From positions 1 to 34,987 of the IMG/VR virus record IMGVR_UViG_3300040736_000022: a stretch of DNA of 34,987 bases, one strand, 5' to 3'. Both the position numbers and the translations under genes were made by a program. Of this stretch, positions 1 through 34,987 are shown one piece after another. Within the stretch, counting starts at the first letter, position 1. Each line of letters begins with the position of its first letter. Origin of the DNA: a virus (taxonomy: Duplodnaviria > Caudoviricetes). The notes beneath the pieces were generated by a model. The model was not told the origin of the DNA, did not search any database, and worked only from the letters and a program-made list of their open reading frames with translations.

Positions 1-55
1 ACGGCAGTTGGAATTTTTCGATCTCGCTGCGCCACACGAACCAGTATGCCCATCG
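1..55. repeat. Terminal direct repeat (55 bp), identical to 34933-34987; circular assembly overlap
   Basis: ACGGCAGTTGGAATTTTTCG...CAGTATGCCCATCG occurs at both ends; an ORF continues in frame across the join. Confidence 0.97.
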
Positions 56-718
56 CTGATTGCGGCGACGATCCAAGCCCAGACTATGATAGCCATAGAT
101 CCGCCCGCGCTGGATATTATGCAGGATGGTTCCGGGATCACAGCCGAGATAATTCGCCGCCTGACGGGTGGTCCACCACTCATCCCCCCAGCGCTCCTGG
201 GCCAGCTCTACCAGCCGGCGATAATGTGGAATCGTTATATTTTTCACTTTAAAGTAGACCCAGCTGGTCGGTTTGATCAACCAGCGCTTGAACACCTCGA
301 TCTGCACGCGCCGTTTCAGCGGCCCGGACGGGTCGTATGGGAATGCCTCGCCCTGAATAATCCCCCGATCAACCCAATTCGGCGGCGCGTGGTTGTCCAC
401 CCCGAGTATTTTTGCGAGCTGATTGCAGGATATGTATCTAGGTGCATGCCTGGGAGAGATCGCTCCGATCCGCTTCGAGCGGATATGCACCGCCGTCAGT
501 GTACGTCCCAGCTGACTGCCGATTTCGTCGAGTGACATATACGGCCGGTTTTCCCTGAGGAACTGGTCCTCCTCTGGCGTCCATTTTGGCATACGAGCCG
601 CCTTAGTTTCTATGATTGCACGATTTACCGCTCCCTGAGCGGCGAGCCACTGCAACGGTTTCTCTGCCGTTTCGATATCCCCAACTATCAAATCGATCAC
701 CTGATCCAAACCACTCAT
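1..718 (-). CDS. 5' part of a junction-spanning multi-HTH DNA-binding protein (about 324 aa in total, continues at 34932-34676)
   Basis: Hand translation from ATG 718 (TAATG overlap with the parB stop): MSGLDQVIDL...PKWTPEEDQFLRENRPYMSLDEIGSQLGRT (Myb-like)...WWTTRQAANYLGCDPGTI...WFVWRSEIEKFQLP, open to base 1; absent from the ORF track. Confidence 0.85.
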   Translation of the reverse strand, partial: MSGLDQVIDLIVGDIETAEKPLQWLAAQGAVNRAIIETKAARMPKWTPEEDQFLRENRPYMSLDEIGSQLGRTLTAVHIRSKRIGAISPRHAPRYISCNQLAKILGVDNHAPPNWVDRGIIQGEAFPYDPSGPLKRRVQIEVFKRWLIKPTSWVYFKVKNITIPHYRRLVELAQERWGDEWWTTRQAANYLGCDPGTILHNIQRGRIYGYHSLGLDRRRNQRWAYWFVWRSEIEKFQLP

Positions 719-1575
719 TAGTTGGCTCTCCCGATCATCGCTGCCAGCATCTGAGGCAGCGGACATAATTTGCAGATCACCTCGCTGGCCTGGTCGCACC
801 AGGAGCATTGCCGGCAGGTATCTCTAGTGGATATCTCTACCAGGATCCACGGCGGCAACTTCCCGATCTGTGTCAGCGCGTCCCACCGCTGGCGATTGAT
901 CGGCTCGCGCCTGGTCGCCATATGCACTGCCGGGACCGGGTGACGCGGCGCTTTATCGGCTGCTATGTGATCATTCAATCTCACGCAGGCCTCTACGATC
1001 GCCTTGACCGTCATGCGCCGAGCCGCGGCTCGATCAGCCAGTTGTTGGCGTGTCTCTGGTTCCTCAATGCTTAATAATGCATTGGTGGACCGCTCATCTT
1101 TCGGCAACCGTCCGCTGATTATATGCGCCTGGATCGATTCGTCCAGCTCGAGCAGTTTCAGCCGGCTGTTGACCCGCGGCTGGCTGATTCCGATCGTACG
1201 TACGATCTGCGAAACAGTCATGCCGTGCTCATCGATCATCTGTTGATATGCATGGCCCTCCTCGACGGGATTCAAATCGGCGCGCTGGATGTTGGCTACC
1301 ATCGCCCGGACCAACCGATCACGACTGCCTGCCCCATTCAACCCTCGCTCAATATATGCCGGGATGGTCGTTTTTCCGGCCAGCTTAGATGCACGCCAGC
1401 GCCGCTCGCCGTCGTGCAAAATGTAGAAACCGTTATCAGCCCGCTCGACCGTGACCGGCTGGATTACTCCATGCTCGGCGATCGATTCGGATAGCTGCTC
1501 CAGATCTGCCTCATCAAAAATTGTCCGCGGCTGGTCCGGATTCGGTAAAATTCGATCAATCGGTATTTCCATCAT
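718..1575 (-). CDS. parB: ParB/RepB/Spo0J family protein with a C-terminal Cys cluster
   Basis: PNPDQPR, GVIQPV, DGERRWRA, ANIQRADLNPVEE motifs and HTH; start MMEIPI follows a GAGG RBS and overlaps the upstream stop. Confidence 0.9.
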   Translation of the reverse strand: MMEIPIDRILPNPDQPRTIFDEADLEQLSESIAEHGVIQPVTVERADNGFYILHDGERRWRASKLAGKTTIPAYIERGLNGAGSRDRLVRAMVANIQRADLNPVEEGHAYQQMIDEHGMTVSQIVRTIGISQPRVNSRLKLLELDESIQAHIISGRLPKDERSTNALLSIEEPETRQQLADRAAARRMTVKAIVEACVRLNDHIAADKAPRHPVPAVHMATRREPINRQRWDALTQIGKLPPWILVEISTRDTCRQCSWCDQASEVICKLCPLPQMLAAMIGRAN

Positions 1576-1838
1576 CCCTCCTCGAACAGCTCGACAGAAT
1601 CGCCCGCCACCATCCGGCACGTGCGGCACGGCGCGATCTCCGGCTCGCTCTCTCGCGATAGCCCGTTTTTGTGATAAAAATACGCCTGCATCGCCAGATA
1701 GATCTCACCCGGTCCCGCGTGATTTCGCATCAGCGCGGTCCATTTGTCACGGAGACGTTTCCCCTCGTTGCACAGCAGGAGCGTGTACGTCCTCGCCCCT
1801 ACCCTGATTTTTTGATTATCGCTCCCACTCATCGTCAC
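1572..1838 (-). CDS. Hypothetical phage protein (C-terminal CxxC)
   Basis: Overlaps both neighbours; GGAGG RBS. Confidence 0.7.
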   Translation of the reverse strand: MTMSGSDNQKIRVGARTYTLLLCNEGKRLRDKWTALMRNHAGPGEIYLAMQAYFYHKNGLSRESEPEIAPCRTCRMVAGDSVELFEEG

Positions 1839-2572
1839 CTCCGCCGTCCTACTAGCGCCTCATAATCTCCAGCCTCTAATAGAGAGGCTTGCCGCCGCCA
1901 TTTATCCAAATCTCGCTGCTGTTGTTCCTCGATTGTCAGCGGCCGCTGACAATTCGCCAGGCGGTATAGGAAAATCCCCCCGCCGCGGCCTTCGCCCAGC
2001 TGCTCGAGCACATCACGCGCCAGCTGCATAAGAGCATCTTCCGGCCAACCAGACGCTACAACATCCGGAAATTTCGCCCGGAAAACGCCAACCCTCTCGA
2101 GCAGATCCGCCAGCTCCTCCGAGATTTCACCACACCGCCCGTTATCTCCGTTCCCGTCCAGATTTTTGGATTTCCGTCCAGATTTTTGGACTCCATGGGC
2201 AGTTAATGATTCATTAACATGAAGAAGAGGGTCCTGGTTAATAGATTCTTCTTCATTAAGCGAATCCAGGAATTTAGACGGATCATGGGCCGCATCCGAA
2301 AATCGGACGGTTAAGCCGCCAAATCGAGCGGAACTGAACAGCAGCCAGCCCGTAGCTCTCAAAATGGCCAGGTGCCCGTAGATCGTCGCCCTGGATTTTC
2401 CTGTCAATTCAATCAAACTAGCCATGCCGATATCGAATAACTCTGATCGCCCCCAGGCCAACCCGCGCAGCTGGATATAGGTGTCGCGCACCGCAGGTGA
2501 CAGGCGCTGGTCATAGACCAGGCCTGCCGGGATATTGACATAACGCGGGGGCAAAACAGGGCGTTGGCTCAT
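1835..2572 (-). CDS. Putative phage replication initiator (N-terminal winged HTH)
   Basis: N-terminal HTH (LIELTGKSRATIYGHLAILRATGWL), central linker carrying DNA iterons, early operon position. Confidence 0.65.
   Translation of the reverse strand: MSQRPVLPPRYVNIPAGLVYDQRLSPAVRDTYIQLRGLAWGRSELFDIGMASLIELTGKSRATIYGHLAILRATGWLLFSSARFGGLTVRFSDAAHDPSKFLDSLNEEESINQDPLLHVNESLTAHGVQKSGRKSKNLDGNGDNGRCGEISEELADLLERVGVFRAKFPDVVASGWPEDALMQLARDVLEQLGEGRGGGIFLYRLANCQRPLTIEEQQQRDLDKWRRQASLLEAGDYEALVGRRR
2154..2279. repeat. Iteron-like repeats and AT-rich palindrome, putative replication origin
   Basis: CCGTCCAGATTTTTGGA at 2154 and 2174, a degenerate copy TCCAGGAATTTAGA near 2264, and GTTAATGA-T-TCATTAAC at 2202-2218. 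Confidence 0.6.
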
Positions 2573-2679
2573 TCTTTTTTATCGGGATTCAACCAACTGG
2601 CTAGCTGCAGAAACCAGAAAATTAACCCGAATATAAACGCCCCTCCCAGGCAGCATAGACAGGATAATATTTCTTTCAT
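2569..2679 (-). CDS. Small single-TM peptide (36 aa)
   Basis: MKEILSCLCCLGGAFIFGLIFWFLQLASWLNPDKKE; ATGA overlaps with both neighbours. Confidence 0.65.
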   Translation of the reverse strand: MKEILSCLCCLGGAFIFGLIFWFLQLASWLNPDKKE

Positions 2680-3065
2680 ATGCCCAACCCCAACTGCCGG
2701 CCCTCACCAAATTGATCCCGGGCAGCTTGATCCATTGCTTTTTTTGTTTCGAGCATGTCATAAATTTTGGCGCCAAATTCAAATTGGATGAATTCTTCAT
2801 ATTCATCCAGGGTAGCCGCCATATAATAGCCGCCACGGTCGCCTGGCATGCTGAGGATTAAATTTCCTTGCCGGCGTAGTTGCCGAATCGCCTCACGGAC
2901 TGAACGCTCAGTCGTGCGGAATCCGACCAGAGCGCAGTCTGTGACGATCCTGCCGCGAGGTACTGGATTTGCCCGAGTTCCGTTAATGACTATGCGCAAT
3001 ACAGCCCGTTCTAATCCAGGCGGTAGATTTTCGATGGCGTCTAGATATTTAGATTTACGTACCAT
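2676..3065 (-). CDS. Winged-helix DNA-binding phage protein
   Basis: TTERSVREAIRQLRRQGNLILS...GGYY pattern; GGAGG RBS before MVRKSKY. Confidence 0.75.
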   Translation of the reverse strand: MVRKSKYLDAIENLPPGLERAVLRIVINGTRANPVPRGRIVTDCALVGFRTTERSVREAIRQLRRQGNLILSMPGDRGGYYMAATLDEYEEFIQFEFGAKIYDMLETKKAMDQAARDQFGEGRQLGLGI

Positions 3066-3115
3066 GCAACCTCCTGTATAATGGAGGCGTGGGCCACTCC
3101 GGTTCCACACCTCAG

Positions 3116-3151
3116 GTAGATCTGCCGTTACCGCGGCGGATCTACTTTTTT
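3116..3151 (+). terminator. Intrinsic terminator-like hairpin with its T-tract on the plus strand
   Basis: GTAGATCTGCCG-loop-CGGCGGATCTAC followed by TTTTTT. Confidence 0.5.
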
Positions 3152-3179
3152 AGATAGCCGGTTCCCATGTTTATCCTTT

Positions 3180-3461
3180 CTATCTCTTTCTCCCATTCAT
3201 GGTATCGGGCGGGGGTGGGGCGGGCAGGGGTGGGGGCTGCGCTCCAGGCTTGCTCTCTACCAGCACTCCCTCGGGCGTCTGCTCGACGGAGATCGGCAGC
3301 CACTCATGGATCTGCATCACCCCGTTGGCCACCGTGTAGCTCGCCCATCGATGAGGCCTCAGAATGAGCCCCGATCTGGTCACCCGTTGGATTTCGAACG
3401 GACAGCCCTCGATAATAATTTTCGCCCCCTCGCGCAGTCGCAACGATTGATTTTCAGGCAC
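3180..3461 (-). CDS. Hypothetical protein with a Pro-rich C terminus
   Basis: ORF with GGAGG RBS inside the early operon. Confidence 0.65.
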   Translation of the reverse strand: MPENQSLRLREGAKIIIEGCPFEIQRVTRSGLILRPHRWASYTVANGVMQIHEWLPISVEQTPEGVLVESKPGAQPPPLPAPPPPDTMNGRKR

Positions 3462-3488
3462 TAATCCCTCCCTGTTCTGAAGATTTTC

Positions 3489-3686
3489 TTAATCTCTCTT
3501 CATCCATAAACACGTATCGATCAATAACAGGATTCCCAGCGACATCCAAAAATTAATTGTTGAAAAGTCTGTGAGTGGAACTACAACCCATCTCCATAGG
3601 AGCATAAAAAACAACGGTCTAAGCACCAGATTGCCGATTATCCTGGCAATTTTGTGTGGATCAGTTTTCTTAAATATTTGATTCAT
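3489..3686 (-). CDS. Small membrane protein (2 TM)
   Basis: Two hydrophobic segments; AAGGA RBS. Confidence 0.65.
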   Translation of the reverse strand: MNQIFKKTDPHKIARIIGNLVLRPLFFMLLWRWVVVPLTDFSTINFWMSLGILLLIDTCLWMKRD

Positions 3687-3714
3687 TATTTTTCCTTATT
3701 TAAAAAAGTTCATG

Positions 3715-3779
3715 ATGGAGAGGGCGGACTCGAACCGCCGCGAGCTGTAGGGGTCAGCCCGCCGGCCGTGCATCTCCAT
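3715..3779 (-). ncRNA. Degenerate tRNA-like structure
   Basis: T-arm GGCGG-TTCGAGT-CCGCC, acceptor-like ATGGAGA/TCTCCAT, stem GGGCTG-ACCCCTA-CAGCTC; no recognisable D-arm. Confidence 0.45.
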
Positions 3780-3830
3780 GTTAAGGTTCGTTCCCCAACC
3801 CCTCCCCTGCGAGGGGTTGGGGAGAGTTCT

Positions 3831-4088
3831 TTAAGCCCTGGTCATTTTTCGTTTTGCCAGAATCCGCAGCTGCTCGAGCGGGTAGGACCATAACACCCAC
3901 GGTCCACCCTTCCAATGAGCCAGCAGCTCATCCGGCAATGTAACCTTTCGTGGATCGTGAGATATCAAAATACCTCCAATGGATCCGTCTCGCTCTACGA
4001 GCCTGCCCTGCACGACACCAGGCCCATAGGGTGTTTGAACAATGTCGTTGACTTTAATTTTCAAAATTTCGTCAGTCATCGCTCTCAA
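3831..4088 (-). CDS. Hypothetical protein (beta-rich, possibly SH3-like); start may be ATG 4079
   Basis: ORF with GGAGG RBS; KVNDIVQTPYGPGVV pattern. Confidence 0.65.
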   Translation of the reverse strand: MRAMTDEILKIKVNDIVQTPYGPGVVQGRLVERDGSIGGILISHDPRKVTLPDELLAHWKGGPWVLWSYPLEQLRILAKRKMTRA

Positions 4089-4202
4089 CCCTCCTGGGTG
4101 ACGATAATAGGCATTATCATCACCATATAATCAGAACCAATGGGGCTGGGGGGCCTTGCACCCACCCATACGGGGCAAAGGAGGAAAATACCCGTTGGCA
4201 TT

Positions 4203-4541
4203 CTACCGCCCCTTCCAAAATCCCTTTTGATTCGGCCGATCCTCGTCATATGACCCGGGATTAGCCCGGATCTGACGAAGGATATCCGACGCCTGTTTTA
4301 AGCGCAGATCCTCCACCTCGCGGTTCTGAAGCACATCCAGCAGCACCGCGATCGCATCCTCGATGCCGGCGTTGGTCAGATGAGGATTGCGCACACGCCC
4401 ATCGCCCGCGCTGTCCTCGATCTTTTTTAAGCGCCGATTCAGGTCAGTGATTTTTTGGACCTTCTTCCCGGCCTCATATGCTCCATAGACCAAAAGGAGA
4501 CTCATAATGATGAGGACCATACCCGCGATGAGCAATTCCAT
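4203..4541 (-). CDS. Membrane-anchored hypothetical protein
   Basis: N-terminal TM helix then helical region; GGGAG RBS. Confidence 0.7.
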   Translation of the reverse strand: MELLIAGMVLIIMSLLLVYGAYEAGKKVQKITDLNRRLKKIEDSAGDGRVRNPHLTNAGIEDAIAVLLDVLQNREVEDLRLKQASDILRQIRANPGSYDEDRPNQKGFWKGR

Positions 4542-4545
4542 GAAA

Positions 4546-4641
4546 TCAACTCCCGAAGATTATGAAGATCACGCCTAGGACAAAAAGTATGATCGCTGAT
4601 ACCACCAGCAGCGTTACCGAAAAATCCAGCTTTTTTCCCAT
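4546..4641 (-). CDS. Small single-TM peptide (31 aa)
   Basis: MGKKLDFSVTLLVVSAIILFVLGVIFIIFGS with GGAGG RBS. Confidence 0.6.
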   Translation of the reverse strand: MGKKLDFSVTLLVVSAIILFVLGVIFIIFGS

Positions 4642-4698
4642 TCGAGCCTCCACTTTCTGACAGCTATTTCAAAACCTGCTACCATGAATCTATGAAAT

Positions 4699-5682
4699 TT
4701 ACTTTTCCAATCCGAGCATATCCGCCACAGTCTGCCAGGTATTATCCTGCCGGCCCTGGATGGTATGAAGATATATTTGTGTGGTGGAGAGTGAGCTGTG
4801 ATCCAAAAAATCTCGAATTTTTTCCGGCGAATCACCCGCCTCACGGCGCAGAAGCGCTGCTGTATGCCTCAGCGAGTGCACCCGCAAAATCCGATCATTC
4901 AGCCCTGCCTTCCGGGCATAGTATTTGAGACCGCTCCGGACCGTCCCCGCGCCAACCGGCTGCTCGAGGATATTTCCGCGAAAATCGTAGGAGTGAAACA
5001 CATAGCCCGATGAGCGGTTATCCTCGCAGATCGAATAATCCTGGATCGCCTCCATCACGATTTCCGGCAGTTCCTGGACCATTCCCGCTTTCCCCTTGCC
5101 TGTCCAGCGGAACACCAGCCCCGCCGGACGCAGCTCGATATCCTCATAGCGCAGCGTGCGCCATTCCGAGTTTCGCCGCCCGGTCAGCAGGTAGCCCAAA
5201 AACAGCGCATAATCCCGCCGGCCGATCGCGTTTTCAGCTCTGGGGATGGCTCGCAGAAATGCCCTCGCCCCGGCCACATCCATCACGGTGGCCTTGTTGT
5301 ATGGGTTTACCTTGGGCCGCGCCGCCCCGATCACAGGATTATTCGGACAGAGCGGGATCTCCTGACCATCCGGCTGGGTCAGCGTGTAATCCTCTGAGCA
5401 GAATTTGTAGAACGAGCTTACCCCTGACAACCTGGCCACGATGGTGGTATCCGCCACGTTGCGTTTTAAATGCGCGGTCCATCTGGCTATATCGATCCGC
5501 CGTATCTGCCACGGAGCCGCGCCGCAGAATGCCAGCAGCTGGTGAACGGATTGTTCATACAGCCGCCTCGTGTTGGGCGAATCTTGCAATTCCAACCATA
5601 GGCGATGCGCATCATTCCAGAGATCCGCATTCTGCGGATCGCCGCCGTCCGCCACCAGAGGATCAGCAGCAGATAGTGTCAT
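4699..5682 (-). CDS. Tyrosine recombinase (XerC/D-like), in the early lytic operon
   Basis: SAM-like N domain; RDYAL..LTGRRNSE, GKGK, HSLRHT, HSSLSTTQIY catalytic motifs. Confidence 0.92.
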   Translation of the reverse strand: MTLSAADPLVADGGDPQNADLWNDAHRLWLELQDSPNTRRLYEQSVHQLLAFCGAAPWQIRRIDIARWTAHLKRNVADTTIVARLSGVSSFYKFCSEDYTLTQPDGQEIPLCPNNPVIGAARPKVNPYNKATVMDVAGARAFLRAIPRAENAIGRRDYALFLGYLLTGRRNSEWRTLRYEDIELRPAGLVFRWTGKGKAGMVQELPEIVMEAIQDYSICEDNRSSGYVFHSYDFRGNILEQPVGAGTVRSGLKYYARKAGLNDRILRVHSLRHTAALLRREAGDSPEKIRDFLDHSSLSTTQIYLHTIQGRQDNTWQTVADMLGLEK

Positions 5683-5917
5683 GGTTTTGGCAGATCTTGC
5701 TCAGGAACGCATTGGTGACCGCCAGGTCGAACAGCCCGATGTTGGCCAGCGCGGGGATGGTCCGCTGGATCTGCTCGCCGTCATTAAATTCGACGGTCAG
5801 ATCGCCATTTTTTTCCATCCGGGCTGAGCGCAAATTTCGGATCGAGAGCTTGATCCCCCACACGTTCACAAACGGTCCGACCCCAGGGTCGGTTGCATGT
5901 ATGGTCTCTCCGATCAC
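5663..5917 (-). CDS. Hypothetical protein
   Basis: ORF with GAGGAGG RBS, overlapping the recombinase start. Confidence 0.6.
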   Translation of the reverse strand: MIGETIHATDPGVGPFVNVWGIKLSIRNLRSARMEKNGDLTVEFNDGEQIQRTIPALANIGLFDLAVTNAFLSKICQNHDTICC

Positions 5918-5941
5918 AGCACGCCTCCTCGTTCTCGTTGG

Positions 5942-6031
5942 TTATGAAAAAATAGCGGCTAAAATGCCGGCGATTACCGCAAATCCCGCCAGCAGCCAGT
6001 TGGATAAATCCGCTTTAATCGCCTTGAGCAT
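5942..6031 (-). CDS. Small single-TM peptide (29 aa)
   Basis: MLKAIKADLSNWLLAGFAVIAGILAAIFS, directly after the cro stop, GGAGG RBS. Confidence 0.55.
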   Translation of the reverse strand: MLKAIKADLSNWLLAGFAVIAGILAAIFS

Positions 6032-6307
6032 TTATCCCTCCGTTGTTGGTTCGGGCGCAGCCAGCAAAACCGCCAGGCAATCCTCGGCCCACTGCCGCGC
6101 CCAGATCTCTGCGAATGGGCTGCGGGTGATCCGGTTCAGCATGAGCGGGTCAGGGGTATGCTGCCCTTTTGCCCACTGGAAAACACTCTGCCGGCTGATA
6201 TTTTCATCCGCGCCGAGTCCGCTTGCAAATGCTTGCAATGTGCGGGTGACGAGATAATGGCGCGTGATTTTTGCTGTTTTTATCCTTTGTTCTGGGGTCG
6301 TTGGCAT
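6032..6307 (-). CDS. Cro-like HTH regulator
   Basis: TLQAFASGLG..ISRQSVFQWAKG..P HTH; first gene divergent from the repressor. Confidence 0.75.
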   Translation of the reverse strand: MPTTPEQRIKTAKITRHYLVTRTLQAFASGLGADENISRQSVFQWAKGQHTPDPLMLNRITRSPFAEIWARQWAEDCLAVLLAAPEPTTEG

Positions 6308-6351
6308 ATTTGGCTCATTACAAAGATCGTGATAGATAGCTTTGTACTGAG

Positions 6352-6380
6352 ATTATAGCAATCTGCTATAAATTTGTCAA
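6352..6380 (-). promoter_or_regulatory. Early lytic promoter, perfect sigma70/sigmaA consensus, overlapped by a palindromic operator
   Basis: Minus strand TTGACA-17 nt-TATAAT; palindrome TATAGCA-ATC-TGCTATA at 6354-6370. Confidence 0.85.
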
Positions 6381-6415
6381 GTGTATTTAACAAATTGCTT
6401 AAAATTGGTATAGTT

Positions 6416-6850
6416 ATGTTTGTGAAGAGCCCACTCTCAGATTGGTTCGAGAAAGCACTTGTTAAATATCAATATGAAATTGGAGAACGGGTTTCTCTCG
6501 ATGAATTTGCCGAATATTTAGGAATCAGCCAGGGCTATCTCAGCCAGCTGATGAATGGAGCCAGAAAAGGTATGGGCAGAAACACGGCCATCGTGATCTG
6601 CCAGAAATTGAACGATTACTCACTGCTGGATATCCTGGGCTACACCCGCCCTCAGCCGGAAGAGATCCCGATCCCGTTCTCCTCGCTGCCCCCTGAGCTG
6701 CAGTCATTGCTCCGTTCAGCGCTGCTCGAGATCGAGCAGACCCTCAGGACCCGCTCGATCCAGCCCGATTCACCCGAAGGATTGGAAATATCAATATCTA
6801 TAATGAGAAAGTATGGATTTAGTTTCAATTCGATCATTAGCGATGAGTAA
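6416..6850 (+). CDS. CI-like XRE-family repressor without a peptidase S24 domain (start may be GTG 6422)
   Basis: SLDEFAEYLGISQGYLSQLMNG HTH; divergent from cro; short helical C terminus. Confidence 0.85.
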   Translation: MFVKSPLSDWFEKALVKYQYEIGERVSLDEFAEYLGISQGYLSQLMNGARKGMGRNTAIVICQKLNDYSLLDILGYTRPQPEEIPIPFSSLPPELQSLLRSALLEIEQTLRTRSIQPDSPEGLEISISIMRKYGFSFNSIISDE

Positions 6851-6876
6851 CCCTCTATGGTGAACAGCGCCTTCAC
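6652..6876 (-). CDS. Possible SOS-controlled antisense ORF (candidate antirepressor) overlapping the repressor 3' end
   Basis: GTG start with GGAAAGGGG RBS directly downstream of a promoter and LexA-like box; no recognisable protein motif. Confidence 0.35.
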   Translation of the reverse strand: MKALFTIEGYSSLMIELKLNPYFLIIDIDISNPSGESGWIERVLRVCSISSSAERSNDCSSGGSEENGIGISSG

Positions 6877-6891
6877 AAATTACCCCTTTCC

Positions 6892-6937
6892 TAGAATACC
6901 TGTTCTATATCATACAGCGACCCAAGCCGATTTTCAA
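6892..6937 (-). promoter_or_regulatory. Promoter with a LexA-type (GAAC-N4-GTTC-like) box over the start site
   Basis: Minus strand TTGAAA-17 nt-TATGAT then TAGAAC-AGGT-ATTCTA (6892-6907). Confidence 0.7.
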
Positions 6938-7177
6938 TATGCCCGGCTGCAAAACGACCTGCAGTTTTCTGCAATATCCCCTGAGATCATTATATTTTTT
7001 TTGGGGGGGGTACAGTTATCAATTTTGTAATTTCAGCTGTTGAACCTTAACAAATTCAGGCTAATTTTCCTCTCCAAAAATCTAACCGCCGTGCTCACGG
7101 CTATACTCAACCACCGTGCACATGGAATGGTCAAAATACATGGCTATGTGGTCAGAGGTTCGATTTTTGGCTCGGAT

Positions 7178-7224
7178 GGTTCGGGTCCGCGAGGTCGGCG
7201 GTTCAAATCCGCCCGCCCCGACCA
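7178..7224 (+). other. Putative attP core: 3' half of tRNA-Pro(CGG)
   Basis: GG-TTCGGGT-CC anticodon loop, GGCGG-TTCAAAT-CCGCC T-arm, CGCCCCG-ACCA end; 5' half absent; about 200 bp upstream of the integrase. Confidence 0.88.
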
Positions 7225-7229
7225 GCAAG

Positions 7230-7278
7230 ACCGGCGTTCACACGGATATGCCTAAACAGCGACCATGTGAACGCCGGT
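7230..7278. repeat. 13-bp inverted repeat just downstream of the tRNA fragment
   Basis: ACCGGCGTTCACA ... TGTGAACGCCGGT. Confidence 0.7.
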
Positions 7279-7429
7279 AACCCGAAAAACAACCGCCGAC
7301 CTCATAGATTTTTCACCACAGACCGCACGGATTATTGGCCAGCAACAGAGGGAATTACTGGTTTTTCGTTATCCGCCGCCGTAAATTGTATTATCGTCAC
7401 CACTATTTCAGGAACCGGAGTACACACGG

Positions 7430-8359
7430 ATGAAACGTTCAGTCGCGTTATCTCAAATTATCGAGGGCTATCTCATGCATGCCAGCGCCCGCCATCTCAG
7501 CGAAAATACCATCATAGACTATTCGAATACGTATCGAAAATTACAGCAGTTTTTCAAATCGGATCCTGATTTCGCCAGCATCACCCACCTCCAGATTGAG
7601 CAATTCCTATCCAACCAGAACGGGATTTCGAACAAGACGCTGCTCAACTATCATACCGGCCTCTCCGCGCTTTGGACCTGGGCGGTCGCTGAGGGCCTGG
7701 CGCCTGAGCATATACTCCGTCGGGTGATCAAGCCCAAACCGGAGCAGCGCGATATCATCCCGTTCACCGAGCAGGATATCCACGCCATAATCGGCGCGAT
7801 CGTCAAATCCAGACCCTACACCCGCCCAGGCAAGCGGGAGTCTGTCCATTCCCTGCCCCATCCCGAGCGCACCCATGCCATGCTCCTGCTGCTCATCGAT
7901 ACAGGCATCCGCGTCAGCGAGCTCTGCAATCTGACCATTCGCGACTGCGACATTAAAAATCAGCGCATTGTGGTCATGGGCAAGGGCGCTAAAGAGAGGC
8001 AGATACCAATCTCCGCCCGCACCGCTCAGGTCATCTGGAGATACCTGACCACCCGGCCCAGCGCCCGCCTGGACGAGCCCCTTCTCACGACGGACCACGG
8101 CCGCCAGCTCGAGCGTTATAACGTGCTCCACATCCTCGAGCGCATAGGCCAGCGCTCCGGCGTGACCAATTGCCATCCTCATCGATTCCGCCATACATTT
8201 TCAATTCTTTACCTTCGTAATGGTGGAGATGCGTTCACATTGCAGAGGATCCTCGGACACTCCACTCTCACGATGGTCAACCGCTATCTCCACATCGCCC
8301 AGACCGATTTAGCCCAGGCCCACCGAAAGGCATCTCCGGTGGATAATCTCAGATTGTGA
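7430..8359 (+). CDS. int: Tyrosine integrase/recombinase next to attP
   Basis: DTGIRVSEL, GKGAKER, HPHRFRHTF, LGHSTLTMVNRY motifs. Confidence 0.93.
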   Translation: MKRSVALSQIIEGYLMHASARHLSENTIIDYSNTYRKLQQFFKSDPDFASITHLQIEQFLSNQNGISNKTLLNYHTGLSALWTWAVAEGLAPEHILRRVIKPKPEQRDIIPFTEQDIHAIIGAIVKSRPYTRPGKRESVHSLPHPERTHAMLLLLIDTGIRVSELCNLTIRDCDIKNQRIVVMGKGAKERQIPISARTAQVIWRYLTTRPSARLDEPLLTTDHGRQLERYNVLHILERIGQRSGVTNCHPHRFRHTFSILYLRNGGDAFTLQRILGHSTLTMVNRYLHIAQTDLAQAHRKASPVDNLRL

Positions 8360-8362
8360 TTT

Positions 8363-8397
8363 CCCCTCTCCTCTTAGGGGAGGGGCCAGGGGAGGGG
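8363..8397. repeat. REP-like GC-rich palindrome between int and the GT gene
   Basis: CCCCTCTCCT-CTT-AGGGGAGGGG followed by CCAGGGGAGGGG. Confidence 0.5.
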
Positions 8398-8400
8398 TCA

Positions 8401-9267
8401 ATGCTCCGGTCATCTCTACAAACGATTCGCTGGTCATTCATCGCCAGAATCGCTCTACAGGTAGCGCTCCTCTCACTCGGCCTTATTCTGGTCATAACGC
8501 TATTCATTCCATCATTGATTCGTCTGTCTGAATTCGGCGCTGATTGGGTAAAAATATTTCGGCCCGCCGTTCTCAGCCGCGACCCGTATTCCAATCCTAA
8601 TTTTTATAATCCACCCTGGGTAATAATCCTCCTCGCGCCTATCGCTCTGCTGCCATCAGGATGGGATATGGCAGCGATGATCCTGATATCCATCGTTGCC
8701 TGGATCATCGCCATGCGCCGGCTCGGCGCATCTCTAATCGTGATCCTGTTAATGTTCATGACCCCGCAATTATGGTGGAGCATCGTTTATGGCAACCTGG
8801 ATTTTTTAGTTGTCCTCGGAATAATCCTTCCGTCACCTCTCGGGCTGTTCTTCGTGTTATCCAAGCCGCAGGCCGGCGCCGGGATCGCCATCTACTGGCT
8901 GATCCTGGCTCACCGTCAGGGCGGGTGGCGCAATCTGCTGCTAACCATCTCCCCTATTATTACCGTCTCACTCCTGTTTTGCATCCCGTTTGGCCCCTGG
9001 CCAATGGAGCTGTTCGATGCGGTGACAAATGCAGCATCGAACATTTCGATTTTTCCGTATCTCGCCGGCGCTGGTCTGATCCTGCTGATCCGATCGATCA
9101 AAAACAGGCAGCCTGGGCTGGCGATCATCTCCGGTCCGTTGATATCCCCATATATCGGTATTCAATCAATTTCAGTCGCGGTCCTTGGCCTGCTGCCCTC
9201 CCAAACGGACGCTATCCTGGTAATCCTCTCGCTCTGGGCCGCCTGGCTGATGAGAGGGATATTGTAA
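8401..9267 (+). CDS. Polytopic membrane protein, GT-C fold / GT87 (DUF2029)-like glycosyltransferase
   Basis: DPYSNPNFYNPPW..LLAP, GNLD and SKPQ motifs plus many TM helices; exact start uncertain. Confidence 0.7.
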   Translation: MLRSSLQTIRWSFIARIALQVALLSLGLILVITLFIPSLIRLSEFGADWVKIFRPAVLSRDPYSNPNFYNPPWVIILLAPIALLPSGWDMAAMILISIVAWIIAMRRLGASLIVILLMFMTPQLWWSIVYGNLDFLVVLGIILPSPLGLFFVLSKPQAGAGIAIYWLILAHRQGGWRNLLLTISPIITVSLLFCIPFGPWPMELFDAVTNAASNISIFPYLAGAGLILLIRSIKNRQPGLAIISGPLISPYIGIQSISVAVLGLLPSQTDAILVILSLWAAWLMRGIL

Positions 9268-9323
9268 TCTCTATCAAAGTCCATATTTTGCAATCAACTT
9301 GTTGAGGAATGTCTTCAATCGAA

Positions 9324-9851
9324 TCATTTGTAAACCACCTGGTTTTTCCGACAGTCGATTTTCAAAACGCTTCCATAAAACATAACGGGCAATGAATAGC
9401 CACCATAGTTGGAGTTGTCATAATAAACGCCCGGTCCGATGTATAAATATGAGCCTGCATAACTGCCGCTATTTTTATCGTGCCATGTAGTTGCCCCCTC
9501 GTTACGGTAAAGCTGCAAGTAATATTGCTGTTGTGCGAAAAAAATCAAATGTCCTTCGTCTGGATACCAGGTAATTGTTCCTGTTCCTCCAACAGACACT
9601 GTTCCAATATCCATCACTGAGGTTGTTGAATTAATGGCGTCCACAAATCTCATCAAATATGTCCCGGCATTACGTACATCCCAGGTAATTTTATAGACCA
9701 GAATATTTACCAGCGGTCGTACGCCGCCCGTCAACCGCTGAAATGATCCAGACGTGCCGCGGTTTTGATTTTGACCATCGCTTATTTCTACTCCGAATGC
9801 AAGTCCAAGTTCCAGTTTAGAGATTGGTCCAAGTGTTCGCCTATTCCTCAT
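9324..9851 (-). CDS. Tail-tip/receptor-binding-associated beta-rich protein
   Basis: Last gene of the tail operon, rich in G/S/T/Y, more AT-rich DNA. Confidence 0.6.
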   Translation of the reverse strand: MRNRRTLGPISKLELGLAFGVEISDGQNQNRGTSGSFQRLTGGVRPLVNILVYKITWDVRNAGTYLMRFVDAINSTTSVMDIGTVSVGGTGTITWYPDEGHLIFFAQQQYYLQLYRNEGATTWHDKNSGSYAGSYLYIGPGVYYDNSNYGGYSLPVMFYGSVLKIDCRKNQVVYK

Positions 9852-10195
9852 GCCGTTATCCTGTTCACATAACCATGAAGCATCACAACGTTTGCCGTGC
9901 CTGCGAAAGCTTTTACGACCAGCGAATTGGTCAGCAGCAGTCCTGGAACAACCAAGAACAAGCCGCTTTCGCCAGGGATCGTCACCTCAATATTTCCATC
10001 CGGCGCGGCTGCTTCGCCCCATTCGATGGTTAATTTAACAGCCGCTACCTGGCTGTTCACGGCATAGAGCCAGATTTCGTCCAGATCGGTTGCGTGCGCA
10101 GTGTGGATCGTGTCCCCAGCCGTCGCGGTCTGCGCGATTTTGATCGCTTTCCCGTCTGTAGAGCCGGATAATTTGATTTTTGTAAATGTCGCCAT
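9848..10195 (-). CDS. Small virion tail-associated protein
   Basis: MATFTKIKLSGSTDGK...HGYVNRI; GGAGG RBS. Confidence 0.7.
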   Translation of the reverse strand: MATFTKIKLSGSTDGKAIKIAQTATAGDTIHTAHATDLDEIWLYAVNSQVAAVKLTIEWGEAAAPDGNIEVTIPGESGLFLVVPGLLLTNSLVVKAFAGTANVVMLHGYVNRITA

Positions 10196-10203
10196 ATTGC
10201 CTC

Positions 10204-10998
10204 CTAACTGAACACCTGTACCATGAGCACGTCGGTTTCGCCGCTGCCCCCCGCCGGTACAACTCCGCCATCTTTCAGCGTCTTGTTGTCCGTGCCATCC
10301 CACACCGCGAGGTGTCCATCTGTGGAAGTGGCTGGACCCAGCACGTCGCCGCCGCCTGCGAGCGTAGCAAATTCAAGCCCGTCCTCCGTGGATTTCACCT
10401 TCGGGAATTTGCCCGCCTGACCCGTGTAGCTCGCCGGTACGTCCGTCAGATCGGTAAAGGCAGAAGCGCCCCCGCCTCCGCCCTCTCCCGGCACGATCTT
10501 ATCCTCGTACTCGTCATAGACCAGCGCGTCACCATCGGCTATCCCCGTTAGATCGACCCCAATCCCAGCGACCTTACCCGCGTCGTGATCCAGATCGGTG
10601 ATGTCCGTTTCGGTGTGGGTGTGCGAAAGCGCGGCGTAAATCCCATCAAAATAGGATTTCAGCGTTGCCTTGATGTTTGACCAACTCAACCGCTTTTTTG
10701 CATTACCCGCCTCGCTGTCCTCGATAACGGTTACATCCGCGTCAGCTGGCGTGGTTTTCTCCTCAATTGCCGCGATTTCCCCCGCGACATTATCGTGGAT
10801 CGCGTTAGCGTCGGTGTGATCCAGGTCGGTAATATCCGCCTCAATATGAGTATGCGTCCCCGGAGCAACCTGTCCCGCGTCCGTCCCGATGGTGTGATGG
10901 ATGCCGTCAGCCGCGTCGACGTCATTGGCGTGTTTTTCGGGATAGTCCGCCGCGTCCCAGGCGGATCGATCCCCATGTAGCGGTATCCCCTTAGGCAT
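10204..10998 (-). CDS. Tail fibre-like protein
   Basis: HTHxExDITDLDH repeated twice, GGGGASAFTDLTDVPASY motif. Confidence 0.75.
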   Translation of the reverse strand: MPKGIPLHGDRSAWDAADYPEKHANDVDAADGIHHTIGTDAGQVAPGTHTHIEADITDLDHTDANAIHDNVAGEIAAIEEKTTPADADVTVIEDSEAGNAKKRLSWSNIKATLKSYFDGIYAALSHTHTETDITDLDHDAGKVAGIGVDLTGIADGDALVYDEYEDKIVPGEGGGGGASAFTDLTDVPASYTGQAGKFPKVKSTEDGLEFATLAGGGDVLGPATSTDGHLAVWDGTDNKTLKDGGVVPAGGSGETDVLMVQVFS

Positions 10999-11326
10999 AC
11001 GTGACTCCTTCCACGACCAGCCCGGGCGGCTCTTCCATAGCCGCCCCATGCACAGTCAGCCCTGTCAGTTCTTCGAAAGTCGCGTCATAGACATGGATAA
11101 AACCTTGCTCGAATCGATAGCCGATCTCAACCATCTGTTGATAGATACCTACATATTTATGGAGATTGCTATATCCTGCCTCGACTATATTTTGATAAAC
11201 ATCGATTGGCCGTGGCTTAATGAGGCGGCCTACCTCAACCACTTCTTGATATAGGCTCAATTCCTGTTGGGGATGGTAATAGCCCACTTCTACGATTTCT
11301 TGATCGACCTCGATGTGCGCCGCCAT
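10991..11326 (-). CDS. Minor tail protein with internal repeats
   Basis: Four repeats of (Y/D)QxxVExG; coupled to neighbours. Confidence 0.7.
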   Translation of the reverse strand: MAAHIEVDQEIVEVGYYHPQQELSLYQEVVEVGRLIKPRPIDVYQNIVEAGYSNLHKYVGIYQQMVEIGYRFEQGFIHVYDATFEELTGLTVHGAAMEEPPGLVVEGVTYA

Positions 11327-12642
11327 TATTCGATCTCCAACTCCACGCCAGCTTCCAAGTCGTCTAGGGCCTCATCCGTCCAGGCCGAAACGCCGTCCGG
11401 TTGCGTGGTATTAACCTGATAAATGTGGCACGCGGATGTTAGCGGATATTTTGTCTCGCTTACCCGTTCGTGCGCCCCGACCCGATCAATAAATTTAACG
11501 GCCTGCGTGTCTGCTGTTCCTTTTATGCAGTACAGCCAGTGTGTAGTCATAATCGGCTGCTTATTAGTGGCATCCCAATTGGACAGGCCGCAGATGTCCT
11601 GATCTCCATCCGTGGCGGAACGCAAATAATCTGCTGTGCTTGCTGGTCGCTCATCGATCTCCGTATAATGCGGTGAATTGGACGGCTCATTAGCTCCCAA
11701 AGATTCATCTGCAACCGTGTCGTTATATGTCGTGGTGGTATTGTCTCCGATTGTATCTACTAATTTAAATACCGCCCCACCCGCCGCCGTCCGATAAATT
11801 TTCCTTGCGGTCGTTCCATCTTCCCCGACCGGAATATTGCTTAAATCCACGCTCTGATTGGACGGCTGCACAAGCGCCGACGCAGTGCCGGCCAGCGTTT
11901 CCCCGTCCGCATCTACAAATGTGATTTTATAGCGATAATCACCTGTTAGTCCTGGAGCATCCCCAGCAGCAACGGTTGGCGTGGCGGGTGGATTCTGTAA
12001 AGACAACCCTGTTTTGTACCAGTCCTGTTCAGCGGAATCGCTGATGGGTAACAACGCATCGAACCTCACGTCTCCAGACCAGCCTCCTGTGCCAACCACG
12101 AAATCATCAAAATAATGCAAAAGAGAGCCACTAGCGAAATAAAACTGCACCCGATTAATGCCCGATGTTCCCGCGTCAAACTTTGTGTCCATGCTAAGGT
12201 TGATGCTGTCATTCCCATCCAATCGCATCTTAACAAAACCGCTGTCGGAGATCGAAATCCATGCCTGAATGTTGTGATAAGCCGCGAGGTTCGCGGTTTG
12301 CAAGCCGCTTGCTTTCAGTACGCCGTCAATATACAGGTCGTAGGTGGTTGATCCATTGTTTCGGAATGCAAAGGTGTGATTATCTTCCGTATAGCATCTT
12401 AATTCCCAATAGCCGGCATTAAAACTTGATTTCTTCATCCACAAGCCCAATGCGAAATCAGAGAGTCCGGATTCTAGAGTATATTGAAAATATTGTGCGC
12501 CCAATGGAGTATTAACGCCAAGCGCATACGTCCCAGTATGCGCATTTCCAGATGAGACAGATCCACTTGAAACAAATCTGCCCGAATAGGTCGGAACGTT
12601 TCCGTATTCAAACCCCGTCCCAAATACTGGTGTAAATGCCAT
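11326..12642 (-). CDS. Minor tail protein, lectin-like beta-sandwich plus FN3-like domain
   Basis: Beta-rich N terminus; YRYKITFVD...RKIYRT...TTTTYND FN3-like segment. Confidence 0.7.
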   Translation of the reverse strand: MAFTPVFGTGFEYGNVPTYSGRFVSSGSVSSGNAHTGTYALGVNTPLGAQYFQYTLESGLSDFALGLWMKKSSFNAGYWELRCYTEDNHTFAFRNNGSTTYDLYIDGVLKASGLQTANLAAYHNIQAWISISDSGFVKMRLDGNDSINLSMDTKFDAGTSGINRVQFYFASGSLLHYFDDFVVGTGGWSGDVRFDALLPISDSAEQDWYKTGLSLQNPPATPTVAAGDAPGLTGDYRYKITFVDADGETLAGTASALVQPSNQSVDLSNIPVGEDGTTARKIYRTAAGGAVFKLVDTIGDNTTTTYNDTVADESLGANEPSNSPHYTEIDERPASTADYLRSATDGDQDICGLSNWDATNKQPIMTTHWLYCIKGTADTQAVKFIDRVGAHERVSETKYPLTSACHIYQVNTTQPDGVSAWTDEALDDLEAGVELEIE

Positions 12643-12650
12643 CGATCACC

Positions 12651-13313
12651 TCACTCGTTGAATGGGTCGTCCGCGGACGATCCTAAAGCCGCGCCGCCCT
12701 CGATCCGCAGTGTCCCGGCGCATTCCGGATCACGATATCCGGCATAACCGCCGTTCGTGCCGTCCAAATAACAGTTGTGGCAGACCAGGTTGCCCGATGA
12801 GCCTACATGCACGGCGTGTACCCCGCCCGCCCCGCTGTTGACCGGAGCGATCCGGCAGCTGAATAGGTGCGCCTCGCCGTCGCCAGGCCCTAGCACGCCG
12901 ATAATCGCATCCTCGCTGTTACCGCTGACGATAGATTGCAAATTCCATACGCGGGTATTGGCGGATAGGGTTAGCGTTCCGCCGACTATCAGACCAGCCG
13001 GGAATCGATACTCGCAGCCCGCCAGGGCATGCTCCGCCTGGATCACCGCGTTGCCAGGAATTTCAATGCGGTCGCTGGCGGATATAACTGCCGCCCCAGC
13101 TGCCGTCAGCCCCGTGTCTGTCGGCGCGTACTCCGCCACCGGGTCGCCGTTGGATTTGTTTAATAGGATCGTGTCCCCGCCGAGCCCGATATTGCTGCCG
13201 GATATATCGACCCCGGGCCCTTCGCCGGCGGAGATCACCGCCTGCGATATGGCCACCATCAGCGGGCGCAGCCGTTTTGCCAGCGTGGTTAGCAAATTAT
13301 CGATACTAGCCAT
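12651..13313 (-). CDS. Minor tail protein (possible beta-helix C terminus)
   Basis: Gly/Ala/Ser-rich; position after the tail hub gene. Confidence 0.65.
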   Translation of the reverse strand: MASIDNLLTTLAKRLRPLMVAISQAVISAGEGPGVDISGSNIGLGGDTILLNKSNGDPVAEYAPTDTGLTAAGAAVISASDRIEIPGNAVIQAEHALAGCEYRFPAGLIVGGTLTLSANTRVWNLQSIVSGNSEDAIIGVLGPGDGEAHLFSCRIAPVNSGAGGVHAVHVGSSGNLVCHNCYLDGTNGGYAGYRDPECAGTLRIEGGAALGSSADDPFNE

Positions 13314-14367
13314 CCCTGGGTACTCCGATATCCCACGGGCTGTCCAGCCCGCGCCACTCAAACGTCAAATCATCCGTTTCCGGCGTATACTCTGCGGATT
13401 CAATAAACACCAGCGTCGGGTCCGCCATTTTCGTGGTATCCAGGCTGCCCGGGATCACGTCCTTCAGCCGGGCATATACCCCGACCGGGCAAATCTCCTT
13501 ACGGATCGGCGTGTCCAGCTCATCGCTCAACTCGCGTTTTTTGGTGATGTAGTATGGTTTTGATTCATCCGGCTCCTCGTAGATCCGCAGCCGCCGGTTG
13601 ATATCCACCGTCGCCAGCATCCGCCGATAATTCGAGGTTCCCATTTTCAGCAGTTCCTCGATCTCGTACAACGCCAGCCCGTCACCGTCCCGAAACTCGC
13701 TGATCTCCAGCCCGCTGGACACCCCCTGATCCACCGCGCTCAAAAATTGCCCGGCAGTGGTGGCAATGGCTGCCGCCTGCGTCGCTGTATCGATTGGATC
13801 GCCCCCCACATTCTGATAATACAGCCACCCGAGCGTGTCGTACCAGCCGCGGCAGCGCAGGACCACCCCCGCGTCACCGCCCTCCGCATGGATCGGACGC
13901 GGGAATTTTTTCTCGGCCAGCACTCTCGCCCTGGCCGCCTCGGCATGCGCCTGAGCCGATCCCGAGTTCGTGAGCAACAGCTCTTTTTTGCCGTATTCAG
14001 TCGCGGAAACAGCGTCCTCCAGCCAATCAGTTGTTTTTCTGCCCTCCTCATCTGTATAGGCGACTGCCACTCGGTTATACATCGAATCGATATTCACCCC
14101 CAGCGACCAGCCCTCGATAATCAGTTCAACCTCGGCTATGTACCCCCACCAAACCGGATCACCTTTTTCCGAGTAGATGATCAGCGGGCAGCGCAGCCGC
14201 TCGATCATCTCCCACAGGTCTTTTTCATCCTCTGCCGTGACGGAGATCTCCGCCTGTCTCGGCCCGCCGAACACCGACCAGCTGTAGCGCTCGACCGTGT
14301 ATCTAACCGGCAACGTTTGCAGCTCGTCCGAAAATGCCCGGCTCTGGATATGGACCATCATGCTCAT
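13306..14367 (-). CDS. Tail hub/Tal-like minor tail protein
   Basis: Second gene after the tape measure; size and WWGYI / SATEYGKKE patterns. Confidence 0.65.
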   Translation of the reverse strand: MSMMVHIQSRAFSDELQTLPVRYTVERYSWSVFGGPRQAEISVTAEDEKDLWEMIERLRCPLIIYSEKGDPVWWGYIAEVELIIEGWSLGVNIDSMYNRVAVAYTDEEGRKTTDWLEDAVSATEYGKKELLLTNSGSAQAHAEAARARVLAEKKFPRPIHAEGGDAGVVLRCRGWYDTLGWLYYQNVGGDPIDTATQAAAIATTAGQFLSAVDQGVSSGLEISEFRDGDGLALYEIEELLKMGTSNYRRMLATVDINRRLRIYEEPDESKPYYITKKRELSDELDTPIRKEICPVGVYARLKDVIPGSLDTTKMADPTLVFIESAEYTPETDDLTFEWRGLDSPWDIGVPRDG

Positions 14368-15917
14368 ACGGTCATCCTCCGCGGGCGGTAATAAACTTTC
14401 ACGCTCAGCGTGCGATTGATCGGTGCCTTTTGGGTGCTATGCTCCATATGCTGATGTAGAAAATATAATCTCTGTACTTTGCCCGGATGCAGCAAAATAG
14501 ATTCTCCAAATCCTATGTATTGTCCCAGTTTTCCCTCTGATGTCCATCCGTCTGAATACAGATAACCATCGATTCCATCATCCACCAACCGCACCCCAAA
14601 ATCTAGACCATAGCACTTTGGATGCAATTTTCGCCAACCGTCCAGCGGCGTCAGTTGCAAATAATCCAGCCCACATGAATGTGCCTCGGCTGTATCGATT
14701 TTAGCTGAGAGCACCAGATTCAGCGGATAGAGATTTCCCGCGCCGAGTAGGTACGGCGGCAGGCGCAGGCTGACGAGTTCTTGTATTTGGCCCGTTCCGG
14801 ACAATACCAGCGGGCCTTCCCATAATGGGGTTGCCGACATCTTCACTGTAACCCTCAAACACAATCCAGTCGGCGCCGCAACTGGATATCGACTAATAAT
14901 CCGGATATAACGACCTGATAGTTTTGTCAGTAATGGCGTGGACAATTCCCAGGTTAGCAAGGCCGTTTCAGCTGCGCCTTCCCAGTCGCATTTTTTATAC
15001 TGGTTGCCTGATGCAGTGTAGAGATTTGTAGTATTTCCGCCGCTGGCGTTCTCCGCCTCGAGGATATGCTCATAATTTTCGGGGTCGCTCTCCACATTTT
15101 GCCCGATCCAGATAGTGTAGGCTCGAAAAGCCGAAAAGAAATTATTGGTGATCTCCAGCCTGGCCGCGCCCGGCAGGTCCCCCTCCACGTCTCCCTCTGC
15201 GATCGCCACAAAATTGCAGACCGGCCCGCTGATGCCGATATCAGCGCCCGCCGATTCGTCCTGGATCGCCTCAGCCACCACGAAATAACCGGAATGCCCG
15301 CCGTCTGTGATGGTATAGGCGCCATCATTCGATGTAGATCCCTCGACGGTGACCGCCATCCCGGTCAGAAAATCCGCCAGCCCGTTTGCCGAATCGGAAA
15401 TTTTATGAGCGACGCTGTCGAATGAGATCGTTTTCCCCTGGCAGTGCAGCCGCGGGTTATATACCGTCAGCCCGCTGGTATTGCTCGTTCCTAGCGGATT
15501 TGATACCGCCAGCTGCGCCTCCGGACCCTCCCAGTACGGTACCCGCTCGATGATCAGGCTGGCCAGCGCCTTATACTCCCGCCAGCGCCGGGTCAGTCCC
15601 GAATCCAGGTGCAGCTCGCCGTCCGTGATCCGCGAGCGCCAGGCGTCCAGCGATTCATTTATCGCGAAATTGAGATAGACGCCATCCGGCCCGGTTTTGT
15701 GACGCCGCGCCCACTCGAACGCCCGGTTGATCGCCCTGATTTTCTCGGCCAGATCGTCATGCGAGCTGCCTCTGATCAGGATATCCACCTGATCCGACGT
15801 CGGCTCTGTCAGGCTCGCCGGCGTGTCCGGATAGAACCCGTCCCGAACTGCATAGGAGATCCGGTCGTGCAAATCGATCGTTGTGCTGCCGTAGGTGATC
15901 GTCAGTCGTAAACTCAT
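14364..15917 (-). CDS. Distal tail (Dit)-like protein with inserted domains
   Basis: First gene after the tape measure; PYWEG motif and C-terminal YYRPR. Confidence 0.65.
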   Translation of the reverse strand: MSLRLTITYGSTTIDLHDRISYAVRDGFYPDTPASLTEPTSDQVDILIRGSSHDDLAEKIRAINRAFEWARRHKTGPDGVYLNFAINESLDAWRSRITDGELHLDSGLTRRWREYKALASLIIERVPYWEGPEAQLAVSNPLGTSNTSGLTVYNPRLHCQGKTISFDSVAHKISDSANGLADFLTGMAVTVEGSTSNDGAYTITDGGHSGYFVVAEAIQDESAGADIGISGPVCNFVAIAEGDVEGDLPGAARLEITNNFFSAFRAYTIWIGQNVESDPENYEHILEAENASGGNTTNLYTASGNQYKKCDWEGAAETALLTWELSTPLLTKLSGRYIRIISRYPVAAPTGLCLRVTVKMSATPLWEGPLVLSGTGQIQELVSLRLPPYLLGAGNLYPLNLVLSAKIDTAEAHSCGLDYLQLTPLDGWRKLHPKCYGLDFGVRLVDDGIDGYLYSDGWTSEGKLGQYIGFGESILLHPGKVQRLYFLHQHMEHSTQKAPINRTLSVKVYYRPRRMTV

Positions 15918-18211
15918 TTTGCCCTCCGCGCCTCCTGCAGGACCAGCCGCGCCAGCCGGCGCATGTCCATATCCCGCGTCAGCGTGGCATGGATGTTGAT
16001 AGTAACCGGCGCCATTTGTTCCGCGCTGGCCCCGGCGCCCGCCGCGGCCACTGTCAGCCCGCCCGCGGAGATCCCTGCCGTCATCCCGCTGATCGACCGG
16101 CCGATATCCCTCTCGATCTGGCGGAATGAATCCGCGAATCCTACGCCCAGCCCCAATGCCATGTTTTGGCCCATATCAAAAAATACTTGTGAGCGGGAGT
16201 GAATACCTAATAATTTCTTGATAGCATCGATAACCCCGCCGAAAAAGCCGAAAATCTGATCCACCAGCCAGTCGGCGCTGTTGGAGATACCCTCCCAGAT
16301 ACCCAGCACGATATTTTTCCCGACTTCGAGCAGTTTGCTGGCCAGATTGACAATCCCTGTCGCCAGCGCGGTGATGATGTCCCCGGCCGCCTCGCCAAGT
16401 TGTGGCAGCATCTCTCCAATTCCAGTGATCAGCGCCAGCACCAGCTCCACCGCCGCCTCCCCGATCATCGGCAGCATCTCGATAATCGCGTCGATCAGCG
16501 CCGTGATCAGCTCCGGCACCGCCTCGATCAGCGTCGGGATGGCCGTGATCAGCCCCTGCACCAGCGCCAGGATGATCTGCAGCGCCGCGTCCAGCAGCAG
16601 CGGCAGGTTTTCGATCAGTGTCTGAATAATTTTAGGAATAATTTCGATTATCGCCGGAATCAATTGCGGCAGCGCCTGCGCGATCCCCAGCGCCAGGGTG
16701 ATGATCAGTTTCAGCCCCGCGTCCAGCAGCATCGGCAGCTGCCCTAATACTCCCTTGACCAACGCCATCAGCAGCTGGATGCCCGCCGTGATCAGCATGG
16801 GCAGGTTACGCAGAATAAACTGCACGATCGACGTGATGATCGACAGCACCGCTGGGATCAGCGTTGGCAGGTTAACCAAAATGGCGTTGATGATCCCCTG
16901 CAGAATCCCCAGCCCGGCGTCCATAATCTCCGGCGCCTTGGCCGCGACATCCCCGACAATTTTGCCCAGAAGCCCGCCGATCCCCTCGGCCATTTTGCCC
17001 AGGTCCCCGTCAGCGCCTTTCACGATATCCGTCAATTCTCCCAGATACGATTTGAGCCCGCCGACCGCTGACCCCAGGAGCGGTAGCAGCCCCACCCCCA
17101 ACATATCTTTTAAATTCTGGAACTCGGCCTTGAGTTGGGCGACCCCCTCTGCTGCATTGGCGTTTTCCAAATCGACCCCCTGCAGAATTCCCTCGCCGCC
17201 CTCCATAACGGCGTTGAGCAGCGCGATCTGCTGCTCCTCCGCGCTCAGCTCATCGACGGTTTTGCCGATCGATTTCGCGTACGCCTCATTCGCCTCGCCA
17301 AGTTTCAACTGGATGCCCAGATTATCAATGATCATCGGCGAGGATCGTTTAATACCGGTCACCAGGCTCTCGAATAGATAATCCACGTCCTGCCCGGTTT
17401 TTCGGGCAGATGCCCTTGCGATCTCGAGCAGCCGCGGCAGCGACTGGCCAAATTGTTCTCCGAACTCCTCGCCCGCGCCCGTCAGCGCGAAATTAGCTCG
17501 GGTCATCAACTCAAAATCGCTGATCGTCCCCCCGGAGGCCTTCCGCAACTCGCTGAGCATTTCTTCTGAGGATTTCCCTACCCGGCTAGCCGTCTCCTCG
17601 AACCCTTCCGCGATTGCAGGCAGGCTAGCCGCGCTCAGCGCCAGATCAGCCGCCAGTTTCGCCGCGCCAACTGCGGCGCCGACCGCAGCTGCCCCCACCG
17701 CCGCGATCGCCTTTGCTCCGGCTTTCATCACCGTGCCCAGCCCGCCGGCGACTGATTTTAATTTTTCCAACTTGCCGCTGGCCTGGTGGGTTTTATCCCC
17801 CATCTCCTTCATCTCGTTGCCGGCCTGATCGGCTTCTTTGCCCATCTCATCCAGCGCCCGCTCGGACTGATTGAGCTCAGTCTGCATTTTGCCGAGCGTC
17901 TCAGTCTCTTTGTTGATCTTGATCTGCAGCTCGGCCAGCTCTTTCGCGCTCGCCTTTCCGCTGGACGCCAGTTCGCTGTAAACTGACTGTAACCCATCCA
18001 CCTTTTGTTTCTGCAGGTCGATGGTCTGAGACAGGCTCTTAATCCGTTTTTCCAGCCCTTCCTCCGACTTACCCCAATCCCCGATTGCCGCAGCCGACGC
18101 CTTGAACCCGGATTCGATCACCCGGATATCCCGGTTGAGCTCGGCAATGCCGGCTTTATAATTGGTCGTGTCCAGCTGGACGCGCTGCGAGAGAGGCGGC
18201 AGGTCGGACAT
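15914..18211 (-). CDS. Tail tape measure protein
   Basis: 765 aa, N-terminal coiled coil, 11-residue amphipathic LPxL repeats, LGIHS motif. Confidence 0.93.
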   Translation of the reverse strand: MSDLPPLSQRVQLDTTNYKAGIAELNRDIRVIESGFKASAAAIGDWGKSEEGLEKRIKSLSQTIDLQKQKVDGLQSVYSELASSGKASAKELAELQIKINKETETLGKMQTELNQSERALDEMGKEADQAGNEMKEMGDKTHQASGKLEKLKSVAGGLGTVMKAGAKAIAAVGAAAVGAAVGAAKLAADLALSAASLPAIAEGFEETASRVGKSSEEMLSELRKASGGTISDFELMTRANFALTGAGEEFGEQFGQSLPRLLEIARASARKTGQDVDYLFESLVTGIKRSSPMIIDNLGIQLKLGEANEAYAKSIGKTVDELSAEEQQIALLNAVMEGGEGILQGVDLENANAAEGVAQLKAEFQNLKDMLGVGLLPLLGSAVGGLKSYLGELTDIVKGADGDLGKMAEGIGGLLGKIVGDVAAKAPEIMDAGLGILQGIINAILVNLPTLIPAVLSIITSIVQFILRNLPMLITAGIQLLMALVKGVLGQLPMLLDAGLKLIITLALGIAQALPQLIPAIIEIIPKIIQTLIENLPLLLDAALQIILALVQGLITAIPTLIEAVPELITALIDAIIEMLPMIGEAAVELVLALITGIGEMLPQLGEAAGDIITALATGIVNLASKLLEVGKNIVLGIWEGISNSADWLVDQIFGFFGGVIDAIKKLLGIHSRSQVFFDMGQNMALGLGVGFADSFRQIERDIGRSISGMTAGISAGGLTVAAAGAGASAEQMAPVTINIHATLTRDMDMRRLARLVLQEARRAK

Positions 18212-18912
18212 TACATCACCTCGACCAGCTCGCTATCTACCAGATTTCCGATCACAACCGCCTCCGTCTCGATGACCGGCATTTCGAGTGGTGCCGGCTT
18301 CATAAATATCCGCTTGACCGTCGTAACCGGCAGCGGTGGGTATTTCTCGCAGGTCTCCATCTCCACCTGCTGCCAGCCAAGTTTTTCGAAAATTTCCTGA
18401 TAATTCCGATTCCAGGCGTGCTCCGAGACCGCCCGCAGCGATTCACCCTCGCAGGTGACGATTAATTTTCGTGCCTTCTGCGCGATGCGCTCGAAGAGCT
18501 GCTCGTGCTCGGGCGGGATGTGCATCAGCAGCCCCACGGTGTAGATCACGTCGAAATCATCGACCTCATCGATCAGCTCCTCGGCCGGCCCGATCAGCAC
18601 CCGTATCCGTTTATACGCCGGAAAATGCGCGCGCCCAATCTCCACGGTTTTCGGGCTGAGCTCAATCCCGGTCAGATTTTTAAATCCAGCTTTTTTCAGC
18701 GCGGTCAGATTCCGCCCGGTTCCGCAGCCAATTTCCAGAATGGTATCGGATTTATCCGCGTGGAATCTCATCGTCTCGACGACCATCCGCGAGATATTTT
18801 CTAGATCGATGTAAAACTCCGGCCGGCAGGTGCGGTACCGTTTTTCCGGCGCCCCGCTCCGCGCAGGGTCCAGCCAGAATTGAATCCGGTTGAATTTATA
18901 GTTGTATTTCAT
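18211..18912 (-). CDS. Class I SAM-dependent methyltransferase (small-molecule/glycan type)
   Basis: ILEIGCGTGRN motif I, GIELS, FDVIYTVGLLMHIPP. Confidence 0.88.
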   Translation of the reverse strand: MKYNYKFNRIQFWLDPARSGAPEKRYRTCRPEFYIDLENISRMVVETMRFHADKSDTILEIGCGTGRNLTALKKAGFKNLTGIELSPKTVEIGRAHFPAYKRIRVLIGPAEELIDEVDDFDVIYTVGLLMHIPPEHEQLFERIAQKARKLIVTCEGESLRAVSEHAWNRNYQEIFEKLGWQQVEMETCEKYPPLPVTTVKRIFMKPAPLEMPVIETEAVVIGNLVDSELVEVM

Positions 18913-19901
18913 AGGTAACTCTCCAGTTTCTCCACAAAATGGGCGGGGTCGAACGGCTCGCCGATGAAACGCTCCCGCCAGACGGCCGCCTGTGGGTCGC
19001 CCTGGCAGGCTCGCTGGATCACATCGGCCGGATCGCCAGCCAGAATGTCCAGCGGATAGGCCATGATGTCGGCGTATTTCTCCCAGCTCTGGGCATACAC
19101 CGTCTGGCCGTGGCTGACTGTGTGCGGCGGCAGGTCCTCGCGCATCATCAGCGTGGGTTTTCCCCTGGCCACTGCCAGGTAGGCAAACGTCTGGTGGCCA
19201 ATCACCAGATCAGATGCGTCGATCTCGCGGATGGTCAGGTCCGGCCGGCCCATCACGTAGGTCACGCCGGCCACCCGCTGCAGCCCGTTGCGCTCCAGCG
19301 CCTGGATGTGCCGCACGGTCAGTTTCGCTCCGGTTGCCCGGCAGTACTCCAATAGAATTTTGAACGTCTGTTGATTGGATTCTTTATCCTCTTTACAGAT
19401 CCACCCGCTGGCCGAGGGATGGATTGCTCCGAAGAGGACATTTTTCGGCTTCTCGACCGGCTGAAATGGAATGAGCCCGCAGTAGGTCCAGCCGGTTACC
19501 TCGAGCGGCAGCGAATAGCCGTAGCGCCGCATCACCTCCACATGTCCGGCGGCCGGCACGAAATTGCATCTGGTATGCGGCCAGACCTCCCATATCCCAT
19601 CCCAGATAATCTGCGGCCGCGCCGCGTGCGGGTAGAGAAAAACCGGCGTTCCGCGGGCGTGGTAGCGCTCGAGCTGCGCTGTTCTCCGCCCGCCGTCCAT
19701 ATCATACAAAACGAATTTGATCCGCGTCCGCTCAGTCACCGATGGCCTGTAGCCGGATTTTCTCAGCGCGTCCACGTAAGCATTTTCTTTGCCCTGATGC
19801 GGCCGGACTATAAAGAATTTTTGCGGATGCGTGTTATAGCCACGATGCCGATGGATCGTCGCAGTAGACCGGGTAGGTTTTCTTCGTTGGATGGGTGGCA
19901 T
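18909..19901 (-). CDS. GT-B-fold glycosyltransferase-like protein
   Basis: Two Rossmann-like halves; PVFLYPHA, EVTGW and SDLVIGHQTFAYLAVARGKPTL resemble GT-B polysaccharide-synthesis enzymes. Confidence 0.55.
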   Translation of the reverse strand: MPPIQRRKPTRSTATIHRHRGYNTHPQKFFIVRPHQGKENAYVDALRKSGYRPSVTERTRIKFVLYDMDGGRRTAQLERYHARGTPVFLYPHAARPQIIWDGIWEVWPHTRCNFVPAAGHVEVMRRYGYSLPLEVTGWTYCGLIPFQPVEKPKNVLFGAIHPSASGWICKEDKESNQQTFKILLEYCRATGAKLTVRHIQALERNGLQRVAGVTYVMGRPDLTIREIDASDLVIGHQTFAYLAVARGKPTLMMREDLPPHTVSHGQTVYAQSWEKYADIMAYPLDILAGDPADVIQRACQGDPQAAVWRERFIGEPFDPAHFVEKLESYL

Positions 19902-20091
19902 GCTGAGTCCCTTTCGCTCCAGTTTTCGTGGTCAGCCTGGCCACGAACGGCAGCAGGCTCTGAATGTCAGTCTGATCGATATCCACCAGCGACCAGCCGT
20001 ACAGCTGGACCAGTTGGATTTTTAGGTCAATGATTGCATCGGACGTGCTGGCTACATCGTTTTCCGGGCTTTCCCCGGCCGAGTAGGGTTT
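19834..20091 (-). CDS. -1 frameshifted extension of the tail chaperone (gpGT equivalent)
   Basis: Slippery A-AAC-CCT at 20091-20085; -1 frame reads PYSAGESPENDV...LYGWSLVDIDQTDIQSLLPF...YCDDPSASWL* to TAA at 19834. Confidence 0.8.
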   Translation of the reverse strand, partial: KPYSAGESPENDVASTSDAIIDLKIQLVQLYGWSLVDIDQTDIQSLLPFVARLTTKTGAKGTQHATHPTKKTYPVYCDDPSASWL

Positions 20092-20384
20092 GCCGGTATC
20101 AGTTCCGCCACCCGCGACGTGATGCCCTGGATCACTGTCAGCATCTCGCCCAGGTCAGCCCCGGCCCGTAGCTGCTCGACGGTAAATTGGCCGCCATAGA
20201 AATCAACGATCAGCTGGTAGAGCGCGTTCAGCTCTTCCTGGGTCAGATCGCCCTTGCCGAGCGAGCCGGAAAAATCGATCGCCCGCTCGGCGAAAACGAG
20301 GGGAATCCGCGCGCGGCTGTAGGTCGCGATCTCCGCGTCCTGATCGTCATAGAGTGTCAGTTTGATTGGCGTCCCGAGCGGCAT
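20052..20384 (-). CDS. Tail assembly chaperone (gpG equivalent)
   Basis: Follows the major tail protein; IVDFYGGQFTVEQL motif. Confidence 0.85.
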   Translation of the reverse strand: MPLGTPIKLTLYDDQDAEIATYSRARIPLVFAERAIDFSGSLGKGDLTQEELNALYQLIVDFYGGQFTVEQLRAGADLGEMLTVIQGITSRVAELIPANPTRPGKARKTM

Positions 20385-21007
20385 CAGACACTCTCCGAGG
20401 CAATCGGCGGCACCTGCACAGTCGTGAACCAGTCGGTCGGATCGAACGCAGTGATATCGTCATCGCCGATGATCCGCTGCAATCCGTCCTCCAGCCCATA
20501 GTCGTCCAGCTGGAATTTGCAGGTCGTCTTGATCGCGTGGACGTTGATCTGCAGCAGTTTCGGGTCCGGCGATTCCGCCTTGGTCGCCGCTTCCTCATCC
20601 GGAATGTCGAATTTCACCTTTGGATATAGGTAATAGCGATAGGACCCGTTCGATTTCATCGAGCGGAACATCAGCGCGAAATACGGCGGTACCCCGCCGT
20701 GCTCGTAGAATAGGCCGCTGGCCGCGTCGAACACCTGACCGGTCATCCGCGCCAGCAGCTCCAGCGGGATATTAGTCACTTTCAGATCAATGCCCGTCTC
20801 GCCCTTGGTAGTGAAGGTCTCAAACGCTTGATCATCCGCGTAGATCGTCTCGGTGTTGCTGGTCGCAGCTTGGGTTGCCTCCGCCGCCGGCGCCAGATAC
20901 TCCGGCGTTCCGACGGTATAGACGCCCAACTCATCCGCGCTGATCTCGGCGATATACAGGCTGTCCAGACCCACTCGCGGTTTATATTCTCCTGCATTGT
21001 ATGCCAT
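20384..21007 (-). CDS. Major tail protein (phi13-like family)
   Basis: VGLDSLYIA, IYADD, PPYFALMF motifs. Confidence 0.9.
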   Translation of the reverse strand: MAYNAGEYKPRVGLDSLYIAEISADELGVYTVGTPEYLAPAAEATQAATSNTETIYADDQAFETFTTKGETGIDLKVTNIPLELLARMTGQVFDAASGLFYEHGGVPPYFALMFRSMKSNGSYRYYLYPKVKFDIPDEEAATKAESPDPKLLQINVHAIKTTCKFQLDDYGLEDGLQRIIGDDDITAFDPTDWFTTVQVPPIASESV

Positions 21008-21018
21008 AGTCGTTTCTC

Positions 21019-21381
21019 CTAATAACTCTCTTCTAACTCCTCCTCATCGGAGGTGATTATGAAATCCAGCGCCAGACCGTAGTGCCTGGTCTCCGGGTTG
21101 TATGGGATCTCGCGGATCGAGCTGCGCGAGAATCCGGCGTCGGTCATCGCTCCCGAAACATCCGGCAGCCCGCTCAGCCCGTTCCGGCTGTACACCGCCA
21201 CCTGCACCCGGTACATGCGCATCGTTTCCATGTTTTCCGCGTGTACGATCGGCGCGGAGCTGATCAGCTGATAGACCAGATACAGATCCGGCAGCTGCTT
21301 GTTGGTCGCCAGGATCATCGTGTTGGCCGCCACCGGCACTCCCAGACCGCTCAGCGCGTCCTCGACGATCTCCCAAATCAT
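21019..21381 (-). CDS. Tail terminator/completion protein
   Basis: Position; YLVYQ...RVQVAVYS...AGF pattern. Confidence 0.75.
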   Translation of the reverse strand: MIWEIVEDALSGLGVPVAANTMILATNKQLPDLYLVYQLISSAPIVHAENMETMRMYRVQVAVYSRNGLSGLPDVSGAMTDAGFSRSSIREIPYNPETRHYGLALDFIITSDEEELEESY

Positions 21382-21770
21382 TGGCTCAGCTCCTCGACCA
21401 GCACTGCTTTCATCGCCCTGCTGGCCTTGCCCTTATCCGCATCCACCGTCGGGCGGATGTAGGGCTGGGCCGGCATCGAACTGGTGCCGTACTCCTGCGC
21501 GTTGCCGTACCGGGCCGTTTCGGCATCCGCGTGGATCACGCCGACCTCCAGATAATGAAAATTTCCATCCTGGTGCGGTCCGTCGATGACGATGTGATCC
21601 TCGAGGTTATGCGTGTCCTTCGGCACCCGGCGCTGCATGCCCTCTTTCAACACCTGCCCGCCGGCCAACAGCGCGGCTGGCGCGATTGCATCGATATTTT
21701 TCCCGAGTTGCGCCAGCGCCTCCAGCGATTCCGCCAGCCCTTTGGTGGATACCCTTACCCGGCTTGCCAT
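21378..21770 (-). CDS. HK97 gp10-like protein
   Basis: VPKDTHNL and EYGTSSMPAQPYIRP motifs. Confidence 0.9.
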   Translation of the reverse strand: MASRVRVSTKGLAESLEALAQLGKNIDAIAPAALLAGGQVLKEGMQRRVPKDTHNLEDHIVIDGPHQDGNFHYLEVGVIHADAETARYGNAQEYGTSSMPAQPYIRPTVDADKGKASRAMKAVLVEELSQ

Positions 21771-22099
21771 TTGCGCACCTTTAACTCGATGTACTCATCC
21801 CGCTCCTGGATGTTATCCAGGGAAATAATTTCATAAAATTGACCGCCTTTCTCGACCATGCAGGTGCGGTCGATATCGTCGCGATAGCGGATCAGTACCG
21901 TGGCCGCGTCCAGCGCCTGGACCGCCGCCGCCTGCAGCGCCTCGGAACCGTGAACGTTGGTCCACCGCGCCCACACGTCACCGATCTTGGTCAGGCTGGG
22001 CTTCTGAAACCCGCCCGTTTCCACGGAAACGCTGCGGCTATACAGCGCGATTTTCATGCGCAGTTCGCCCGGGTTGCTCGCCTTGCCGCCGATGATCAT
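21755..22099 (-). CDS. Head closure/head-tail joining protein (SPP1 gp16-like)
   Basis: NPGELR..I, VWA, IRYR, YEIISL motifs. Confidence 0.88.
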   Translation of the reverse strand: MIIGGKASNPGELRMKIALYSRSVSVETGGFQKPSLTKIGDVWARWTNVHGSEALQAAAVQALDAATVLIRYRDDIDRTCMVEKGGQFYEIISLDNIQERDEYIELKVRKWQAG

Positions 22100-22407
22100 G
22101 CGCTCTCCTCGAGCTCTGCCAGCTCGAGCGCCAGCGCTTTCAACTGCATCAGCGCGGCCCGCAGACCGAAACTCAGCGCGTCCTCCGCGCTTCCAGCCAT
22201 GCCAGGGTTCTCGTGCCATTTCACCAGCAGCATCCTGGCTGCGGATTTCGCCTCAGGATAGGCCTCCTCTGGATATTCCGCTCTCCAGTCCCAGCCGGTC
22301 GCGTTGTTGATATACGCGTCTACCTGATCGAGCAGATCCAGCATGAGCTGATCATCCTCTGCGCAGCGCAGGACAGTTGCGGCTTCGTCGGCAGTCAGAA
22401 TATTCAT
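22096..22407 (-). CDS. Head-tail connector (HK97 gp6-like)
   Basis: YINNATG and LLVKWHENP motifs; follows the capsid gene. Confidence 0.88.
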   Translation of the reverse strand: MNILTADEAATVLRCAEDDQLMLDLLDQVDAYINNATGWDWRAEYPEEAYPEAKSAARMLLVKWHENPGMAGSAEDALSFGLRAALMQLKALALELAELEESA

Positions 22408-22463
22408 TGGCGCTCCATCCGGGGCCGGACCGGATAGCCCGGCCCCATCACATTGCAGATCCC

Positions 22464-23798
22464 TTATGCCGATTCAGCGGCGAACTGCAGATATTTCACA
22501 GGCGCCGACTCGTTGGCCGTCTGCTCGCTCGAGCCCTCGATATCGGTCGGGCTGGCAAACAGGCCGTCTGTCCGGAAGAACCCGAGGAACCCGACCTGCA
22601 GGTACTCAGCGAACCGCTCTTCAAGGCGTAAAATTCTGGTGTCAGCCATCACGTCACGGATGAAGTAATACGAGAAATCGCCGAACAGGACGCCCTTTTC
22701 CTCGGCGGCCGCCTCTGGCATAGACTGGTTAATCACATACGGATACCCCAGCAGGGTATCCGGAGCTGTGACCGCCAGGCCAGGCAGCCACAGCGGCCGG
22801 CCGTCCTCGACGGCCTTCATCTGCTTGATGACCGCCAGGGTCGTGTCATGGAACATCCACTGCGCGTTGGCACGGTAGGCAGGATCAACCGAGTGCTCGA
22901 GAGAGATCAGATCGTAGTAATCGATGTCCAGCGCGGCATCCAGTACGCCAGCGCCGGCCGCAGTCACGATGCCCTCCGGCTCAGTGGTCCCATTGCCGGT
23001 TGTGTAATGATCATTGGTGATCCGGCCGATGCGGGTGGCCAATGCGTTGGCCAGCCAGCCCTCAATATCGAATGCGGGATCCTGCAGCATTTGGATAGGA
23101 ACGCGGACCATTTTGCTGGTGTACATATATGCACCCAGCGTCTTGGTGCCAAATTCCGGATCTGTGCCGTCGGTGTTGGTATTCGAGCCCTCTGAGAGGA
23201 TCTCACCCTTGTTGTGGGTGTCATCCGCCAGCGGGATTGGCATGCTCGCACCGGTCGAGGTTGCGATCTTGGTCGTGCGCGCCTGGCGCATCCCGCCCCA
23301 GGTTTTGAGCGCTTCTACCAATCGGCGGTAGAAATCCTCTGCCACAAGAGCTCCAGCAGATCCGGTGCTGAGTAGCGCACGGGTCTGGATATTGTTTGGT
23401 GTAGCCCCGTAATAGGGCTGCAGGATTGCACGCTGCTCGGCTCGCATCCCACCCAATCCATTCAGTAGGTACGAGCGGAAGGACCGCTTATACTCATCGC
23501 TGTTGGGCAGCGGGCTCTCAGGCTGGTCCGCGAAATTCTGACCGTGCTGCTCGAATTTGGCGATATTGCCGCGCACAACCGGCGCTGGCGTCTCATCCAT
23601 CTCGTTATCGATGGCGGCGATCCGCTCTTCGCGGTCGATGCGCTGTTTGAGATGGTCGATCTCCGCGTTGATGCGGTCCCATTGTTCCCGCTCCTCGGCG
23701 GTCAGCTCGCGCTTCTCCTTTTCAGCCAGCGTGTGGATGGATTTTGCTTCCTCCCACAGGTTTGCGCGTTGCTGGCGTAAGTCAACAGTTGTAGCCAT
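22464..23798 (-). CDS. Major capsid protein, HK97 family with N-terminal delta domain
   Basis: Coiled-coil N terminus; GNGTTEPEGI, DGRPLW, LLGYP, FGDFS motifs. Confidence 0.95.
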   Translation of the reverse strand: MATTVDLRQQRANLWEEAKSIHTLAEKEKRELTAEEREQWDRINAEIDHLKQRIDREERIAAIDNEMDETPAPVVRGNIAKFEQHGQNFADQPESPLPNSDEYKRSFRSYLLNGLGGMRAEQRAILQPYYGATPNNIQTRALLSTGSAGALVAEDFYRRLVEALKTWGGMRQARTTKIATSTGASMPIPLADDTHNKGEILSEGSNTNTDGTDPEFGTKTLGAYMYTSKMVRVPIQMLQDPAFDIEGWLANALATRIGRITNDHYTTGNGTTEPEGIVTAAGAGVLDAALDIDYYDLISLEHSVDPAYRANAQWMFHDTTLAVIKQMKAVEDGRPLWLPGLAVTAPDTLLGYPYVINQSMPEAAAEEKGVLFGDFSYYFIRDVMADTRILRLEERFAEYLQVGFLGFFRTDGLFASPTDIEGSSEQTANESAPVKYLQFAAESA

Positions 23799-23812
23799 TT
23801 TTATCTCCTGTA

Positions 23813-24739
23813 CTAAAGTGGTAAGCCGTATTCACGGCTTAGATTTTCCAACCTGCGCATCCGCTCGAGCGCTGAGTAGTGGCCTTCAAGCTCTGGCTCA
23901 ATGCCCGCCCCGGAGTGGTCGCCGGAATCAGGCCCCGGCTCCAGGAGATAAGGTTGGTACAGCTCTACAGCAGCGGAAAGGATTTTCCGCTGTTCGCTGG
24001 TCAAATTCATCCCGCGCTCGGCGCAGCGCAGTAGCCGCCGCGCCTCCTCCAGCGGGTCGATCTCTCCATCCGGCAGCAGCAGCCCGGACCGGGCGCTGAT
24101 ACTGGTAGCTTCGAACGCAGGGAATGTCACCGGCGAGACCTCGAATAGTTTGGCTTCTTTGATGGTCCGCACAGGCATTTCCGTTTTGTTTTCCGGATAA
24201 AACCATTCCTGTTTGATTGCCTGGAAAGAGATCGACATCTGGGATACATCCCCGCGCCTGATCGAGGTCATCGCATCCCGCCCAGCCTGAGTATCTGGAG
24301 GGATGATTTCGGCTTTCAAGCCCTTTTCATCCTCGGATAGCGCCAGCGTACCGGCCTTATTTCGCCCGAGCACCAGATCGGTATTATGATTCCACAGCGC
24401 CCGGATATCGTTTTCCTTGATCGTCTTTTTAAACGCGCCCTGAGCAACCTGCTCGAGCCAGAGGCCGAATATATCGGCTTTTTTACCGAAAACACTGGCA
24501 TAGCCGATCAGCCGTGGCGGTTTATTGGTTTCCTCGCGCAGTTCGAAATCCTCAAACGGGATAAATCGCAGCTCTTTTTCTTGGTTCATGGTCTTTTTAT
24601 CCTTATCCTTCCACTGCTGCTCGCAGACCGCAGCTCGCTGCTTTCCATCGGGATATTCGTCATTCATCACGTCATCGCCCATGCAGCGGTCCATAAATTC
24701 GTCATGATCTTCATCATTCTTCGGTTTCGGAATCGGCAT
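23813..24739 (-). CDS. HK97-family prohead protease with an N-terminal extension
   Basis: GYASVF, ALWNH, MSISF, EVSPVTFPAF; N-terminal MPIPKP..EFMDRCM domain. Confidence 0.93.
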   Translation of the reverse strand: MPIPKPKNDEDHDEFMDRCMGDDVMNDEYPDGKQRAAVCEQQWKDKDKKTMNQEKELRFIPFEDFELREETNKPPRLIGYASVFGKKADIFGLWLEQVAQGAFKKTIKENDIRALWNHNTDLVLGRNKAGTLALSEDEKGLKAEIIPPDTQAGRDAMTSIRRGDVSQMSISFQAIKQEWFYPENKTEMPVRTIKEAKLFEVSPVTFPAFEATSISARSGLLLPDGEIDPLEEARRLLRCAERGMNLTSEQRKILSAAVELYQPYLLEPGPDSGDHSGAGIEPELEGHYSALERMRRLENLSREYGLPL

Positions 24740-25991
24740 CGTCAGCCTCCTCATCACCCGGCTCAGGTTCTGGCTCCGGCTCTGGTTCAATTACTCGTTT
24801 CGCCGGATCGGCCGGGACCATATTCCCATTGACCAGGTACTCATCCAGACCGTCAGCTGGATTCATATTCTCCAGCTCGCGGATCTCGTTGCCATTCAGC
24901 CAGCCGTTCTGCCTGGCAATTTGATAATTCTGATAGCGGGTTTTGGCATCCCCTCGCAGCAATCCATCCACCAGGTGTTCCGCAAAATAGATCTGGCGCT
25001 CTTCCTTTGTCAGCAGGGTACGGGAGATTTCCTGCTCCCAGCGCTCCATCCAGCTGGTCAGCGTGTACGTGATAAAGCCGATGTTCTGCTGCTCGATCCC
25101 GGTCCCCCAGCTCGTCGATTTCTCAACGTCCCCGATCATATGAGGAGGGACATGAAAAATCCTGGCGATCTCGCTCACCTGGAATTTGCGCGTCTCAAGG
25201 AATTGCGAATCCTCGGGCGGCAGCCCGATCTGCGTCCATTTCATGCCCTCTTCGAGGATCATCAACCGGTGTTTGTTGGTCAGCCCGCGGGTTTGATCTT
25301 CGATCTGTTTTTTCAGCCGCGTCTGTGCTGACTCACTCAGCTGGCCAGGATGCTCAACGATACCGCCCGGCGTTGAATCGTTCACGAAAAAGCGGCTGCC
25401 ATATTCCTCTGCTGCCATTGTCAGCCCGAGCGCCTCCCGCGCCTGGCTGATCGGCGATAATCCGAGCGGCGCAGGGATGTGCAGCACCCGGCTGGCGCTC
25501 AACTTTTTGGGGTTTTCGCCTGGTATGGCGACCGTGTAAACCAGTTCATTACGTGCATTGTGGTCGGAAGTAACTAACCACGGCGGAATCGGCCAGAGTT
25601 GTTTGATGTTGCCCGCCCCATTGCGTATCAGCTCGGCATAACCGTGGCCATATAACAGGATGTGAGCCTGCACCAGTGACCGGAAATCGATGCTGGTGAT
25701 TTCCGGATTAGGGAGATCATGCAGCACGGTGTAAAGCGGATGATCCACCGCCCGATCCTTGCCGCGCTGCAGCCGTTTGTACAAAATCAGCGGCAGTGAA
25801 CCCATCGTCTCAGAAATCAGGGTTATGCAGGCATAAACCGCGGTCAATTGCAGCGCGGTTGAAGGGGTTACGGCCTTCCCGGTGACCGCTGTAGTCAGTC
25901 CGAGTGCATCTGCAAGGTTTTGCCAGCTGAGTGGGGTGGCCGGATTTTCAAGTGTTGCCCGCGGCTCGATCAATCGGGTCAGGATGCTCAT
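24714..25991 (-). CDS. Portal protein, HK97 family
   Basis: AVYACI, GLSPI, DSQFLETRKFQVSEIARIFHVPP, NEIRELEN. Confidence 0.95.
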   Translation of the reverse strand: MSILTRLIEPRATLENPATPLSWQNLADALGLTTAVTGKAVTPSTALQLTAVYACITLISETMGSLPLILYKRLQRGKDRAVDHPLYTVLHDLPNPEITSIDFRSLVQAHILLYGHGYAELIRNGAGNIKQLWPIPPWLVTSDHNARNELVYTVAIPGENPKKLSASRVLHIPAPLGLSPISQAREALGLTMAAEEYGSRFFVNDSTPGGIVEHPGQLSESAQTRLKKQIEDQTRGLTNKHRLMILEEGMKWTQIGLPPEDSQFLETRKFQVSEIARIFHVPPHMIGDVEKSTSWGTGIEQQNIGFITYTLTSWMERWEQEISRTLLTKEERQIYFAEHLVDGLLRGDAKTRYQNYQIARQNGWLNGNEIRELENMNPADGLDEYLVNGNMVPADPAKRVIEPEPEPEPEPGDEEADDADSETEE

Positions 25992-26131
25992 TTCTCACCC
26001 CCGATCGTGGTCACGGCGATAAGCACCAGGCCCAGAGCGATAAATGCTGCCGGCGGGAAAATCATATAGATGCCGGCGAATAATGAAGCCAGACCGATAA
26101 TGAAAATGATCAAATTCAGGTGTTTTTTCAT
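25988..26131 (-). CDS. Small 2-TM protein between terminase and portal (47 aa)
   Basis: MKKHLNLIIFIIGLASLFAGIYMIFPPAAFIALGLVLIAVTTIGGEK; ATGA overlaps on both sides. Confidence 0.75.
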   Translation of the reverse strand: MKKHLNLIIFIIGLASLFAGIYMIFPPAAFIALGLVLIAVTTIGGEK

Positions 26132-27744
26132 ATGACGACCAGGCCTCGTTCTTCATAAACGCTTTTACCATCTATGGATGCGCCGGCAGCCAACGCGTCT
26201 GAACGCGCCTGCCAGGAAAGTATCCCCGCCATTGCTCCATCAATTTTATGAGGTGAATCTGCTCGTTCCTTGTAGATTACCCATAATGGTTCGCCATCTT
26301 CATCGACCATATTTAATTTCTTGCGAACAGCGTTACCAATGTGCCGGGAATATTTTTCGCTCCCATCATGGCTTAACTCTCTCGCCAGAATCGCATTATT
26401 GAACGATTTAATCGCATATGCCATTTGTTTCATTCGATTGGTCCACCAGGCAATTACTCGTTTCTCTCCATAATGACCGGACCAGGTAGCCACTTGTGTT
26501 TCCCAATAAGGCGGATCACAGTACATCCGCCAGACATTCCAAATGCTAAATGCCTCATCTACCGCAGCAGTCACTTCCTCCTCAGGAACCTCCCATTCAT
26601 CGACTTTTTCAGGTTTTTCCCATAATCCAACCAGCCATTGATAGCCAGTCTGGAGATGCGTAGCTACTAATGCGGTCGAGTCCCGCCAACGTGCACCATC
26701 AAAACCCAAGGTGATCGTATCGCCAGATGGTGGAATGAAATCTCTTTTAAGTGAACACCAGATCTCATAATCAAAAGCCCGTTCTGAACTGCGCACCAAT
26801 CGATTAAGCCAGACTCGCTCTAAATAGGCGCGATCAGCGGTAGGATCCCGCCATTGTTCACAGATTGAATCAATATCGCTCCAGACTGCGACCGGCCCGC
26901 TGGCTTCCATTACCGCTGCCTTTATTCCCTCGGGCGTTGTCAGGTCGTGGCTATCGGATGCTTGACGGTGGAAGAAAAATAGGCGGCTATCCTGAATCTC
27001 TCCGCGATCCACCTTTCTTGCATATTCCATCGTATCCTCGGCCACTGATCCCTCGCCTGGTGAGGGTGCCGTGGTCACCTCCAAGCTCCAGGCATCCGCT
27101 TTATATCGCTTGGGAATATTAGCTAGCATCGTTCGATGCGAGCTCCTTAACCGCGGCGAATTCCAACGATGTGTCTCATCGCACACCTGAAAGGTTGTGC
27201 GTGCGCCATCCCTAGAATCAGGCGAAGATGCCAGACTAACGGCCTTTCCATCTCCGCCAATGCGCATGATTCGTTCAATCCCGATATCAAAATCATCTAC
27301 TACGCGGCTATACATCAGGATAATTCGCAGTGCTCCATAAGCGAGCTCGTCTGATTGTTCTTCCGTGTAAGCTACCAATGGTATATATGGATCGATCAAA
27401 CCAATGCCGACTGGTTCACCATTTGCATCAAAACCATCGCAACGCACAGGAGCGTCAGGATGCAACTCTGCAGCTGCGATCAATGCCGCGAGCTCGGTTT
27501 TTGCACTGCCTTTTCGCAAGCTAAGCGCCACCCGTTTAAACCGACGGCGCCCCACCCATTGATGACCTTGAGGATAAACTTCATACATGCGATAGATAAG
27601 TGCACGCTTTTCCTGATCCAATTGAACAGGCTGACCGCGTAGATCACCAGGGCCATGTACCAGGTTTCCCTCGATCCAGGCGCAAACCTGCCGCCCCAGG
27701 CTTGGAAATGGGCTTTGATCTTTAGGTATCATCAAGGTGCTCAT
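26128..27744 (-). CDS. terL: Terminase large subunit
   Basis: Walker A RKGSAKTE, Walker B QVCDE, nuclease LGFDG..DST and KIDG. Confidence 0.95.
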   Translation of the reverse strand: MSTLMIPKDQSPFPSLGRQVCAWIEGNLVHGPGDLRGQPVQLDQEKRALIYRMYEVYPQGHQWVGRRRFKRVALSLRKGSAKTELAALIAAAELHPDAPVRCDGFDANGEPVGIGLIDPYIPLVAYTEEQSDELAYGALRIILMYSRVVDDFDIGIERIMRIGGDGKAVSLASSPDSRDGARTTFQVCDETHRWNSPRLRSSHRTMLANIPKRYKADAWSLEVTTAPSPGEGSVAEDTMEYARKVDRGEIQDSRLFFFHRQASDSHDLTTPEGIKAAVMEASGPVAVWSDIDSICEQWRDPTADRAYLERVWLNRLVRSSERAFDYEIWCSLKRDFIPPSGDTITLGFDGARWRDSTALVATHLQTGYQWLVGLWEKPEKVDEWEVPEEEVTAAVDEAFSIWNVWRMYCDPPYWETQVATWSGHYGEKRVIAWWTNRMKQMAYAIKSFNNAILARELSHDGSEKYSRHIGNAVRKKLNMVDEDGEPLWVIYKERADSPHKIDGAMAGILSWQARSDALAAGASIDGKSVYEERGLVVI

Positions 27745-28187
27745 TCTTCTAGCACTCCCCGTGGATCAACATCTATCATCTTCGCCCTTTTAATCCGATT
27801 AGCCTCGCGACGATCTATTGCCTCTTCGGTCTGCACGACTGTCCATTCCAGCCGCCTGCGGCTGAGCGGTGTCAATCCGAATTCCCTCTCAAGAAGCCGG
27901 ATCTCCTTAGCGGCATCAATTTTTCTTGTTTTCCAATAGGTATCAATCAGAGACACCAATCTGAGTAGCCCCGGAAAGTCTGCCCGTTGGTATTGAGCAC
28001 TCACCGGAGATGACCAAATGATCCGCCAGAACATCCGGGAAATCGGATGCCATTTTTCTCCATCAGGAAGGACTGGCAACCGTGGTCGACCCCGATCTGC
28101 AAAAGCATCAGCGGCCAAAATTGCACGGGTAGCTGATTTATTTCTGCGCTGTCTGACAGCTGGATCTTTGGGTAATGGGCCAGACAT
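27741..28187 (-). CDS. terS: Terminase small subunit
   Basis: MSGPLPK..RQRRNK and FGLTPLSRRRL motifs; directly upstream of terL. Confidence 0.88.
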   Translation of the reverse strand: MSGPLPKDPAVRQRRNKSATRAILAADAFADRGRPRLPVLPDGEKWHPISRMFWRIIWSSPVSAQYQRADFPGLLRLVSLIDTYWKTRKIDAAKEIRLLEREFGLTPLSRRRLEWTVVQTEEAIDRREANRIKRAKMIDVDPRGVLEE

Positions 28188-28189
28188 GA

Positions 28190-29349
28190 TCAAACCCCCG
28201 AACCTGTACACAGAAGAATCTGAGGCCCTCGCCGCTCGACAACTCCCACTTTCTGAACTTTTAGAGGGGGTATGTCAAGCTCAAAACCAGGTTGTCCACC
28301 TATGGTCGCGCCTTTGAGTTGATTACACTTTCTACAAGCTGTCTGTACGTTCGCAAAAGTGTGGGGGCCACCTTTTGACAATGGAATGACATGATCAAGC
28401 TCGGGTGCATTATCATTAATTGTTCCACGCAATTTCTTCGGCGTCTTTTTTCCGCAGAGCCTACACTTCCATCCGTCTCTAGTGAAAATTACTATTGGAT
28501 CTATTGATTCGACCTTGCCATTATTTAATTTGCGGGCACGTCGTTTTCGCTTTTCGATTCTGCTTTGTCTTGCTATTGCGCAATCATCAGAACAATACCT
28601 TTTATGTTTATCTCCATAACTAGTTGTTACCTGACAGCCACATTCAATACAAATGAATCGTCGCAGAATTGCACGCTTTTTATTTAAATTCTTTGCTAGA
28701 TTGCTGGCATGTTGTTTGACGCAATTTTCATCATTGCAAATTTTTTGATTTATGTTGTTCTGTTTGAAATCACGCCCACAAATGGGACATTGAATAATTC
28801 CGCAGTGTCTTTCCTGTGGTTTACATTTATCAGAACAATATTTTTGATAATGTTTTGTTGCAATGAATAAATTTCCGCATTTTCTACAAATGGTTTTGGC
28901 TTTATTTTCCCATTTTCGAATATTTCTTGTTCCATTTGGCCCACACTCTTTTTTATGATGGGCTCTATCGCGACAAGATCGACTGCAATATTTTTGATTT
29001 GGGCGATTTAATAAAGGAATAAAAATAATCGCACAATATGCACATTGTATTGGCATTGGCAATATGTTTTTTGGGGTTAAGCTTTTTCGTTTTCGATCTC
29101 TTTCTCTTCTACGAAATAACTTGCAATTCTCGCTACAAAATGTCACATTACCATGCTCTGCGATGAATTCTTTTCCACAGAAGAAACAGATTTTACTTTT
29201 TTTCGATCTAGTAGATATTTTTGATTTATATCTGCATTTAGCTGATAGACTCTCCAATTTCTGAGCACATTCTTTTCCACAAGTTTTTTGACGGTTATTT
29301 GCAGGAAAATATTCTTTTCCACAGATAATGCAAATCTTAGAAATCATCA
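28190..29349 (-). CDS. Large HNH endonuclease with six N-terminal Cys4 zinc modules
   Basis: RDGWKCRLC...ELDHVIPLSKGG.H...NVQTACRKCN; repeated CxxC..CxxxC; AT-rich DNA. Confidence 0.88.
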
Positions 29350-29676
29350 TTTTCCTTTGGCCGTTTTCTGAGAGTGACAGGCATGACATAATGACTCGAG
29401 CTCGGATGATATAAATACGGATCGATCCCCACGATGCGCTCGCAGGTGATGTACATCTGTCGCAGGAACATATAACCCATTACTCAGACACTCCTCACAC
29501 CACGGATGCTCAGATAGCCATCTGCGACGCCTGGCCTGCCATTTTCGATCATATAGCCTTTGCCGCTCAGGATCATGTCGATATCCAGTTTCACGTTGAT
29601 GGGAATCGCAATATCCAGATTTGACCAGGTTGTGGCATCCTATATGAGCACAAATTCGGAGCGCTGGTTTTAACAT
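29347..29676 (-). CDS. Packaging-associated HNH endonuclease (HK97 gp74-like)
   Basis: HPWCEEC...ATDVHH..HRGD...LCHACHSQKT. Confidence 0.9.
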   Translation of the reverse strand: MLKPALRICAHIGCHNLVKSGYCDSHQRETGYRHDPERQRLYDRKWQARRRRWLSEHPWCEECLSNGLYVPATDVHHLRAHRGDRSVFISSELESLCHACHSQKTAKGK

Positions 29677-30657
29677 CTAAACCAACTCCATATAGGACCG
29701 CCCACCATAACGGAAAGCAGCCCATTGGCCAGGCATAATCTCTACCCACGTATCTGATCCAGCCAGTCCCCTTATATTGACCAGGCTGCCTGCCTGCAGC
29801 TTGCCCACTGCAGGGTAGCCAGTGCCCGGACCAGAACGCACATTCAAACCATCCACCAATACCCGTGCCCGCAGCCCATCCGGAACCGGAATAGGTGCAG
29901 GTGGTATCCCTGGGGTGTTAGCCCAGGCAGTAGAGCGGATCACCTCCCATCCATCCTGCACATATAGACGTGCATTTCCCCATTCCCAAAAATTACAGCC
30001 CTGCAATGAGAGGTCTTTGCAGGCCTGCAGAAATTCGCTCACATCTGTGGCTGTTGGCTGCCAGCCGTGCTCCCTGAAACAGGCGCCTGTAGGAAAAACC
30101 GGCTTATTGAATTGCTTATACTCAGTCAGCGTTCTAACCAGCTGCGACCGCGGATTATGCGCCTGCATCCAGTACACCTGTGGCATGCCAAAATCGCATT
30201 TTTCCATGAATTGTGTAAACGGAAATTCGGGATGAAACGACGGCCAGCGGTAGGTGGAGAGCGCGATCAGCAGATCGTTGCCCACCCCGGCACGGAGCGC
30301 CTTCATATAGGCGGTCGCCTGATTCGGCCGGTTTTTATACTCCACCTCGGCATTAACCACAAACCCATCCGGCTGCAGCTGCTGGATCCGCTCGATGGCT
30401 GCTATCGCCTCGCTGGCCGGATTGTCCCCAAAAACATACTGCCACAGCCAAACCTGTATGCCGGCATCTCTCAGAGCAGTGACCAGATCAGGAACCAGAT
30501 CGCGGCCATTGACCACATTATAAAAATAGCCACCGTTGACCGCCTTAATCAGCACATGGCTCAACTGCAGCTGGACCGCCTGCTCGACAATCGAAAAAAC
30601 ATTGCCGCCCTCGCAATACGGAATTTTCCAGATAAAAAAACCTTTACCCGTCAACAT
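29677..30657 (-). CDS. Putative endolysin: glycoside hydrolase-like TIM barrel plus SH3b cell-wall binding domain
   Basis: VVNAEVEY and GMPQVYW in the catalytic region; LNVRSGPGTGY SH3b motif; next to holin-like genes. Confidence 0.75.
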   Translation of the reverse strand: MLTGKGFFIWKIPYCEGGNVFSIVEQAVQLQLSHVLIKAVNGGYFYNVVNGRDLVPDLVTALRDAGIQVWLWQYVFGDNPASEAIAAIERIQQLQPDGFVVNAEVEYKNRPNQATAYMKALRAGVGNDLLIALSTYRWPSFHPEFPFTQFMEKCDFGMPQVYWMQAHNPRSQLVRTLTEYKQFNKPVFPTGACFREHGWQPTATDVSEFLQACKDLSLQGCNFWEWGNARLYVQDGWEVIRSTAWANTPGIPPAPIPVPDGLRARVLVDGLNVRSGPGTGYPAVGKLQAGSLVNIRGLAGSDTWVEIMPGQWAAFRYGGRSYMELV

Positions 30658-31024
30658 CCTCGATCTCCCAATCATCCGGACGCCAGGCTGGCTGGATATG
30701 GTTACCTTCCAGCTGCTCGATCAGGATTTTTATTCCCTTCATGAGCGCCTCGATCCGTCGCAACGCTGAATTTAACAATCGCTGAAACCGGCAATTATCA
30801 TCTTTGACCGTTATGAGATCTTTTTCGACCTCAGCCAGGCGCAATTCATATTTGCTCATCAGATTAATGGCCGAATCCGAGATTTTCTCAGATGCGCCAG
30901 CCTCGAGCTGCGAGGCTTCTGCATGGATTTTGCGCCGATTAGCCCTGGCCTGTATCAACAGAGAAATCGCCGTGGCGATACCTGCCAGGCCGCCAATGAT
31001 TCCGATGATGTCTGGGGCATCCAT
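30644..31024 (-). CDS. Membrane-anchored coiled-coil protein of the lysis cassette
   Basis: N-terminal TM helix followed by heptad pattern. Confidence 0.65.
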   Translation of the reverse strand: MDAPDIIGIIGGLAGIATAISLLIQARANRRKIHAEASQLEAGASEKISDSAINLMSKYELRLAEVEKDLITVKDDNCRFQRLLNSALRRIEALMKGIKILIEQLEGNHIQPAWRPDDWEIEDVDG

Positions 31025-31030
31025 ACGGGT

Positions 31031-31420
31031 TTATCCGTAGGATTGGACATCATGCTCATCTGGTATGGTTTTGGGCGGTCCTTCGATGGCTGCAGATGCG
31101 ATCAGCGCGCCAATTGTCATGGCTATTGAAATCAGCGATTCAGGCGACAGACCAAATGGCAGGACCAGACGAAACGCATCCAATGTCAAAATGATTAATC
31201 CAACAATGGCTGCCCAGAATTTCCTGGATTGGATGATTCCACGCCAACCTCCTGGACCTGGATCCACGGTAACGCCGATGATATACGATGTGATTACGAT
31301 GACGAACGCTGCCGCCTGATCCGCATCCAGCTCGAATCCCGGCGAGATGGCAGCAATGATAATGATGATTAATACGATGAACGCCGCCCAGAACTGCCGA
31401 TTAATCAACAAGTGTTTCAT
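31031..31420 (-). CDS. Holin-like 4-TM protein with an internal duplication
   Basis: INRQFWAA and QSRKFWAA each start a two-helix unit; GAGGT RBS. Confidence 0.65.
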   Translation of the reverse strand: MKHLLINRQFWAAFIVLIIIIIAAISPGFELDADQAAAFVIVITSYIIGVTVDPGPGGWRGIIQSRKFWAAIVGLIILTLDAFRLVLPFGLSPESLISIAMTIGALIASAAIEGPPKTIPDEHDVQSYG

Positions 31421-31440
31421 TTTTTACCTCTCTATGTGTT

Positions 31441-31496
31441 AAACAAAAAACCCGGGTCGCTGAGCCACTCCGATGTTGGAGTGACACAGCCCCGGG
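31441..31496 (-). terminator. Leader terminator upstream of the late/lysis operon
   Basis: CCCGGG-GCTG..CACTCC..GGAGTG..CAGC..CCCGGG hairpin followed by TTTTTTGTTT. Confidence 0.7.
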
Positions 31497-31521
31497 ATCA
31501 ATGCCTCGCTGGGCTATTTTT

Positions 31522-31549
31522 ATTATAGTCTAATTATTTGGATTTACAA
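31522..31549 (-). promoter_or_regulatory. Candidate late promoter
   Basis: Minus strand TTGTAA-16 nt-TATAAT. Confidence 0.5.
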
Positions 31550-31596
31550 CCCCCGACCTCGCGGCTGTTTTAACATCGGCTAGGGCGGGGTGATCC

Positions 31597-31956
31597 TTAT
31601 TTTCTCGATCGCCCCCGCGGCCAGCCCTCGGGTCCTGGCCGGAGCGATTCTATCTCATCGCGATGGATCAGCCAGGATCTTCCAACCCTCATCCCGGTTC
31701 CAAATCGATCGTGCCTCGTGCGAATAATTTCCGCCATGCGCCGGCGCGAGACGCCTATCTCCTCCGCCGCCTGTTCGACGGTCAGGATGTTTGTGAGAGC
31801 GTACGATCGGCCAGCTGAAAATGCCACCTGCGCGACCTGATCCAGCGCATGGCGCAGACGGTGCTCGGTCATCGGGCCTGCTCCGTTGGGTAGCAGGCTA
31901 TCGACCATCCGATTGATCCGATCATTATATAGACCACGTGCATCGTTCTCGTTCAT
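31597..31956 (-). CDS. Protein with a C-terminal excisionase-like (HTH_17) DNA-binding domain
   Basis: LTVEQAAEEIGVSRRR...RVGRSWLIHRDEI...GWPR; GGAGGA RBS before MNEND. Confidence 0.8.
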   Translation of the reverse strand: MNENDARGLYNDRINRMVDSLLPNGAGPMTEHRLRHALDQVAQVAFSAGRSYALTNILTVEQAAEEIGVSRRRMAEIIRTRHDRFGTGMRVGRSWLIHRDEIESLRPGPEGWPRGRSRK

Positions 31957-31969
31957 TCGTTCCTCCAGT

Positions 31970-32332
31970 CTAATATTCATCCCAATGCCGGGGACAGAGA
32001 TTTTCTCCAGCGCCCGGATTCCAATCAGCAGAGGCTCCGCAGCGAGCGCAACGCGCTCCAGGACTGGATTGCCCGTACGTAGTTCCCGCCGGGCAGACCT
32101 GCATTCCAGCCGGCTCAGAACCCGGGATATAGCCTGCGCCGCCGCGGTCCGCCTCCGTGTGGATGTTGTAGTCGTCCGAACCCGCGCCGCCGATCCCCAG
32201 GCCGCTGGTGATTTCTGGGCATGGGCCATCGTGATAAACAATCCATCGTTCGCCGCGTTTTTCGAGTTTACCGGTTCCAGCCGGCACGCTCAATCCGCAT
32301 CGTGCGCATTTACCAGGATATCGATTGGTCAT
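31970..32332 (-). CDS. Hypothetical protein with two putative zinc-binding modules
   Basis: CARC...HDGPC and CARC...CPRH; AGGAGG RBS. Confidence 0.75.
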   Translation of the reverse strand: MTNRYPGKCARCGLSVPAGTGKLEKRGERWIVYHDGPCPEITSGLGIGGAGSDDYNIHTEADRGGAGYIPGSEPAGMQVCPAGTTYGQSSPGARCARCGASADWNPGAGENLCPRHWDEY

Positions 32333-32341
32333 TGCGTCCTC

Positions 32342-32725
32342 CTAACAGTTCACATATTTTTGATCGAACGCGTCGCGGGTGGCCTGATCCCATCCGCGGC
32401 GGTTGCTATCATACTCGCTGTAGCCCCGATAGTAGCCAAAATTGTAAGCATTGGCGTTTTCATCGTCGTCGGCCATTTTTTCCTGATAATCCAGGCCGCG
32501 GGCCGCATCCACTCTGCCCTGCCACAACCCCATCTGGTACTCTCGGCACCGGGTCATGTTGCTGAGGATATAATTGCGCTTCGCGATTCCCCAGCCGCGC
32601 TCCCGACCGCCGTGGCGACGTTTCCAGGTCTCTTTGAATTCCTCATCGCTGGGCATAGCCGCCGGACCCATCGCGTTCCATTTTTCGATCTGTTTTTCCG
32701 TTGGTTCGTAGAGTTTGCGTTCCAT
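32342..32725 (-). CDS. Hypothetical protein
   Basis: AAAGGAGG RBS; YxxG repeats. Confidence 0.75.
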   Translation of the reverse strand: MERKLYEPTEKQIEKWNAMGPAAMPSDEEFKETWKRRHGGRERGWGIAKRNYILSNMTRCREYQMGLWQGRVDAARGLDYQEKMADDDENANAYNFGYYRGYSEYDSNRRGWDQATRDAFDQKYVNC

Positions 32726-32744
32726 CTCGATTCCTCCTTTGTTA

Positions 32745-32781
32745 TGACAATACTATACCACATTAGGTATGGTATTGTCAA
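32745..32781 (-). promoter_or_regulatory. Promoter embedded in a 15-bp inverted repeat (operator)
   Basis: Minus strand TTGACA-18 nt-TATAGT with TG extension; TGACAATACTATACC / GGTATGGTATTGTCA arms match 14 of 15. Confidence 0.75.
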
Positions 32782-32820
32782 GGGGTTTTGTAAACCCACA
32801 TAATTTGTTCTATTATTGTT

Positions 32821-33030
32821 CTACTTCGCGCTTGGTTTCAACGTCTCGGTAATAGCAATTTGATCGATCCGCCGGCGCCTGATCTCTATGCGAATTTCCC
32901 CGTAGCCCGATCGATCCACGATCGCCGCCAGTGCATGGACCAGATTCGAGAGCTCCTCCGGCGTGAGCAGCTCGGCCAGCCGTCTAAGACAAACATCGCG
33001 GTCATCAGCGATCGGCGCCGGCGTGGTCAA
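32821..33030 (-). CDS. Small protein resembling DUF2292/YezD
   Basis: GYGEIRIEI...IDQIAITETLK pattern; last gene of the early operon. Confidence 0.5.
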   Translation of the reverse strand: MTTPAPIADDRDVCLRRLAELLTPEELSNLVHALAAIVDRSGYGEIRIEIRRRRIDQIAITETLKPSAK

Positions 33031-33197
33031 ACATCCTCCTGCTCCGCTTGCTCCTCTGATTGCTCCGGTTGCATCTCAGCCTCGATCTTCGTCCAGTTCA
33101 CGCCGACGCCGATCTCCTCCAGCTCCGTCCCGCAGCGCGGGCAGAACTGCCAGTCATCCTGCGTTTTGCTCTCGAAACATTTCGGGCAGCGTTTCAT
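33027..33197 (-). CDS. Zinc-ribbon protein (56 aa)
   Basis: MKRCPKC...FCPRCGTEL; GGAGG RBS; absent from the ORF track. Confidence 0.7.
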   Translation of the reverse strand: MKRCPKCFESKTQDDWQFCPRCGTELEEIGVGVNWTKIEAEMQPEQSEEQAEQEDV

Positions 33198-33345
33198 CTC
33201 GTGCCTCCGCCTTGATCTTCTCCCAGCTGACTCCCTCGAGGATCAGCGCCACCGCCGGCCCGCGCGTACCCCAGATCGGCGCCACGCTGACCCTGATCCC
33301 CGCCTGGCGCAGGATAATGAGTATTTTTCTCAGACATCCCACCAT
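33154..33345 (-). CDS. Hypothetical protein
   Basis: Fills the operon gap; GGAG RBS. Confidence 0.5.
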   Translation of the reverse strand: MVGCLRKILIILRQAGIRVSVAPIWGTRGPAVALILEGVSWEKIKAEARDETLPEMFREQNAG

Positions 33346-33626
33346 TTTACTAACTCCGTTTCCGTGGAAACGTTCGACGAATTTCGAGCTGCATATACCT
33401 CCACGCTGGCATCGGTGATCAGGATTTTATTGATGCCCAATTTTTCGATCACCATCCGACAGTACCGTTTCTTTGCCTGTTCTGACACGCGGTAAAAATC
33501 GGGTAACTGTATGACCAGGATTTCATCGGGCTTGACTGCCAACATTTTCGCCTTCCATATCCGCAGATTATCCAGCCGCCCGAGCAGCTTGCAGACCTCA
33601 TCAATGAGCTCGTCCTCTGTGCTCAT
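33330..33626 (-). CDS. Hypothetical protein
   Basis: ATGA overlap with the upstream gene. Confidence 0.65.
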   Translation of the reverse strand: MSTEDELIDEVCKLLGRLDNLRIWKAKMLAVKPDEILVIQLPDFYRVSEQAKKRYCRMVIEKLGINKILITDASVEVYAARNSSNVSTETELVKWWDV

Positions 33627-34594
33627 CCCGTCTCCGGATATTGATCCCATGTCCGGCCGTCCAAAATCCGACCGGCTGCCTTTTTACCAACGCGCCAGTA
33701 GCTCCGACCATTTCGGTATGCCTCCTGAATATGAGCCAGAGACCGCTCCTGCGGGAATGCACTCGTCCATTCCCCCCATTGTTTGAAAAAGAACGGCACC
33801 CCCGCCGCCACGCACTGATCCCGGATCGACCGCGCCCAGTCCGGGTACATCGGCCACGCGCCAGGCCCGGTTTCCCCGCCTACGATCACCCAGTCGAGTT
33901 TTTCTCTTGCAGGGGCTGCTACTCCATAACCATCCGAATCGTAATCAAACCTATGGCCACCCACCGCGTCATAATAGACGCGGTTGATTTTGTCATGCAC
34001 ATGGGTCAAATCCACCGGCCCCAGCAGCGGCTCGCATGAGACAAACCGCACCGCCGCCGGCGTCTGCAGCAGCAGCGGGATCCGTTCATCCGCTGCCGCC
34101 TGGTTTTCGACGCTCACGCCGAGCCAGATACATGGATCCGGCCACGGCGCTGTGATATACTGCATATCTTTTCCTGGCGCCGGATAATGCCAGAATCTCT
34201 CCTGGTTTGCCAGAAACCAATCTCGCATCCTCTGAGGGCGTTTGGTCAATATGATATAGGTATGCCGCCGGTTACCACTGGTCATGGTATCGAACACTTT
34301 CCAGATAAACTCATCTGGCACATCTGGATGAAACAGATCGCTCATCGAATCTACAAAGATTCTCCGCGGCTTGCGCCAATGCTGCAACTGAGCAAGTTTT
34401 CCCGGCAATATCCTCACCTTACCGTTCCAGCGCCCATCCTCGGTCAACAGCCCCTGGTACTCCGGATGGCCCATCGCTGCCAACCGACGCGCCATGCGTT
34501 CTGCATAACAGTTCATGCAGCCCTCAGATACCCGGCTGCAGCCTACCGTCGGATTCCAAACTTTCTCTGCCCATTCGATCTTAGTTTCAGCCAT
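33623..34594 (-). CDS. Phage Gp37/Gp68 family (DUF5131) radical-SAM-like protein
   Basis: TKIEW..WNP..GCSRVSEGCMNCYA, SMSDLFH, LTKRP, SCEPLLG, WVIVGGE, FFFKQWG. Confidence 0.93.
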   Translation of the reverse strand: MAETKIEWAEKVWNPTVGCSRVSEGCMNCYAERMARRLAAMGHPEYQGLLTEDGRWNGKVRILPGKLAQLQHWRKPRRIFVDSMSDLFHPDVPDEFIWKVFDTMTSGNRRHTYIILTKRPQRMRDWFLANQERFWHYPAPGKDMQYITAPWPDPCIWLGVSVENQAAADERIPLLLQTPAAVRFVSCEPLLGPVDLTHVHDKINRVYYDAVGGHRFDYDSDGYGVAAPAREKLDWVIVGGETGPGAWPMYPDWARSIRDQCVAAGVPFFFKQWGEWTSAFPQERSLAHIQEAYRNGRSYWRVGKKAAGRILDGRTWDQYPETG

Positions 34595-34692
34595 TTCTCG
34601 CTCCTTTCATCCCACATTGCCCCGCCGCGACACAATGACCAGGCAAAATATCCGATTAAAAACAAGCCTGAAATGCTAATCAAAGCGCTCAT
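34543..34692 (-). CDS. Possible small membrane peptide
   Basis: MSALISISGLFLIGYFAWSLC...; overlaps both neighbours. Confidence 0.4.
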   Translation of the reverse strand: MSALISISGLFLIGYFAWSLCRGGAMWDERSEKWLKLRSNGQRKFGIRR

Positions 34693-34987
34693 TCTTGAGC
34701 CATTCTTCCATTCCACCCGGGCCATACATCCCCCGGGTTTTGTGTTGCAACGATAATGGCTTAATCCCCCGCTGCCGGCACAGCAATCTGATTCGATAAT
34801 CGATCGTTTTATAGGAGCCCGAAAATTTCATCAATCGGGCAATAATCGCTGGCGGGTATCCCCACTCGATCCGCGCCTTTAGCATGAACTCATCCGCCCG
34901 GGCGGTGAATTTCAGCCGGCTGTCACGATTCGACGGCAGTTGGAATTTTTCGATCTCGCTGCGCCACACGAACCAGTATGCCCATCG
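34676..34987 (-). CDS. 3' part of the junction-spanning multi-HTH protein
   Basis: WRSEIEKFQLPSNRDSRLKFTARADEF... is the in-frame continuation of 718->1; 718+257 nt = 325 codons. Confidence 0.85.
   Translation of the reverse strand, partial: RWAYWFVWRSEIEKFQLPSNRDSRLKFTARADEFMLKARIEWGYPPAIIARLMKFSGSYKTIDYRIRLLCRQRGIKPLSLQHKTRGMYGPGGMEEWLKNERFD
34933..34987. repeat. Terminal direct repeat (55 bp), copy of 1-55
   Basis: Direct sequence comparison with bases 1-55. Confidence 0.97.

Follow-up and report, generated by a model that had tools for sequence, protein, structure and literature searches.

RecA-stimulated self-cleavage of LexA frees SOS boxes, and in Chloroflexota the LexA box is GAAC-N4-GTTC, as checked on two genomes only. 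The same motif is the LexA box of Firmicutes and Actinobacteria according to the available part of PMC3323433. In phi106, the portion of the report at hand describes a 29-aa ORF, AimX, that lies behind a LexA site and overlaps the repressor gene aimC by 30 bp; AimX binds the C-terminal oligomerisation domain of AimC and blocks DNA binding, and it acts as a protein, a start-to-stop change having abolished the response (bioRxiv 10.1101/2025.11.23.689978). Other AimX proteins are given there as 29-80 aa long and "sometimes" overlapping the repressor gene. GfoA/GfhA/GftA of Salmonella Gifsy phages and the corresponding proteins of coliphages 186 and N15 are LexA-repressed antirepressors of non-cleaved repressors, the Gifsy genes lying outside the immunity region (PMC3121763, as far as its accessible text goes). 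In lambda, the oop promoter, which carries a LexA site, reads against the 3' end of a gene that regulates lysogeny and yields a short non-coding RNA against the activator cII (available text of PMC5869508). The accessible part of PMC7067206 held no closer system, and a literature search that covered few subscription journals retrieved no Chloroflexota report of an element like the one described below, no paper on the Chloroflexota LexA motif and no paper on prophage induction in Anaerolineae.

The window analyzed here comprises an entire virus record of 34,987 bases (IMGVR_UViG_3300040736_000022), flanked by direct terminal repeats (CheckV estimate, 56%). Since it encodes terminase, portal, head, tail, lysis, and replication genes, it was taken as a temperate tailed phage. 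Of the named genomes that have its repressor, a Bellilinea MAG (93% over residues 27-68) and HGW-Chloroflexi-8 come closest, which points to an Anaerolineae bacterium as the likely host; the public sequencing runs that match best stem from digester, wastewater, and sludge metagenomes. No RNA run was among the matching runs listed, and a single RNA-labelled run contained a piece of a relative, in contigs that carry no information on strand or transcript start. The switch region contains the following features (window coordinates):

6032-6307, minus strand: divergent cro-like gene, 91 aa (HTH_3 at no better than E 0.08)
6352-6380, minus strand: perfect TTGACA-17-TATAAT promoter of the cro-like gene and early operon (promoter scan)
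6355-6369, both strands: inverted repeat ATAGCA-ATC-TGCTAT, 15 bp, within the early promoter
6387-6414, plus strand: promoter-like TTAACA-16-TATAGT of the repressor gene (promoter scan)
6416-6850, plus strand: repressor-like gene, 144 aa from ATG (Pfam, PHROGs, AlphaFold2)
6652-6876, minus strand: 74-aa overprinted ORF, GTG start at 6876 and end at 6652, candidate antirepressor
6823-6873, minus strand: predicted N-terminal beta-hairpin of that ORF, residues 2-7 and 10-18 (AlphaFold2, composition)
6883-6891 (read 6891-6883), minus strand: Shine-Dalgarno-like GGAAAGGGG, 6 nt ahead of the GTG
6892-6907 (read 6907-6892), minus-strand reading, palindromic: LexA-type box TAGAAC-AGGT-ATTCTA, over the predicted start site
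6909-6914 (read 6914-6909), minus strand: -10 hexamer TATGAT, with a 17-nt spacer to the -35 (promoter scan)
6932-6937 (read 6937-6932), minus strand: -35 hexamer TTGAAA of the antisense promoter (promoter scan)
7178-7222, plus strand: 3' half of a tRNA gene, attP core (public-run contigs)
7430-8359, plus strand: tyrosine integrase (Pfam and PHROGs)

As in AimX-AimC-AimL, in the available description of that system, the locus combines a short HTH repressor without an autocleavage domain (AimC being RecA-insensitive), a divergent cro-like gene, and a small convergent ORF that lies behind a LexA site and overlaps the 3' end of the repressor gene. Unlike extended arbitrium, it contains no aimR or aimP, attP and the integrase lie upstream of the small ORF, and LexA is seemingly the sole input. 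The overlap amounts to 199 nt here vs 30 bp in phi106, longer overlaps being possible in other AimX, and a beta-hairpin is predicted here whereas AimX is described in the same partial source as mostly helical, in a host phylum other than that of Bacillus. The fold match to AimC (9iaq; Z 5.7, rmsd 3.2, 66 aligned residues) covered the HTH only, and a PDB sequence search gave no match to AimC. Judged by its sequence, the locus is not a member of extended arbitrium, the homology seen being confined to the HTH. Its layout has already been shown experimentally for phi106 AimX/AimC, which lowers its novelty; new are the lack of an arbitrium input, the lack of a known protein family, and an overlap that spans the whole of the putative target domain. 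With the Gifsy, 186, and N15 systems the locus shares a non-cleaved type of repressor and a small-protein gene under a LexA-type operator, here a sequence match; unlike the Gifsy genes, placed outside the immunity region in the accessible text, the ORF overlaps the repressor, and unlike those antirepressors none of the 33 members of the small-protein family described below matched any Pfam family. Like lambda oop, the locus has a LexA-site promoter directed against the 3' end of a gene that regulates lysogeny, but the target here is the repressor and the reading frame is under selection, and the conserved starts, the avoidance of stops, and the lack of an own minus-strand terminator-like site set the element apart from an OOP-type RNA, as far as the available source describes it.

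The repressor possesses an XRE/HTH_3-type N-domain (about residues 1-76), the HTH being the only match obtained from Pfam and PHROGs. Its AlphaFold2 monomer model (25 rows, mean pLDDT 85.8) consisted of a five-helix N-domain, a linker, two helices (93-112 and 120-132) and a tail to which no strand was given. The family is large, with 237 representatives at E<=1e-10, mostly of 130-155 aa. The C-domain had no match among cultured phages (50,697 records); Foldseek returned nothing at E<=0.001, the VIA fold search returned HTH matches only and barely probed the C-domain, and the best ESM Atlas match to the C-domain (0.82) is a lead at most. A repressor of about 145 aa lacking the S24 autocleavage domain had been noted in the first-pass annotation, in agreement with the 144 aa found here and with the family search and structure model, by which no Peptidase S24 domain was found in the repressor or in the genome, unlike the C-terminal domain of lambda CI. 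Unlike the case of ImmA/IrrE-cleaved repressors, no phage-encoded M78 metallopeptidase (PF06114) was present (0/1 record, phage genome only). AimR (PF22871) was likewise absent (0/1 record) in a search that detected the B. subtilis positive control, no ANT family was found in the phage genome by family search, and no named antirepressor was found among 16 ORFs (Pfam) or 13 + 40 ORFs (PHROGs). The phage thus appears, from its sequence, to encode no other recognisable means of inactivating its repressor.

The antisense promoter TTGAAA-17-TATGAT, the box, the ribosome-binding site, and the 74-codon GTG ORF read in the first-pass annotation were recovered base for base. The box lies one base past the -10 and has one mismatch to TAGAAC-N4-GTTCTA. 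The ORF overlaps that of the repressor by the whole C-domain, its 199 nt agreeing with an earlier estimate of about 200 nt; third codon positions of the two genes coincide, and the antisense frame is stop-poor by nature. One-mismatch GAAC-N4-GTTC sites number 14 in the window vs 9.8 expected (14 being reached in 9/100 shuffles), and a single one-mismatch copy of the 14-mer AGAAC-N4-GTTCT is present, at this site, vs 0.44 expected (39/100 shuffles). Synonymous resampling of this gene leaves the antisense frame open about every second time (P 0.49), and the per-locus P values ranged from 0.16 to 0.68. With a box count near chance and an open frame at P 0.49, the single window proves little. On the minus strand no terminator-like site was found between 6959 and 5220, and RNA folding of 6800-6905, at the transcript start, gave a z of 0.28. 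The 74-aa ORF was not in the protein collection searched. A plus-strand ORF at 6857-7030 (57 codons) was rejected, being in a different frame in the close relative L001 and not conserved.

For the comparison with relatives, 77 distinct genes with the same C-domain were kept from all fetched loci, with five duplicates skipped and rows with <60 nt downstream dropped (at least one, L092); L012 and L016, which have replaced 3' ends, were excluded, and dereplication at 80% reduced the remaining 75 rows to 62. Boxes were accepted with up to two mismatches to TAGAAC-N4-GTTCTA within 140 nt past the repressor stop. Such a box was found just past the stop in 30/62 relatives, compared with 0.7% in shuffles. 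The same antisense frame was open over 56-77 codons in 29/30 box rows (L149 has a box and a closed frame) and over at least 56 codons in 8/32 box-less rows; these eight include L020, L104, and L146, which carry the ORF with a degenerate box or, as in L020, without one. Box, in-frame start, and open frame occurred together in 24 of the 30, vs an in-frame start and open frame in three of the 32 rows without a box. A small divergent ORF accompanied the repressor in 28/30 box rows vs 14/32 box-less rows; nine of the 30 divergent ORFs scanned matched a Pfam family at E<=0.01, eight of them HTH_3 or RHH_1, and these HTH and ribbon-helix-helix matches came from element-bearing loci only. Since 29 of the 30 box rows cluster in a single half of the tree, comprising 34 rows (support 88/77, not starred; seven label changes), the rows are not independent and p-values overstate; the element may be of single origin. 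Most box-less rows fall in one 25-row clade. A class-wide genome search gave matches in 3/401 genomes with a narrow alignment and in 31/401, 82/401, and 7/137 genomes with the wide one. A pattern scan of viral-contig DNA was discarded, its three matches being L001 and two chance matches within a long ORF. Conservation of this degree is far above chance, indicating that the element is real.

The box also matches the presumed host regulon. In two Chloroflexota genomes that carry relatives (G001 and G002), AGAAC-N4-GTTCG lies between the -35 and the -10 upstream of lexA, and TTGAAC-N4-GTACTA lies upstream of recA. Phage boxes use the half-sites of these host boxes, the GTAC variant included, and by this match the antisense promoter would be covered by an operator of the host LexA type. 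When promoters overlapping the box were scored on both strands in 32 box-bearing loci, the minus strand scored higher in 27 and lower in three, and promoters of at least 9/12 were present on the minus strand in 19 loci and on the plus strand in four. The best script calls, of which a few look misassigned by eye, placed the box in the spacer in 23 loci and just 3' of the -10 in nine, the window included. The box-in-spacer geometry is identical to the layout of host lexA and recA.

Starts called without regard to frame (Shine-Dalgarno or leaderless) were obtained in 25/30 box rows, and 23 of these 25 are in the frame of the antisense ORF. They lie 8, 11, 17, 20, 23, 26, 29, 35, or 41 nt from the repressor stop, all of them in the non-coding stretch past it and outside the repressor coding sequence; L121, L128, L132, and L138 have a leaderless ATG 5-8 nt after the -10, and most others a Shine-Dalgarno sequence. 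Openness of the frame is mostly expected from the repressor sequence (22.9/30 expected open over 50 codons). Over the last 50 repressor codons of the box rows, antisense stops were found at none of 29 synonymous-choice sites vs 8.2 expected, and 28 box-less controls had them at 27/78 sites vs 23.4 expected. Over codons 15-45 the count was 0/18 vs 5.4 expected, and the avoidance ends near the linker. Because Shine-Dalgarno and leaderless starts share one frame at nine distances, a translated gene is favoured over antisense RNA alone, and the sequence pattern indicates that the element is a conserved translated overprinted gene and not just an antisense RNA. The first-pass annotation had suggested conservation of promoter, box, and antisense frame in related phages, with avoidance of stop codons, as a check, and this was borne out; it had left the choice between convergent or antisense transcription and an overprinted antirepressor, a proposal that is supported and in which the one-frame starts favour the protein over transcription alone.

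The 33 members of the small-protein family share M-K-hydrophobic-x-F, followed by a D/P/G-rich turn and a second alternating segment; their Pro lies opposite the conserved Gly134 of the repressor, and a Ser-rich tail comes after. In the set used for composition, in which seven starts were chosen by hand, the free N-terminus has Lys at position 2 in 14/23 members, is 41% hydrophobic, and contains 3% Ser vs 26% in the tail. AlphaFold2 (12 rows) predicted the N-terminal 20 residues as a beta-hairpin, with pLDDT of 79 and 77 for the first two ten-residue blocks, in a protein with a mean pLDDT of 59.7 and a pTM of 0.25, two thirds of which is a Ser-rich low-confidence tail (pLDDT 45-56). Strand 2 of the hairpin is encoded opposite repressor residues 137-144 (register from sequence), and L065, L104, and L148 are without most of strand 1. 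A PDB sequence search with the antisense family gave nothing meaningful, and gene callers had predicted two members elsewhere (P0020 and P0021). The small proteins match no known family and would represent a new one; the repressor C-domain likewise belongs to no known family.

We consider it probable that the small protein is a LexA-gated antirepressor, which would be induced by damage, bind the repressor C-domain, and release the lytic promoter. In the lysogen, LexA would silence the minus-strand promoter at 6909-6937; DNA damage and cleavage of LexA would then allow the small protein to be made. Its N-terminal beta-hairpin is predicted to dock on the C-domain of the repressor, the probable site being the tail with its alternating hydrophobic residues, a placement drawn from the residue pattern only, since the monomer model has no strand there. 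Docking would block repressor oligomerisation, so that the inverted repeat at 6355-6369, the candidate repressor operator, would be vacated and the cro-side operon would fire; convergent transcription may add an effect in cis. A predicted complex of repressor residues 84-144 and small-protein residues 1-36 scored 0.35 (best of three controls, 0.02; no interface given), which is in a range where, absent a prior, wrong predictions outnumber right ones: 116/157 solved complexes and 2/215 mismatched pairs reached the mark, but just 18/157 solved complexes and both mismatches did so at scores of 0.60 or under. The runs agreed in at least 79% of contacts, with a partner pLDDT of at least 60, and the cut at residue 36 may have lost a relevant part, because stop avoidance reaches about residue 55. 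The model weakly supports binding of the small protein to the repressor C-domain. A more specific proposal, which we regard as doubtful, is that strand 2 of the hairpin, the antisense of the terminal segment of the repressor, pairs with that segment directly as beta-strands and replaces a repressor dimer contact. If so, inhibitor and target surface would share roughly 30 base pairs, each mutation there would alter both partners at once, and the loci would form a self-matching switch family across Anaerolineae phages, of which a chromosomal clade would have lost the overprinted gene.

The effector might instead be transcription or the RNA, which seems unlikely to us: damage-induced convergent transcription would collide or pair with the repressor message, the ORF being a helper, and the transcript may continue into the same-strand cro-side operon, with a translating ribosome carrying RNA polymerase through the repressor gene. 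A block at the RNA level leaves existing repressor protein in place, which counts against this explanation. The conserved minus-facing promoter and the stretch free of terminator-like sites between 6959 and 5220 would fit it, and the stop avoidance across the low-complexity tail suits a need for translation over fold; the free N-terminus, however, keeps an amphipathic beta pattern that would be superfluous for mere translation. Lambda oop is a precedent, having a LexA site and giving an RNA complementary to the 3' end of cII (PMC5869508, available part), but the role of OOP after SOS induction is minor, if any, according to the accessible text of PMC2327240, and in the portion of the arbitrium report at hand, phi106 and phiW23 antisense RNA without the AimX start codon had no measurable effect (bioRxiv 10.1101/2025.11.23.689978).

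That a real, SOS-induced small protein has another target we find quite improbable; examples would be the cro-like protein, an SOS protein of the host, or the integrase, for which it would serve as directionality factor. The weak prediction of repressor binding (0.35), the lack of a family assignment for all 33 members, and the position of attP and the integrase beside the promoter in the window (250-500 nt away) and in L001 leave room for it, but wherever the gene occurs it accompanies the repressor C-domain, whereas its downstream neighbour varies freely (HIRAN-like, membrane, or other accessory genes), and the phage encodes no other recognisable route of repressor inactivation. It is very improbable that the palindromic box governs a plus-strand downstream gene (accessory or integrase) and that the antisense ORF simply mirrors the repressor codons, for although the box is symmetric, the frame naturally stop-poor, and a plus-strand gene present 90-150 nt past the stop in many relatives, the promoter faces the repressor in 27/32 loci, the starts share one frame (23/25), and the window has no plus-strand gene within 500 nt bar the non-conserved 57-codon ORF.

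A LexA-gated antirepressor overprinted on the repressor gene would offer a concrete and testable way in which temperate Anaerolineae phages are induced, their hosts being abundant bacteria of sludge and sediment, and would extend the AimX/AimC design beyond arbitrium and Bacillus. It would add a small-protein family without prior annotation and a repressor C-domain for which no family is defined. With the inhibitor gene written within the coding sequence of its product's likely target domain, the two would stay together in recombination, and the locus is a clean example from nature in which simultaneous selection on both strands can be studied. The element is mostly unannotated in relatives from sludge-type Chloroflexota; gene callers usually drop such ORFs, so the opposite strand is worth checking in non-cleavable phage repressors without a visible inducer.

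Several further observations were made in the relatives. A plus-strand gene with an N-terminus that we take to be HIRAN-like recurs right behind the element in L015, L037, L059, and L090. Tandem repressor paralogs are present in L059 (G709:C7:85044-85903) and also in G891; the downstream copy has the box and the antisense ORF, and the upstream copy retains a relic of the antisense frame that has neither start nor box. One clade lacks the divergent partner, the box, and the antisense ORF (L061, L096-L099, L101-L103, L107, L109, L113, L114, L122, L124, L139-L145, and L152-L160); its members often lie beside tRNA or housekeeping genes and are possibly a domesticated chromosomal regulator of Anaerolineae.

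In the window, the -10 of the repressor promoter (TATAGT) ends 7 nt ahead of an in-frame GTG at 6422; L001 is arranged alike, several repressor homologs begin at the equivalent position, and the repressor mRNA may be, and likely is, leaderless from this GTG. Two public runs have an 8-base deletion at 6344, between the cro-like and repressor genes and a little beyond the early promoter. Public-run contigs match 7178-7222 without mismatch and then continue into the 5' half of the tRNA, presumably Pro-like from its pattern; ARAGORN called no tRNA, and Rfam over 5600-7500 gave a single match, at chance level, at the tRNA half. L001 has a related integrase and carries in the same place (about 4735-4773) a different tRNA half (CAT anticodon), the two phages thus differing by an attachment-site switch with conserved flanks. 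An 18-nt repeat, in four to five imperfect copies around the attP core (7085-7431) and kept in L001, is a candidate for integrase arm sites. A second tyrosine recombinase (4699-5682, minus strand) lies inside the early operon, two genes past the cro-like gene; L001 has it too, and tblastn places it close to the repressor in L037, L105, L059, and L138. A GT87-like membrane protein is encoded directly after the integrase (8356-9267, plus strand), and a methyltransferase gene and a 330-aa ORF without assignment lie between the tail chaperone and tape measure genes (18211-19901, minus strand).
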